DNA of 64,000 nucleotides from Picochlorum sp. SENEW3 (taxonomy: Eukaryota). This document shows positions 1 to 64,000 of this stretch, piece after piece (within the stretch, counting starts at the first letter, position 1; the number at the start of each line of letters is the position of its first letter). The stretch spans positions 806,001 through 870,000 of the forward strand of contig CP120455.1 in assembly GCA_034226945.1 (NCBI GenBank), written 5' to 3'. The notes beneath the pieces were generated by a model that was not told the origin of the DNA, did not search any database, and saw nothing but the letters and a program-made list of their open reading frames with translations. The translations under genes and the position numbers were made by a program.

Positions 1-40
1 TTTGGAGAGCGGGTGATGCTAGATCAGTTTCGATTTTCAG

Positions 41-1810
41 GTATGGTCATTTGACTTGGGAGTGGGGAGCTGGCCTCCGAAGCTATGTTCACCCGTTGCT
101 TTATGGAGCTTTCTATTACTTTTTGAGGTTACTGGGACTGGATACGCGATACTTGGTCTTCAAGGGGCCACAGCTGCTTCATAGTGTGTTTGCTGCTTGG
201 ACAGATGTCAGTGTGTACAGGCTGACCCTGGTGTATTTCAGGAATGAGCGCCTATCAAGGTATGTTTCTTTCCAAGATGGTTACATGTCTTTCTTTGAAG
301 GTGTCACATGGGTGCATTCCGCTACAGGATTGCGCTGATGTGTCAGTTGCTAAACTGGTTCAATGCATACTGCCTTGTACGGTCATATTCTAGTTCTGTC
401 GAGGCTTGCCTTATGGCACATGCCATGTACCAGGTATCGGCGCTCTTAACTTCATCACAGGATATCTCAGATCCTCTTCACCACATCAAATGGATTGTAT
501 TTGCCGCACTGAGCATTGTTTTTAGGCCGGCAAGTGCGCTCTTTTGGGCATGTGTTGCTCTGTACATTGTGAGCAAAGTTCGAGGGAGATCAAAGGAGCG
601 CATAGAAGTCATTGTTTTGGGGATAGTGATCGGCACGCTTGTTATTGGACTATCATGCTGTGTCGACAGGCTTTTCTATGGAAGGTGAGAGATGTGCATG
701 ACTGCTCCCTGGTTTGATGATTCAAACGAATTGAGTATCCTGTGCTGCAGGTGGGAATTTGTGCCCTGGAATTTTTTCAAGTTCAACCTATTAGAGAATA
801 AGTCAAACTTGTACGGAAAAAGCACATGGCATGCAAATTTCACGGAGCATCTCCCCTCAATGCTGCTTTCATTCACACCATTCTTTGTGATTGGCTGCTT
901 TCGATTGCTGAAGGCACAGTACGTCTATCTATCAAGGGTAGTTGTCCAACTCGAATACTCAACATTTCTACAATTCGTGCAGGAAAGGGCATTTTATTGC
1001 TGCAGGCACATTGTATATGGTCTTGTACAGCCTCCCAGCTCACAAGGAGATTCGCTTTCTTATACCTGCCTTGCAATTATTTATTCCAGTTTGCGCAGCA
1101 GGTTTGGCATCCTTTTTGGCATCAAATTATGGGAGAAAGATTGAAGTGATAGCACTACTATTTGGCATTCAGATGATGATGTTTTTATATTTTGGACGAT
1201 ATCATCAAAGGTTGGTTGATGTTATGGTGCTGGGACATTGAGTATATGTGTATACCTTATATTCTTTCCAATGAAACGCAGGGCACAAATAGAGGTCATG
1301 GATATTATTAGTGATTTTCGGAGTACGGCTCATGAAGACGTGAAGGTTTTGTTTCTGACACCCTGTCATTCAACACCGTATTACTCATCTCTCCACAGGA
1401 AGATTGATATGAGATTTTTGGACTGCTCTCCGACAGGTACGAGCAATTGGTGACAGGACTTGATCTATACTTTTATCTCATGCTATATATATGCCTGTAT
1501 AGAATTCCGGAGCAAAGTATACGAGATCAATAAACAGGAAAGAAAGTGGCTCCCTTTCCCAAGAGAAGGCACTATCAGTGGACTGTCAGAAAGAGAATAT
1601 TTTGAAAAGCATCCGGCAGGCACACTTTCGTCTATGCTGAATTCCGCAGTATATCTGCCGGATCTCATAGTATCATTTTCATCGACGAGTAGAGAAATCG
1701 AACCTGTACTACAAAAGAACTCTTACACACTGCGGAAAAAACTGTCAAATTGTCTGCTGACTTTTGAAGATTCCTCCGAGTGCATCATAGACATTTGGGT
1801 TTTACGGTAG
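41..1810 (+). CDS. PIGB: GPI mannosyltransferase 3 (PIG-B/Gpi10, Glyco_transf_22); 5' part lies upstream of the window, multi-exon
   Basis: Exon peptides GHLTWEW..LRSY.HP, FRPASALFW, PWNFFKFN, HKEIRFL.P, FLTPCHSTPYYSSLH..MRFLDCSP are PIG-B motifs; GT-AG introns join the ORF fragments. Confidence 0.9.
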
Positions 1811-2134
1811 ACAAGCCTCCATCTGGCCGAGACAACCCTGAAGATCAATTAGAAGATGTGCGCACAGTGCAATCCGTTCGCATGGGACCGAGACGCTGCT
1901 CCAGCAAGACGCTGGCTCTACGCAATGATTGAAGTGTTGCGACCACATTACAATCGGACTCGCATGGGAATATCGCTGAGTCATCAGCAACGTCCACTCA
2001 TCTTTATATTGATAATATACATTAGTTGATCGATCAGTTGATAGAATGGATACTGTGGCTGCACGGGTAGCCTACTTATTTACTTGGGTGGCCCACGTCA
2101 CGCGTTTTGCGAAATAGGGCATCTCATTGTCACA

Positions 2135-3545
2135 ATGAGTGATTTGATTAAATTATTCGATTCTTCTTGGTACGTTTTAGGTGTACGAACCATCGGTATC
2201 TCCGCGTAGCTGACGAGTACTTGTTTCCTTCCTTCTCTAGGTTTGGCGTGCCTCCACAACCAGAGGATACGCAGCTTGATACTTCAAACACCCTCTTGTT
2301 CGAATTTCCCGAAGAATATATCGATGAGAACACGGATGATGCGCCCATAAAATATTCCGAGAGCGATCTTCCGCTGAAGAGTGGCAGTGCTGAGCAAGAG
2401 GGCGCTTTTGCTTCGAAGGAGAGAAGTGAGAGCGATCCAAGTTCTTCGAAAGATATATCAATGTCTAATAAATCTATGAGCAAGGCTGATAGCAGTCGTA
2501 GCTCTAGTTGGCTTGGAACGTGGGCTTGCAGGCAGAAAATATACAGGTTGATAGCAGGTCAGGAAGGTCTGCAGAATAATGCGTCTTCTCAGTCTACTAG
2601 CGACCCCGTGGATGCGTCTCCAGGCAAAATAAATGATCATAACGATAAAAACAGGGGTAATTACGTCGATTCTTCTTTGCTTGATGATGCCATGTTGCAA
2701 GAGCAGGCATGGAAATGGCGTTTTGTGAGGAAATGGCAAATGGAGCAAATGGCAGGGCCTGTTGCATCTCGAGATGACGATGACGAGTGGTTACAAGCAT
2801 TGAAAATGATAGAGAATGGTGGTCGACCAATTCCTCTCCAGAACGGATCAATTGATCGACTTGATAGTTTTGCCTTGATGTTCTCAAACTCTCAATCCTT
2901 GAATTTATTAGCTGGAGATTCAAATGCAACCCTGGATCAGGTGCGTAGAGGTTTAAAGCAGTACGGATATATCAATCGCTTGATATCACAATGTCCAACT
3001 TCATGCAGGATTTGGGTGCCAGCACAGATGAGAAGATGCTTGCCTCTAAAAATATTAGAAGGGCAGCCTCAAAGGTTGAAGCTCTTTTGGCATACCAGCA
3101 GGAAATAGAGAGAGAAGTAAGTATTCGTTGGAAGGCTGCAAACGAAACTTGGGTTGGTAATTATTTGCCAGCAGTTATTATTGACTCTTGGGGGACGTTT
3201 AGCTTTATTCTTGGCAAGGTGGCTGACAGCCAGAATAGATTCCAGAAATTGCTGTTACGGGGTGGAAATCAACAGGATGAGAGGCTGGCAGTGCACATGA
3301 CTAGAGAAGAGATATCGGCAGAGGTTCAGCGTAGAGGCCTTTCTTGGGCAAGGTTGGATGTGCTCGGGGTGGGAGAGATTAAATGGCTGAGTAAAAAAGA
3401 GTCAAAAATAGCAATTCGCGGCATCCATGTTTTCACTGGATTAGATGAAAAATTTACTGACAAAAATTCGGTTGTTGAAGCTGCCGCTGCTATTCTTCAA
3501 TCGCAAGGCATGGGATATCAGACAATCATGGAATTAGAGAAGTGA
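2135..3545 (+). CDS. Hypothetical protein with C-terminal degenerate Janus/Ocnus (PHPT1-like) domain; 3 exons (2135-2169, 2241-2940, 3010-3545)
   Basis: ATG at 2135; introns gtacgt..ctag and gtgcgt..tgcag join ORFs 2167-3108 and 2991-3545 in frame; C-terminus PAVIIDSWGTFSFIL..KLLLRG..LGVGEI..KIAIRG. Confidence 0.65.
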
Positions 3546-3649
3546 TCTTCATCTCCCAGACGGATGCTGTTTCAAACAGCTTGATATATGTGTACGACAG
3601 GGACGACCGGCTAATGCCTCGCTATCGAGTTTACATCGATACCAACATA

Positions 3650-5499
3650 TTACAATTTTCTTATTTCAACCTTGCATCTCTTGCAGATTGATTCTTCAAT
3701 TGATGCCTTTTGATTTATGTAAACATGAGCAAAAGTGCCAGCAGTTGAACCTTTTGTCAATCTGCCAGGGTTGATACAAATCACCTCCTCAGAGTTTTCC
3801 GTTAGATTTTTACCAGAATGTTCCGAATCTAATCTCCTAGACTGAATTGTCGTCGGCTTTGCAAATGCTGCCAGTTCAGACGCTGTCAGGAGAATTTCAG
3901 GCAAGGCCACAAGCTCTAAAGTGTTTGAGCGACCTACATCCAATGCTACATTCTCAGCGGGCGGGTACATGGGGTAGTAAGCTCTCTGTGACAATATCTG
4001 CGACGCCAAGCTTGTCATGCGATCCACTGGTCCTGATGATTTGGAGATCTCCTCTCTTGTGGATGACATGAGCCAGTCAATGGAGGAGCAGCCCAAAACG
4101 GTCCCTTTATATCTGCGGGCACATACCGATACTTAAAATTAATACACAAAATCCACGAATACAAGTGTCTATAAGTGTCTTTCATACCTGATGGTGGATG
4201 GATTTGAGATACTTAAAGTATTTGGATGATCAGGAACAGAGAGTGGACCCTGAGGGAAAGCCACATCATGGTGCACATCCCGGACACTGGGCAAGAGAAC
4301 AACTTTTGTGTCTGTATTTTGATGGAGAGCCTCCAATTGACCCACGATTTTGACATCAAATATATCCTCAAAAGTTACGTCAACAAGGCCTCTGCCAATG
4401 TCTGGGTGATCCTCATCAACAAATGGCCCCAAGAGTAGTAACACTTCTGGTTTCTCTCTTTCACAATACTGAATCAAAGCTTTCAGAGGTTCGTACATCA
4501 AGTTATCAGCTGCAGTGAAGGGCCCCGAAGCGACGACCATGCTGAATGCCTTTGTTGTAGCACTCCTGTCTACTGTAAAAGGCAAAGTGCTCAGCATTTG
4601 CTCAGCAACTATGCAAAAACCAGTCGGATTCTTCCCCCGAACAGCAACGATCTGACCAGGAAAAATCCTGTATTCACTACAAGAGCTGAGGTCCAATCTG
4701 ACGCGAGCACCTTTCGATGTAGCGATCGATCCCTCAAGAATGACTGATTGTGGATTCAGGCGGCTGCCCTCAGTGTCACAACAAATTCTCCCACAAAACA
4801 ACGCCATATCCTGACATGCAGACGCAATTGAATGAACTTTACAATCGTGCGTTTTCTCAATTCCTTCTTCCATCGACAGAATCCGTTGCTCCAAATATCC
4901 TACTCTTCTCGACAGTGTGTTCATCATGTATGTGCTCTGACATTTCCTGTTCAAAATTTCCACCTCAGAGATACCCTGCCCATTGCTATCTCCTTCGAAC
5001 TCTAACTCGGCATTAAATACATTTTGCAAACATCCGTTGTGGCTCTCAAATGAGCTCTCAATGCGATCTGAGAGGGCATTTGATCTGGCAACATATGGGG
5101 ATATCTTCTGAGCTCCCATTGCATTCACATCTGGCACCTTCTTTCCGACATCCATTCTGCATCACACCACACAATTAGCGAGCCGATGAATCGATTACAT
5201 CTATCTATGAATACAAGTACGCACTCGTCCCATTCAGTCTTGGCAAAGACCGATTTGGCCTTGGATTTTGATAACAAAACCGCTTGCTCTCTGGCAAATG
5301 CATCCACATCCTCCAAACACACAGACGTATTCGATTGCCTTGAAACTGTCATAAATTTATCAAATAATCCAACGAGCTTTTTCGTCTCAAGACCCATGTC
5401 TTTCGCGAGTTTCCCGAGCTCCTCAACAACGTCTGTTGGAATGTCCTTGTAGACAGTAGATCGCTGCATAAGCAGCTTCTTCAGTCTAACGTCGGTCAT
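3650..5499 (-). CDS. POLA2: DNA polymerase alpha subunit B, 3 exons
   Basis: GRICCD..LN..SVILEGS, IFPGQIVAV.GKNPTG, ASGPFT, LLGPFVD..HP, SQRAYYP.YPP, CINPGRLTKG motifs. Confidence 0.93.
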
Positions 5500-5786
5500 A
5501 TTTTTGCTTTCTATGGCTTATGTTCTAAAGTAAATTCACTCTACTCTCCCCACGGAGACCATCCCAAATTTGAATTGCCGCAGGCTTGGGCGCCCCGGGA
5601 AATACATGCCTATGTCATGTGATCCCATCGGGTAGATGACTCGACCGATTATCTGGACAAGACATCTCACGTGGCCCTGGCGTGAAGGTTTCACACAATC
5701 TCCCTCAAAGGTGACCATCGACCTCGTGACAAATCACTTTGCTTTAAAGTATTGGAGCAGCAGCAGATACAGAATCACGCATTGAT

Positions 5787-6075
5787 ATGATTATCCCAGT
5801 GCGCTGTTTCACGTGCGGTAAAGTGATAGGGAACAAGTGGGAGACATATCTAGATTTGCTCCAATCAGAGTATTCTGAAGGGTATGATATTGAAATTTAT
5901 GATGTATGAGGTGTTTATCCGGTCATTTGATTACCCAGTCTCGTGATACAGGGATGCAATGGACGCCCTTGGTCTCAATAGATACTGCTGCCGTAGAATG
6001 ATAATGACGCACGTCGATTTGATTGAGAAATTATTGAACTACAATATTTATGAGCGTTCCTCAGACGCAACGTGA
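5787..6075 (+). CDS. RPB10: RNA polymerase I/II/III shared subunit RPABC5 (RPB10); 2 exons (5787-5881, 5952-6075); absent from ORF track
   Basis: Manual translation [72 protein letters not shown]; canonical CxxCG and RYCCRRM zinc motifs; gtatga..atacag intron. Confidence 0.97.
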
Positions 6076-6170
6076 GAACTGTTGACGTGTGAAGTGTTGC
6101 GATTGAAGGCATGCGGTGCTGTCATTTTGCTTGATATGTTTAGATTAGAGTGTAAATTTACAGATATGAA

Positions 6171-7742
6171 CTACTCAATACCAAGACGCAAAGTTACAGC
6201 CCGTCTGTGGGCATCCAGGCCTTCTACCTCGGCCATTTTTGCTACATGGGGTCCAAGGTTCTGCAAGCCTTGGTATGTGAGGCTTTGTACGGTCATTTTC
6301 TTTGTGAACGCATCCAAAGACACGCCGCTATACATCCGAGCATACCCATATGTAGGAAGGACGTGGTTTGTTCCCGACGCATAATCTCCCACGCTTTCTG
6401 GCGTCCATCTCCCCAAGAAGACCGATCCAGCATTGTCCAGCATTGGGAGCACTCTTTCAGCATTCTCTATGTTGACAATGAGATGCTCTGGTGAGTACAG
6501 ATTAGAAATTTCTACTGCTTTTTCGATGCTGTCCACTGAAAGTATTCTGCTATGAGAGAGTGCTGTCATTGTCACCTCTGCTCTGGGCAGCAGGCTACAC
6601 TGGTACTCTACCTCTTTGCGCAGGGCTTCGACATCCACACCTGGAAGGGCTATGAGTATCGCTTGGCTATCTGGCCCGTGCTCTGCCTGGGATAGTAGAT
6701 CGAGCGCTACGTGGGACAATGGTGCTTTCTCGTCTGCAATTACCAGCACTTCAGATGGTCCTGCAGGCATGTCAATGGCAACCATCGCCTCGCTGTTCTG
6801 CAGCAGCATCTTTGCAGCTGTGACGAATTGATTACCTGGTCCAAAAATCTTGTCCGTCTTTGGGCACGTCTCCGTCCCCCATGCCAAAGCTGCTACTGCC
6901 TGTGCCCCTCCCGCCTTCAAGACATGAGTCACACCAGCTTTCTTGGCACAGTACAAAACTTCCGGGGTAATACTTCCATCTGATCGTGGAGGAGTCGCTA
7001 AAACAATCGTCTTACACCCCGCCAAAAACGCTGGAACTGCCAGCATCAAGGCTGTAGAAGGCAATACTGCACTGCCTCCAGGCACATACAAACCGACAGA
7101 ATTGATAGGTCTACTTACTCTGCGGCATGTCACACCCTCCATTGTCTCCACCTCGATGCCATCAGTCTTTTGAGCCTCGTGGAATTTCCTAATATTGTCA
7201 TATGCAACGTCAAAAGCTTTTGTGACCTCTGGGTCTAACACTGGGTCTGCCAAGTCCTACAAACCAACGATTTCAAAATTAATCCATACCTTCCAAAGCC
7301 AACCCACTATTCTCTTCTCGACATCAAAATATACGTACCTCGATAGGACAGCATGCCTCATTCAACTCTACCCTATCGAACTTCGCAGTGTAAGCCTTGA
7401 CGGCACTATCACCTTCAGTTCTCACAGCATCCACAATCGGAGAAACCTGGAATCACATCAACATTCCCAATCGCACTTCTTTGATTGATTCAACACATGC
7501 TACCATCGTACCGTGTCCAATATAGACGTGAAGTCAATCCTCGGCCTCGCTAAAACTGCTGCCAAGTCTTCCGTCTGTAGAGTCTCAGCATCATATATTT
7601 CCATCATACTGTCTTTAATAGCATGTAATTTTGTGTTCATTGCTGGAATACGGGCTGAAATCGACCCAGCGCTGCCACCATACACGCTCTTGGACAAGAA
7701 GAGACGAGTGCGAGAAGCACCAAAGGTACTTTGAAATGACAT
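6171..7742 (-). CDS. HISN8: Histidinol dehydrogenase, plastid-targeted, multi-exon
   Basis: [59 protein letters not shown]; Ser-rich N-terminal transit peptide in the 7500-7742 exon. Confidence 0.95.
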
Positions 7743-7961
7743 GAAAGCACGTAGAATGAAATACGTACACTTGTTATAATTGTATTCGAATCAATGGACG
7801 TGTGTATACTTGGATGGTTTTGTACTCTGTTCAGACCCAGTCGATCATCCGCGGATGGCCATGGCCAGTTGGGCCTGGGCATTGATTTCGAAAATCTGGG
7901 GGTGCATGGATAAAAATGCCTGCTATCGGTGATCAGGCATAGAAAATTTGCAGTGAAAGCA

Positions 7962-9910
7962 ATGTTGCAGGAGTCTAGAACGGCAAGATGGTTATCATCT
8001 GGCATTGTCGCTCTAGGATTGGTTCTTCGGCTTTGCCTGGGAAGTCACTCGTATTCTGGTGTGTTTCCCTGACCTGCGCATTTTTTAATGCATCTCAGGC
8101 TGATATATTGTATTCATGTTGTGCAGGGAAAGGTAATCCTCCGATGTATGGGGATTACGAGGCCCAAAGACATTGGATGGAGGTTACTTTGAATTTGAAA
8201 GTCAAAGACTGGTGGGTATGACGCTATGATGCGCATGATGTGCGGCACGGCTGACATTTGGAATGCATTTGTATGACAGGTATATGAATACTACGGAGAA
8301 TGACTTGGGTTATTGGGGCATTGACTATCCTCCATTATCTGCGTATCAGGTGTGTGTCTGAAAGAGACCCATTTTCAGCAAGAAGACACTGCATGTAGTA
8401 TTGATTGCAACTTTTGTCGCAGAGTTGGCTGAGTGGAAAATTTGTATCTTTGTTCGACCAAAGATCAGTTGTGTTGTTGGATTCTCGTGGATACGAGAAC
8501 GCATCCAGTAAATTGGGCATGAGATTGTCTGTGATTGCTGCAGACCTGTTAGGTACGAACTTTTGCTTCTTTTCGTGTTTTGGTCAATCCCATAGTTAGC
8601 ATGCATACTGCAGTCTACATACCGGCTTGTCTGGCACTTTCTTCGACGATTCCACTCCTTTCTGAGCGAATGTTCGTGTTGCTGGTGTTGGTGTGCAACC
8701 CTGCTGTGTTGATCATTGACCATGGCCACTTTCAGTACAATGGGATAGGATTAGGATTAACGGTATGTTGCATGATTATTGTCCGGCTTTTATTAACAAC
8801 ATTCCTGAAATCGAAAGTACCCAAATGTGCAGATTGGCGCAATTTTTTGCATTGTTACAAGGAGATATCTCATGGGATCAGCATTATTTTGCTGTGCACT
8901 CAACCACAAACAGATGACTCTGTATTTTGCTCCAGCTGTATTTGTCCATTTATTAGGAATGTGCTTGAAGGAAAAGAAGATATTGGGGAAGGTAGGTTAC
9001 GCAATCATTCACCATGCATAAGAAAAAAGCCATCATCATATCTTGTGGAATTTCTTGCAGGCCACAATGCTTGCACGGCTGGGTGCAGTTGTGGTGGTAT
9101 CGTTCATCATTTGCTGGATACCATTCATAGGGTCGATGGAGATGCTTCAACAAGTTATAAAGAGAATATTTCCTCTCCAAAGAGGATTGTTCGAAGATTA
9201 TGTAGCAAATTTTTGGTATGTCTTGTCTGGAGAACAGCTTCAAATAACTGAGCATCTCTCACAATAGTTATCTGCTATCCAGGTGTGTCTCTTCGTTGAT
9301 ATTCAAGTGGAAAAAGTATATCACAGGTGCTCACCTGGCAAAAATGTGCGCGATGGCAACAATGGTTGCTTCTCTCCCAAGCCTGATCATGGAGGTCACC
9401 AAGCCATCTAGAGAAACTTTCATTTTGTGTCTGATGAATACGTCGTTAGCTTTTTTCCTATTCTCGTATCAAGTTCACGAGAAATCCATTCTGATTCCGT
9501 TGATGCCAATGTCCATTCTCATGTATCCATCGAGACGTGCATCTAGTGTATATGCCTTGAATATTAGTCTGATGACAATGTATCCTCTCTTGAAGAAGGA
9601 TGGTCTTCTCGGGCCATATTGGGCTATGCATGTTCTTGCACTCAGTTTTCAATACTTTGGAAACCAAGAGGGCTCTTTTAGTGGGAAATGCAAATTGACG
9701 AATATACGATCGATACTTGAGTTTGCTGTGTTCAGCCCGTTGGTTCTTGTAGGCATCTTTTTGGTGCATGTGTTCTGTGTCATAGCACAGCCATATACGA
9801 CAAAAGAGTATTTTACAGATGCAGTCATTATGGCTGCAGGATTTGGCTTCCTCGTATTGCAACTATTGATCGGGAATATTAGGCAATACATACAATGGAA
9901 AGCAAATTGA
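7962..9910 (+). CDS. ALG6: Dolichyl-P-Glc alpha-1,3-glucosyltransferase ALG6, multi-exon
   Basis: [78 protein letters not shown]. Confidence 0.93.
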
Positions 9911-9916
9911 CATTCT

Positions 9917-11612
9917 CTAGCCATCGTTCATGATTCTTTCTGTCTCAAAAATAACCACACCAAACAATTTTAAGACAAATGCTTCTGTATCCTCATCCAA
10001 GACTTCATTGATACTATCGATTACTTCGCTGGGTGATTTGTGAGAGACGAGCTGCTCAAAAACAAACTCGCAGAATGATGGCTCCTCCTCTCCCATCAAG
10101 TCACGGATCTTCTTTCCGATCCACTCTGCAGAGACACGTATATAACTCAGACGATGATTTCAATATATATTTATTCAGGAATGTACGCACTGGAAATTTT
10201 GCTGTGAACACTCTTCCCAGCAACATCAAAATATTCCCATTTGATATCATACTTGCTCAAATCCTCGAGGTTTTTAGGTATTTTTGACATGATACTCTTC
10301 CTGATATTTTCAGATCTTGATCTGCTTTTCCGATCCTTTCCAACTGCCATTTCTTCCTTGCTATATTGTATGGGAATCAACTTCTTCTCTTTTGCATCCA
10401 TGTCTTCCTCATCAAAAGTGACTGCTCTCTTTCCCTGCTCCTTTCTCTCTGCTATTACAGGCTTCTCAGGAACCTTCCTAGTCGTCTTTGCTTTCTCTTC
10501 TTCCTTCTTCATTCGCTCCTCTTCGAGCAAGTCCTCTTGAAGTTCTCTGTCTTTGCGCTTCTTTCTCTCTGCCTGCTCTCTGCTATTTCTATACTCGGGA
10601 CGAAGATGAATTGGTGTATTCTCTTCTGGATCCAAGCCTTCGTTGTCTGCATATATCTGTCTCTGCCGCTCTTGTGCCAGATCTCGTTTCTTATCGCTTT
10701 CCAGCTCGCATCTCTTGAGCCTCTCTCTGAATAAAGAATTTCATTGTCATGCAAACAGCAACTAACATTCAGATGACAATATACATCACACCTTTCATTT
10801 TTCTCCAACGCCCACAAGGCATCTTGCCATCTATTAACAGTTCTAGTTGGTTTTCTCCGAGACTTTTTTGGGGGAACCACCTCCACTCTGCAATGCAAAC
10901 CCCGATATCACAAAAAATACCACACATGATGCAAACACCTACACATCTCACCTTTCTGATTCAACTGGCTCGGCATTCAGGGAAGAAAGAAATGCAGAGG
11001 CAGCTGCACTGGCATCTTTCGCAACGGAATCCACCACCACCTTCCGCTGCCCCACCAATTCCTGAATCCTCTCCTTTGCTTTCGCCTCCACATCTGCAGG
11101 TACAACAGATTCTCCCACGGCAGATTTTTCAGCTCTCATAGCCGTCACTAGCTGTTCCGTACTCTATAATGTACATATATATTACTCACACATCGACCCA
11201 TATCCTACGCAACATCGAACAGCATACCTTGTTAAACCTCACCAGCAAGGTCTGGCCATCCACCACAAGCCCTTGAAGCAACGTCTCAGCAAGCATCACC
11301 CCTTGCGCATTATGAAACGTGACAAAACAAAACCCCTTCGTCGAGTCAATATATGGCCGAAACACACGAATACTACCACAGCATTCCAAAATCTCCCTCA
11401 AGCTTTCCTTCTCCACTGTGGGGGCAACCTTCCCAATCCACGCCGTAAAGACCTTTCCCCTTCCACTACCAACGTATCTCAATCCCTCTACAAATAATAT
11501 GATATCAGTCAGTGGGTCTATATCTCTACCCACCCACGATCGTCTATTTCATACCTTGAACGCCACCAAATCCACCAGGTGGGTACAAACCAGGAGCAAC
11601 CTGCGACTGCAT
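9917..11612 (-). CDS. RBM25: RBM25/Snu71-like splicing factor (N-terminal RRM, charged middle region, C-terminal PWI domain)
   Basis: RRM (TAWIGKV..ILECCG..KGFCFVTF), E/R/K-rich segment, PWI-type C-terminus (LMGEEEPSFCEFV..VLDEDTEAFVLKLF..VIFET). Confidence 0.78.
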
Positions 11613-11827
11613 TCCTACCAAACACGCGAGATGATCAATATTATACAATATGTAACAGGCAAATTCCATGCAGGTGAATGGAAATTTTTGTCCCAACATT
11701 CATAATAAGGAAGAAGAAGACCAATTTCCCTTCATCAAATTCTCAGATCTACAGGCTCTCCGGAACATAAGCAATACGTTGTTGTTAGTAAAGAGAACAA
11801 AGTACTAAGCAAACAAGTTGCTATAGA

Positions 11828-12415
11828 ATGGCGTCGGAAATCAAGGACATCCCGTTGGACTCAAGCGTGACAGTGAAGACCAAGGGTGGCCAGGTACGTT
11901 TGTCCTGAATCGATATCCTACGAGAGAACGATTATCATCAACAAATACCTATGTAGGTTATCAAGCAACACAAGTATTGCAATGGTATAGACGGGTGCAC
12001 TGTTCTTCACAAACCCGGTGCCAACCGGTTCCATATGAATATCACACTCGTCAAGGATGAGTTTATTGACAGCATTAGCGATATCAAGGAGCCCTCTGGG
12101 GTGAGTGGAGAAGATTACATTCCTGTTGTGGACCCAGAGCGTACCAAGTTGAGGGAGAGCAAGGCAGTCAGAAATGCACAAATTGAAGCTGATAAGATTG
12201 GTGAGGGTGTTTCGGAAGAGGCTCAATGCATTTTCAATGCACTGTCCAAGACACTGCCGTGCCGTTGGAGAGGGAAGAATATTATTGTTTTAGAAGAAGT
12301 AGAGATTGCTGAACCATACAGAGTAGAGGATTGCAAGAGCTTGCATGCTGGGGATTCTACTGTGCAAGTCCGAGTACAAAAAGTGCTGGATGAGGAGAGG
12401 AAAAAGTTGAGTTAA
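11828..12415 (+). CDS. LSM12: LSM12-like protein (Lsm N-terminus plus anticodon-binding AD domain), 2 exons
   Basis: KIGEGVSEEAQCIFNALSKTLPCRWRGKNIIVLEEV.I.EPY...RVQKVL..ER is the AD-domain signature. Confidence 0.85.
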
Positions 12416-12705
12416 ATGTATGTACCAGATGTGAATTATATTTGTAATGATACGGGTCTGAATGTCTTGGTATAATAGATCGCATGTACGCAAGTACCAT
12501 GGGGTTGCACCATGCATATTCACGTTCACATGTAAATCGTTTGGTGTGGGTAATGGTATACAATGCACATCATGTGTGAGACCATTTGGTCACATTCCTG
12601 TGATTCGTATATGGACCATGTGGTGTACAGGCGTCACTCACTGTTGCTACAATCTAACTATAATTTGGTGTGGTATACGCGCACGCATTCTACCGTATCG
12701 CTGAA

Positions 12706-15700
12706 ATGACACGCATGACGTCTCTCCATAGCTTTCGACGCTGTCATGTGCACAGATTGCAGAATGTACGATATCCGGATATTTCGTCACATCGAAATCG
12801 ATATGAGTGTACAAATCGATCTATTCATCGATTGAACTCTCATTCAGAGGACAAAGGTGAGTGGAAGGGATGCACTTTTGTAAGCATGTCAAAGGAAACC
12901 CCTGATTATCATGGGATACGGCCTCTCTCCTTGGATTAATTACAGTAAGTGAATGTGTAGAACCTATTTGGGGAGAGGATATATCTGAGGAATCTAGTGT
13001 CAGTTCGCTGTCCTGGCTTGAACAACAAGGTATGCTGGCCTTCTGGTCGTTGGCGTCTCGTACTGGATTGATTGGCAATGGTTGGTGCCTGTAGGAAATA
13101 TCATTGAGGAAGCTGCTGAAGTCGAGGCGGAAGAGGAGCAGCTTGCTGCATCGGTAGGCATACATGTGAGAGGGGATACTGTGTTCCGAGATGAAGTGCT
13201 ACGAAATGAGAAAGATGATTCTCGCATCCATTTTCATAGGTACTGTGGTTCAACCATCGTATGTAGAGTGATACATTTCACTGATAAATAAATATTGTTT
13301 ACGTGTAGAATGTTGCATGCGTGTGCTGAGCGAGGGGATTTTACTCAAGCAGAGAGTGTCATACGGCAGATGAATGAGAGCAATCAGCTTCCTGGTCCAA
13401 AGGCATACCACGCTCTGGTATTTAGTTACGTGAAAGGAGGCTATGCTCGAGGAGCTTTGAGTGCCATTCGGACAGAAGTCGGTAAAGGTAGGGTCGCACT
13501 GGCATCATTGACCGGATGTTTTGTTGATCTGACCCAGCAATGTATTGCAGGCATTCGGCCCCTCCCTCAGACCTATGCATCGGTAGTTGTTGGATTTCTC
13601 AGGGAGGGAGATATTGAGACAGCTGTGGCGGTATATGCTTCAAATAAAAGGGCTGATGTCCCTTATGAGGGAAGTTGGAGGGCGCTTTGTTCTGCATTGT
13701 TTAGTGCTGGAGACTACGAAAGGGCTAGTCAGATCCTGAATCAGGTATGTTCTGTTGGTCACCTTGATCCCATCATCTTGGGGTTTGTCTCACTCGTGAA
13801 CAAGATATTGATATATATATATATATATATAGGGTGAAAAGGAGGGTCTCAAACCGGATGCTCGGATGTATCAGGCCATGATTCAAGCAATGTGCCGAAA
13901 GGGAGATCTTGAGGAATCCATACAACGCCTAAGGGAACTCTCTGCGCTTGGTCAGTATCCAGACAAACAAATACTCAGTGCTGTCACAACGGCACATGCT
14001 CTTGCTGGCAAAATGAAGGGTGCGAGACAATTTGATCTTCCTGAATGATTTTCGGACGACCAAACATTGTGTGCTTTTTTTCTTTTACTTTGCAGAGGCC
14101 GAAGGTCTCCTAACGAGTCTGATAAATGCACCAGGGACTCCATCTGCGATGGCGATCGGATCTATCAATGCAGTGCTTCAAGTACGACTTGTACAATTTA
14201 CAACATCCTCCACGTACAAATAATGCTTTACCTCCTTGCTGGTGCAGATGTACCTACGAGCCAAACTTGGAAAAGAAGAGCTCGCAGAAAGAATATCGAT
14301 GCTCCGACAATTAATGATTAAAGGAGGGATAACGTTGGATAGAAAAGGATATTCGCTACTTCTGGAAGCCAGCGTTCATCTAGAGGACCCAAAGGTACGT
14401 CTAATGCTTCATTGACCCTTCGATATTTAATACTAACGTACTTGCGTTGATTCTGTTCAGGTTGGCTGGTTGGCATTCCAATCTCTCCAAACCCAGCCTC
14501 GTGGGAGTATGCAGTATCTCAAAGACAACGTGATCGCTGACTTTTTATTCGAGTTGAGGTACGATTACTATCCACCCTCTATAGTTTTGTCTATCATTAC
14601 AATACATACAATTGCTGCTGTTGTATTTGCAGTATGTTTGGAGAGCCCTCAAAGATCGACACGGTCCTTGCCTCTATGACTACAGAGAGAAGAGAGTTAT
14701 CCAATGAGATGATGATCGCTGACGATACAGATCGAACTTTCATCACTCGATGGCTCGACACGATCGACACAGCGGATGTCAATCCTACCAACTTTATTTC
14801 AATCGACGGAATCAACCTTGATCCCAGCTCACTCTGTGCAATCAACGAAAATGGTGAGGCACTAGCACCAACTAAGATGAGCGTTCGTGAGCTTCGAGCT
14901 GAGCTGGCTGCAAGACAATATCCTCTGCGAGGCAACAAGAAAGAACTCATCAAGCAGCTGCAGGTTCGTATATATCCTTTGGATGGCTTTTTGGGTCAGA
15001 AAAAGCGCTGACGCTGTTTACTTTTATGTTCTACAGAAAGCTAGAAGTGAAGCAGATATCGAGAATAGCGGTTATTCAGCCACAAGGATCTCCAAGGCAA
15101 AAAAGGTGTGCCAGACTTTTTTTCAAGATCTCATTATGTTCGAACCTATAGCACGTTTGCAATGATTACGCAGGTTGATGTCATTATTGCTGAAGAATCG
15201 TGGAGCGTAGGAAACTTGGAGGCACAGAACCTTTATGAGGACGAGCGGGAGGTTTTGGCTGAGGAGGAAGACGACGAGACAAACACGGATGAAAATGAAT
15301 TCGAGGAGGTACAGTAGACGATTGTATTTACTTTACCCATCATCTAATGGACACCGATCGATCTTTGTTGATTTGTAGGGAACAATGAAGAGGAGGGCTG
15401 AAGAAGATGAGGAGGACGATGATTTTGACTACGAAGATCGCGTTTTTTCAGTGATGCGAGCTCGCGGTAAAAGGCTTGATTTTCATGAGAACGCCAACTT
15501 CAATCATGATGATCCCGGGGTTCATGAGGTGCGAACTTGGTCACCATAGTCTTACGTCTTTGGGTGTATTTGACTTAAATTTACCGTTATTGTATGCAGG
15601 CTATTCTACTCCTTAGAAGGGTGCTGTCGCTGGGAGCACAGCCTACAAATGGGGATGTTGCATATCTGATTAGTAAAGTTGCGAGCGAATCGGGCCACCT

Positions 15701-15794
15701 TGCAAAAGAATTAAAAGAGATCCTGGATGAAAATGCGATCGTCTTACAAGATGATTTGGCTCATCAATTCCATCAATTAGTTGACAAAGAGTAA
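12706..15794 (+). CDS. PTAC3: pTAC3/PAP1-like PPR + SAP-domain plastid nucleoid protein, many exons
   Basis: PGPKAYHALVFSY..GALSAIRTEVGKG|IRPLPQTY resembles the N-terminal PPR-like region of plant pTAC3; SAP motif PTKMSVRELRAELAARQYPLRGNKKELIKQLQ; acidic tract; LGAQPTNGD near the C-terminus. Confidence 0.7.
13811..13830 (+). repeat. (AT)10 microsatellite immediately before an intron 3' AG
   Basis: atatatatatatatatatat directly followed by ag|GGT GAA AAG. Confidence 0.9.
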
Positions 15795-15812
15795 AGTTAG
15801 ATAGTCGATCTT

Positions 15813-18800
15813 TTAATGGCGTCTTTTCTTCCTGCTACGATCTTCCTCGTCCGAGTTATAACCTCTCTCGCGATCTTCATCACGAGCTTGCATCTCTAGT
15901 TCGTCCCAATCCAGACCCTCTTCTTCTTCGTCTTCAGGCTCAAAGTCGTCCTCATCAGACTCTACGACGGACTCATCATCACTACTCTCAAGGTCTTCGC
16001 TTTCTTCGGCGGCATCATCGCTGTAGGTGAGAAAAGAGTTGGTCAGCAATATCCGTGTAAATTTGATATCAATTGACATACCTTGGTTCAAATTCGGATT
16101 CCTCCTCCATTTCCTCCTCGGAGTCACTCTGGTCTGCATCAAGGAAATTCCACCCTCCTGATTCCACGAAACCTTCGGGGTCCTGCATTGAACAATAGAG
16201 ACAGTCATTCCTTGGCTGAATGCAGCCCATATGGATAATTTTGTCAATACTCACCTCTTTGATGGATTTGAGAATATTCTTCCAGTTGAGATTCACTTTT
16301 GATTCATAATATTTCATTTCAATCGATGTCAACCAGTCCTGCAGACGATGGCAAGTGTCATAAGGCAGCCTTTAATTGAATCAGAGCTGATACGTGGTGC
16401 ATAGCAATGTCAGTGTCAATCATACCTTGATTGTCTCAAGTGAGTGTGAGGGAATCGTGTCAATGCGAGAGACCTCCCGGTTAATGTCTTTCCAAATGAA
16501 GATCATGTCAAAATTTCTCAGATTGAAGCCTACTCTTTCCAAATTGACGAGATTCACCTCTGACAATGGAATCACTGTAAATGGCATTTCAGTAAGCTCG
16601 GTCAGGCAATTGACAGTAGGCATAATGAATGCTGTTGACCTGGCTGGAACACCATGAAAACCAAGTTCACGGAATGGGATTTCGAACTCTAAATTCAAGT
16701 CCCCATAATCCCTTTCCCAGATATCCTGCTGTACTCGCTTGATAAACTGGCTGAATTCTTTGTTGATCTGATTCCGCCGTTCTCTTTCTCGTTGCTCTTC
16801 TTCAATCTCATCAGGATCATACATTGACCTCCTTCCTGCATCTAGTGTCTGTATAGTATCCATGACCTGAGAATAGAATTGGACATCCAAAGTTTTCTTC
16901 TTGCCAATCATGATTGGATTGATCAAGTGGAAGTGCACAAGGGTGATCATGTCGTTTTCTGCAGGTTGGAAAAATGCATGCTTTATATTTCTGTACATCA
17001 CATCCAACTCCTCTCCTTTTGGTGTCTGATATCTAAAACCATTCACATGCGCTGTAAGGTTTCCGGGCATCTTTCTTCCTTTCCCAGCAAAGGCAGGTCG
17101 CATCCAAACTTCTTTGAGCACATGGACACGGTTCTTTGCTAGAATGAGCTTCTCCTGCTTCACCAGTGTGGCTCTCTCTGCCTTTTCTTTGTCTCTTTGA
17201 AGGATTAAGCTTCTCAGGGTCTTGATATCGCGAACAATTGAAGTAGCGTGCGATGCATTAGCTGTTCTAAAAGACATTTCTTTGACACATGCCATGTTAG
17301 GATATAGACTTCCAGGTTCCCACGAGGATCCAAAGTTGAAATTGATCCTGATGAAATAGTGCTCATTCTCTTGCGTGGCAGAGGCATTTTTGATTGTCAA
17401 GATGTGGAACGGAACCATTATTCCATATATAGGAAGGAGAACTGTTTCGCTCCTATTATCCACCTGGATGGCAAAGTGGTGCACCCGTTTCACGTCTGAG
17501 ATATCCTTGTATGACACAATTTCAGAGATTTTCCTTGAAGTACCACCACCTGCTGTATTTTGGTTATTAGACTTGTCAAGAATGCTAAGAGTAGCCTGAT
17601 TTACTTTTTCGAGCAACTCCTCCTGATTCTCTTTTTGTCTCCTTCTTTCCTCCTCCCTGGCCTTGAAGTCGATTTGCTCAGTTCTTGCCGATTTACGGAT
17701 GCCAACTTGTGGCTCTGGCTGCACTTCATCATCTCCACTAGATTCTTCTCCCTCTTCATCTTTCAGATAATATGCAATCTCTCTCCAATCTTTCGGAACA
17801 CCAACTGTCAGAACTTCTGAGGGTTTTCCAGCAGGAGGGACAATTACCGTGTCTGAAATAAAGATTGCATAAGACTTGCCTGATTCATCATCAGCTGTTT
17901 CATCTGTCAATTTATTCAGAGACAGAGCGACGTTGAACGTCATGCCAGCCTTCAAAATGTTGTCATTTGACGATGAAAGGACCTGTGTATTATCCCTGAT
18001 CTCAAGGCCAATTGCTGTTCCCACATTCTTCCCCAGCTTGGAAGCAAGATTCTCATCCTTTTGTTTCAGTACATTGAGAGCTGCATTGTAGGCATTAGAT
18101 GCTTTGGATCCTTCAACAAGTGATTTGACTGCAGCTTCATGAGCCTCGAAAGCGATAGCATATTTTGATTCCTTCTCCTTGGTAGGATTAACGAAGTACG
18201 TACGCCCAATATTCGAGCAGTATGATGCATATCTTGTTCCAGTCTGACAAACAATCACACCATAGTCCATTGGTTTCCCAGAGCTGATAGACGAAACTTT
18301 CAGTGTATATTCACCCCCTGATTCAAATATGGGTGAATAAGCAATATCTACCGCATCCTTTTTTAGCTTCACGTCGATTTTGCTTGGTTCCAAAATGACT
18401 GCTTCCAAACGATCGGCCAGTTGTGCATGAGTCACCTTCTTCTCCTGATCTATCGTGTTCTCGATTTCAGTGACCGCCTTCTTGTTCATTGCATTTGTCA
18501 GCAATAGAGCCGCTTTTTTCATATTAATAATCTCATCGCTGTCTTTGGGCAGCAAGATCTCACCCAGATTTTGTCCAATATCAACTGTCTTGAGCTGTGC
18601 ATCTTCCATCAATCCAGCCCAAGTCTCTGCGAATCTTCCGGTGGGATTTTCCTTCAGTACTCTTCCAACGATAGGATCATCAGCAGATTTCTTGATAACG
18701 CGAAGGAGTTCCTCCATTTGAGGGACACCCCCTTCAGCCTTGGATTTCAAATGCATCTCCAAGGCGAGGTTTCTTTCAGTGCAAGTCTCCTTCAACTGTT

Positions 18801-19243
18801 CAAGGATGGAAAGCTTCTTCTGCCCAGCCAAAGCATGAATTGCTGACCTTGTGAAAACAAGAATAGTGTCTGGACATCAGCAGTCATACGTGTTATTTCA
18901 CCCAGACAATGATAAAAACGCCACAACAAGAGTCCGCAACCGACGCACCTGTGAACTCGTATCCAAGCATCCATAAGAACAAACTACTAGTTTTCCAGTA
19001 TCTAATATCATCGGCGGCTTCTCCGGTGGGAATAACAATGGCAGAAACTCCTTTCCAGTGTTCCGAGTCCTGAAGTTGAACAGCAGGTTGATCCGTTATT
19101 GGTGTTCCCAATTCTTCATTCTATAACGCACAGTATTTAACATATCTTACCTTCCATGATGAATATAAAGCATCTAGTTTTGCCCCGAAGCGCTTTGTAT
19201 CGAGTTCGACTGCTTTCTTCGTCGCTGTCTTTTCGTCTGCCAT
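15813..19243 (-). CDS. SPT16: FACT complex subunit SPT16
   Basis: GTRYASYCSNIGRT, PIYGIMVPFHI.TIKN, AHVNGFRY, IKHAFFQPAE, FEIPFRELGFHGVP, VNLERVGFNLRNFD, acidic C-terminus GLDWDELE. Confidence 0.97.
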
Positions 19244-19568
19244 CCTGGGGGGTCTGCTCCTCTCTGTGACAAACAAGTAGATCCTAGGATCGCAATAGAT
19301 CAAATAAATTATGATTTAATACGATTACGGCACGCAGCCGGTACTATGATACCGGAACAACCACATCAGGAATTTTCAAAATTCAAATCAGGTGGACATG
19401 GTTGGCTGGCATCGGGTCGGATGGGCACTCACTCTGATCGGACATGTCTCTGTCCAAAGACAGAGGTCCTCGTTTTGTTCAGATGTCCATAATATCCATC
19501 AATTACATTGGCTTTATCTATTGTTTCAATGACAAATCATACCGCGACTATACTGCTTTTTACGGTGC

Positions 19569-21206
19569 CTATATCATCCGTAACTCGTAATCACCAGCAG
19601 TGGTTATATAGCGTACCCAAGGAAGAGCTTGGTAACCTGATCTTTCCACCACTTTCAGATATCTCACCTGTACGACATTGCCCAAATTCCATTAGTTCTA
19701 GCAAAAACAGACAGGAATAAGGTCGACTCATACCTGAATACCAGAGACAGTGAAATATGGTAGTTCAAATTTCACTTTGATCGGTGGCATCCTACCAGAA
19801 GAAACTTCTTCAGCCTCCACAGAGGGCAGGCCAAATTTACACCGTAACGTGAAGTCTCTACCTCCAGGGAAATTTTTTATCTTCCATATCAAAGCATCAT
19901 GCTCAGGTGCATAAACAGCGTTACCCTGTCAAACATACAGTATTTCCAATTTAGGCTCTCAGCCTGCAGGGTGTCTGCGACATGCAGCCCATAACAGAAA
20001 GTACACATACCTGTGATGTTTTAAAAATAGGAGAAATTGCATCAGGTGGAAGTGGAAGCATGATCTCTACTGAGGTTGCAGTACTTCTGTCCTTGAATTG
20101 AGATCTAGCCTTCACAAAATATTCCGTGCGACTTCTGCTATGCTTTTCAACCTGACACTCTACCCAAATCAAGGGCTTCACTTGCTGGCTTAGTCGGTAG
20201 GTCCTGCAGAGGTACAAAGTCACGTCAGTTGAGCGAATACAATACTTCAACTTTTTCTACAATTATGTGGACGATGGGACTCACATCAAGTCAAAGGATC
20301 CATCTGGTGGTATGAAAGATATTGTACGGTCGCGTTCAAAACTTGCCAGGCGCACACACTGATGAAATTTAATGTCCTCCAAATCTACAGCTTTCTGCCT
20401 GCCAGCTCTGCCCTGTGCATCAAAAAGCACTTTATCATTCAAACCTAATTTGCACTCTGGCATCCCACTCAGATATGCTCTCATTTTCAATGCTCCTGCA
20501 ATTTCACTACTGACAACGGTTCCATTAGAATTGACAAGCAGATTCACAGATTCTACTACATCAAGGAAGACTTCGTTCTTCTTGTAATGTATTCCTTCGT
20601 TCCTCCACGACACTGCATTGGTCACCGCCATCGGAGGCCTTGCCTGAACAGCCATCTTATAAGCATTGACCTTGATGTACTCACTCAGGACAACTGCTTC
20701 TGTAAACTGAGGATACCCAAAGTCCATGACTTCATCCAAAAGTTCGTACGCTATCACAAAGTTGTCCCTCAGCGACTCTTCCTCCAACTACAGTACATTA
20801 TAGAGTGATAACACCGAGATACTAGGGAACTTACAATGGTGATTGCTCCGTACCTCACGAAAATAGTGCTTGAAAATGTCGACAATTTTATGCAGAAACG
20901 CTAATACTGCCGCAGCATTTGAGTTTGTCCTTGATAACGCAAGAAGATATATATTTGAGTACTGAATATATGTAAAGGTGACATTTTCATCTAAAATGAC
21001 GGGACTAGCTCTGTTAGTATCCTCGAGTTCGTTAAGCCTTGCTATGAAGTTCTCAGAAACTTTCAATGGTATATCACCCCTGCAGTATATTACATCAGTG
21101 ACGTGTTCTTTACAATCCCACGATTTCTGACTCACCTGTAGTCTCTGCAAAGAACCGGCTTGCCTTTGCTGTCTAAAAACAGTATAGCAGAAACCGCCTG
21201 AGCCAT
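19569..21206 (-). CDS. AP1M: AP-1 complex subunit mu
   Basis: EEESLRDNFVIAYELLDEVMDFGYPQFTE, AVSWRNEGIHYKKNEVFLDVVE, LSGMPECKLGLNDK, FIPPDG.FDLM, GYQALPWVRYIT. Confidence 0.95.
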
Positions 21207-21466
21207 GTTACCACCACACTGTTATTGATTTCTGTGCGAGTATTGAATCAACAGAAATAATAAATATCAGAAAATCACTTAGTTGGTGCCTTCGAAGGCG
21301 TCGCTGAAAGGCCTTCCACAACTGCGGGCTCGTCATAATGGAAGCGCCCTCGATCGAGGGCGACAGTCCTTCCACTACTCCGATGGCAATGAGGAGGGCT
21401 CGTGGTGATTATATACGACAGATCTGGCAGAACTAGTGAGATTATAGTGCAATATATGTTGTAATA

Positions 21467-22408
21467 ATGAGCAGCTGGATCAAATATTCTGGCATAGGAC
21501 ACTGTCCTACCAGAACGTCCCGGTCCTTGGGAGCCTCAAAGTGCCAAGCACTTGGGACAGCCCAGTCACATTTCGGTAGCCAGTGGTTGAAAAAGACACT
21601 ATCAGGTGCGTAGTTGAATACTTGCTTATCGGGTGGAAGCGTCTTGAGGCGGAAGATTGAGTACCTGCTCGCTGCTGTTGCTTACAGACTTTGAGACCAA
21701 CTCAGTAGACATTTCCCTCCCTGACGTGTCTGACCTGCATATGAGGGATGTCCTTGTTTCTATACATGAAGAGATGCAAAAGGTGAAGTCAGGATTGCCA
21801 GAGGTCCATCTTGACGTACCTAGGTGGAATCTAGATGGAGCACTTCAAGGTAGAGTATATATGTATGACCCTATTTTGTTGTTACCCATCAGAAGTGCAT
21901 TGTCAAGAGGTGCTTCGTGGAGCATGCCTTTCCTTGGATTTAACTTTTTGGCTTATGTGATGATGCAGGAGTTGACGATTTAACGAAGAGGATGAATGCC
22001 GACGTCTCAATCGATGCTTCTGCATTTTCATCTCTCTTGTACTCATTACAGTCTCAGGAAACTTTGGATCCACATTGGGGGTCAACGCTGTTAAAAAGTG
22101 CATTGATTCCGTTCTACAACGAAATTGTGGTCTTTATATCGGGATTTTTCAAAGTATTATTGCCATAGGAGTATTTAAATCATTTCATGTCCTTGAGTCA
22201 TGCCAAGGATCTTTTCCCCAGAGAATTGCCCCCACAATCAATGCAATTATTATTTGATTACAGCGTGAGACGAGTTCAAGACACGATAAAATGGATCGGT
22301 CGCGAGCTACTTATACATCCCCACTCCAGTGCATTTAGAGCACTGATAAAGATTCATGGCTCGAAGAAATCAGGATTTGCCTTTAGGATTCGACCCTGTC
22401 AACCATAG
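21467..22408 (+). CDS. Hypothetical protein, possibly organelle-targeted; 3' end uncertain (a stop near 22167 or a further exon to 22408)
   Basis: ATG 21467 exon (MSSWIKYSG..KKTLS) splices in frame via gtgcgt..ttacag to DFETNSVDISLP..; no recognisable family. Confidence 0.45.
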
Positions 22409-22837
22409 AACTACTCTTAGATGTCGATGCTGTATATGATAACAGTACTCAATCATATACGGATCAATGCATCGACAATATATAGCTACATATATATGTA
22501 TGTATGGTAAATCATGATGCATGCTGCTTGGATGAGCTAAACTGTAAGCCTGTGGCCGATTCGTGGATCCAACTTACTTGCAAGATCCACAATTTCCCAG
22601 GAAAAAAAATATAATTGCTGGCTTGCTCAGCTACATCCACGGAGGAAAATAGTATTGAGAACGAGGACAGTTGGACATCTACTTCCAACGGCAATATTGT
22701 TTGTTTGATCAAAGGAACACCTCTTTGATACCAGGATTGGATTATACAATTTAATATATATATCTGTGAATGTACCTAATTGATTTACCTGTCATTTGAC
22801 GCGTTTGTTCGGTACTCACGGCTGTTGGGGTAGTTCA

Positions 22838-23352
22838 ATGTCAGGTGGTCATTCATCGTCGCGAGGGTATGCCAGCAGGTGCGCATCTTGCAAAATATGT
22901 ATCATACATCTGAATCCTGCTTTGCTGAAACACTGCCTCGTCCCATACATGTCTGACAAGCAGGTGTCCTTTGCAGGTCTGGTCTGAGTTCTAGGCAGTC
23001 TTTGTTCGGCAATTCGTCACAGAGCCATGAACAGCTAGAAATTAACATGGAAGCTGGAACATATGATATCGATGAGGACATTGCTGACTTACATTCCTCT
23101 GTGAAGGGATTGAAGCATGTTTCCAGAGCTATCCAAGAGGAAACAAGTTTGACTCAACAAATTGTGGAGACTCTGGAGAATTCACTCGACATGGCAAAGA
23201 TGACACTAAAGCAGACGATGAAACGACTAGATAGGGTGTCGAAAAAGTCAAGATCCAACCACGTTCTGTATGTTCTTCTGTTTGGCCTTGCACTCTTCTT
23301 CTGTGCATATTTTTGGATAAAGGTCAGAAATTTTCTACGTTGGATATTTTAG
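22838..23352 (+). CDS. Bet1/Sft1-like Qc-SNARE, 2 exons
   Basis: SNARE heptads DIDEDIADLHSSVKGLKHVSRAIQEE and C-terminal TM NHVLYVLLFGLALFFCAYFW, resembling plant Bet1-like SNAREs. Confidence 0.85.
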
Positions 23353-23438
23353 ATTCGACTGCCTTGCTATTTATTTATTCATGGTAGACAAAGTTGTAAT
23401 CAAAGGGGGTTTCAGGAAGAAATACTGATGAAAACATG

Positions 23439-23800
23439 TTAATTGTAGTACAATTCCAAGCCCATGCCATCATGGATCTCATAGTCAGCAAGAGTGATGT
23501 GGTCCTTGAAGACAGTGTACCACTTTTGAATTCTGATCTTCTCCGGCCGCGTACCTACACCATATAGCCCGTCCCTGTAAGCATAGGAAAAGGAGGGACA
23601 CTCGAAAACGTAACGCAATGCCATACCTGTCTGTGCTGCTACTAACTTCTTTAGGTCACCTATGGTATCGTCTTCATTGCACTTCACTCGTATCTGTATG
23701 TTAAAAGCATTAATTCAGCTATTTCAATGATTTGAGATGCATGCAAGATGAGGAAGCGAACCTTTTTTCCTAACCGATCGTTTAAAACGACTTCAATCAT
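23439..23800 (-). CDS. UBL5: Ubiquitin-like protein 5 (Hub1), 3 exons
   Basis: [63 protein letters not shown]. Confidence 0.97.
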
Positions 23801-24228
23801 GGGTACAAAGCACGTCTATCCTGTGCTCTGGTGCAAGGGTGTGAATAAATATTACGTTTGAATACTATATTACGATTTAATTGCATATGCAATCAGATAA
23901 GCCTTTCTACGCCAGATCCACCATCATGGCATGGCCATGTATACATACAAGCCATATGCAGGTCCAAATAGTTGGCAGATGGCCATGGCCATCCCATGTT
24001 GTTGGTTACGCGTATATCGCGGGACAGCTGACCATTCTTGCGTCTCCAGCAAGATATCGGGGATTCTCTCCTCAAGGGACTATTGGATTGGATCACGGCT
24101 GGTTGGCGAACGATCGTCCAGAAGGCCCACAATAGTGTACATCATACTGTGTCATGTGGGTTAATGAGCGAAAGTTCTCTCTTACCTGACATCAAATTTA
24201 TTTTGAAAGATAAAATCTTTTGTAGATA

Positions 24229-25505
24229 ATGGGAGAACTTTGGCAATACATCACCCCTGATACCAAAGGGAAAGGAAGGCCGAAAGAAAAGGACTCAACG
24301 GCCATACGAGCAAAGTGGTGCGTTTTCTCATTGAATACAAAGGGTCTCCCTGTCTACTAAAACCTTTTCTTTCTTTTTAGGTTTCACGAGAATCAAAATA
24401 ACAATCGAAACAAAGCTGCGGACGCATCCAAGTCTAGTAAATGGTATGCTTGTTGGGAAACAGTTGCCCGAGTCAGAATTGGGAGGTCTTCGTTGAGACC
24501 TGTAGAGGTCATCTATACAGCGTCTAATTGACTTTTACAATGACTTTTAATGTGTGCAGGACATTGAAATCGGCGATTCTACTGGCACCGTGGAGTTCAA
24601 TACTGTCCTGGGCCTTCCAGATAACAGGAATAATCTTGTACGTGATGAATGCTGACAAAGCATCGCGCAGAACGAAAGATATACTGACTATCACAAACAG
24701 TAATGAGAATGGATACACTAGGCATTTAAACACCATGCTAAACTCTTATATTATTTCGAACATCTTGCTTGTGGTCTGCATCCTTGTGGGTGCCATTGCA
24801 TCCTGGATTCACATTAAGCATGTTCTGCGAGGATCTCTTTGGGGTCCATTTCGACGTTTTACTTTGGTGTCTATACTGTCTGTCGGAGTATTGTACTTGA
24901 CAGCATGTTTAGTTTGGTTCTTGATCTTGATGAACTATTTGACAAGCTGGGCCATGGCCCTCTGGAATTTGGAGGATGCTAGTTTTGCAACTGCTTCGGT
25001 TCTACAGAGCAAAGATGTTGATAGTTCGGATGTCTGTCTCCCTGGTATGACGTTTGATATTTATGATGGTTTTGCAGATATTTGCTGATCTACCTGTTGC
25101 AATGTGCAGCTTGCCTGGACCTGCGGAGATTTCCCTTTCTTGCATCAGCAAGTTGTACCTGTAGTCCAAAGGACGTAGAGACCATAGGATCAATGGCTTC
25201 AGATACAAAAGGAAAGATAATTTGGCTCCTTGTTGGAGTGACTTGTGCTATGACCGGAATTCTGCTGTCCATTATCAACGTGGCAGCAGATATTGGAGGC
25301 GTTAACGTACCAATGTCTCAGCAAATAGTGGCATGCGACTGCAAGTAAGTTATGTATGCTTCGTTAAACTAAATCTTTTCTGTTTATCTGATAGTGCTGT
25401 GCTTGATGCAGAACTGCTGAAGATGTTGAGGAAGGAGAGTCCCTTCAGCCTTCATACATGCCATCTATCACCCCAAGAAAGAAAGCATCTAAAATCTCTG
25501 TATAG
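24229..25505 (+). CDS. Four-TM membrane protein resembling the PLP/DM20/M6 (lipophilin) family
   Basis: 5 exons joined by GT-AG introns; 4 hydrophobic helices; APWSSIL..GIILY, VGVLY..VWFL and Cys-rich loop CLP..CLDLRRF..CTCS. Confidence 0.55.
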
Positions 25506-25557
25506 GTAGAAAAATCGATTCAGGGTAACCTTCAAGTTTTACAAATGGACAAAACTT

Positions 25558-26821
25558 TTATTTTCCAACCAAAGCCCTGGTGCTTTCAATGATGTCATCC
25601 ACAGTTGGGAGAGCTGCTGCTTCCAAATCAACAGAATAAGGCATGGGCACTTCTACGCCAGTAATTCTTTCCGGGGGCGCATCCAAGTCATCAAAGCATT
25701 CTTCTGTAGCAATACTAATAATCTCGGACCCAATACCACTTTGTGGCCAACCTTCTTCGACTGATAACACGCGATGAGTCTTCCTGATGGATGCTGCAAT
25801 GCTCTCTCTATCTATTGGCTTCAGAGACCGCAAGTTCAACACCTCACAGGAAATACCCTCTTTTTCCAAAGCCTCTGATGCTTTCAGACAGAATCCAACC
25901 ATCTTTCCAAACGAGACCAGCGTAATGTCAGATCCTTCTCTCATAACCTTGGCCTTTCCAATTGGCAGCACATAGTCTTTTGATATGATTTCGTCTGTGA
26001 CTGGAAAAGATTCTCCATACAGAATCTCATTTTCTAATACGACCACTGGATCTGGATCCCGGATGGCTGCCTTCATAAGGCCTCGTGCGTCGTCACTGTC
26101 GTAAGGAGCAACCACTTTCAGGCCTGGAACTGAACTGTACCATGCAGCAAAGCACTGCGAGTGCTGAGCTCCGACTCCAGCTGCAGCACCATTTGGACCT
26201 CTAAAAACGATAGGACATCCAATTGCTCCAGCAGACATGTAGTAACTTTTCGCTGCAGAATTGATGATCTGATCAATTGCTTGCATAGAGAAATTGAAGG
26301 TCATGAATTCCAAAACAGGCTTCAAACCCTGCATAGCAGCTCCACAAGCAATACCTGTGAACCCTATCTCTGTGATAGGAGTATCTTTGACTCTCTTTGG
26401 TCCATATTTCTGCAGTAATCCCCTTGTAATCTTGTATGCCCCTTGGTATTCTGCAACCTCTTCTCCCATGACAAAGACCTTGTCATCTCTCTCCATTTCC
26501 TCATCTATTGCTGAGTTTAGCGCATCTCTTACTGTCATCTACATCAGATAAGACATAGAAAAGATCATTAAGCAAACACTTGAATATATATATCCCACTG
26601 TTACAGGGGAACCTATCGACGTCAGGCAGGGCAAGATGCATTTACACGTACCTGACCCGAGGCGAAAGTCCTGACAAATTCTCTCTGCAATGTCGATTCC
26701 TGAAAATAAAATACATTATTAATAGATATATCAGGAAGATCGAACTAATCGTGGTGCTCACAGCCAAACATACCTTGCCGCACCGCAGTGCTAAGGCTCC
26801 AAAACGCGATAGACCCCACAT
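25558..26821 (-). CDS. PDHB: Pyruvate dehydrogenase E1 beta subunit, mitochondrial
   Basis: [55 protein letters not shown]. Confidence 0.96.
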
Positions 26822-27136
26822 CCTATCCGAGACAGATTGTCACTTCAACCCCACCAAACAGGTATTAGGTTTTTCTGTAAATTAAGTGTCATAATCATTC
26901 CGTGGTAACCCGAGGGATGGGGGATTGCCCGACAGGATGCCCATCTAGTGACCTCCGCTGTGTTTTCCCATTGAATGGTTGCGAGACGGGAGACCTCGTG
27001 TGGCATGAGCGAGAAATATACCTTCCCATCAAAGGTGGCATTTAGTGGGAGTATTGCTGCTGATCCTGTCGACATGAACCCGTGCAACAAAGCAGAGTAC
27101 AAATATATCTGAGACGAGAAAAAAAATTCAGAGAAA

Positions 27137-28122
27137 ATGGGAATCTCAGAAGGGGATATCATTAACGCCCTTGATGCGAGGAAAGATTACATCCTGGGGA
27201 ATCTCGAGTACGGTTGAAATTTGAAATTCCTTGACAGCTTATTTTGTCCCTTTTGCCATTGATATATGTCCGATATCTTGATCTATGCAGGAATGTAACT
27301 CTTAAAGCCCTGAGAAAGGATCTGGAGAGCGATCTTGGACTGGAAAAGGATGCTCTAAAACCGTGGAAGAGTGTAGTTTCAACTTTCGTCGATAAGGTAG
27401 GTTTGTGGTGGCGGTATCTTATGTGTATTTATCAATTTTAGAAAGGTTGTGAATCGTTTCTGAGGACACACTACTTGTCTGCAGTTGTTGTCTCAGACGA
27501 AGACCAAGGCACCCGAGGCTGTTGAGAAAGTAGAGGCCGAGAAAGAAGTGAAGAAATCGCAACAAGATAAGAAGGGCCGTGAATTTTCGGCCAGATTTCT
27601 GAGAATGAGGAATATCTGCAAAATGGCAACCATCACTGTACCAGTTTCGGTGTATAGAAAGAGCAACACTGATCAGGATATGGAGAATGAAATTCTGGAC
27701 TTGTTGAAGAAGAATGGCCTCGAAGAAAAGCCTGGAAAGGCAGCAATTTTGGAAGTGAAAGAGAAATTGCAGCTTCAAAGGGATCTTGACGGCATTGATA
27801 CGAGCAACATTATAGAAGATGGCCCTCGGTCCAGAAGAAGGCAAGCAACTGCCAGGTAATGATTCTCTTGTGTAATATATTGATAGCGTAGCCCATTTTC
27901 CTCTGATATTCTTTGTTTTATTTGTGCAGATGTTTGAAGGAAGCATCAGTTTCAGAAGAAGATGAAGAGGACTCAGTGGAAGAGGACGAAGACTCCTCTG
28001 AAGCCTCAGGCAATGATCCTGAGGACAGTGTGTTCACAGCTGCCGTCGACGATCAGGAGGATCCCCCTAGTACGATGAAATCGAAACGCCCGAAACTCGT
28101 CGTATCCAGTGATGAAGAGTGA
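27137..28122 (+). CDS. HIRIP3-like histone chaperone (DEK-C-like N-terminus, CHZ motif, acidic tail)
   Basis: VTLKALRKDLESDLGL..LKPWK; LQRDLDGIDTSNII..RSRR (CHZ motif); acidic C-terminus. Confidence 0.7.
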
Positions 28123-28314
28123 ACAAAGCATTTATAAATCATTGCATTGATCGAATGTGACAGGCCTACCTATCACTCGAATGCCATGAATTGAAACAAA
28201 CAAATTTTACAGTCAATGTAACCGGTACATAATAAACATATACACAATAATAGTCATTTTTTGAATTAGAAGTGAAAAAGATGGAAATCTAGCTAATATC
28301 TCGAACGTGCTGTC

Positions 28315-30401
28315 ATGGAAAGAGTCAACAAGTTTTCCAACCTTCAGCAGTGGTGCAGTTTACGTCCAATTGTCGCCGCTCAAGGTATCAAAAGAACGAT
28401 CAAGCAATCATTTTCGTCTAAGGGTTCAAATCATGCTACATCGCTTGGGAAGGAAAGAGCGTATCGAAATTTCGACTACTCTGCATTCAAATCTTGTGTC
28501 TGGGACTTGGAGCAGCGATTTTTGCCTTCCAGGGTTGAAAGCGTTGTGCAATATCGTGAGCAGTCCCTCGCATTGAAGCTTAGGACGGTCACGGATATTA
28601 AGTGGCTGAGTATTAGCTGGAACCCTGATCTAGCTCATATTGGAACCAGAGAGTTGGAGCCAAGAAGGGGCTCTGCATCTGAGGCATTTACATTCGGGGA
28701 TGCCGTCCAAAGGAATTTGAGGGGCATGATTCTAAACGGCGTCTCAATGCCAGAAATGTGGGAGCGCGTTGCAAAGCTGTCTTTCGGTGAACGAGCAGAT
28801 GATTTTCCAAGATATTATCTGTATGTTGAGATTATGAACAAGCATAGCAACGTAGTGCTATGTAATGAAGACAATGATATATTACTTGCTGCAAATCAGA
28901 TTGGTTCTAAAAAGTCTTCTCAAAGATTAGTTCAGATTAAAAAGAAGTACAGTCTTCCCCCTAGTCCAACAGGGTTGTCCCCAGATGACTACACATCTTT
29001 TGAAGACTTCAAAACAAGCATCTTATCTTATGCCTCTCGTAGTGACAACAAAAGATTAGATTATTGCCTTTCAAGATGTTTTATGGGCGTTGGCCCGACG
29101 ATGGCTAGGGAAATAGCTACGAAGGCAGGACTGGCACAGGAAAGTGATGCTGCATCACTGGATTCATCTTCATGGACCAGGTTTCACGCGGAGTGGGCCC
29201 ATTGGATCACTTCAGTAGTTCAGAATAATTTTAATTGTGGGTATTTGAATGACAAGGAGTCTCTAACTGTCTTTCACTCACAGGATGGTACTCAATTAGA
29301 TTCCTCACCTCTACAATTTTTTGGAGACTATTATTCTGCCTACTCTGAGAGGGACGAAGCATGTAGGGTACGAGGTTCCATTTTGATTCTACATTGAAGT
29401 TACTTCACGTAAAATATAATAAAATGTCTCTTCTGCGTATGTAGATGCTCAGCATGCTAAGAAAGACAGTCAAGAGTCAACATCTCAAAGTCACTAAGAA
29501 GTTAGCATCTCTTGAAAATCAACTAGATTCTTCAGATGCAGCTGAAGCAACTAAACTATTAGGAGATCTTGTTATGTGCAATTTGCATAAAATAAAGGCA
29601 GGAGCAGCAGAAGTTGAAGTGGACAATTGGGAGACAGGCAACAAAGAAGTGATCAAACTTGATCCCACAATGTCTGGAGTGGAAAATGCCGAAGCATTGT
29701 ATAAGAAGGCTAGTAAGCTAAGGCGAGGGTCGTCAAAAATTTTGCCACTGATCGAGTCTTGCAAAGGCGACATGGCGTATCTGGAAGATACCGAAGTCCT
29801 TCTAGAAAGATTGGAGGGAGGGGCTGCTGATGAAGGGATTGCTTTACTGAATCAGATTGAATCAGAGCTAGTTCAGCAAGGTTTCATGAAAAAGAAGAGC
29901 ATTCATGTCCTCAAAGAAAAGTCACAAAAGAAGGCAAAAAAGGCTTCAAAATCTGTTTCATCAGACTACAGACGGCTCAAATCACCAAATGGATTCAACA
30001 TACTTGTCGGAAGGAGCAGTCAGCAGAATGATGAAATAACAATGCGCTTGGCGAAGCCTGGAGATATCTGGATGCATGCGAGAGGTTTTCCAGGTGCCCA
30101 TGTCCTCCTCAGGTGCTCTCCTTCACAATCTGTTGAAAATACTGATTTGGAGTTTGCAGCAAATTTAGCAGCATATTATAGTAAAGGAGCAAATTTAGCA
30201 AAAGTCGATGTCATCATGGCAGATAAAAAGGATATTTCTAAACCCAGTACGACATTTCTGTCATGAGTATCATTTTGTTGAAAATGTTTCAAAGATGTTC
30301 TTTCATGGATTGTTGCAGAGGGGGCAAAGCCTGGCCAAGTTTTGGTGAAAAAAGAGAGGGTGATTGTTGCCACTCCAGCTTCAATCACTACCGATGAATA
30401 A
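28315..30401 (+). CDS. rqcH: Bacterial-type RqcH/Rqc2 (NFACT/FbpA) ribosome quality-control factor with N-terminal targeting extension, 3 exons
   Basis: NFDY..LPSRVESVVQ, WERVAKLSF, LYVEIMNKHSNVVL, LDPTMSGVENAEALYKKASKLRRG, ILVGRSSQQND, WMHARGFPGAHV (NFACT-R). Confidence 0.88.
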
Positions 30402-30438
30402 TATCAAAATGTTAATTACACGGGGTTGAAGGGGGAAT

Positions 30439-32343
30439 TTATGCCGCAACAGCTGTTTTAGACTTGACACCTACTTTTGCATGCCTGATAAGATCCTCAA
30501 TCACCTCAGATACGGTTGGATGAGCATGAACGGCGAATGTCAAATCCTGGACTGGAATCTTCATAGAAATTGCGTTCGAGAATTCGTGAATGAGATCCGC
30601 AGCATGCAGGCCAATCAGATGGACACCAAGAATTTCTCCAGTATCCTTTCTGTAAATCAATTTGCCCATGCCATCTCCCTCAATCTCAGCAAGAGCTTTT
30701 GAGTTTCCTTTGAAATAGGTCTTTGCAACCTCTACCTTGTCTGCATAACCACCTTTCTCTGCTGCTTCGCGGGCAGCATCTTCGGTCACGCCGACAAAAG
30801 AAACTTCTGGATGAGTGAAGCATGCAGCTGGGATAGAGTTGTGATCCAACACATGAGGGTTTCCACACATGTTCTCAACGGCGCTGATTCCTTGAGCAGA
30901 TGCAGCATGAGCAAGCATGTACTTTCCATTGGCATCACCAATGCAGAACACGTTGCTTATAGCCTTGCCATTCTTGTCAAGGACCTGCATCTTTTCGTTT
31001 ACTGGCACAAAGCCTCTACGATCAGTTTCCACGTTGATCTCCTTCAGGCCAAGACCATTTGTATACGGGGCTCTTCCAGTAGCCACAAGAACAGCATCGA
31101 CCTCCAGCTCGTCCACCTTTTCTTTTGTGTTGAAATCCGTCAGTTCAACAGTGACAGGCTTCACACCAGGAACCCCTGGTGTCACTTTTGTGGCAAGCAC
31201 ATTTGTATGGAAGTCAATGTTGCGCCCATTGATCAACAAGCGCTGCGCCAGCTTGGCAATTTCTTTGTCAAAACCAGGCATGATATTTGGAAGGGCCTCG
31301 ATGAAAGTCACCTCGCTACCGAGAGCAGTGTACACATCGGAAAACTCTAGTCCAATATACCCTGAGCCAATGATTGCCACCCATTCTGGAATCCACTCCA
31401 TTTTCAACGCATGATCAGATGTGAAGACAGTCTTTCCATCTATCTCAATTCCTGGTGGAACAAAAGGAACAGATCCTGTGCCGATGATGATGTTCTTGGC
31501 TGTCACATTACCACCCACATCAACTCTTCCTGGCAAGCTGTATTTGACGGTATGAGCATCAACAAATTTACCCTGTCCAATCAAAATATCAACACCAATG
31601 GCCTCAAGCGATCTCTGCAAATTACCTTGGATGGTATTTGCAAGATTCTTTGCATGGTTTGCAATCTTCTCCCTCTCGAAGTTCACATTATCCACCTGAA
31701 TACCAAGAGATTTCATATGATGCTCATCCTTGAGCTTGCGAACCTGACCAGCTGCAGCAAGTAATGCCTTTGAAGGAACACATCCTCGGTTCACACAGGT
31801 ACCTCCAATGTCATGGCCTTCAATAACAGCTACTTTCAGTCCCTGCATATTTGCAAAAGAATACACTCAATCGCGCACTATCCCCCGGGGTTTTCCCATT
31901 TCCTCGAAATTATGATATGAAAAAAGGCAAATAGCAACCACCCACCTTGTCTACTGCATGGAGAGCAGCCCCGTGCCCTCCCACACCAGCACCAATGATC
32001 ACCAAGTCGTAGTCATATCCTCCAGAAGAGTTCGATCCAGATTTCTGAGACCCAGCATTTACAACAGTAATTGGCGCGCATCTACATAAACATATTGTCC
32101 AACCATTACGCCAAAGATCAACATTGGGCGGAGTTCAATGCGGAGTCAACACTCCCAAAACAGCAACAAAATGAGCGATCGATAAGCCATGTACCTTTCA
32201 GATCTCTGAATAACCTTGCCGATTTCCGTATTTCTGGTAGAAATACCACGAATCACTGGGAGTCGAGCAAACTGAGGGGTCGCTTTGGCTGAGCCAACAC
32301 CCCTGCATACATTGACGCGACCGAGCGATGCAATTGCCTTCAT
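30439..32343 (-). CDS. LPD: Dihydrolipoamide dehydrogenase, plastidic (cyanobacterial-type)
   Basis: [58 protein letters not shown]; transit peptide. Confidence 0.95.
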
Positions 32344-32548
32344 CGTGGACAATTTTAAATATTAAAGATAATAATTAATGGAATCCGTCTGTGTCAGGGG
32401 CAATGTACAGGCGGTGTTTCATGGCGGATGACATCTGATCTCCAAAGGCAGTCCGGACTGGATCCACTGCATCTTTCTGGTTGCGAAAGTCGCATGAGGC
32501 ATGAAGGAGCCTCATAAATTAATATTACGATTTGATAGATCTGAAAGG

Positions 32549-32831
32549 ATGTCAGAGCGACGATATGTACATGTGCGCGTGTTGAAGAGAGAGCCAGTTG
32601 CATTCAAGGATGCAGCGGAATTGGTCAAAGGAATGGTCACAAATGTGCGTCTATAGCATGCTATTCCAATTCATATGATGTATATAATACTTTTATGTTT
32701 ATTTGTTTCAGGAAGACACAGCTCTGCCCTCAAATGAGACCCAAACGTTGCTACGAATTGCAGCTTCTCTGGAAGAACTGGAGCAGCTCAAGCTTGCTCC
32801 AATCGATTCTGGCATTCCCAAGGTTGGTTGA
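32549..32831 (+). CDS. Small 71-aa spliced protein, possibly RNA polymerase I subunit A14-like; exons 32549-32644 and 32712-32831; absent from ORF track
   Basis: MSERRYVHVRVLKREPVAFKDAAELVKGMVTN|EDTALPSNETQTLLRIAASLEELEQLKLAPIDSGIPKVG*; phase-0 gtgcgt..tttcag AT-rich intron. Confidence 0.6.
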
Positions 32832-32855
32832 ATACAGAATATATTATTTATATAC

Positions 32856-34079
32856 CTATGATCCACGGAAAAATGGGGTTTTACCCCCCTTTTTTTTGGC
32901 TTCTTTCACCTTTTCCATCCGTTTTCTGAATGCTGTTGGAATATCTTCTCCTTCATAGCTTTTCACCACAGCACGAACATCTGGAACATTCGTCCTAACA
33001 ATTGCTTCAAGGAAAGGAAGCATATCCAAAAGAGTAGTATCATCCTTGTTATCTGTTTTCCATTTCGCTAGTTTGATGGCATTCCCTGGCTGAAGGGAAT
33101 ATGCATCTGTATCTGCTGTAATCATAAGAACTTGTTTCAGGTCTCGATTCAACTTTGATAAATCTCTGACATGCTTTCCATTGATATAGTTGGTAGAATC
33201 TCGATACAAACGGTATTGAATCATTCTATGAGGGTCCAGTCTGTCCAAAATTGGGTCTGCATATGTTGGCAGTTGTGATGTATACACCACAAGTTCAAAA
33301 TACTGCGCCATGTCTTTGATAAACTCTTCAGCACCAGGGCGTTTGAATGTCCTCCAACCACGTCCTCTCGTCCAGTCTGAATGGATGAGCACGTCATCCA
33401 AGTCTAACACGAGCGTCTTAATATGCCTAGCTTGGGGAGGCAAATCTGGTAACAGTTTATCTGAGGGAGGGTCCGCATACTTCTTCATTTCATTTTCAAG
33501 ATACATTCTATAATCAACGTAGTGTCGCATCACATAGTTCCAAATCTGCAAGAAATAGTTGGCAGTCACATTCATGATCATGTACAGTTGAACACTCAAA
33601 CAGAGAACATACAGAGAAAGACCCATCTCCAGCCTTCTCAGATTCCTCCACCATGTTTTCCACCTCATCTGCACTATATCTGTACTGATAGTACCCTACA
33701 AAAGCACCGGTGCCGAGGAATCCATACAGCAATGCATTCCCCACGAAGGACACAAGTCCCTGTGCTGGAGGTGAGTTTTCACTCTTCGTAGCAGCGCTAC
33801 TCACTTCTTTCGCCACCGATGCTCCTTCCTCAGGAATTGTTATATTCTGGAATAGCTTATCCCGTAAAGCATTCTCGCCCGATTCAGTTCCTGCTTTTGC
33901 CTCACCGCTGCACGTACAGAACATCGTGACGATGTTGCCCCTTCATTTTTTTGAGAAACACATTTGGATCGTTAAATGACACACCTTAAACATCTTGTAG
34001 ACGTCTCTGATGTAAACGTGGACAACCTTGACCGGACCTGGCGGTATGAGCGAAGGAAAACCCCTCGAATCAAAGTCAT
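32856..34079 (-). CDS. TIM50: Mitochondrial import inner-membrane translocase subunit TIM50
   Basis: Presequence, single TM, PPSDKLLPD..TLVLDLDDVLIHSDWTR.RGWRTFKRPG..HVRDLSKLNRDL (NIF/HAD-like domain). Confidence 0.93.
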
Positions 34080-34334
34080 TGCTCGTGTGAGTACAACACT
34101 ATATCAATTGATTACCATGAAATTATACCATGAAAAGACAGTATTGGGTGTTGATGGCTCTGTGGAGAGGTGGCTGCATTGTACAAAATGCACATCAGCT
34201 CAGCTGATGGAAATCTTGTGACTGCATGCAGTCAGACACTGATGTAGGCCACTGATGATATTGTGTCAGAGAAGACCCATTTGAAGCATAAATAATATGG
34301 GTTTAGACATGCGATGGGAATGTTGCTGAGATAG

Positions 34335-35390
34335 ATGTCATCGTTATCATACGCAGGGAATAAGAAGATGAGTTTGTCTGCCCAAATACAAGGACATTTG
34401 CTGGCCGGGCGTTGGTCATCACATTATTTAGGAATGCTATCCAGAAATGCATATATGTTGAAACTAATTTCAGTTAATGGCTCTGATGCGCCTAGAAGGG
34501 GAAATTTGTGCTTGCAGAAATCGGGACTCGGAACGTTGGATACAGCTGTGTTGGATCCTGGTCTGTATGTTGTGGGTACACCGATAGGTAACCTTGAAGA
34601 TATTAGCTTTCGAGCGATACGGACACTGAAAAGCGTGGATAGGATATTGTGTGAGGATACGAGACATACGCGGCAGCTGCTGAATCATTTTGATATCCAT
34701 GCAAGGACTGAAAGTTTTCACAAGCACAATGAGTTTCAGAAGCAGGGCAAGGTGATTGATGCATTGCGGCAAGGACAGGCAGTGGCTCTCGTGTCTGACG
34801 CAGGAATGCCAGGGATTAATGATCCTGGGTCTGGGATTATCGCGGAGGCAGCGCGACATGGCATAAATATTGTTCCAGTTCCAGGGCCATCTGCCTTCTT
34901 GTCAGCTGTATGTTGTTCTGGGTTATTGAGCGAGACATTTACGTACTGCGGGTTCGTGGCATCCAAGTCTTCTCAAAGAACAAAGCAGTTTGGACACTAT
35001 AAAAAACATCCCTCAACATTAGTATTCTATGTGTCTCCTCATGGTCTAGTTGAAGGTCTGAGAGATATGGTTGAGGTCTTTGGTGGAACAAGGCGTTGCT
35101 GTGTTGCACGAGAGATTACAAAGGTTCATGAGGAGTTTATACGATCTACTCTGAGTGAAGCTTTAGAAGAGTTTGAGGCAAGACAGCCACGCGGGGAGTT
35201 TACCCTCGTGGTCGAAGGATGTCAACAGGAAGAGGCACAGGAGATTACCGATGAGGCAATCCTTTCTGCACTAGAATTGGAAACGGCACGAGGGGCTACG
35301 CACTCCGCAGCTGCAAAACTAGTATCCCAGAGTTTAGAAATACCTCGAAAAAGAGTCTACGAGCTATCGCTTCAATTGAAAAACAGATAG
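34335..35390 (+). CDS. rsmI: 16S rRNA C1402 2'-O-methyltransferase RsmI, organelle-targeted
   Basis: LYVVGTPIGNLEDISFRA, CEDTRHT, LVSDAGMPGINDPG, AREITKVHEE, RGEFTLV; intronless. Confidence 0.93.
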   Translation: MSSLSYAGNKKMSLSAQIQGHLLAGRWSSHYLGMLSRNAYMLKLISVNGSDAPRRGNLCLQKSGLGTLDTAVLDPGLYVVGTPIGNLEDISFRAIRTLKSVDRILCEDTRHTRQLLNHFDIHARTESFHKHNEFQKQGKVIDALRQGQAVALVSDAGMPGINDPGSGIIAEAARHGINIVPVPGPSAFLSAVCCSGLLSETFTYCGFVASKSSQRTKQFGHYKKHPSTLVFYVSPHGLVEGLRDMVEVFGGTRRCCVAREITKVHEEFIRSTLSEALEEFEARQPRGEFTLVVEGCQQEEAQEITDEAILSALELETARGATHSAAAKLVSQSLEIPRKRVYELSLQLKNR

Positions 35391-35403
35391 AGCACATTTT
35401 GAA

Positions 35404-37249
35404 TCAAGCTTTGAACAATTTCAGAACACCCTCTTGGAAATAGCATGCCAATATGTTCTTGTGTGGGTGTAACTCCAACCCAATTGCTCTGTTGGATCCT
35501 GTTGCTGCGGTATTTATTAGCTTTCCTGTTTCTTTTTCAAAGCAATGTAAAGTTCCATTCTCAGTCAATGCAATCAGATAGTTGCCATGGTTGGAAATTC
35601 TGCATCTAACCACTGGTCCAGTGTCAGACCCTGTAACTTCATATGTCCTCACAAGATCACCTTTAACTGTCATCATATATACATGACATCCTGATTCGGC
35701 AACTATAATATGGCCTGGTTCGGATGGCAAAAAGAATGCCTCGATAACAGGTTTCCCCAGCTTAGATGCTTGGGGCCTACATGGGTGCACATATTTGTGA
35801 GGAGAAGAATAATTCGGTGCAGATAAAATTGAAGACGTACCTAAAACGAACTTGACAATCTGAGGAAGATACATTCCACAGGCAGACCGACGAATCAGCA
35901 CTAGTTGATAAAATAGACTGTTCATCTGGAGAAAAAACTGCTGAATGAACAAAGGATTCGTGACCTCTAAATTCCTTGAGCAATTTACCACTTTTAATAC
36001 CATGAATCCTGATCGTCCCATCAAATGACGAAGATAAAATCTTATTTTTCTCATTTGAAAACATGAGGGATGTGACTCCCTCCATATGCGCAGCTTCAAA
36101 TTTTCTCAAACACTGCCCATTTTGCAGCTTCCATACTTTAATTTCTCCATCTTTGCCGCCACTCGCCAATAGTTGGCCATCGTGCGATATTGCGACGCTA
36201 AGGACCGAGGATTCGTGGGTCATGAACTTTTCCGAAGCTTGATAGGCGAGGTCTGATTTCAAACTTCCTGTCCAAACATCCCACACTTCAATAAATCCAT
36301 CAGCGCTTCCAGTGACAAATCCTGTTCCATCAGGTAAAAACAAAGCACATTCAGGATAACTTTTTGCACCGAACTTGATCGTAATATCCTGCTGAGATGG
36401 AAATACGTCCTCATCATCTACTGAAGTTGGCACTTTGCCACTAAATATATCAAATGACGTGTTGGAGGGAATTAGCCCCTCTTGCCTTTGCCTGCGTATG
36501 AAAATATTGAATGTCAGCCTTGTTTTCTTATGGATATGCAATTTGTGATATTGAAGGATCGCACCATTTCATAGCTTGACCAAGTAAAACCATCAGCCTG
36601 GATGGTGGTACTGATCTAACTTCCGTCTGGAAAAGCTTCACAATCGCATCTCGTCGTTTCTGTCTTGAAGAACCCTGATACAGTAGCTTTGGATCAATCA
36701 GTGTACGGTTGCATACCTTCTCCAATGCTAGATAACGCTCAGGATCCTCAGATCTTAGGGCCATTAAAGCCTCTGACTGACGCAATAAAGCTCTAGCCGT
36801 CTCAACTTCCCGCAATTCTACCATTTCCAACACTATTTGCTCATGTAGCGCTTCCAACTTTTTGACAGGTATCTGCAAATCGGCCACTTCCAAAAGAACT
36901 TTGTCCCATTTTCCCTGTTTAATATCATCTATGAAAGAGTCCACACTCTCCACTGTATTCAAACTCACTCCGCATTCTTTCTATAGTTACAAGAGGATAC
37001 AATATGAGAATGCACTGATAGAAAAACAGCAAACAATAGACAATGCTCCTCGCACAGACAAGGCAAAGTTGTACACACCTGGAGAGTTCTGAAAGACTCT
37101 TGCAAGTCATTCTCCTTGCAAAATTGAAGTATAACCTTAATCACGCTGCAGTAAATGATACAAAAGCATCACTACAATGAATCTTTAAGCTTTGCATCAT
37201 AGTAAAACAAGGGAACGCACTCAGCTGCTTCGATTTCAACAGAAGTCAT
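35404..37249 (-). CDS. SMU1: WD40 splicing factor SMU1 (LisH/CTLH + WD40)
   Basis: MTSVEIEAAD|VIKVILQFCKEN..VSLNTVES, EQIVLEMVELRE, VPPSRLMVLLGQAMKW, GSADGFIEVWD, LLKEFRGH. Confidence 0.93.
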
Positions 37250-37401
37250 GGTCGTCTGCTTTTCGCTCCTGTCATAAGAAACTGCCAATGATTCTTTACA
37301 GTGAGATCATTTTGAAAGTATTTAATGTCCTGATCATCATAATAGCATGGCAGGAAATCCCTACAAGCTTCAGCAGAAAATTGGCATGGTACCGTATTCT
37401 T

Positions 37402-39561
37402 CTACTGATTGCTCAGGTTCAATGACTGCGAGCTGACCAATTTACAATAACGACCTCCAAGATGGACAAGCTCCTCGTGGTTTCCCTTCTCAGCAATTTG
37501 TCCGTCTTCGACAACCACAATTTGATGAGCGGCCTGAACCGTTGACAGTCTATGCGCGATCACTAGGACTGTCCTGTCTTTCACAAGGTTATCAATTGCT
37601 TGCTGCACGAGACTCTCACTCTCACTATCGAGCGATGATGTTGCTTCATCTAGGATGAGAATCGGTGCATCTTTCAGAAGTGCTCTAGCAAGAGCGATTC
37701 GTTGCCTCTGTCCTCCGGACAGAAGACTTCCTTGCTCTCCTACAAGTGTATCGTATCCATCTGGCAGTCTGATGACAAATTCATGAGCATTCGCTGCTTT
37801 TGCTGCATTCTCAACTTCCTCGAGGGTGGCATGCGGCACACCATATGAAATATTGTCATAGATAGATCCATTGAAAAGAACAGGTTCTTGAGTAACAGCT
37901 GTCAATGCCTTCACCCATTGTTTTCTAGTAAAAGCGCTGACCTTGACATTGCCAAGCATGACTTTGCCCGAGTTCGGTGCATATAGCCTTTCCAACAATG
38001 CTGCAATAGTACTTTTACCTGCACCACTTCGTCCAACAAGGGCTGTCACTTTGCCTCGTGGGATCGTGAGACTAAGGTCTCGCAAGACTGGTACATCTGG
38101 TCTAGCAGGATAACTGAAATGAACATTCTCAAGAACCAAGTCATTTACTTGAGAGGCAGCAACAGCATCTAGTTCATCTTCTCCATCCAAAACGTCCTCT
38201 GATCCACTCTTACCTTGTGTCCCAAGATTCCACCAGTCTCCGGGAGGCAAAGCTTGGGACATGGAGGGATCTACTGGTATTTCGGATAAAATTCGCTGCA
38301 CCCTCTGGATCGATGATCTTGTCTGCCTTGCATCAGTCCATGTTTGAAGAAGGCCTTGAGTTGCAAAAACCAATGAGAAGGTAAATCCAATCGCAGATAA
38401 CAGAGTTCGTATTGGCATAAGATCATGGTTAACTAGAAATCCTGCAGACTCAGACACAACATGAGGGCCAGCTTCTAAAACAATTCTTCCACGCTATAAA
38501 AACATACCTCCTAAACCATACAGAGCGAGCAACGAGAGATGAATTGCTCCTCGATTAAGACATTCGAGCAGTGCTTTCGCTCGAGCAAATCCCATACCAC
38601 TGATGTATGAATCAGATACATAACTCCCGAATCGCTCTCTTTCCAATCCTTCTCCTGCAAAAACCCGCACTGTCCTTATCTGAGAAACCACTTCATCAAT
38701 AGCCATAGCCATGCGCGACTGAGATTCTGCACTATCTCTCTCTAGCATTTTCGACTGCTGGCGGTATAGCCATGCAATGCAGCCAGTTGCAATGATCACA
38801 CCAGCCAATATTGGACCAAGTCTCCATGACAAGGCAAACAGAACAAGCACTGACCCGGTTGCTTCCAGGAGAGCCCTGAGGCCTCTATCTCTACTGCAAT
38901 TGTTAAAAAAAAAGTTCCTAAGCGACTGCAAATCTTTGCTCAGTATTGTTGTGAGTTCTGTTGGCCTATGCTTGTCAAAAAACTCAATTCGCTGCATCAA
39001 GAGCACCCGAAAGGCTTCTCTGCTCAAGGTGGACTGCACAGTTTCCCCGACCGCACAAGCATTGATTATATATACCCTCGAAAGAATAGGTTCCAACACA
39101 TATAGCGTCACCATCCCCAGCATCAACTTGCTGTACTCTGAAAAAGGCTGCTTCATAACAAGAGTTTCAAACAATAACCCAGACAGGACTGGGCTTGTCA
39201 AGTTACTCGCCACACAGCACACGAGAGATACAGCAGCTATGATCACAGATTTTTTCTGTTGTAAGATCAGAGATAAGATGAATTTATTATCAAGCGGGCT
39301 CCGCTTACTCGTTCCTGGGGTCTCAGAACTTGAACTGCAACATCAGATAGTCTTGACTTATGCCAAATTCACCAGGCCTACTGGAGACTAGAACCGTTAC
39401 CTTGAACATATAATTGCTTTTTTCTGACATAATCTACCCACTATACGCGATTTCGGAGAAGGTCTGACACCAGTCGGACCACAGTTGCGGAGTGACAAGC
39501 ACAGTGCTGCTCTCGCGTGCACGCCGCGAGTACTATTCCGCGGGGCAATTGAGATATTCAT
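37402..39561 (-). CDS. Half-size ABCB transporter (ABCB28-like), organelle-targeted
   Basis: TM domain with SRDRGLRA; Walker A GRSGAGKST, signature LSGGQRQR, Walker B ILILDEATS, IAHRLST. Confidence 0.9.
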
Positions 39562-39624
39562 TTCTTTATTATCATTCGTTTACACTGTAGAAATCCTATG
39601 GCAACTGCATATTTGTACCTCTTC

Positions 39625-40850
<1,226 letters not shown>

Positions 40851-41073
40851 CGATGTCTCTTTTCCGGAAAGAAGAGAAAATTCATTGAATATTTGATAAT
40901 GTCAAGGAAAATGCGTTGTAATATAGCACGTCATGCAAGGTCTCTGCGGGTAGCCTTTCGTAAAAAACACATTAAAAACTTCCATGGGAATCGAGCGTCC
41001 TTGTGTCAACTGATTGGCAAACACACGGGCTCAAGTGAAACTAAATCAACAAAAGAAAAAAAATTAGGAAATT

Positions 41074-44000
41074 ATGGGAGAGGTTCGCGTCGCCGAGCTC
41101 GAGCGACAGCTCGCGAACTGCAAAGCTCAGGTACGCTGATTTCTTGGTTCTCGGATCTTTCCATGGGATCTGTCATTTTGTGATCAAATATTGATACTGT
41201 GTATGTCTGTATTGTAGCTTGAAGCTTCCACCATATTCGCGGAGCAGACGAGTCAGGTACGGCTGTTTCTGATGTTCCTTGTCTTGCTGCTTGTTGTCGC
41301 CTCTGTAGGTCGTGGGCCTTACGAATCGTCTTTGTTTGCGTAGTCTATGGAAAAACGATACCAGAGATTGTTGGAAAAACATGGTCAAACAGCCGCCGAG
41401 AAGGATTCATTGCTGAAGGAGAATGATGACTTGCAGAAGAGTGTCACCGAAGCCAAACAGGAATCTCACAAATTACAGTCTTCGTTGATGAAGGCTGAAA
41501 GTGAGAAGGAGCAGCATAAGTTAGAAATTGATAGCCTTGAACGTGACAAAGTTTCGCTGCAAAATGCATACGAACAGTCCAAGAAAGATATTGAGGAACT
41601 TCAGAGCAAGATCAGAGCAGTGTCGACAAAAGTACTGAATTTAACAAAGGAGAATGGGGAACTGGATGCGCGATTACAGAGTACGCTAGTAGAGAAAAGC
41701 AGGACGTCTCTGAATTATTCTAAGATCGAGCAAGAGAAGAAAATTTTGGAGAAGTCGAATGCATGGTTGAGCGAGGAATTGGAGAGGAAAGCTCAGACGA
41801 GTAATGAAGAGCGACAAAAAGCTACACAGAAGATTGTCGAGCTTCAAAATCAGTGCTATGAATCGCAGAGTAAGATTGAACAGCTTGAAAGCGATAAAGC
41901 CAGACTTGAAGCGGATCTTCAAGATCACGAGGAGAGCTTGAAGACAATGTCAAAGCAACTTAGAGAGGCAAAAGAGGCACTTGCAGAAAAAGAAGAAAGT
42001 TTCCAACAGGAATTAGCATTGGCTCAAAGAATGGCCCAGCTTTATAAGGAGAGCTCGGAGGAGCACACGAAGCGATCCATGGAGCTTGAAGGAATTGTGA
42101 ATGAGCTTAAGGTGCATATGGAGGAATCAGCAGAGGCTCATCGGGAGGCTATTGCAAAACTAGAGGAAGAATGCAGGGCAGCCAACCAAAGAGCGGAAGA
42201 AGAAAAAGACATTCGCGAGAAAGTTGTTGCTGCAGCAGCTACTGCCTCGTTTAGCATCTCAACTCCTGCAGGGACTGACAATGGTGCAGCACAGGCTGCT
42301 GACCAACCCCAGAGCTCCTCAGCAGAAATTTATGCTAGATTTATTGAAGCCGAGGAAAAGCTTCGCGCAGAAAAGCTAAAAAATAGAGAAAAGGAGATTC
42401 ATTTTGAGGATCTGTTAATCGAGGTGGAAAAGAGAGCTTCCCTGCTGAAAGAGCAACAACTCGAATTTGACTCAATGAAAGCATCTCATGTAAAGCTTCT
42501 GGGAGATATCGAGAGTTTATCTGCAGAGAAAAGAAGGATTCAAAGCTCATTAAAGGAGACTCAAGGTAAGTGCAAGACTCTAGAGCATGAGAACTTGTCA
42601 TTGGAGCAGCAAGTAAAAGATCTTGGCCAGCAAGTGTCAAGGTTGCTGCATGAAGGGCAAACAAATAAAGTTTCTGGCGAGAGAACGCCAGGAAATTTCA
42701 CTGGAGGCAACGCAAGTGATGTTACCACGCAATTCTTGGTTGAGTTTAGCTCTGTTGAAGAATTGCAGCAACAGAACCAGAAGTTGTTGAAAGTTAACCG
42801 AGAACTTGCTGTGGCAGCAGAGGCTACCAAGGAAACAGCTCAAAAAGAAATGCAAGAAGAATACGAAGGCAAGATCGAAAAGCTGCGAAATGATCTGGAG
42901 GATCTCAAAAGAAATCGTCACCATGCAGAGGAAATTTTTGGGCAAGTGGTGAGACAAAGAGACACTTTAAGGAAACTTCTTCAGAATGCTGGTGGGGATC
43001 TTAGTATTGGGCGTGAGATTTATGCACGTTCAGGTGGGAATGGCGCTGGAGTTCTGCCTCAGGCAAGTAATACTGAAAATGTTTTCACTTCAGAAGCAGA
43101 TAGTCTCACCTATAAGGAGATGTATGAGGATATGGAAAAAAAACTGGAAGATTTTAAGAAGAGATCTAACAAAGACTATGCTGCTCTGGAGAAGGAACTT
43201 GCGAGTTCACAAGGTGATCTGATCTCTCTAAAGAAAGAGGTTACCCAAGCTCAAGCACAGTGCCAGTACGAAAGCGAGAGATCTACAAGGCTTTCAAAAT
43301 CCATTGAATCCCAGCAAAAGCATGTGGAGAGTCTGTTGGCAAGTAACGCAAAGTATCAAGCCTTAATCAATGAAACAGAGAGGCGATTATCTTCAGCACA
43401 GCACAATTTGCAAGCCATTGAAGATGATAAGAGGAGTCTAAGCAACAAAGTGGCTAGCTTGGAGGCAGAAAAGAAGGTTCTGATTGATGCCGAGCAACGA
43501 CTCACAGCTGAAGCATCTGCTTTATCCCAGGAAAAGTTCAAGATTGCTGCGGAATTAGATGTGCTAAGAAAACAAAATAACGAACTTGAATCAAATGCTT
43601 TGAAAGATATTTCAAAGAATCAAACTTTGGCAACAAAATATATGAATGAACTCTCTGATGCCCAGAGGGAGCTATCAGTTGCCAAAAGTAGAGCAGAATA
43701 CGCCCACAATGAGGTTGCTCACTTGAAACAAGAGTTGGCAAAAACTTCTGCAAAACTTGAGGAAAAACTTGAGAAGGCTCAAACAGAGTTGTCAAGGATG
43801 CAACAGAGAGCATCAGCTGCTGAGGCAAAGGCAGATTTATTGCAAGAGGCTGTTCGCAAATCAGAAGAGAAAGTTGCGCGACTCGAGATAGAGAAAAATG
43901 CCAGGCTGCCAGCATCTCAAAGTGAGCAAGTGGAGAAGGAGACTGCAAGTGAGCCACAAGATGCGGATCTCCAGGTCAAGGAGCTGCAGTCTGAGATCAA

Positions 44001-46617
44001 AATTCTCAGAGAGGAACTTGTGGCGGCCCAAGAAGCCCTTGCAGCATCCACTGGTCATGCAAAGCAATTTGAGACAATTGCTCATACTGCCGAGGAGGCT
44101 CTGAAATCTAGTCAGACAGAGTATGAAAAATTCAGAAGAGAAGCAGCAAATCGCTTGTCATCCATTGAAGCTGAGGTCAAGAGACTTAGAATGGAAATCA
44201 CAAAGAAAGACATTGCCATTAAGGAGCTCAAGCAAGAAGAAACAAAGGCTCACCAGGAGTGTGACAAATTAAGGCACGAGATCGAAATTGAGAAGAACAA
44301 ATCAAAGAGGGAGGTGGAACTGAGCGCCGTTTCTCTTAACAGCGAGAAAGAGAAAGTTTTGCAACTTACAAAGGAGGTTGATGCTGTGCGCAAAGAAATA
44401 AATGAGGTAAAGAAAGCATATGACGATGAGGTAGTTGCTCATGGTGACGCAATCAGGAGGCTTACTGCCTCAGAATCTACCGTTCACGCAACTCAAAACC
44501 GGCTCAATGCAGTATCCGACGATTTGGAGAAAGAAAGGGCCTCCAGAAAGCTGGCCGAGACAGAGATGAAAGCAACAATTGTTGAACAGACCCAGCAGGT
44601 ACAGCAATTAACAAAACAGGTTGAGCAACTTTCCAAGCACAGGGATACCTTGCAGCAAGAGTTGGAATCCATTGCGGAATCAAAAGATCCAAGTGTCACA
44701 AATCTCTCAAAAAGCATGAAGCTTTTGAGGCAAGAAAGGGAAGCAGCAGAGCTGAATCTGTCACTCAGTGAGCGTGAATTGTCCAGGCTTCGACAAGAAA
44801 ATGCTGTTGCCAAAAGAGCGGCAGAAGAAGCTCGAGCACAGCTTTCTGCAGAAATCGAAAGACAAGCAAAGAAGAAGACAGAAGAACAACAGAATCAGAT
44901 CGGCTTAGCGGAGCAAATCAGCCTTACCAGGGAAAGTAATATGGCTCTCAGGGCGGACAACACGGACAAGCAAGCACAAATCGATTCCCTGCAAGCAAAA
45001 TTGAAGAATACAGAGGCGTCTATAGAACCTCTTAAATTAGAAATCAAAAGAAAAGAGGCTGAAATGAGCAATCTGGAGGAGAAATTACGTGTCCAGACAG
45101 AGTCTGCCAAACGCTGGGAGGCACGGTCAAAGTCCCTTGCTGAGAAATCTAGGGACGCTGAAAATGCCGACTATGAGCAAACAAAGGCAGAACTATCTGC
45201 CAAAGAAAAAGAGATGAACGCCGTTAAATCAGAGTTAGCGAGTCTAACAAAAGAAAAGGAGAAACTGGAAGTTCGTTTGAAGAATTCTGAGACAATTGCA
45301 CTGAAGGCAAATGCAAAAGCCACTGGCTTGACAAAGCAGATGGACGAGATGCGGAAAAGGGCAGAAGTGAACAGCAAATCGACTTCAGAATTATCGAAAA
45401 AGCAGCAAGAGGAGAAAGATGGAAAGATAGCAGAACTGACAAACCAGAAGAAAGCACTGGAAGAGAAGGTCAAAGAACTCTCCAAGAAGGAAGAAGTGCT
45501 CAAAGCTAATGCAAGAAAGCTTGTAAGTAATTGTGAAGCAGCAAATCAAGCTAAGAAGAAGTGTGACTCGCAGGTGAAACTGCTAAGAGGAAAAATCCAG
45601 TCGCTTGAATCTGAGATCAAATCTTTGAAAAGCAAGGAAGGTTCTGGGGCACAGCTAGTTTCGAATGTGGCTCTCTCTGATACCCAGCCTGCGCTCGAAG
45701 CGTTAGGGAAACGGAAAGCAGATAGTGACATGGATGCACCTGAGAAAGCAAACAAAAAGCTTCGTCCTGTTGCCCCTTCTTTCACTCCATCAAAATTGAC
45801 CTCGGCAACCGGTCAGAATGAAAAGGTTGAGGATGTTCAAGCCGGTGGCGAAGGTGAGAAGGAAATGGTCGATACGCAAGAGGTTGGTGCAGCTATGGAA
45901 GCTTCTGAGGCAAAGGTATTGCCTGAAAAGGAAAATAAGGCAACTGTCACTGAGAAAATTGATGTTCCAGAGGATATGGAAGAAGAACCTGAACATGTTG
46001 TTCTCACTGAGGCAGATACTATTCCTGAGAACGAAAAAGATGCTCTGAAGCAAACTGGTGCTTTGGTTCACTCAGAATCTATACCAGGAGAGGGTGCGAC
46101 ACAGGAGCAGACCACAATTGGAACTGCGCATATGGAGACAGCACCAACTGCTTCAGGAGCGGATGCACCAATGGTGACAGAAGACAAAGCAAAAGACGAA
46201 AGACCTACTGAAGCGCCCTTAGAAGCGCACCTTCCAGTTCTAGGCGAGGAACAACAGCAGGATGAGAAAGTTCTCGAGGAACCTGAGGCAACAGTGATTC
46301 CCCAGGAAGAGAATGCAGGAGAGACAGATGTTCATGCTGGGGAGGATAAAAGTTTGATCAATGAAGAAGTCAATGCAGAGGTTGAAAAGAAGCCTGCAGA
46401 AAAAGAGGAGAAGCCTGCAGAAAAAGAGGAGAAGCCTGCAGAAGAAGAGGAGAAGCCTGCAGAAGAAGAGGAGAAGCCTGCAGAAGAAGAAGAGAAGCCT
46501 GCAGAAGAAGAAAAAAAGCCTGCAGAGGAAGACGATCAGAAGCCCGAGTCACCAAAGAAACCAAAGCAGGCAAAAAAGCGTACAAAAATATTATGGAAAG
46601 ATACATCCAAACAATAA
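41074..46617 (+). CDS. NUA: Nuclear pore basket protein TPR/Mlp1/NUA
   Basis: >1750-aa coiled coil; SNAWLSEELERK, LVEFSSVEELQQQNQKLL, VVRQRDTLRKLL, YDDEVVAHG are TPR/Mlp hallmarks; two small 5' exons. Confidence 0.88.
46390..46536 (+). repeat. Coding minisatellite, about 7 x 21 bp (aagcctgcagaagaagaggag; KPAE[EK]EE)
   Basis: Directly visible tandem array in the TPR acidic tail. Confidence 0.95.
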
Positions 46618-46638
46618 TTTTTACATGTAAATACAGAA

Positions 46639-47599
46639 CTAGCTATTATGACTCTCAATGTCGCCTTGCTTCCTTTTCAACAGATCCTCCACCTGTATGA
46701 CAAAGTCGTCTGTCAGTTTCTGAATCTGCTTCTCAATCGAAAACTTGGTGTCCTTGCATGTAATCTCTTTCCCACACGCGCTCATTGCTTGCTTTCTTGC
46801 CTGTCTAATCGATACTTTAGCATTCTCTGCCTCGCCCTTACAAAGCTTTTTCATCGCCTCCAATGTCTCATGCGTCGGTGATGGAATTGGCACAAGGATT
46901 TCCTGTCCATCAACTCTCGGATTGAGCTCCAGAGGGGATGATGCAATGCAAGACGCCACTGAATCCACCAGACCGCTATCAAAAACAGTGACAGCGAGAA
47001 GCTGCGGGCTCTTGACACTTACTGTGCCTACCGCCTTCATTGGGAGCTTTTCTCCATATGCATCCACTTTGAGGTGATCCAACATCCCTGGAGTCGCTCT
47101 TCCCATACGAATATTAGCTAGTTCATGCTGGAAATGATCTATTGACTTCGCCATCATCCTACATATGCATCATAGTGCCCATGAGAACCAACAAACCCAA
47201 GTACTACCCTTGCAACATCACACATACTCTCTATACTCGTCGAGCTCAAATATCGTTTCGTCATTCTCGGTGCTTTGCACCTGTTTCCCTGCACATTCAC
47301 GCAACAGCCTTCGATCGAAATGGTTTCAAGTCCAAGGTCGCTCTAGAAGAATAATTGATTGACCTACGGTGTTTCTTTGGGCCTTTCGAATACTCTCGAA
47401 TACTGGACCAGTGTGGAGCGATAACAGGAGCAATGTCAGAAACCTCACTCAGACATCCCAATCGATGGCTATAATCCCTAGATCTGTATATTAAATAATC
47501 AGTAGCGTCATGGCTGCTGCATATAGGGGTACATCAAGGGACATACCTGATAAGCGAGAACACTGAACGAAGAGCACTCTGGCGGAGTGCTGAACGCAT
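46639..47599 (-). CDS. frr: Ribosome recycling factor, probably mitochondrial, 4 exons
   Basis: IRMGRATPGMLD.LKVDAYG, LNPRVDG, AENAKVSIRQAR, IQKLTD; presequence MRSALRQSALRSVFSLIR. Confidence 0.88.
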
Positions 47600-47640
47600 T
47601 TTCACCTGTATGTATTTGAGAATTCGTAGATGAGAAGTTA

Positions 47641-49716
47641 TTACAATTTGCTTCTTGCCTGGGGATTCAAAAGGTCTTTCAGCACGGGATTCCACCCTGG
47701 GCCTTGCTCAGTTGCATTGAACGGTGATCTCTTGGCAGTTTCAAGCAGTGTCTCGTAGACATTTCCATCCTTTCGTCCGATCGCAGAATTCAGAATGTAG
47801 TCTTCGTAGCCGAATGAATCGACAAGCGCGATTGCATTTTTTCGAAGAGATCTGCACCCTACTTTGAATTGATGGCGAATCATTGCATGCTGGTCGCCAG
47901 TGATATGGCCACATTCGAGCAATGCTGCTCCAGATTCTTTCAGGCACACCAGTCCAAACAAGGAGCATAACTCCCTCAGGACATGAATGCTTTCTTGTTG
48001 TACAGCCCTGTCTGAGCATGCATGGGAAATTTCCTCCAAAAATGCCATGTATGTGACAAGTCTGCAGTGTGACTTTGCAAGGTTGATGAGATCCATGGTT
48101 GAACTGTTCCATAGATCTCCTTCGAACACTGGCTGTGCTTGAGCATGTGGTGATATCCTAGAAATGCATATTTGGGCTGCATGCGCACAGGCATTCTTGA
48201 GAGCTTGCGCAATATTGTCAGTCTGTGTCCAGTCTGCTGGGACCCTAGCCTGGGATGGCCTGATCACATGCTGTTTAGAATACATTGACATGGTTTTCTC
48301 CTTGGTGACACCTGCCTTCATTTTCATAAGATACCTAGCCATCTGAAGGTACATGACATTATTATCTCCCTCCCAGGTAACATTCTGAACATAGGAGGTA
48401 TAAATAGTGGGCAAGCCAGAGAGCACAGAGTAACCCTGGCCACCACATGTTCTCCTGCATTCTTCGATACCAAAGCTAGCCGCGTCAGTACAGAATGCTT
48501 TCAATCCGGATGAAAGTGCGTGTAATTCTGGCAGCGTTGAGAAATCATCATTCTCCTTTGCTTTGACAAATGCATTGTACATTGACATGATGTTCTTTCC
48601 CATAAATCTCAAAGCAAATGATGCAGCAACAATTGGCATCAATGTCTCGTACACATTCTCATAGTCTAATATCTGCAACTCACGCCTAGATGCATCAGGA
48701 GAGCTCTGTCGTCGAATGGCTGTGTATCTGACGGCAATAGTTGCAGCTCTCCCCAAAAAATCACCTGCGTCACGAACAATTGTTGCCCTCACATACACCA
48801 TTGTACCATAACTAGCCTTTGAATTTCGCGGAGGAGGTGGAACATATGTACCATCCTCTGTGATGGACGAGTATCGCATCAGCATCGCATCTCTAGGAAC
48901 TTTCACGTGGTCAAATCTTAAGAAACCATTGTCCACGCCGTGATAGCCCATCTTGGGACCTATATCTCCAACTTCTACACCAGGTAGAGCATTATGCGTC
49001 TCCAAGTCCCTCAACTGGACAACAAAAGCATGGGGACCATAATCTTTTCCCTTGGTGATCAGCCGGGCCATTAAGATGGCATGGGTACACGTTCTACCCA
49101 GGCCACCAGGCCACCATTTTGTGGCTGTCAAGGTTGGTGAATGAATTATAAATGAACGAGTCTCGGGATCGTACACGGCCACCGTCTCTAATCCCCTCAA
49201 AAATGTACCATGACCTAGCTCAGTCTGAGCATACGTGCCTATCAGTCGTAAATCCATACAGAGAGGCATCCACTGATCCTGCTGCTCCCGAGTCCCCTGA
49301 GATAAAATGGTCGGTATAAACATACCAATGTGCAACTCAAATCCACCAGGAAGAAACAGCAACTGCCTCATCTCAGCAGCATCTTGGATACTTAAATTGT
49401 GCTCCTTCATCATCTTCCATATCCCAACTGCACCCCGTAATCCTGCCACGTGCTCCTCCTCCCTGGACAGAAAATATCTGTTCTTTTTATCTCCCCAAGG
49501 CTGTTTGGATAGAATATCGATCAACTGCTTCCGTCTCTCCAGACATTCAACTCCTCCATTCAAGTATACACTCAAATTATCAGAGCAAAATGTAGCTTTT
49601 GCTCGCTCCAGCGCCGCATCCTGCACTGGGTGAGACGTGACCTGTACAATTGGCCGCGTCGCCTCCTCCACAAGCTGCCGTTGTCTCTCTCTATCTGTCG
49701 ATCTACAATCACCCAT
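47641..49716 (-). CDS. ACX: Peroxisomal acyl-CoA oxidase
   Basis: GTYAQTELGHG, TKWWPGGLG, GDIGPKMG..VDNGFL, CRRTCGGQGY, TWEGDNNV; C-terminal SKL (PTS1). Confidence 0.95.
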   Translation of the reverse strand: MGDCRSTDRERQRQLVEEATRPIVQVTSHPVQDAALERAKATFCSDNLSVYLNGGVECLERRKQLIDILSKQPWGDKKNRYFLSREEEHVAGLRGAVGIWKMMKEHNLSIQDAAEMRQLLFLPGGFELHIGMFIPTILSQGTREQQDQWMPLCMDLRLIGTYAQTELGHGTFLRGLETVAVYDPETRSFIIHSPTLTATKWWPGGLGRTCTHAILMARLITKGKDYGPHAFVVQLRDLETHNALPGVEVGDIGPKMGYHGVDNGFLRFDHVKVPRDAMLMRYSSITEDGTYVPPPPRNSKASYGTMVYVRATIVRDAGDFLGRAATIAVRYTAIRRQSSPDASRRELQILDYENVYETLMPIVAASFALRFMGKNIMSMYNAFVKAKENDDFSTLPELHALSSGLKAFCTDAASFGIEECRRTCGGQGYSVLSGLPTIYTSYVQNVTWEGDNNVMYLQMARYLMKMKAGVTKEKTMSMYSKQHVIRPSQARVPADWTQTDNIAQALKNACAHAAQICISRISPHAQAQPVFEGDLWNSSTMDLINLAKSHCRLVTYMAFLEEISHACSDRAVQQESIHVLRELCSLFGLVCLKESGAALLECGHITGDQHAMIRHQFKVGCRSLRKNAIALVDSFGYEDYILNSAIGRKDGNVYETLLETAKRSPFNATEQGPGWNPVLKDLLNPQARSKL

Positions 49717-49987
49717 TTTCTGTAGTATACATACGAAATTGGTGAGCCATCCCTGGTTCTCATGTTTGAACATTGGCAATGTTTGCCTTCCTTATTTTTT
49801 ATTTAGATTAGACGCCAAGATCATCGGTTCTATCTTCACAGTATCGTCATTCGGTTACAACTCCCAAGACAGAAAAAAATTAACAATAATGCGCACCAAG
49901 ATACGTTGACAGACGTTCTCATAGACGATTGACACTTGAACAGTGAATTGTACATCACAACGGCTACTCTGCAACGCGAATGACTCT

Positions 49988-51429
49988 ATGAGTGAAGAAA
50001 TTGATAAGCACGTACTGAGTAAGTACGAAATACAGAAGAAATTGGGGAAAGGGGTGCGTTTGTGGATGAATACAGCCTGAATCCAAAGATGCGATCGTGG
50101 AAAGGTGTTTCAGCTGCTGTATCGCAACATGCTCATCATTGTGCTCTACTGCAGGCGTATGGGATCGTTTGGAAAGCAATTGATAAAAAGAATGGTCAGA
50201 CTGTGGCGCTGAAGAAGATCTTTGACGCATTTCAGAATGCTACAGATGCTCAGGTATTTTTCTTTGTCTCAAGTGTGTGTTCGTGACTGTGGCGTCATCG
50301 TATCATTCTTCCCCTCTGTTATGCAGAGAACATTCCGAGAGATCATGTTTCTTCAGGAGTTGAATAATCACGACAATATCATCAAGTAGGTGGTTGTGGA
50401 GAACCCTTGTTGTCCCGAGTACAAGAGCTGATGTGTGTGCTTGTCTTGTGCAGGTTGTTAAATGTTTTGAAAGCTGAAAATGACAGAGATATTTATCTTG
50501 TATTTGAATTCATGGAAACAGATTTGCATGCTGTGATTCGCGCTCGTATCTTACAAGAGATTCATAAACAGTACATCATGTACCAGATATTTAGATCTCT
50601 CAAATACATGCATTCTGCACAATTGTTGCATCGCGATATCAAGGTGCGTTTGTGGTTGTGTGGTAACGTGTGTGTACTAGCACCTTATGTGATCTTGTGC
50701 CTGCAGCCTAGCAATGTCCTTTTAAATAGTGAATGCAACGTGAAGATGGCTGATTTTGGTCTTGCGAGATCAATTGCTCAACTGCATACTGAGGAAAATA
50801 ATACTGCATTAACTGACTATGTTGCGACGAGATGGTACAGAGCGCCGGAGATTCTCCTGTCGTCTGCACGGTATACATTTGGTGTGGACATGTGGGCCTG
50901 TGGTTGTATTCTGGGAGAACTCATCGTGGGAAAGCCAATCTTCCCCGGCTCTTCAACAATGAATCAATTGGAAAGAATTTTGGACATAACAGGAAGGCCG
51001 TCCGCCGAAGACGTAGAAGCTATTCAGTCGCCTTTTGCTGCGACCATGCTTGAGACGATGAGAGCGCCAGAAATACCACGATTGGAGGCCAAATTTCCTA
51101 CAGCGACACCAGAGGCTCTAGACTTGCTAAGTAAGTTGATGCATTTCAATCCAGATAAAAGAATAAGTGCAGAAGAGGCTCTCAAGCATCCATACTGTGC
51201 CCAGTTCTACAACCCAGATGACGAGCCTGTAGCTGGAAAGACAATTACCATTCCAATTGATGATAATACAAAATATAGTATATCACAGTACCGTGAACGC
51301 TTGTATTTGGAAATCGTGAAGAAGAAGAAGGAAATTAGAAGGAGAATGAAAATGAGGGAGGCAGCAAAGCTGGAAAAGTCAAAATCCAGCAAGAGTTCAA
51401 AACAGTCAGGAAAAGAATTGCAGCAATAA
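49988..51429 (+). CDS. MAPK15: Atypical MAP kinase MAPK15/ERK7-8 type
   Basis: [73 protein letters not shown]. Confidence 0.92.
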
Positions 51430-51452
51430 TATATACTAGTACATGCCATGTA

Positions 51453-51912
51453 TTATTGGATGGACGTTGCGTTTTCCAGGATCTCAGTAGCAGCTTGAAA
51501 TTCGTCCGTCTTTTCCAAGCTTTGATTTTCTTCCTGCAGACATGACGAAACTTACAGTGCAGGTCAGGCATGGAGGTGAGACAAATCATGTACGCACCAA
51601 GCAACTTGTTAGATCTTTGATAGCGACTTTCAGCCTCTGCTCCGTGTCAGGGACCATGGCACTAGATTCATTCATAATACTCTCCTGTAAGCACATGGCA
51701 GATCAATTCGTCATTGAAAGCTTTGTGGTCATAGTAAGACAACCCACAGCACCTACCGCATATTTGATGTCATAGGGATCTGCCCCGGACTCTTTCATTT
51801 TCTGCACTTTTTCTTTTTCTTTTTTCTCCTCATCCCTGTACATGTTGAGCTCTTTGGCAAGTCGGCGAACAATGCCAGTCTTGATAGTAATCGACCGCAA
51901 CTGTTCCGACAT
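51453..51912 (-). CDS. TBCA: Tubulin-specific chaperone A, 3 exons
   Basis: LRSITIKTGIVRRLAKEL.MY..E..GADPYDIK..ES.AMVPDT..RL. Confidence 0.9.
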
Positions 51913-52212
51913 TATCACCGACGATACACAAGAAATCCTATCGATATGTGAAGATATTCCAATACAAAAGAAAAAATGCCACCGATTCATCGAATATCCA
52001 GCATTGGAAGTGGTTCATTCATCTGGGGTTCACCAAGAGTGTGTGTTTGAAATTGCCTCTTGTTGACCATCATTGGCTTGGTCATTGTTTGGAATAGATT
52101 GATCAGTTGCTTCACATAGATGCGAGCGCACGTTGTGATTAATTACTACGTAACGGTTGTTTTCAATTCCCAAAATGATGCTGTGCATGGCAGTAACAAA
52201 ATATCAACAGGG

Positions 52213-55090
52213 TCACATATTCAAAACTTTCATGTAGCTATCTGGCATGCAGATGGTATCCTTATCTGTTGCCTCTACACTCTTCAGGAGTATGCATGAC
52301 CAAGGAAGCATGGGATATGTATTCTGAAGGGTCCACATTTCCTGAGCAGCCTGTGCAGCTTGAACTGCCTCTTCTGAAAGGCGTTCATCTGCAATAAGAA
52401 TATCAAAAGGTGCCACTTTTCCAGTGTCAACTAAAGGAAGCCACTTCCTTCCGTGCATCTGTGGCAACTGCACCATCTCAGATTCATGCGAGGTATTAAA
52501 TGCAATGTAGATATCTGCGTGTTCATCGTGGCCTTTTACGGTGAGAGCAAGGAATCGCGATGTCTCGCTCCAGTCTGGGTTTCCAGGCTCTACTCCATGC
52601 CACTCAACATCTGCATCGGATACATACTGCTGCCTTCGGAGCATTTTGAATTCTTTCCTCAAAGATATCATTGATCGGGTGAATCGAAGCATTCCATTCG
52701 TGTCTGCTTTCGCAAGACACCAGTCAATGTAATTCAATGGTGAATCATGGCAGTATGTGTTGTTGTTTCCATTCTTTGAATGCCCATACTCGTCTCCCAT
52801 AAGGATCATTGGCACTCCGTTTGATACAAGAAGGGCGGTCATGAAATTGCGCATCTGTCGTGAGCGCAAAAACTGGACAGAGATGTCCTCAGTGACTCCC
52901 TCTTCACCACAATTCCAACTCAAGTTGTGACTCTCCCCATCTCTATTATCCTCTCCATTCTGTTCATTGTGCTTTTCATTATACGACACAAGATCAGCAA
53001 GAGTAAATCCATCATGCGCCGTCACAAAGTTGATGGAAGCCCCTGGTCCACGGCCAGATTTCCATCGACGACCGCCATTGTTGCCCCACCAGTCATGCTC
53101 ACCTGGTTCATTGACATAGATATTCGGCGATCCACACAAAGATGCTGCGAATGCTCCAGTCCAATTTCCATCAGTCCCTTTAATGAATTGCCGCGTAGCG
53201 TCACGGAAATGCCCATTCCATTCTGACCATCTACCCCCATAGTGAGGAAATGCTCCAACCTGGTTGAGACCATCACAATCCCATGCTTCTGCAATCAATT
53301 TGGTTCTAGATAAGACTGGATCGGAGGAAATCGATGCTATGAGAGGGGGATCTGAAAGTGGTGTCCCAGTTGGAGCTCCAGCTCCGTCTGGAATAATCCC
53401 TCCAACAGGACCTTCATCAGATTCAACATCTGATGTCTCAGACCACTCGCCTGACATATCTGAGGGGAAATATTTCTTCATTGCTTCCTCCATGATTTGA
53501 TCATCACTTTCATTGGGTGCTGTGTGCCACAAAGAATGGGCTCTCGTCATGATGGAAGCAAGGTCAAACCTGAATCCATCGACGTGCATTTCCTCAACCC
53601 AATACCTGAGACAATCCACGATGAATTTCCGAACTACAGGATGATTGCAATTGAATGTATTTCCACAGCCTGAATAGTTATAATACTCCCCTTTTGGAGC
53701 CAACATGTAATATACTCTATTATCAATGCCTCGAAAAGAAATGGTTGGTCCATGCTCATTCCCCTCTGCAGTGTGGTTAAACACAACATCTAAAATGACC
53801 TCAATACCTCTTTTGTGACTCTCCTTGACAAAATTCTTGAATTCATTGATTACTTGTCTAGATGCTTCAGCAGCATTGGCAGTCTCACATTTCATGGCAC
53901 TGCTATACCGTGCCATTGGGGCAAAGAACCCAACAGTGCTGTATCCCCAAAAGTTGTATCGATTCATAGAGCCGTCCTCCAATCCCACTTGGTAGTACTC
54001 CAACTCATTGAACTCATAAACGGGCAGAAGTTCTATCGCATTGATTCCAAGGTATTTTAAATAATCTAACTTTTCTACCAATCCAGCATAGGTGCCAGGG
54101 CTCTCCACCCCTGAACTCTCATCTGCTGTAAACCCTCTCACATGAGCTTCATAGATGATCAAATCCTCTATTGGGATATCAAGTGGTTTATCTCCCTCCC
54201 AATCAAATTCATCATCTGGGCCTGGAACTAATCCTGCCGCTTGTGGCCATGTGCGAGCCGTCTGATCCAGCTCCTCCTGTGAACCCGCAAGTTGTCCAAA
54301 TTCTCTCCTCCCGTTGAAGATACTCTTGGCATAGGGATCCACAACGATGCTATCCTGCACACGCAGGTTCACGAACATTAGATGGACATCCAATACAAAT
54401 TTACTCTCATTCCAACGTACAGGTGAGAATTCCAATCCAGCTCGAAAGAAACTCCCATCGTTCTGAGGGCCTCCAATCCTGTATCCGTACAAGAAGGATG
54501 CCTCCAAGTCCTGAAAGGCAACATGCCATACATCCCCGGTCCTGTGCACCGCTTCATCCAATGTAATTTCGTATGACACCTTTCCATTAATTATGTCCTC
54601 CTCGGTGTAAAGACACAAACTCACAGAACTTGCATTCGAAGAAAATAGAGCAAAGTTCACCACATTCTACAGACAACCATCATGCCCACTCTGAGATGAA
54701 TGCCACATTCGTATCACGATACCCTCAATTGACAACGCACCGTATCTGCTTCATACGTAGCCCCCATTGGCTCAGGACATCCAGGAAGAATAAGGGCGAA
54801 TGGATCACCCTTTTCTCTTCTCTTCTTTGTTGATTCGAGGCCAGCAGCACTTGCTGACTCCACTGCTGAAGCAGCAGCTCGTTGCGCTGGGTGAACATCG
54901 CGCCCCCTGCATACATATGCGATCATTCAATTTCGATACGTTTGATAGGCACTATGAGACAGCATATCGCGACAGACCTGCGCCTGATCGCTGTCCTGAG
55001 TCCGACGTTGTCCCGAGTCCAACAGTGTCGACAAATAGAATCTTTCCTCGAAAAGGGCAATGTGCTGCAAACAAGCCCTCGACAACTCAT
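52213..55090 (-). CDS. ISA1: Isoamylase (ISA1-type starch debranching enzyme), plastid
   Basis: VNFALFS, IYEAHVRGFT, NFWGYST, DVVFNHTAEG, DGFRFDLAS, LIAEAWD, NFVTAHDGFTL, GNNNTYCHD. Confidence 0.93.
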
Positions 55091-55449
55091 TTTTAATGCT
55101 AAAATTGCACAGGATGCTTCTCAATACAGTAAAAGTGTGTTTCCGTGAGAGAAAAACACGCTCAATCAACGATAGCCTAGGTCTTTCCCTGTTCAATACA
55201 TTCTCTGGGTAGATTGGACAATGTGCTATATGAAGATGGAAAAATATCAAGGATGACATGGTTTCTTTGCTCGATGCCTTTCAATTGAACGCATCTAGAT
55301 GCTCTCAAGATTCGAAACCAGTGTCCTCTTCAGATCATCGAAGCCAAGGATTCGCCACGGCTGGCATGGTCAATTGTTCAATGCGGATGCTTCATAGGCA
55401 ATGTAAATACGACAATTTACCAATTCAACAATCTGACAGGGTCTCAAAG

Positions 55450-56637
55450 ATGCTAAGTGCGCACCAGGGCGGGAATGTTGTCCACTCTGCTGAACCTTGT
55501 CAATCGAACTTTGTAAAAAGAGGTCAGACACGCTCGGTTAAAAGGATGAATAAAGGCATTGTGAGGGCTAAATCTAGGTACGGTTCTGCCCCAGTGTCCT
55601 GCCGTGCTTGGTGTGTTTGATACAAAGGTTAGATGGCTCACTGAGAAAGCCAGTCAGTGATATCTATCATACATTGCAGTGATATTGATGAGGAGATTCA
55701 TCGCGTTATAGAGAGCGATCTTGGTTTTGGTTCTGTTGAGAAGATGACATTCTTTGGGGGAAGTAGTTGGAGTTCTTGTTACTTGTGTGAAACTTCTCAA
55801 GGGAAAAAGGTCTTTGCAAAGACTGCTCGTGGAAGAAAATCTGAGGACATGTTTCTTGGTGAATACCTGGGCCTTAAGGCGATGTTCGGTGAGGATAGTT
55901 ATATGTTCCGTAGTGTATGATGGTATGGATGACGATAGGATATGGTTCGATACGTATGTGCAGATACAGGGGCACTTCGAATTCCCGAGGTGTATCAGTA
56001 TGGAAATGCCGGATCCGGGTCATTCATCTTGATGGAATACCTCAAACTGAATGGTGGATCATCACAAGCTCTTTTAGGAGAATGTCTAGCGAGAATGCAT
56101 CTATCAACACCATCGCATCCTAAAGCACAGGAAGGATTCTTTGGTTTTGATGTTGACAACACCATTGGTGGGACCCCACAGCCAAATCCATGGACTGATA
56201 CGTGGGTGGCTTTCTTCAAAGTCCACAGACTGCAGCATCAACTCAGGCTCGCAGGCGACAAAAATCTTTCAGTCCTAGGGGAAAAGCTGTGCAATAACCT
56301 CGAGCTGTTCTTCCCTGCAGATATGGAGATCAAACCATGCACTTTGCACGGTGACTTGTGGAGTGGTAATATAGCAAGCGTGGAAGGAAAGCCATGTCTC
56401 ATCGATCCAGCAGCGTATTACGGTCATTCTGAAGCAGAATTCGGTATGAGCTGGTGTGCTGGATTTGGAAAAGAATTTTACGATGCATACCATGCATTGA
56501 TCCCTAGGGCTCCTGGGTTCTCAGACCGCCATGATCTGTACACCCTCTACCATATGCTGAACCATTACAATTTATTCGGCGGAGGCTACTATGGTCAATG
56601 CGAGAACCTGTTGAAGCGACTGGTGTCAAAGATATAG
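55450..56637 (+). CDS. Protein-ribulosamine/fructosamine 3-kinase-like protein, plastid-targeted
   Basis: FGFDVDNTIGGTPQPNPW, LHGDLWSGN, DPAAYYGHSEAEFGMSW, LYHMLNHYNLFG. Confidence 0.92.
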
Positions 56638-57037
56638 AAGAAATATCGACCCTAATGTTGGCTGCCACTAGCAGATGAACCATGTTTATCGAGTCTAGTG
56701 TATCGGAAAAGGAGGCCACTTACATATGTTAGGGTCATGCACAATATTGTGATCGTGGTTATATATATATACAACATATGTATGTGATATATTAAATACA
56801 TGGTCATAGTAGATACAACATCACACCATCAACGGTGATGTGATGTAACGTAACGTAATTGCATTGGCCAATGTCCCATGGGACACGTGCACCTGCAGGT
56901 GATGTCTATCGTGACATGATCTGCAGATTCCGATGACGCGAGATGCGTGCTCAATGCTGACAACGCCCCACCTTGCAGATGATTCTTTATGCATTATTCA
57001 TTGTATGTTCAGTATGCATATTGTCAGAACGTAGACA

Positions 57038-57514
57038 ATGGACGCAAGACAAGGTCGAGGAAACGGGTATGCCCCGGAGTCTTGGAAAACCCTCTGTGAG
57101 CTCGAAAGGACCCTCAGCGTAAAGCTTGTTTCTGCTGAGGATCAGAAAGGTATGCATATGGTTTGTCATGGTTGTTTTTAAAGAAGCATGGGCAAAGTGA
57201 GGCTTCAGCGACCCGTGATTCTGCCCTGCGGAGGGTAAAATACGTTCAGTTTCTAGATATCTGATTGTTCATATGGATTCCTATTTTTACATTATTAATA
57301 TATATATATATATATATAGGGACGCTTTTGTCTTCTGGAGAGAACGCATCTACTCTTGGCGCCGACGAAGCACGTGGAGGTACCGGGGTAGACTCGCGCT
57401 TCGATGTCTTTCTGGATGCCGCCCAGGAATTGGACAGAAGGGGAAAGTCTACTGCTGGAGAAGGTGGGAACTTGATCTCCACTCAGGAGGATGGGATGAC
57501 TGAGAAGGAGCGAA
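57038..57514 (+). pseudogene. 5' part of a bZIP transcription factor gene, interrupted by the CACTA element (exons 57038-57149 and 57320-57514)
   Basis: MDARQGRG..EDQKG|TLLSSG..GMTEKER; the reading frame continues exactly on the far side of the element once one TSD copy is removed. Confidence 0.75.
57298..57318 (+). repeat. (AT)n microsatellite immediately before an intron 3' AG
   Basis: About 10 AT units directly followed by the acceptor of the bZIP intron. Confidence 0.9.
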
Positions 57515-57530
57515 CACTAGCGTCAGGCTG

Positions 57531-57634
57531 GATCCTTCACCGGTCCTTCACTGGTCCATTCGGGGTCGCCCGCCAAACGGGGCGAAGGACCGGTGACGTT
57601 ACATTTCGTCACCCATGGACCAGTGAAGGATCGG
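57531..57634. repeat. Left subterminal inverted/direct repeat array (TCCTTCAC[CT]GG motif)
   Basis: ccggtccttcactggtccat (57540-57559) is the reverse complement of atggaccagtgaaggatcgg (57615-57634) with 1 mismatch; tcaccggtccttc and gaaggaccggtga form a second, perfect pair. Confidence 0.9.
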
Positions 57635-58076
57635 TTCCTCCTCGCTCTCACTACCGCCCCTATTAAAATTATTTCTGGTATTCATTTATAATATTACACT
57701 CAATAGTATATATTAATGTCACAGACACAAATATGAGCAGCATTTGCCAGGGCTACTTCACAGATACCTTGTATCACCTCCAGTTGTCCATACTCCCAGT
57801 TCTGAAATTTCCAACCTGCAGGCTATCAGCTGCAAAGAATCCTATTATTTCTGCAAGCCCGTTACCATCCGACACCTTTAACTTATTTACAGCCACTCCA
57901 ATTTCCCTAAAGACTCAGCCTGCACTTAGTACACCTTTTTCCCAGCCCTAGCAGCCTCCACTTCACTACAGTACTTGAGCTTTGGTGGGTTTCCCCACCG
58001 AACTCTCGTTACATGTGATAAATAGAATGTTATATGGTTTTATACTACATTTCAGCTCAAAAGAACGACAGAAGAA

Positions 58077-59469
58077 TCACACTAGCGTGATATCGGTGTT
58101 CACTGGGGTGTTCTCACTCCTTTCTTTTCTTCTACATCTCTCAGCTCTATCTTTTGCGCTAGAAATGTATCTTCGACCATCTTGTTGCCATGCCTCTACA
58201 TTTGAACATCCTGCCGGTCTTCGCTTCCTGTTTCTTGGCTGCTTGAGCTTCTTGATTTCATCTTTTAGAGATCGTATTTCCTCATTCTTCTTTTTGATCA
58301 CTTGTTGTAAACCAGAATCATCCTTCTCCTTGGCAGCCATTTCTCTAAGCGATTTCACGTCGTCTTGTAAAGAAGTTATTTTCCTAAGCAAACTTGCTTG
58401 TTTAGGGACATCGAAAGCTGATGCATTTGCATGCAGTTGGGAGTCAAGTATTGCATTTGCATGGTCATCATCCACTTGACACATCCTACTAGGCTGTTCT
58501 CGAAGGTCTTCATCATCGCTGCTTTCTATGCCTGGCGTGTAATCATTCCTATTGGAAACGGTTCCTCTTGCTGCAGAAGCCTGGATGATGTTTGATGTCA
58601 ACCCCATGCTGCATACATTGGAAGCATCAGGTGATGGTCTCGACAACCATTGCATTACTTCCTTCCAGTCGTCTCCTGGTGGGACTAACCCTGCATAGGC
58701 TCCGTTGTTGTCCCTTATATACCGCCCAAAGTTGTCCCAGTAGACATCAGCAGATCCTCTTAGTGCAGCTACAACTTGGCTTCGCAACTTGCCCAACCGA
58801 AGGTTGGATGTTGTGTTGTTCGTATAGGTCGTCACGTACTTGAAGAATTTGGTCAAGTCGGTAATTTTTCTCCTTCTGCCTTCCTTCTGAATTTCATAAA
58901 GGACTCGCACCCGGCCAGGTTCCCAAAAGTATTTATCCACAATACCCTTTCGTCCCCTTGGCCTCTCTAGAGCAAAGGCGCCGTAAACTTCCCCATATTC
59001 TTCCTGATCCTTGTGAATTCTTGGCCAATACTGGTACAACATGCCCAATATCCATTTCTTGAAGTCGGCGTCTTGGGGGCTATCACTCTGACGAGTTGAT
59101 ATGGCAGTTGAGCCATGAAACCCGCTGGTGCCCTGGGTCTCTAGGCAATCTTCTGCAGTAAATATAATAGTAATATGAGAAATATCATCGCTTTCTGATC
59201 TCTTCTGCAGTCTGCAAGATAGACAATTCGATAGGGTCCGAAGGCCAACCGTTTTCTCTTCGCTGCACTTTTCCACATTCAGGTACAAGCGAATTTTTTT
59301 TCCCTTTCTCACACTCTAATTTTTTAATTGTTTCCTCCAACTCTTTCAGGATCATATCGGACGTCCAACCCTCGTAAACTGTGCACAACTCGTGCACGTC
59401 GGTGCCATCTGGACTCCGCAAACGAACAGCCGTCTCCAATCCAGGACTGAGGAAAACCTCTTCGCTCAT
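58077..59469 (-). CDS. Transposon-borne accessory protein of unknown family (about 440 aa; exons 59469-59269 and 59204-58077)
   Basis: A 64-nt gtgcag..ctgcag intron joins ORFs 59185-59469 and 58077-59312 in frame; coiled coil and basic NLS-like KQPRNRKRR near the C-terminus; lies inside the TIRs. Confidence 0.7.
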
Positions 59470-59741
59470 ATTTACTAATTTGATTTAATAAATAAATATC
59501 TGGTAATTTGTTCTGGTATCAGTCATGCGGGATGTCGATGGATGTATTGTTGACAATGATTGGTAGTTATTCGTCAGTTGCAGTTACATGCACCTTATCA
59601 TCCCCATGTTGAAGACGTCTCGTTGGAAGATTGGCATAACCATATCTATATGATATATTTATGTACAAAGATTTGATCTTTCATGAAAAATCTTGTCTGA
59701 TCGTATCTGGATAACCTATTTGTTCTTGAAAGTTGGTTGCC

Positions 59742-62725
59742 ATGACTCAGGACCTTTGCCACAACTGTCGCAGGACGATGCCATCCTCTCGCAGTGGGAA
59801 AGCACATCACATTCAAGGTAAATGCAAGTCGATTTTCACAGGGGGAGCTCACTGTAGGTGATGCACCTCCCATGATAGCCACGGAGCAGTTGAGTCCAGA
59901 TACAGCAGAAGTGCCTACACCCGTGCAGAATTCAGGTGAAGATGCTGCAGAGGATGGCACTCCTTTTGAATATTACAATACTTACACCTCTATTCCCAAG
60001 AAAAACACAGTCGAGTATTACGTCAGCATGATGAACGAGCCTGTTTTCACTGGTGCAAACCAAACGTTGAAGGAATACTTGCAGTCATCATTTGCACTCT
60101 ATGTCTCAAGTGGTATGGGGAAAGCAACATTCGAAGAGCTATTACAACGAGATCGAGTCTTATTGGAGAATTTTGATCCCATCATCCCCAAATCCCTGTA
60201 TCTCGTGAGAGAATCCCTTGGCATTCCCAAGGCTGACCAGGTTGAGCATCACATTTGTACTTGCCTGCAGTACATATTCGACCGTCTTCCCAAGGAGCAA
60301 TGGATCTCACACAAGGATGATAAGTGTAAAGGTTGTGAGAAGCCTCGATTCAACGTAGTGAGAAATTTTGATGGTTCTCTCAGGGTCACGCCCAGGAAGG
60401 TACTCATCTCTTGTCAAATAGTATTTACTATCCATGAGACCTATCGATTCTGATCTTATTTGCCTGCTCTGCAGAAGTTTTATGCATTCAATCTTGAAAG
60501 TCAAATCAAGCGTCTCTTCCGTATACCTGACTTTGCGCAGAAAAGAGGGTCGCAAAGGGAGCAGAACTTAGTCTACCAGTCCGAGCACTACGAATGGTTA
60601 GTAGGAGCCACCCGTGGGGGGGTGGCACAGGTCAGCAATAGTGTGTATAGTGTTGGGTTTGATTGGTGTCAGGCTACTAAATCAAAAGAGCATTCTATGG
60701 GAGTTGTAAGCATGCGATGCGAGGACTTGCCAGCAGATCTAGCCCACAAGGACAGCATGACAGTGCCATTGCTCTACTTACCGGGCCCCAAAGAGCCAAC
60801 CTGTCTGAATGCGTTGTTCAATTTGATCGCTGCACAATTTACTAAGGCAGCAGAGTCTGGTATTCAAGTGAGCTATATTAACAGCGAAGGCAAGCAAGTG
60901 GAAATACTCCACAAACCGTATTGGGTATTTATCCACTGTGATTCCCCTGCACGAAGCAAATTAGGTTGCTTCAATGGAGCTAATGCTACCTTTTGCTGCC
61001 CATACTGCCGTCATCCTTCAGTTCGAGTTGAAAAAGCATTGAAGCCCTTGGGCTACCTCGAGCCTGTCTCTTACTTGCATTATATATGTGTGACACAAAA
61101 AGAGGAAGAGCAACGACTTCTGACCTACCAAATGGGTGTCAGAAGACAGCGATTGTCCCTAGAAAACATGGAACACCGGGAGAAGCTGTTTATGTACTTG
61201 ATCAAGAAAGGGAGATATCAGCACGAGGAGATCAGGAAAGAGTTGGGCATCAATGGGAAATGTGACCTGTTTGGGAAAGTGACCACACTACACCGTGTGC
61301 ATGCCTTTCTCCTTCCCTTTTACCATCTCATTTTTCTTGGAGTACTCAAAACGTTTTTCACTCTTCTTGTGAAGAAGGACCCGAAAAAGAAGGCTAGGAA
61401 GAAGAGAAATAGAACAAAGGACAGGGATGAAGATGGATCAGATACAAATGAAGTTACGATCTTCCGCCTGAGCAAGCTCAAGGAATTGAATAATTGTATC
61501 ATCTCAACATCTGACCTGGGAAGGCCACCGAGATGTTTATCAAATATTGCGGCATTCCTTGTCGAAGACGCGAAGAACCTTTGGGAGTTTCAAGGCACTC
61601 TCCTTATGCACCCAGCAGTAACAAGTAAAGTCCTGGGTCTCGAAGACGGAGTGCTTCCACCACTAGCAAAAGAGGCATGGGGATATTTAAGAAGAGGAAT
61701 TGACTTTTTTATGGATCAGGACACAGTGTCTCTTGACAAGCATGGCCGCACAACACTGGCTGCAAAGGAAGCACAAGAGAGCCTGCTGGAGTTTGCCAAG
61801 ATATGCGAAAAGGTATGTGGAGATGCATGTGCCTCATTACGCATTGCGCCTCCTTTCAAAATTTAAACATCGTAATTTGCAGAATTTTATGCCAGTGTGC
61901 ACGCAAAACCTGCACATCCTTATCTGCAGACTATTAGATCAGGAGAAGGCAACAGGAAAAGCCAAGTTCATGAATGAGTTGCACATTGAGAGATCGCTTC
62001 AATTCTTTAAGAAGAATGCCACAGGAAAAGCAGAACCAGAAAAGGTTGCATTACAGAAACTGTTGGACCACTACTACCTGGAGGAGTGCTGTGGCAAGTC
62101 ATCTGCTTCCAGCATCACCCAGGTATCTCAGAGCAAGAGCAGCCCTTTCATTGCATCGGATGAGGATTTCTTTACAGGCCCAACAAAGGCCACGGAGAAA
62201 CAGATGGAACGCATTCAGGCGTTCTGTCGACGTTCCAACATCAGGGCACATACATCAGATTGCAAAGTTTACAAAGTTGCTGAACTACACCGAGATGGCA
62301 AGATTGAGAGAGTAAATTCATCTTTGTACAACAGGGAGCGGACACGACAGTCAAATACTGTGCTTGTTGACATGAATTCATCGGGCTCATCGCACCACCT
62401 TGGAGTTGGCATTGTGAAATTTTTCTTTTCTGTAGAAGTCGATGGGACAGAGACAATGGCAGCAGCCATCCAAATATATCGTGATGACCAGGTTGAATTT
62501 CATCATGATCACGACTTTGGCACAGTAATTGAAATCAAAATCAATCGGGACCACAAGCTGATACGTATTCGATGCCTTCCCTTGGAGAAGATACTGACAA
62601 AGGTCGTTCGTTTAAACTGCAGTGACCTGGACAAGAACGGGAATCCCACCGAGGAAACACAAGTCAAATATAGCGACTTTGTTGTACCAAAATCTCAAAA
62701 GTGGCTCAGACATATCGATTCGTAG
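59742..62725 (+). CDS. EnSpm/CACTA DDE transposase (Transposase_21/Tnp2-like); introns 60400-60474 and 61813-61882; first exon tentative
   Basis: HHICTC..CKGCEKPRF; VGFDWCQ (D1); SMGVV.MRCEDLP; LPGPKEP; HCDSPARSKLG..G.NAT.CCPYC (D2); YHLIFLGVLK; TQNLH..G..MNELHIER (E). Confidence 0.88.
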
Positions 62726-63078
62726 ACGTGAGATGCTCAACTTCGGTCAAGATGTGACATCAATGCCTTGGAAATGCTCCTCACACCAAGAGCCATGTTT
62801 GGGCCATATATCTTGTCATATGATATAATTATCATTTAATATATGTTATATGACGCTTGGTGCTTCCCTGACGCAGCAAACTGGTCAACTCGGAGAAGGC
62901 GAATTGCGAGCAGAGTGGACCGACCCGTTTCTTGACAAAACTCATATTTCAGGCCAAACTGGCCTCGGTTATACATTATTATAGTAAAATTGTAAATATT
63001 TATGGCACCAAGGGGTCGTTTTGGTCCACTTGAAATTTCACGAAGTATCAATGAAGGAACCTCGTGACGCTAGTGGAA

Positions 63079-64000
63079 GGCGGTTGGAGGCTACCAGAGC
63101 CAAAAACAGAAGGGTGAGTCTCCATCTTTTGGCGAATTGTTTTCATATGATGGCTCTAATTGGGTTGTTCTCATGCGATTTATAATCATGTATGTAGGCC
63201 CAGAAGAGATTTCGGGAGAAAACGAAGACGAACATGCTGAAAATGGAAGCAGATGTCAACAAGGGTCTGAAAGAGATTGAGTTTCTCCGACACCAGAATC
63301 GCAAATTGTTCCAGGATAGGCTGATTTTGACGTTCTCTACTATGTTGAGAAAAGAACTCGTGATAACATATACGGATAAAAACAATATCTGGAAATTTCG
63401 GCTGCCAGAGGGGCTGGCAGTTATGTCTGGAATGGAGAGTGATTCGTCATCAGTATGTGTTTCCACAACATTGGATGAGATGAGGAAAGCAAAAGTTTCC
63501 TTGCAAGAATCCATCGAAGCCGGCGGTGATTCATACAAGGATTCTTTGTTGGCGATTCTCGGGAAATTTTGGAGCGTGGCAGAACTCGATGCCATGAAAT
63601 TTGGTGAGCTTTTGCAGTTGGGCACAGCATGCAACTTCACCACCAAGGCAGCTTGGACTGCAATCATGTCAAGGGTTTCAAGCATCGACAGGGAGTTCAT
63701 GTTTAAGATGTACAACAATTTTAAGAAAGGGCAGGAGAAGTTATCAGAGTACTTGTCTTCAACATTGTCCCATTTGGAGGATTCCTCACCAGAGTCAGTT
63801 GAAAGTTCCGTGATGTCTGTACCGAAGATCAAGACCTCTCTTGAACTTTCCCGGTTAAATCAGGTGTCTCTGGAATTCTTTGCTCTGTACTGTGAGGCAT
63901 ATGTCCATCTGCAGCAAAGGAGCAGCATGAAGGATTTAGCCCACATCTGGGCAGAGTCCCCAACAGTGATCCCTGATGTGCTGAGTCTCCTCATTGCTCT
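63079..64000 (+). pseudogene. 3' part of the interrupted bZIP gene (exon 63079-63113, intron 63114-63197, exon 63198 to beyond 64000)
   Basis: RRLEATRAKNRR|AQKRFREKTKTNMLKMEADVNKGLKEIEFLRHQNRKLFQDRLIL gives an N-x7-R-x9-zipper pattern; frame open to the window end (hence missing from the ORF track). Confidence 0.8.

Follow-up and report, generated by a model that had tools for sequence, protein, structure and literature searches.

The window, by which we mean the whole 64-kb stretch of Picochlorum sp. SENEW3 DNA analysed here, contains a 5,561-bp transposon (57515-63075) with perfect 11-bp inverted ends and a GAA on each side, lodged in a bZIP-like host gene on the + strand. The 5' part of this gene (57038-57514) consists of exon 1 (57038-57149), an intron (57150-57319) and exon 2 from 57320 to the insertion, and the 3' part (63079-63998) comprises the remainder of exon 2 to 63113, an intron (63114-63197) and exon 3 from 63198 past the window, encoding a bZIP-like basic region and zipper. 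On these gene models, the insertion splits coding exon 2 just upstream of the basic region. Virtual excision leaving one GAA yields a stop-free protein of 381 aa, identical in 363 of 385 aligned columns to P0208, a 385-aa orthologue that reads continuously across the insertion site. The bZIP_2 match of this intact orthologue lies below the cut-off (E = 7.6e-4; 19.9 bits, cut-off 22.3), and the bZIP match of host exon 3 of the window alone is weak (E = 0.056). One RNA contig from X16, an oligo-dT RNA library, runs from 57150 through the host intron and just reaches host exon 2.

The left terminal inverted repeat, CACTAGCGTCA (57515-57525, + strand), is mirrored by its reverse complement at 63065-63075 (- strand). 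Both GAA target-site duplications (57512-57514 and 63076-63078, unstranded) were read from the sequence, the right one also from contig comparison, and one GAA is kept in an empty-site contig of the X14 set. The coordinates given in the earlier note for perfect 11-bp CACTA ends with identical GAA flanks are hereby confirmed, with exact matches to CACTAGCGTCA in the 64-kb window limited to the terminal pair (about 0.03 occurrences expected by chance, by simple arithmetic). With at most one mismatch, the window holds 4 matches versus 0.64 ± 0.82 expected, and at least 4 were reached in 0 of 100 shuffles. The proposed imperfect extension of the ends to about 25 bp also holds, reaching approximately 57539 on the left and agreeing in 21 of 25 aligned columns. 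Both ends conform to the CACTA-type terminus 5'-CAC(TA)...(TA)GTG-3', and 3-bp target sites are seen (GAA in the window, CAT at a copy in contig set X1, a single GAA in X14). In the available text of PMC12730594, CAC...GTG termini and a 3-bp duplication characterize EnSpm, with 2-5 bp across the wider clade.

Just inside the left end, inverted-pair search and folding delineate an imperfect palindrome with TCCTTCA/TGAAGGA motifs (57531-57635, unstranded), which we presume to be putative protein-binding sites. A 21-nt inverted pair (57539-57559/57615-57635) is 95% complementary, a perfect 13-nt inverted pair is also present in the left subterminal region, and the folding energy of 57515-57660 (-40.4 kcal/mol, z = -6.9) was equalled by 0 of 200 shuffles. 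Of the 24 occurrences of the heptamer TCCTTCA in the whole window, 4 fall within the outermost 151 bp of the two ends. The structured subterminal repeats noticed earlier are thus real, but they are found mostly at the left end and not equally at both. Rfam and Tandem Repeats Finder returned no match in 56800-63900.

The element carries two divergent genes separated by a 272-bp spacer (59470-59741, unstranded), presumably a shared promoter. The transposase gene, on the + strand, has three exons: exon 1 (59742-60399; 219 codons after removal of one G of the run 59841-59845) with an N-terminal Cys/His-rich region, exon 2 (60475-61812; 446 aa) with the first and second catalytic Asp, the C(2)C motif and an insertion domain, and exon 3 (61883-62725; 280 aa plus the stop at 62723-62725) with the H-x3-C motif, the catalytic Glu and a C-terminal domain. 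The junctions of intron 1 (60400-60474; 75 nt, GTACTC...CTGCAG) and intron 2 (61813-61882; 70 nt, GTATGT...TTGCAG), both + strand, are also found in public models P0153 and P0164, and P0004 reads through the position of intron 2 and then into the homologous exon-3 motif. The transposase had been described as unbroken and spliced, which is true of the three-exon frame from Met 59872 (open for 902 aa and identical to P0153, a model in which the transposase runs on into the 3' half of the host gene) but not of the sequence as given from ATG 59742, where an additional G in the G run, relative to three contig sets (one base is absent at 59841 in X1, X14 and X15), brings a stop at codon 39. The second gene, ORF2 (58077-59469, - strand), breaks as given at codon 94, a break that public model P0005 spans by an intron; removal of one T of the run 59294-59301 restores a single frame, and one base is likewise absent at 59294 in X1, X14 and X15. 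With both homopolymer corrections the frames are stop-free over 945 aa (transposase) and 463 aa (ORF2), and the N-terminus of the corrected transposase aligns with sister protein P0164. Since three independent contig sets are without them, the extra G and extra T are probably assembly errors; if they were real, the copy in the window would be dead. Protein variants of the element are 99% identical and open.

ORF2 has no relatives beyond its own 90%-identity cluster, no Pfam family at E ≤ 1 save chance-level coiled-coil matches, and a single match among PDB sequences (DUO1, E = 0.35). Its best ESM Atlas score (0.78) is at chance level, and a GCR1_C-like cluster (0.77) serves as a lead only. The predicted structure has a mean pLDDT of 36.9, is confident only for the C-terminal helices at about residues 356-409, and suggests a C-terminal coiled coil. 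With respect to RNA, X16 contigs over the element cover only the 3' parts of both genes (57520-59047 on the ORF2 side, with 57722-59047 listed for ORF2; 61961-62119 and 62277-62739 on the transposase), with no cover of 59170-61776 and neither transposase intron crossed by an RNA contig. This is a hint of expression, DNA in the RNA library being another possible source; X15, listed as possible RNA, behaved as DNA.

A Pfam Transposase_21 match of the window transposase itself, which the Tnp2-type label of the earlier note would lead one to look for, was not obtained: the exons gave none at E ≤ 0.1 or even at E ≤ 10, and the full public model P0153 gave none (PF02992) at E ≤ 1, its sole Pfam match being DUF4218 (E = 0.05, 13.9 bits). 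A family profile search retrieved 854 proteins at E ≤ 1e-3. Among 89 scanned relatives, 13 match Transposase_21, none matches any other Pfam family and 76 have no Pfam match; P0053 (32.9 bits) and P0085 (29.7 bits) exceed the cut-off and the other 11 of the 13 fall below it, as does P0002, which is 63% identical (E = 2.3e-5, 24.2 bits, cut-off 28.6). Window exon 2 aligns with P0053 over 402 columns (BLASTP, E = 5e-22). The 30 named neighbour clusters in the ESM Atlas comprise 15 with Transposase_21, 6 with Transposase_21 and DUF1258, 1 with DUF1258, 2 with Plavaka (on 34% of their members) and 6 with no common family. In a quick tree of 68 rows (19 of 87 fell short of the required 330 residues in the reference columns and were dropped), Transposase_21-matching rows are interspersed with the window's clade. 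Indirectly, through these relatives, the sequences point to homology with Tnp2-type transposases.

The catalytic residues are well conserved in 87 aligned relatives (first Asp 68/69, second Asp 84/85, Glu 54/56), as are both Cys of the C(2)C motif (85/85). About 20 residues before the Glu, at what may be the equivalent position, lies H-x3-C (His 58/62, Cys 60/66) and not H-x3-4-H; the available text of PMC12730594 describes CMC members with H(3-4)H. The structure predicted for a 518-aa transposase core is confident (pLDDT 92.8, pTM 0.92), and Foldseek matched it at E ≤ 1e-3 to 45 entries, every one of them RAG1, RAG1-like or Transib, at a sequence identity of 9-13%. As modelled, the core shares the Transib/RAG1 fold. 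The family profile had 0 matches to PDB sequences at E ≤ 10.

Two other assignments were considered and fit less well. PIF/Harbinger elements also have 3-bp duplications and two genes, with a DDE_Tnp_4-type transposase and a Myb-like second protein; no PIF/Harbinger-type Pfam match was found in the window proteins or the 89 relatives, and the fold is RAG1-like. The Plavaka family (PF18759) is seen in 0 of 89 relatives, and the termini are CACTA, Plavaka termini being TGT..ACA or CATCA..TGATG in the available text of PMC12730594.

An empty site with a single GAA in a relative, a check named beforehand, turned out favourably. One 4,960-nt contig of X14, from a related organism, consists of 56810-57511 followed by 63076-63900; it omits exactly 5,564 bp, 3 letters of which fit either side. 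Because this contig joins 57511 to 63076 with a single GAA we read it as the empty site, and the exact joint and intact reading frame indicate that the element was never inserted there, rather than deleted. Other copies share the boundaries, and one has its own duplication, again as anticipated: a second copy in X1 is flanked by CAT (...ACAT|element|CATGGG...), X1 and X15 contigs part from the window sequence exactly at 57515, and X1 and X14 contigs part from it exactly after 63075. Further differing flanks are found in X14 (at 63075) and X15 (at 57515), and one X14 contig, an exception, departs from the element at 57521 instead of 57515. In the X contig sets the copies differ from the window by 0.5-0.9%; between organisms they are about 0.7% apart, and the flanking host DNA about 3.5-3.9%. 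X1, probably the source organism and matching the window almost word for word, has no 57511/63076 joint but also zero cover of 56800-57510. Its word depths (123.6 for a 5,181-nt element contig, 58.8 for the junction contig, 61.9 for a 46-kb contig) fit two element copies, word depth not being a copy number, and full-length copies appear to be only about two. The ORF2 90%-identity cluster includes two Picochlorum sp. SENEW3 proteins on different contigs (NCBI), as well as proteins of Picochlorum sp. BPE23 and P. renovo. Protein-profile and terminal-repeat-pattern scans of metagenome_contigs and a scan of viral_contigs revealed no related elements.

Taken together, ends, duplications, empty site and second copy bear out the earlier reading of a complete, recently inserted CACTA/EnSpm-type element, and we consider it very probable that an autonomous, EnSpm/CACTA-like class II transposon of the CMC group occupies 57515-63075, recently inserted in the bZIP-like gene. 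At the level of Pfam matches it is also the only mobile element in the window, as had been noticed, with transposon Pfam families in 0 of the 23 other ORFs of at least 200 aa (20 with non-transposon families, 3 with no match). In the mechanism that we infer, the transposase, perhaps with ORF2, would recognize the terminal CACTAGCGTCA sequences together with the subterminal TCCTTCA motifs, bind them and pair both ends; it would then excise the element and insert it at a 3-bp staggered target cut, whose repair would leave the 3-bp duplication. The insertion in the bZIP-like gene would have taken place after the lineage split from the close relative that keeps the gene intact. That the family is undescribed is plausible, as we found no description in the literature (table S4 of PMC11092101 may list a CMC/EnSpm class), but for other green algae moving EnSpm elements have been described before. 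The evidence supports a new family of a known kind that has been recently mobile and may be moving today; the data examined contained neither a new jump nor an excision footprint. A bolder version, which we regard as possible though rather doubtful, has the element jumping now and passed between Picochlorum lineages horizontally or by introgression, its copies being only about 0.7% apart between organisms whose flanking host DNA is about 3.5-3.9% apart. It would then be a CMC lineage of two genes in which the accessory protein is an orphan and a Cys replaces a zinc-binding His, and it would have knocked out the bZIP-like regulator in the sequenced strain.

The placement within EnSpm/CACTA invites the most serious alternative, namely that this cut-and-paste element comes from another branch of the wider CMC+Transib clade (Plavaka-, Lanisha-, Chapaev/Mirage-like or an unnamed lineage). 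The missing Transposase_21 match of the window transposase, with most relatives below the cut-off or matchless, would suit such an origin, as would H-x3-C where H(3-4)H is described (PMC12730594, available text), Plavaka in 2 and DUF1258 alone in 1 of the 30 named Atlas clusters, the 'EnSpm-Plavaka' reported in the related trebouxiophyte Auxenochlorella (PMC12636532, accessible part), and a quick tree that took in no named reference sequences. We nevertheless judge it improbable, since Transposase_21 is the sole Pfam family among the relatives and PF18759 is in none of the 89, since CAC...GTG termini with a 3-bp duplication mark EnSpm and differ from those of Plavaka (PMC12730594, available text), and since the Transposase_21-matching rows are interspersed with the window's clade.

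Very unlikely is a real EnSpm-type insertion that is now immobile, the strain differences being old insertions sorted among lineages. It would be in keeping with two broken frames in the window as given, no new event observed and apparently only about two full-length copies, but the extra bases are absent at full depth from three contig sets, including that of the near-identical X1 organism, and the exact empty site, which has one GAA and an open frame across it, speaks for a site never entered rather than one vacated by deletion. Different organisms, moreover, carry copies at different sites, and these are only 0.5-0.9% from the window, with open, 99% identical protein variants. Misplacement of a repeat at the bZIP-like gene by the assembler has a next to negligible probability: the gap in X1 over 56800-57510 leaves the left junction with no second witness and the window does contain homopolymer errors, but a 1,215-nt X1 contig runs through the right junction and shows 0 differences over 63046-63900, and a misjoin would not give flanks that fit together, to the exact codon, as the halves of a single gene and that carry a 3-bp duplication.

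With the recently mobile EnSpm/CACTA-like element, the sequenced strain has a naturally disrupted bZIP-like regulator and a candidate endogenous tagging tool; if the element is jumping now, it could be the first endogenous insertional mutagen for the industrial genus Picochlorum. DNA transposons make up 0.35% of the SENEW3 nuclear genome in the accessible part of PMC11092101. As Picochlorum genomes are small and repeat-poor, a complete, low-copy element whose position varies between close relatives is a conspicuous source of structural mutation, which is relevant to strains grown for biotechnology. The element also exposes annotation errors, namely the transposase-host fusion of P0153 and the ORF2 intron invented over a homopolymer error. 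Furthermore, a well-bounded algal family is added to the CMC clade, for which we know of no solved structure of its own.

The element resembles plant En/Spm in its CACTA ends with subterminal repeats, in the duplication of 3 bp at the target and in having two genes, one of them for a spliced DDE transposase; Transposase_21 (Tnp2/TnpD) is moreover the only Pfam family of its relatives, and a weak DUF4218 match falls at the corresponding position. It differs in a transposase below Pfam detection, in an H-x3-C motif that departs from the H(3-4)H of published descriptions, and in its two divergent genes; in plant En/Spm both proteins arise from one transcript by alternative splicing. No known family resembles ORF2, which also has no TnpA-type match (Pfam Transposase_24), TnpA being the second protein that defines the plant En/Spm family. 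Like the RAG1, RAG1-like (ProtoRAG) and Transib cores, the transposase has a DDE triad and a C(2)C motif, but its identity to them is only 9-13%, the duplication is 3 bp long (5 bp in Transib) and a RAG2-like partner gene is missing. Chlamydomonas reinhardtii EnSpm elements (Tcr3; EnSpm-3_cRei, EnSpm-N3_cRei) are low-copy and mobile in the laboratory, also into coding sequence, in the available text of 10.1101/2022.06.16.496473 and 10.1101/2022.05.23.493040. Ours is likewise a low-copy green-alga element in coding sequence, a likeness drawn from published descriptions, but its host belongs to the Trebouxiophyceae with a genome reported as repeat-poor (PMC11092101, accessible part), and movement, observed in C. 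reinhardtii, is one that we infer in Picochlorum. The Auxenochlorella 'EnSpm-Plavaka' is potentially active, with insertions that differ between haplotypes of a streamlined diploid trebouxiophyte (PMC12636532, accessible part). Although our element is set apart from it by PF18759 in 0 of 89 relatives and by CACTA rather than the Plavaka termini given in the available text of PMC12730594, both are cut-and-paste elements in a streamlined trebouxiophyte.

The 5,561-bp CACTA/EnSpm-type element at 57515-63075 represents a new transposon family of known kind with well-defined boundaries, and its recent insertion, as the earlier note had read it, is supported by an exact empty site in one relative and by differing positions among close relatives. 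The element begins with CACTAGCG... and ends with ...CGCTAGTG. Its left terminal inverted repeat CACTAGCGTCA (57515-57525, + strand) has its reverse complement at 63065-63075, and a GAA target-site duplication lies on either side (57512-57514 and 63076-63078), so the perfect 11-bp inverted ends and identical flanks described previously agree base for base. The exact 11-mer occurs at two sites in the whole window, both at the element ends, while allowing one mismatch gives 4 matches versus 0.64 expected, a number reached in 0 of 100 shuffles. The proposed imperfect extension of the ends to about 25 bp is borne out in 21 of 25 aligned columns, as are the structured subterminal repeats: an imperfect palindrome occupies the left subterminal region (21-nt arms that are 95% complementary, plus a perfect 13-nt pair), whose fold is far more stable than those of shuffles (−40.4 kcal/mol, z = −6.9), and TCCTTCA is present in 4 copies in the two terminal 151-bp stretches (24 copies in 64 kb). 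The G+C content of the element (0.435-0.470) falls inside the range of the window. Inside the element, at the ORF2 stop codon, the terminal 11-mer recurs with one mismatch and in left-end orientation (CACTAGCGTGA, 58080-58090, + strand); such a match is estimated to arise by chance with a probability of ~9% and is probably a coincidence.

The insertion point lies in a coding exon of a bZIP-like gene, immediately ahead of the basic region. Upstream of the element, exon 1 of this gene spans 57038-57149 and intron 1 ends at 57319; exon 2 runs from 57320 to the insertion and resumes downstream to 63113, where an 84-nt intron 2 separates it from exon 3, which starts at 63198. Removal of the first intron by splicing is seen in the oligo-dT RNA library X16 (loose end at 57150). 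In silico removal of the element and one GAA yields a 381-aa open frame. An uninterrupted 385-aa orthologue (P0208) spans the insertion site, and the two sequences agree at 363 of the 385 aligned positions. We term the gene bZIP-like because P0208 scores 19.9 bits against bZIP_2, under the cut-off of 22.3. The empty site of this insertion is present in X14, a public DNA contig set labelled as a different organism from the set X1: a 4,960-nt contig joins 56810-57511 to 63076-63900, and the 5,564 bp skipped (with 3 letters that fit either side) equal the 5,561 bp of the element together with a single GAA. The search for an empty-site allele, which the earlier note had suggested, returned an exact bridge of 57511/63076 in a relative.

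Further copies with their own 3-bp duplication had also been anticipated, and such a copy is found in X1, which contains 99% of the sampled words and may derive from the source organism. One X1 contig carries the element starting exactly at 57515, and at a second site the left flank ...ACAT runs into 57515 and CATGGG... follows 63075, i.e., the same boundaries with CAT on both sides. Differing flanks are likewise found in X14 (right, from 63076) and in a third DNA contig set, X15 (left, up to 57514). When the 30-letter left flanks of the second X1 copy and of X15 are compared, the outer 15 letters agree at 13 of 15 positions, including one CCCTAAA, which we take to be one unit of plant-type telomere repeat, and the element-adjacent 15 letters agree at only 5 of 15; these flanks may represent a single locus that carries an indel or, alternatively, two positions within repeated sequence.

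X1 also contains relatives of the element that have diverged or lost internal sequence, with a joint of 60004 to 62652 that holds 218 foreign letters, joints of 62827 to 62875 and 62941 to 63001, a loose end at 63051 and two variant 3' ends. On a 46-kb X1 contig, the right end of a relative halts after ...GTGACGC and is followed by a T tract instead of TAGTG. One X14 contig exits the element at 57521 instead of 57515, six bases inside the left end, into 32 unrelated letters, possibly because an additional copy is truncated or rearranged. Word depth in X14 is 116.7 over the left 1.65 kb versus ~62 across the remaining element. At the protein level, members of the 90% ORF2 cluster include two NCBI proteins from Picochlorum sp. 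SENEW3, each on its own contig, as well as one from Picochlorum sp. BPE23 and one from P. renovo, and transposase variants on other contigs show 3-4 substitutions per 384-389 aa. A sister family is represented by the proteins P0002 and P0164, on 3-6 kb contigs from other samples.

With respect to divergence from the window, the X14 host flanks (56810-57511 and 63076-63900) differ at 59 of 1,527 bases (3.9%), plus indels, versus 39 of 5,610 bases (0.7%) for the X14 element contigs (57521-63075). The corresponding values for X16 are 24 of 689 and 15 of 2,115, and in X15 flanks and element are both ~0.5% different. These sequence differences, from a small flank sample, hint that the element copies have a more recent common ancestor than their hosts.

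The transposase gene comprises exon 1, which ends at 60399 and has its ATG at 59742 once an extra G is removed, a 75-nt intron before 60475, exon 2 (60475-61812) and, after a further intron of 70 nt, exon 3 (61883-62725), both introns having GT...AG ends. The same junctions are found in the public model of this protein (P0153) and in the 964-aa P0164, which also shares the N-terminal Cys/His pattern and agrees at 538 of 969 aligned positions. In the uncorrected window, the frames stop at codon 39 (transposase) and codon 94 (ORF2), each broken by one extra base in the runs G5 (59841-59845) and T8 (59294-59301). All three DNA contig sets (X1, X14 and X15) have one base fewer at both 59841 and 59294, at full depth, and the extra G and extra T are probably assembly homopolymer errors. 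After correction, the transposase is a 945-aa frame without a stop whose N-terminus aligns with P0164, and ORF2 is a single 463-aa frame differing from its database protein (P0207) at 5 of 463 positions; the unbroken spliced transposase claimed earlier thus holds for the corrected sequence and fails for the window as given. The public annotation bypasses the breaks by placing the start further on and by introducing a spurious intron, and P0153 (1,240 aa, in the region 59742-63998) is a chimera in which the transposase is fused to 3' exons of the host gene, spliced from a donor just ahead of the transposase stop to 62877-62966 in the element and on to exon 3 of the bZIP-like gene. An X16 contig continues unspliced through this donor site to 62739.

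ORF2 matches no Pfam family and has no relatives outside its own cluster, no informative ESM Atlas neighbour and no usable structure model, a C-terminal coiled coil being its only confidently predicted part. Its position and the parallel with CACTA elements that carry two genes lead us to infer a putative accessory protein that would bind the element ends. Within the element, X16 contigs are confined to the 3' portions of the two genes: 57520-59047, which takes in the end of ORF2 and sequence downstream of it, and 61961-62739 in the transposase gene, with none between the two stretches and no splice joint among them. This 3' bias on both genes is as expected of poly(A) RNA and hints at expression, in a kind of library where DNA may occur.

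Positions 1-57000 of the window are dense in housekeeping genes, including those for DNA polymerase alpha subunit B, histidinol dehydrogenase, SPT16, isoamylase, acyl-CoA oxidase and fructosamine kinase. Pfam families are assigned to 20 of the 23 ORFs of at least 200 aa outside the element, and none of the 23 has a transposon-related one, in line with the earlier view of a sole mobile element in the window. Literature searches on Picochlorum transposons and on CACTA elements of green algae listed no description of the element, and the SENEW3 genome paper, in the text available, reports repeat figures in bulk only (PMC11092101).

The window transposase itself matches no Pfam family, save DUF4218 at E = 0.05 by the exon 2/3 junction, and the expected Transposase_21 (Tnp2-type) assignment is reached through relatives instead of directly. 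A word-indexed search gave four relatives (99, 63, 44 and 33% identical), and the 63% relative, P0002, matches Transposase_21 under the cut-off. When these sequences, five in all, were combined into a profile and searched against 1.84 billion proteins, 854 matched at E ≤ 1e-3. In a Pfam scan of 89 of the 150 profile matches listed, Transposase_21 was found in 13 (2 above cut-off), the other 76 had no match, and no other Pfam family was seen among these 89. Window exon 2 aligns with P0053, a relative that passes the Transposase_21 cut-off, at E = 5e-22 (24% identity over 402 columns), and the ESM Atlas neighbours agree with this link.

We aligned 87 sequences: P0164, the relative P0004, a 518-aa segment of P0153, and 84 matches picked by length from the 150 listed. 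Two Asp, a Glu and a C(2)C motif are almost invariant across them, with His-x3-Cys ~20 residues ahead of the Glu. EnSpm, Mirage, Chapaev and Transib are reported to share C(2)C as well as H(3-4)H, and elements whose termini are CAC...GTG and whose duplications are 3 bp long are filed as EnSpm (PMC12730594). Among green algae, mobile EnSpm elements are described in Chlamydomonas (Tcr3, EnSpm-3_cRei and EnSpm-N3_cRei; 10.1101/2022.06.16.496473; 10.1101/2022.05.23.493040) and potentially active "EnSpm-Plavaka" elements in Auxenochlorella (PMC12636532). The closest solved folds of the AlphaFold core model (pLDDT 92.8) are RAG1, a RAG1-like protein and Transib, followed by the P element transposase, with hAT far lower, and this ranking of a predicted structure is consistent with the published kinship of CMC and Transib.

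Follow-up and report, generated by a model that had tools for sequence, protein, structure and literature searches.

The right-hand end of a 64,000-nucleotide stretch of contig CP120455.1 from Picochlorum sp. SENEW3 (the whole stretch is referred to here as the window) raises the question of what a transposon has done to the gene in which it lies, what kind of protein that gene encodes, and whether any of its function may persist. The explanation that we consider quite probable as a whole is that a CACTA element inserted into the gene of a probable bZIP regulator, giving a loss-of-function allele. The ends of the element and its target duplication are as follows.

57515–63075, forward strand: CACTA-type DNA transposon of 5,561 bp with inverted ends, skipped exactly in contigs of the runs X14 and X6
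57515–57525, forward strand: left terminal inverted repeat, CACTAGCGTCA, from the inverted-repeat listing
63065–63075, reverse strand: right terminal inverted repeat, the exact reverse complement of CACTAGCGTCA
57512–57514, no strand: left copy of the target-site duplication, GAA, read from the sequence, with a three-letter ambiguity at the X14 empty-site joint
63076–63078, no strand: right copy of the target-site duplication, GAA, read from the sequence

The region 57515–63075 is a cut-and-paste transposon of the CACTA superfamily situated within a coding exon. Its terminal inverted repeat is perfect (11 of 11 nt), beginning with 5'-CACTA and ending with TAGTG-3', and the exact matches to this 11-mer in the window are the two element termini. 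When up to one mismatch is allowed, the window has four occurrences of the 11-mer where 0.64 are expected, and none of 100 shuffles reached that number. Nested subterminal inverted repeats lie at 57531–57635, at the left end, and no repeat set matching them was found at the right end. A self-BLAST of the window returned the element alone, with no second copy. Two genes are carried between these ends.

59872–62725, forward strand: putative transposase gene, with exons at 59872–60399, 60475–61812, and 61883–62725 (stop included)
58077–59315, reverse strand: second element ORF, 412 codons from stop to stop and 321 amino acids from the first Met

The model of the putative transposase gene, inferred from the sequence, contains two introns (GTACTC..CTGCAG, 75 nt; GTATGT..TTGCAG, 70 nt) and is open over 944 codons, or 902 amino acids counted from the first Met. 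The protein resembles the tnp2 (CACTA) transposases in language-model features only: in the Atlas, a feature search that yields neither an alignment nor an E-value, the nearest clusters were Transposase_21/tnp2 (0.96; 189 of 256 features), the Transposase_21 set accounted for 17 of 30 matches, and Plavaka was found at 0.94. A word-index search for longer relatives of the transposase frames was negative. The second ORF is coiled-coil-like and has no family match, and contigs of the RNA library X15 span 57520–59047, overlapping it. The element looks autonomous. It has in common with the CACTA/En-Spm superfamily the CACTA...TAGTG termini and the 3-bp target duplication, the possession of two genes of which the larger has introns, at its left end at least, subterminal repeats, derivatives in the same genome that have lost internal sequence (joints 60004 to 62652 in X1 and 60405 to 62652 in X6), and a large protein nearest in its features to the tnp2 transposase (Pfam Transposase_21), which has fungal relatives such as Plavaka. 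However, it differs from the superfamily in that no Transposase_21 or other transposase family was matched by Pfam at E ≤ 1 in the three exon-sized frames, in that the perfect inverted repeat is just 11 nt, and in that the copy number is very low, at about two full copies. In a published account (PMC11092101), DNA transposons make up 0.35% of the nuclear genome of P. SENEW3 and are few in the genus.

The interrupted gene can be read on both sides of the element by reference to P0004, an orthologue of 385 amino acids with 96% identity to the 3' exon.

57038–57149, forward strand: exon 1, with the ATG at 57038 (37 codons plus one base; P0004 residues 1–38)
57150–57319, forward strand: intron 1 (GTATGC..ATATAG, 170 nt), containing a TA repeat
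57320–57514, forward strand: exon 2 before the insertion, ending in MTEKER plus the first base of the next codon (P0004 residues 38–103)
63079–63113, forward strand: exon 2 after the insertion, encoding the N-terminal half of the basic region (..RRLEATRAKNRR; P0004 residues 104–115)
63114–63197, forward strand: intron 2 (GTGAGT..ATGTAG, 84 nt), with in-frame stops inside
63198–64000, forward strand: last exon, which completes the basic region and encodes the zipper, followed by about 220 amino acids of helical C-terminal domain

When the element, one GAA, and the two GT..AG introns are removed, 381 codons remain open to the window edge, which the last exon crosses 3–4 codons ahead of the expected stop, and the resulting frame is 94.8–96.3% identical to all six full-length orthologues. 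The original prediction had joined the two halves by removing 57515–63078; the sequence reads as claimed, and the same join is present in P0004. A tblastn search with P0004 against the window placed residues 1–38 at 57038–57151 (94.7%), 38–103 at 57319–57513 (90.9%), and 104–382 at 63078–63998, in collinear pieces with gaps at the element and the introns only. The second intron, predicted as gtgagt..tgtag, coincides precisely with a 28-residue gap in the last of these pieces, and the 3' half, said to lack a stop for about 800 nt, was confirmed to be open over 63198–63998 (267 amino acids) and still open at the window end. The first intron is omitted from the orthologue alignment, and an RNA contig of X15 departs from the genome at 57150 and resumes with sequence from 57321. 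The distant homologue P0002 and the ORF-called relatives start immediately 3' of intron 2.

Uninterrupted orthologues, for which the original prediction had proposed a TBLASTN search, were thus found, P0004 aligning in the three collinear pieces. The six are full-length (384–385 amino acids) and collinear across the insertion point; their sources include Picochlorum sp. BPE23 (two entries), P. oklahomense (MMETSP1161 transcriptome), P. renovo, one other MMETSP transcript, and two JGI entries. Mis-joined gene models are unlikely among them, because the transcriptome-derived members agree. The 5' and 3' exons therefore belong to one gene in the relatives, on the evidence of these six proteins and of a contig from X14, the run of another organism. 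This contig (4,960 nt; depth 198.6) joins 57511 to 63076, skipping 5,564 nt with three ambiguous letters, and extends at least 255 letters to either side. A contig with the same joint in X6, a gut metagenome, has a depth of 25 and is weak, its short side being 28 letters. The empty site of the relatives is ancestral and bears no footprint. Because the empty site has no footprint, the frame is otherwise undamaged, and two identical full-length copies appear to be present, the evidence suggests that the insertion is recent and that the element either remains mobile or was so until very recently; it may be currently active.

The copies were counted in X1, the probable source run (0.99 of words, no mismatches), which is possibly the window's own sample and so is not independent of it. 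Contig 1 of X1 (11,084 nt) covers 56600–57544 and contig 8 covers 63046–64000, each reaching 30 nt into the element at a depth of 58–59, equal to that of the flanks. The element contig is 5,181 nt long, with a depth of 123.6 and zero mismatches, and a second pair of flanks carries its own 3-bp duplication, CAT, on either side. Two identical full-length copies appear to be present in X1, by an estimate from contig word depth, which is not the same as copy number. The repetition of the element (about twice the flank depth) is the kind of circumstance in which assemblers err, and a repeat could have been wrongly joined into the gene; however, the 3-bp duplication and the perfect inverted ends sit exactly at the frame break, and the short-word contigs of X1, possibly from the same sample as the window, span both junctions, so that an assembly artefact is barely credible.

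The original prediction had allowed for either a natural knockout or a heterozygous allele. Of these, the knockout fits better, and the heterozygous allele is unsupported because X1 has both junctions and no empty allele, with the proviso that contigs may lose rare variants such as a minor empty-site allele. If the strain were diploid, an uninterrupted second haplotype would supply the regulator and the insertion would have no phenotype. The two entries from BPE23 (385 and 384 amino acids) are compatible with two haplotypes in that Picochlorum, the contigs of X14 are far more fragmented (58,937 records, 22.1 Mb), as those of a heterozygous genome would be, and an empty-site allele in X1 could have gone unseen. 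Against this, no empty-site joint is listed among the X1 contigs, the junctions are unbroken at flank depth (58), and the contigs are long (up to 245,593 nt; 6,326 records, 13.3 Mb), as expected with little heterozygosity. We regard heterozygosity as improbable, and the knockout is considered in the following.

In terms of protein type, the interrupted gene probably encodes a divergent bZIP-type regulator, for which the Pfam match is borderline. The prediction of a bZIP profile match was upheld in part: bZIP_2 matched the whole orthologue at 19.9 bits (E = 7.6e-4; profile positions 9–51 of 54), below the cut-off of 22.3, and the isolated 77-amino-acid domain at 22.4 bits (E = 1.3e-4), just over it, but bZIP_1 gave no match at E ≤ 1 with either query. 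The 3' exon alone scored 14 bits (profile positions 17–51); the exon upstream of intron 2 thus raises the score, which is what a genuine join would predict. The spacing N-x7-R is present as N113 and R121 of P0004 (..AKNRRAQKRFREK..), and the heptad register starts nine residues past the Arg, its positions being M, G, L, L, and L, with only three Leu. Across 10 sequences these five columns show little or no variation, Met and Gly being the first two 'd' positions. P0002, at 28% identity, keeps the part of the basic region after intron 2 and retains AQ.RFREK.K.NM.KM together with the M/G/L/L/L positions. An AlphaFold model predicts a single helix over residues 100–167, with a pLDDT of 74–82 over 101–140 against a model mean of 46.2. 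In the Atlas, the nearest neighbours of the interrupted protein are chlorophyte, one of them automatically named "putative BZIP domain-containing protein" (0.90; 194 of 256 features), and clusters named bZIP or bearing bZIP_1/bZIP_2 were found at 0.90 and 0.84, matches below 0.9 being a lead only. A relaxed bZIP pattern was absent from all six reading frames of the window and from 30 shuffles.

The protein could instead be a lineage-specific coiled-coil protein whose basic stretch imitates the motif. Such a protein would account for the whole-protein bZIP_2 score under the cut-off, the absence of bZIP_1, the Met and Gly at the first two heptad positions, and the failure of phmmer and family-profile searches to find a bZIP among PDB sequences at E ≤ 10; the named cluster members are also all called "hypothetical protein". 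However, the isolated domain attains the bZIP_2 cut-off, the N-x2-AQ-x2-FR-x-K spacing and heptad register persist in homologues as distant as 28% identity, the predicted model has one long helix of fair confidence, and the Atlas neighbours include the bZIP clusters mentioned above. We consider a non-bZIP protein unlikely, although it deserves some weight.

Taking the protein as a probable bZIP regulator, it shares with bZIP factors having N-x2-AQ-x2-FR-x-[RK] basic regions the N-x7-R motif and heptad register, an Asn at an 'a' position of the zipper, one continuous predicted helix, and the borderline bZIP_2 match. It differs from them in a score at or below the curated cut-off, in Met and an invariant Gly at the first two 'd' positions, in the lack of bZIP_1, and in its large C-terminal domain without a family. 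Basic regions of the AQ/FR kind are characteristic of yeast YAP/Pap1 factors. The order of parts, with a helical domain of about 200 amino acids, is the same as in the plant TGA factors, which combine a bZIP with a DOG1-type, NPR1-interacting helical domain. In Foldseek searches, TGA3 chains (PDB 7TAD, 7TAC, and 7TAE) ranked 2, 3, and 6 with a first model and 1 and 2 with a second, matches that are not significant (E 0.44–1.4, TM 0.2–0.4, rmsd >10 Å; mean pLDDT of the models 46–47). TGA3 was not among the best 50 when the same candidates were re-aligned with VIA-align, Pfam DOG1 had no match on the whole orthologue at E ≤ 1, and one Atlas row, at 0.78, carries both DOG1 and bZIP. A TGA-like arrangement of the predicted protein may be taken as a lead only.

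These results are consistent with a sequence of events in which a CACTA element entered coding exon 2 of a nuclear regulator gene of about 384 amino acids in a Picochlorum-like trebouxiophyte green alga. The regulator would consist of about 100 N-terminal amino acids of low complexity, a divergent bZIP domain that presumably binds DNA and dimerises, and the helical C-terminal domain, which is found only in a small lineage-restricted family. The insertion, predicted to lie just upstream of the basic motif, does so: it stands nine codons before the invariant Asn, and the break falls within KERRR, a cluster marking the N-terminal edge of the basic region. A transcript from the gene's own promoter would yield a product of 152 amino acids, comprising 102 native and 50 element-coded residues, which, because of that position, would be without the DNA-binding region, and also without the zipper and the C-terminal domain, so that function would be lost. 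The natural disruption is real but of an ordinary kind. Transposon alleles of regulators are classical, for example the En/Spm insertions in maize pigment regulators. As in those, the coding region of a probable regulator is here occupied by a CACTA element, and empty sites exist in related lines; unlike in those, no excision footprints were seen, the insertion has no known phenotype, and it occurs in a unicellular trebouxiophyte whose genome is streamlined.

A DNA-binding protein might still be made, either by splicing of the element from the transcript, as in some maize dSpm alleles, or from a start codon within the element.

63051–63053, forward strand: ATG in the right end of the element, in the reading frame of the basic-region exon that follows, with the translation MKEPRDASGRRLEATRAKNRR

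In the latter case, read-out from the right end would retain the basic region, zipper, and C-terminal domain. The in-frame ATG, which fuses MKEPRDASG to RRLEATRAKNRR, and the undamaged frame downstream of the element favour a residual product. However, the element junctions have no GT start or AG end, an outward promoter is pure conjecture, and the RNA of X15 has zero depth over 62775–63268, albeit from relatives that are probably without the insertion. Such a product is very unlikely, and we give slightly less credence still to a rewiring, in which read-out from the apparently active element through this ATG would place a truncated regulator under transposon control. If this were true, the regulator would lose its first 102 residues and retain its DNA-binding, zipper, and C-terminal domains, and a streamlined Picochlorum genome would contain a live CACTA element in the act of remodelling a bZIP regulator that is lineage-specific and possibly TGA-like. 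The ATG is contained in an ORF at 62988–63185 and precedes the retained basic region by nine codons.

The gene interrupted by the CACTA-type transposon (57515–63075 of the window) was read from the sequence as the following pieces, all on the plus strand:

57038 (ATG) onward, plus strand: exon 1, 112 nt
57150–57319, plus strand: intron 1, GT..AG, 170 nt
up to the insertion point, plus strand: part of exon 2 that precedes the insertion
63079–63113, plus strand: remainder of exon 2 after the insertion, 35 nt
63114–63197, plus strand: intron 2, GT..AG, 84 nt

Beyond intron 2, the frame continues for 267 codons without a stop as far as the window edge, in agreement with the original prediction that the 3′ half lacks a stop for about 800 nt. 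When the four coding pieces were joined by their coordinates, they gave 381 codons with no stop. A word-index search with the last exon identified an uninterrupted orthologue of 385 aa (P0004), 96% identical across the whole query, and this protein reads across the proposed join exactly as predicted (…MTEKERRRLEATRAKNRRAQKRFREK…). In a tblastn search against the window, P0004 aligned in three collinear pieces, with aa 1–38 on 57038–57151, aa 38–103 on 57319–57513, and aa 104–382 on 63078–63998, the last containing a 28-residue gap that corresponds exactly to intron 2. The reconstructed frame was 94.8–96.3% identical to all six of the six full-length members of the P0004 cluster, and together with the collinearity of P0004 this means that the 5′ and 3′ exons belong to one gene in the relatives, as had been proposed. 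Among the cluster members are two entries from Picochlorum sp. BPE23 (385 and 384 aa), a protein from a P. oklahomense MMETSP transcriptome, and a P. renovo model; another MMETSP transcript and two JGI entries make up the rest of the full-length set. All named members are annotated as "hypothetical protein". The presence of transcriptome-derived members indicates that splicing of the mRNA follows the proposed model. For the first splice, a contig of the RNA library X15, a marine metatranscriptome, departs from the genome at 57150 and resumes with the sequence beginning at 57321. The intron 1 joint was unlisted among the run contigs because 57286–57326 was skipped as a repeat; a (TA)n run at 57300–57319 forms the 3′ end of this intron and abuts its acceptor. 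The window thus derives from a Picochlorum-like green alga, and the protein encoded in it has diverged by approximately 4% from those of the named Picochlorum species. When JGI metagenome contigs were scanned with the family alignment, none of the 590 pattern matches was confirmed. The upstream neighbour (55939–56637, plus strand) belongs to the fructosamine kinase family (Pfam Fructosamin_kin, E 1.4e-69), and its stop precedes the ATG of the interrupted gene by 400 nt.

The CACTA/En-Spm superfamily is characterized by CACTA termini and a 3-bp target duplication. An inverted-repeat scan and reading of the window showed that the element starts at 57515 with CACTAGCGTCA and ends at 63075 with its exact reverse complement, and that GAA flanks it on both sides (57512–57514 and 63076–63078). 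Allowing up to one mismatch, the terminal 11-mer occurs four times in the window versus 0.64 expected, a count reached in 0 of 100 shuffles, and its two exact matches are the two ends of the element. Nested subterminal inverted repeats are present at the left end. The element is 5,561 bp long, is present as a single copy within the window, and has a G+C content of 44.7%, similar to that of its surroundings.

Contigs from four sequencing runs (X1, X6, X14, and X15) were aligned to 56600–64000, leaving aside runs with small shares (X17–X24), and the empty site is known from contig joints only. In X14, a run labelled as an organism other than the best holder of the window's words, a 4,960-nt contig (depth 198.6) covers 56600–57511 and then 63076–64000. 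At its joint, where three letters are ambiguous, 5,564 nt are left out, which corresponds to the element plus one GAA and leaves no footprint; this joint is the ancestral, never-occupied site. Relative to the window, the X14 flanks carry 50 letter differences and 39 gap positions over 912 nt on the upstream side, which is partly intergenic, and 30 letter differences over 925 nt on the downstream side. A contig with the same joint in X6, a gut metagenome, has a depth of 25 and a shorter side of just 28 letters, and is a mere hint of an empty site. X1, which contains 0.99 of the sampled words, shows no mismatches, and may be the window's own sample, bears on the suggestion that the insertion is a heterozygous allele. 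In this run, an 11,084-nt contig covers 56600–57544 and a 1,215-nt contig covers 63046–64000, both extending 30 nt into the element at flank depth (58–59), and no empty-site joint was listed among its contigs. An empty allele present at appreciable frequency would be expected to interrupt these contigs at the junctions, so heterozygosity found no support, with the reservation that minor variants may go unseen in contigs.

The body of the element in X1 formed one 5,181-nt contig with no mismatches and a depth of 123.6, approximately twice that of the flanks. Another flank pair in the same run (…ACAT joined to CACTA… and …TAGTG joined to CATG…), which gives a 3-bp CAT duplication, implies that X1 has a second full-length copy. 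From these data we infer two identical copies, word depth not being equal to copy number. Internally deleted or truncated derivatives were found in X1 (joint 60004 to 62652) and X6 (60405 to 62652); the right breakpoint at 62652 is common to the derivatives of both runs, as is a degenerate right-end remnant of 63001–63051. The element is also present in X14, where three contigs show 39 other letters over 5.6 kb (approximately 0.7% divergence) and other flanks, so the element occupies different places in related organisms.

The element carries two genes or frames:

59872–62725, plus strand: putative transposase gene (modelled), 944 open codons, 902 aa from the first Met
58077–59315, minus strand: second frame, coiled-coil-like

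The transposase model links three long plus-strand frames (59746–60453, 60454–61866, and 61691–62725) via two GT..AG introns, which are 75 and 70 nt long. The lone in-frame stop separating two of the long frames falls inside the 75-nt intron, and the 70-nt intron shifts the reading into the third. None of the three frames matched Pfam at E ≤ 1. In the Atlas, a protein-cluster search on language-model features that gives neither alignments nor E-values, the neighbours of the central 470 aa were Transposase_21 clusters (0.96), and 17 of 30 matches were in the Transposase_21 set, with a Plavaka-bearing cluster at 0.94. Transposase_21 corresponds to tnp2, the transposase family of CACTA elements. 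The word-index search found no longer relatives of the transposase frame, and tblastn found no match in phages, an ill-suited collection. RNA-library contigs of X15 cover 57520–59047 and 61961–62739 of the element; cover is absent at 59317–61786 and 62775–63268, gaps from which nothing was concluded. Since its frames are intact, its ends perfect, its copies identical, and its sites different among relatives, the element appears to be autonomous and to have moved recently.

The insertion lies just upstream of the basic motif, where the original prediction had placed it, inside a KERRR cluster and nine codons before the invariant Asn, and it breaks codon 103 of the gene in the window after the first base. 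An mRNA transcribed from the native promoter would be expected to encode 102 native residues followed by 50 element-encoded residues and a stop, and the predicted product would lack the basic region, the zipper, and the C-terminal domain. By eye, no GT/AG pair by which the element could be spliced out was seen at the junctions. Loss of function would be the natural inference. At the right end of the element, an ATG at 63051 shares the reading frame of the basic-region exon that remains (MKEPRDASG followed by RRLEATRAKNRR; 63051–63113), and read-out transcription could in principle yield an N-terminally truncated regulator.

The product of the interrupted gene is quite probably a true, divergent bZIP protein, on evidence that is borderline. 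Of the two Pfam families named in the original prediction, bZIP_2 gave a borderline match, and bZIP_1 matched neither P0004 nor its isolated 77-aa domain. Residues 110–152 of P0004 matched positions 9–51 of the 54-position bZIP_2 profile with 19.9 bits (E 7.6e-4), short of the curated 22.3-bit cut-off, which the isolated domain only just reached (22.4 bits, E 1.3e-4). The last exon alone reached only 14 bits (profile positions 17–51), so the short exon before intron 2 contributes to the score, as would be expected if the join were real. The spacing of Asn and Arg (N-x7-R) and the residues at the 9+7n positions (M, G, L, L, and L) are as originally described. Little or no variation is seen in these heptad columns across ten sequences, among which a distant homologue with 28% identity (P0002) retains AQ.RFREK.K.NM.KM. 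Two of the five heptad positions are not Leu, which counts against a bZIP. A six-frame scan of the window for a relaxed bZIP pattern gave no occurrence, and neither did 30 shuffles. The AlphaFold model contains one helix at residues 100–167, with pLDDT 74–82 over 101–140 and a whole-model mean of just 46.2. The Atlas neighbours were chlorophyte clusters, one automatically named "putative BZIP domain-containing protein" (0.90), and a cluster at 0.84 bears bZIP_1 (49% of members) and bZIP_2 (35%); these neighbours are leads, not tests. Among PDB sequences, neither bZIP nor TGA proteins were found at E ≤ 10 with P0004, its domain, or the family profile as queries. The best matches there, to HDAC6 zinc-finger fragments, SREBP, and TCERG1 (E 0.15–2), were taken as chance.

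The C-terminal approximately 220 residues (P0004 approximately 165–385; window 63330–64000) are helical and have no family. With the last exon as query, an exhaustive representative search yielded no more than three clusters at E ≤ 1e-3; since this exon contains only half the domain, the search did not extend to general bZIP proteins. One of the three, a 1,934-aa repetitive protein with 18 matching stretches, was taken as spurious. A search of 90% clusters returned four clusters, and no longer relatives of the 3′ exon were found with the word-index search. Given so few matching clusters, the family appears restricted to Picochlorum and near relatives. The structure predictions had a mean pLDDT of 46.2 for the whole protein and 47.1 for the last exon alone, so the fold of this region cannot be judged. 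With Foldseek, chains of Arabidopsis TGA3 (bZIP plus NPR1-interacting domain) took ranks 2, 3, and 6 with one model and the first two ranks with the other, far from significance (E 0.44–1.4, TM 0.2–0.4, with models of mean pLDDT 46–47), and all Foldseek matches had E ≥ 0.44. TGA3 was absent from the best 50 VIA-align matches, of which the best (Z = 7.0) were generic helical proteins, and such scores are common for helical models. Pfam DOG1 did not match P0004. A TGA-like architecture may thus be considered a lead only.

CACTA elements, bZIP factors, and genes disrupted by transposons are already well known. Picochlorum strains are fast-growing, stress-tolerant algae with compact genomes that are being developed as production hosts. 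PMC11092101 places DNA transposons at 0.35% of the P. SENEW3 nuclear genome, i.e., a DNA-transposon-poor genome. All components of the locus (a CACTA element, a bZIP-like factor, and an insertional allele) are of known kinds; this CACTA element in a genus with DNA-transposon-poor genomes, the small unannotated bZIP-like family, and the natural disrupted allele beside intact relatives are new. No description of CACTA elements in Picochlorum was found in titles and abstracts, nor, by title, any of the interrupted gene in the Picochlorum literature. An apparently intact element bears on strain stability and could serve as a native tool for insertional mutagenesis. The gene's family is small and unannotated, combining a divergent bZIP-like domain with a C-terminal domain that has no family, and a strain naturally without the regulator beside relatives that keep it offers a ready comparison for what the regulator controls. 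The case is clean, fully checked, and useful to Picochlorum workers; current knowledge is not overturned, and a specialist would not be surprised. Elsewhere in the window, a 21-nt tandem repeat (46388–46532; 6.9 copies, 95% matches) falls within a region of strong AT skew (42001–46000), some of which yielded weak coiled-coil-like tblastn matches (43429–45267).
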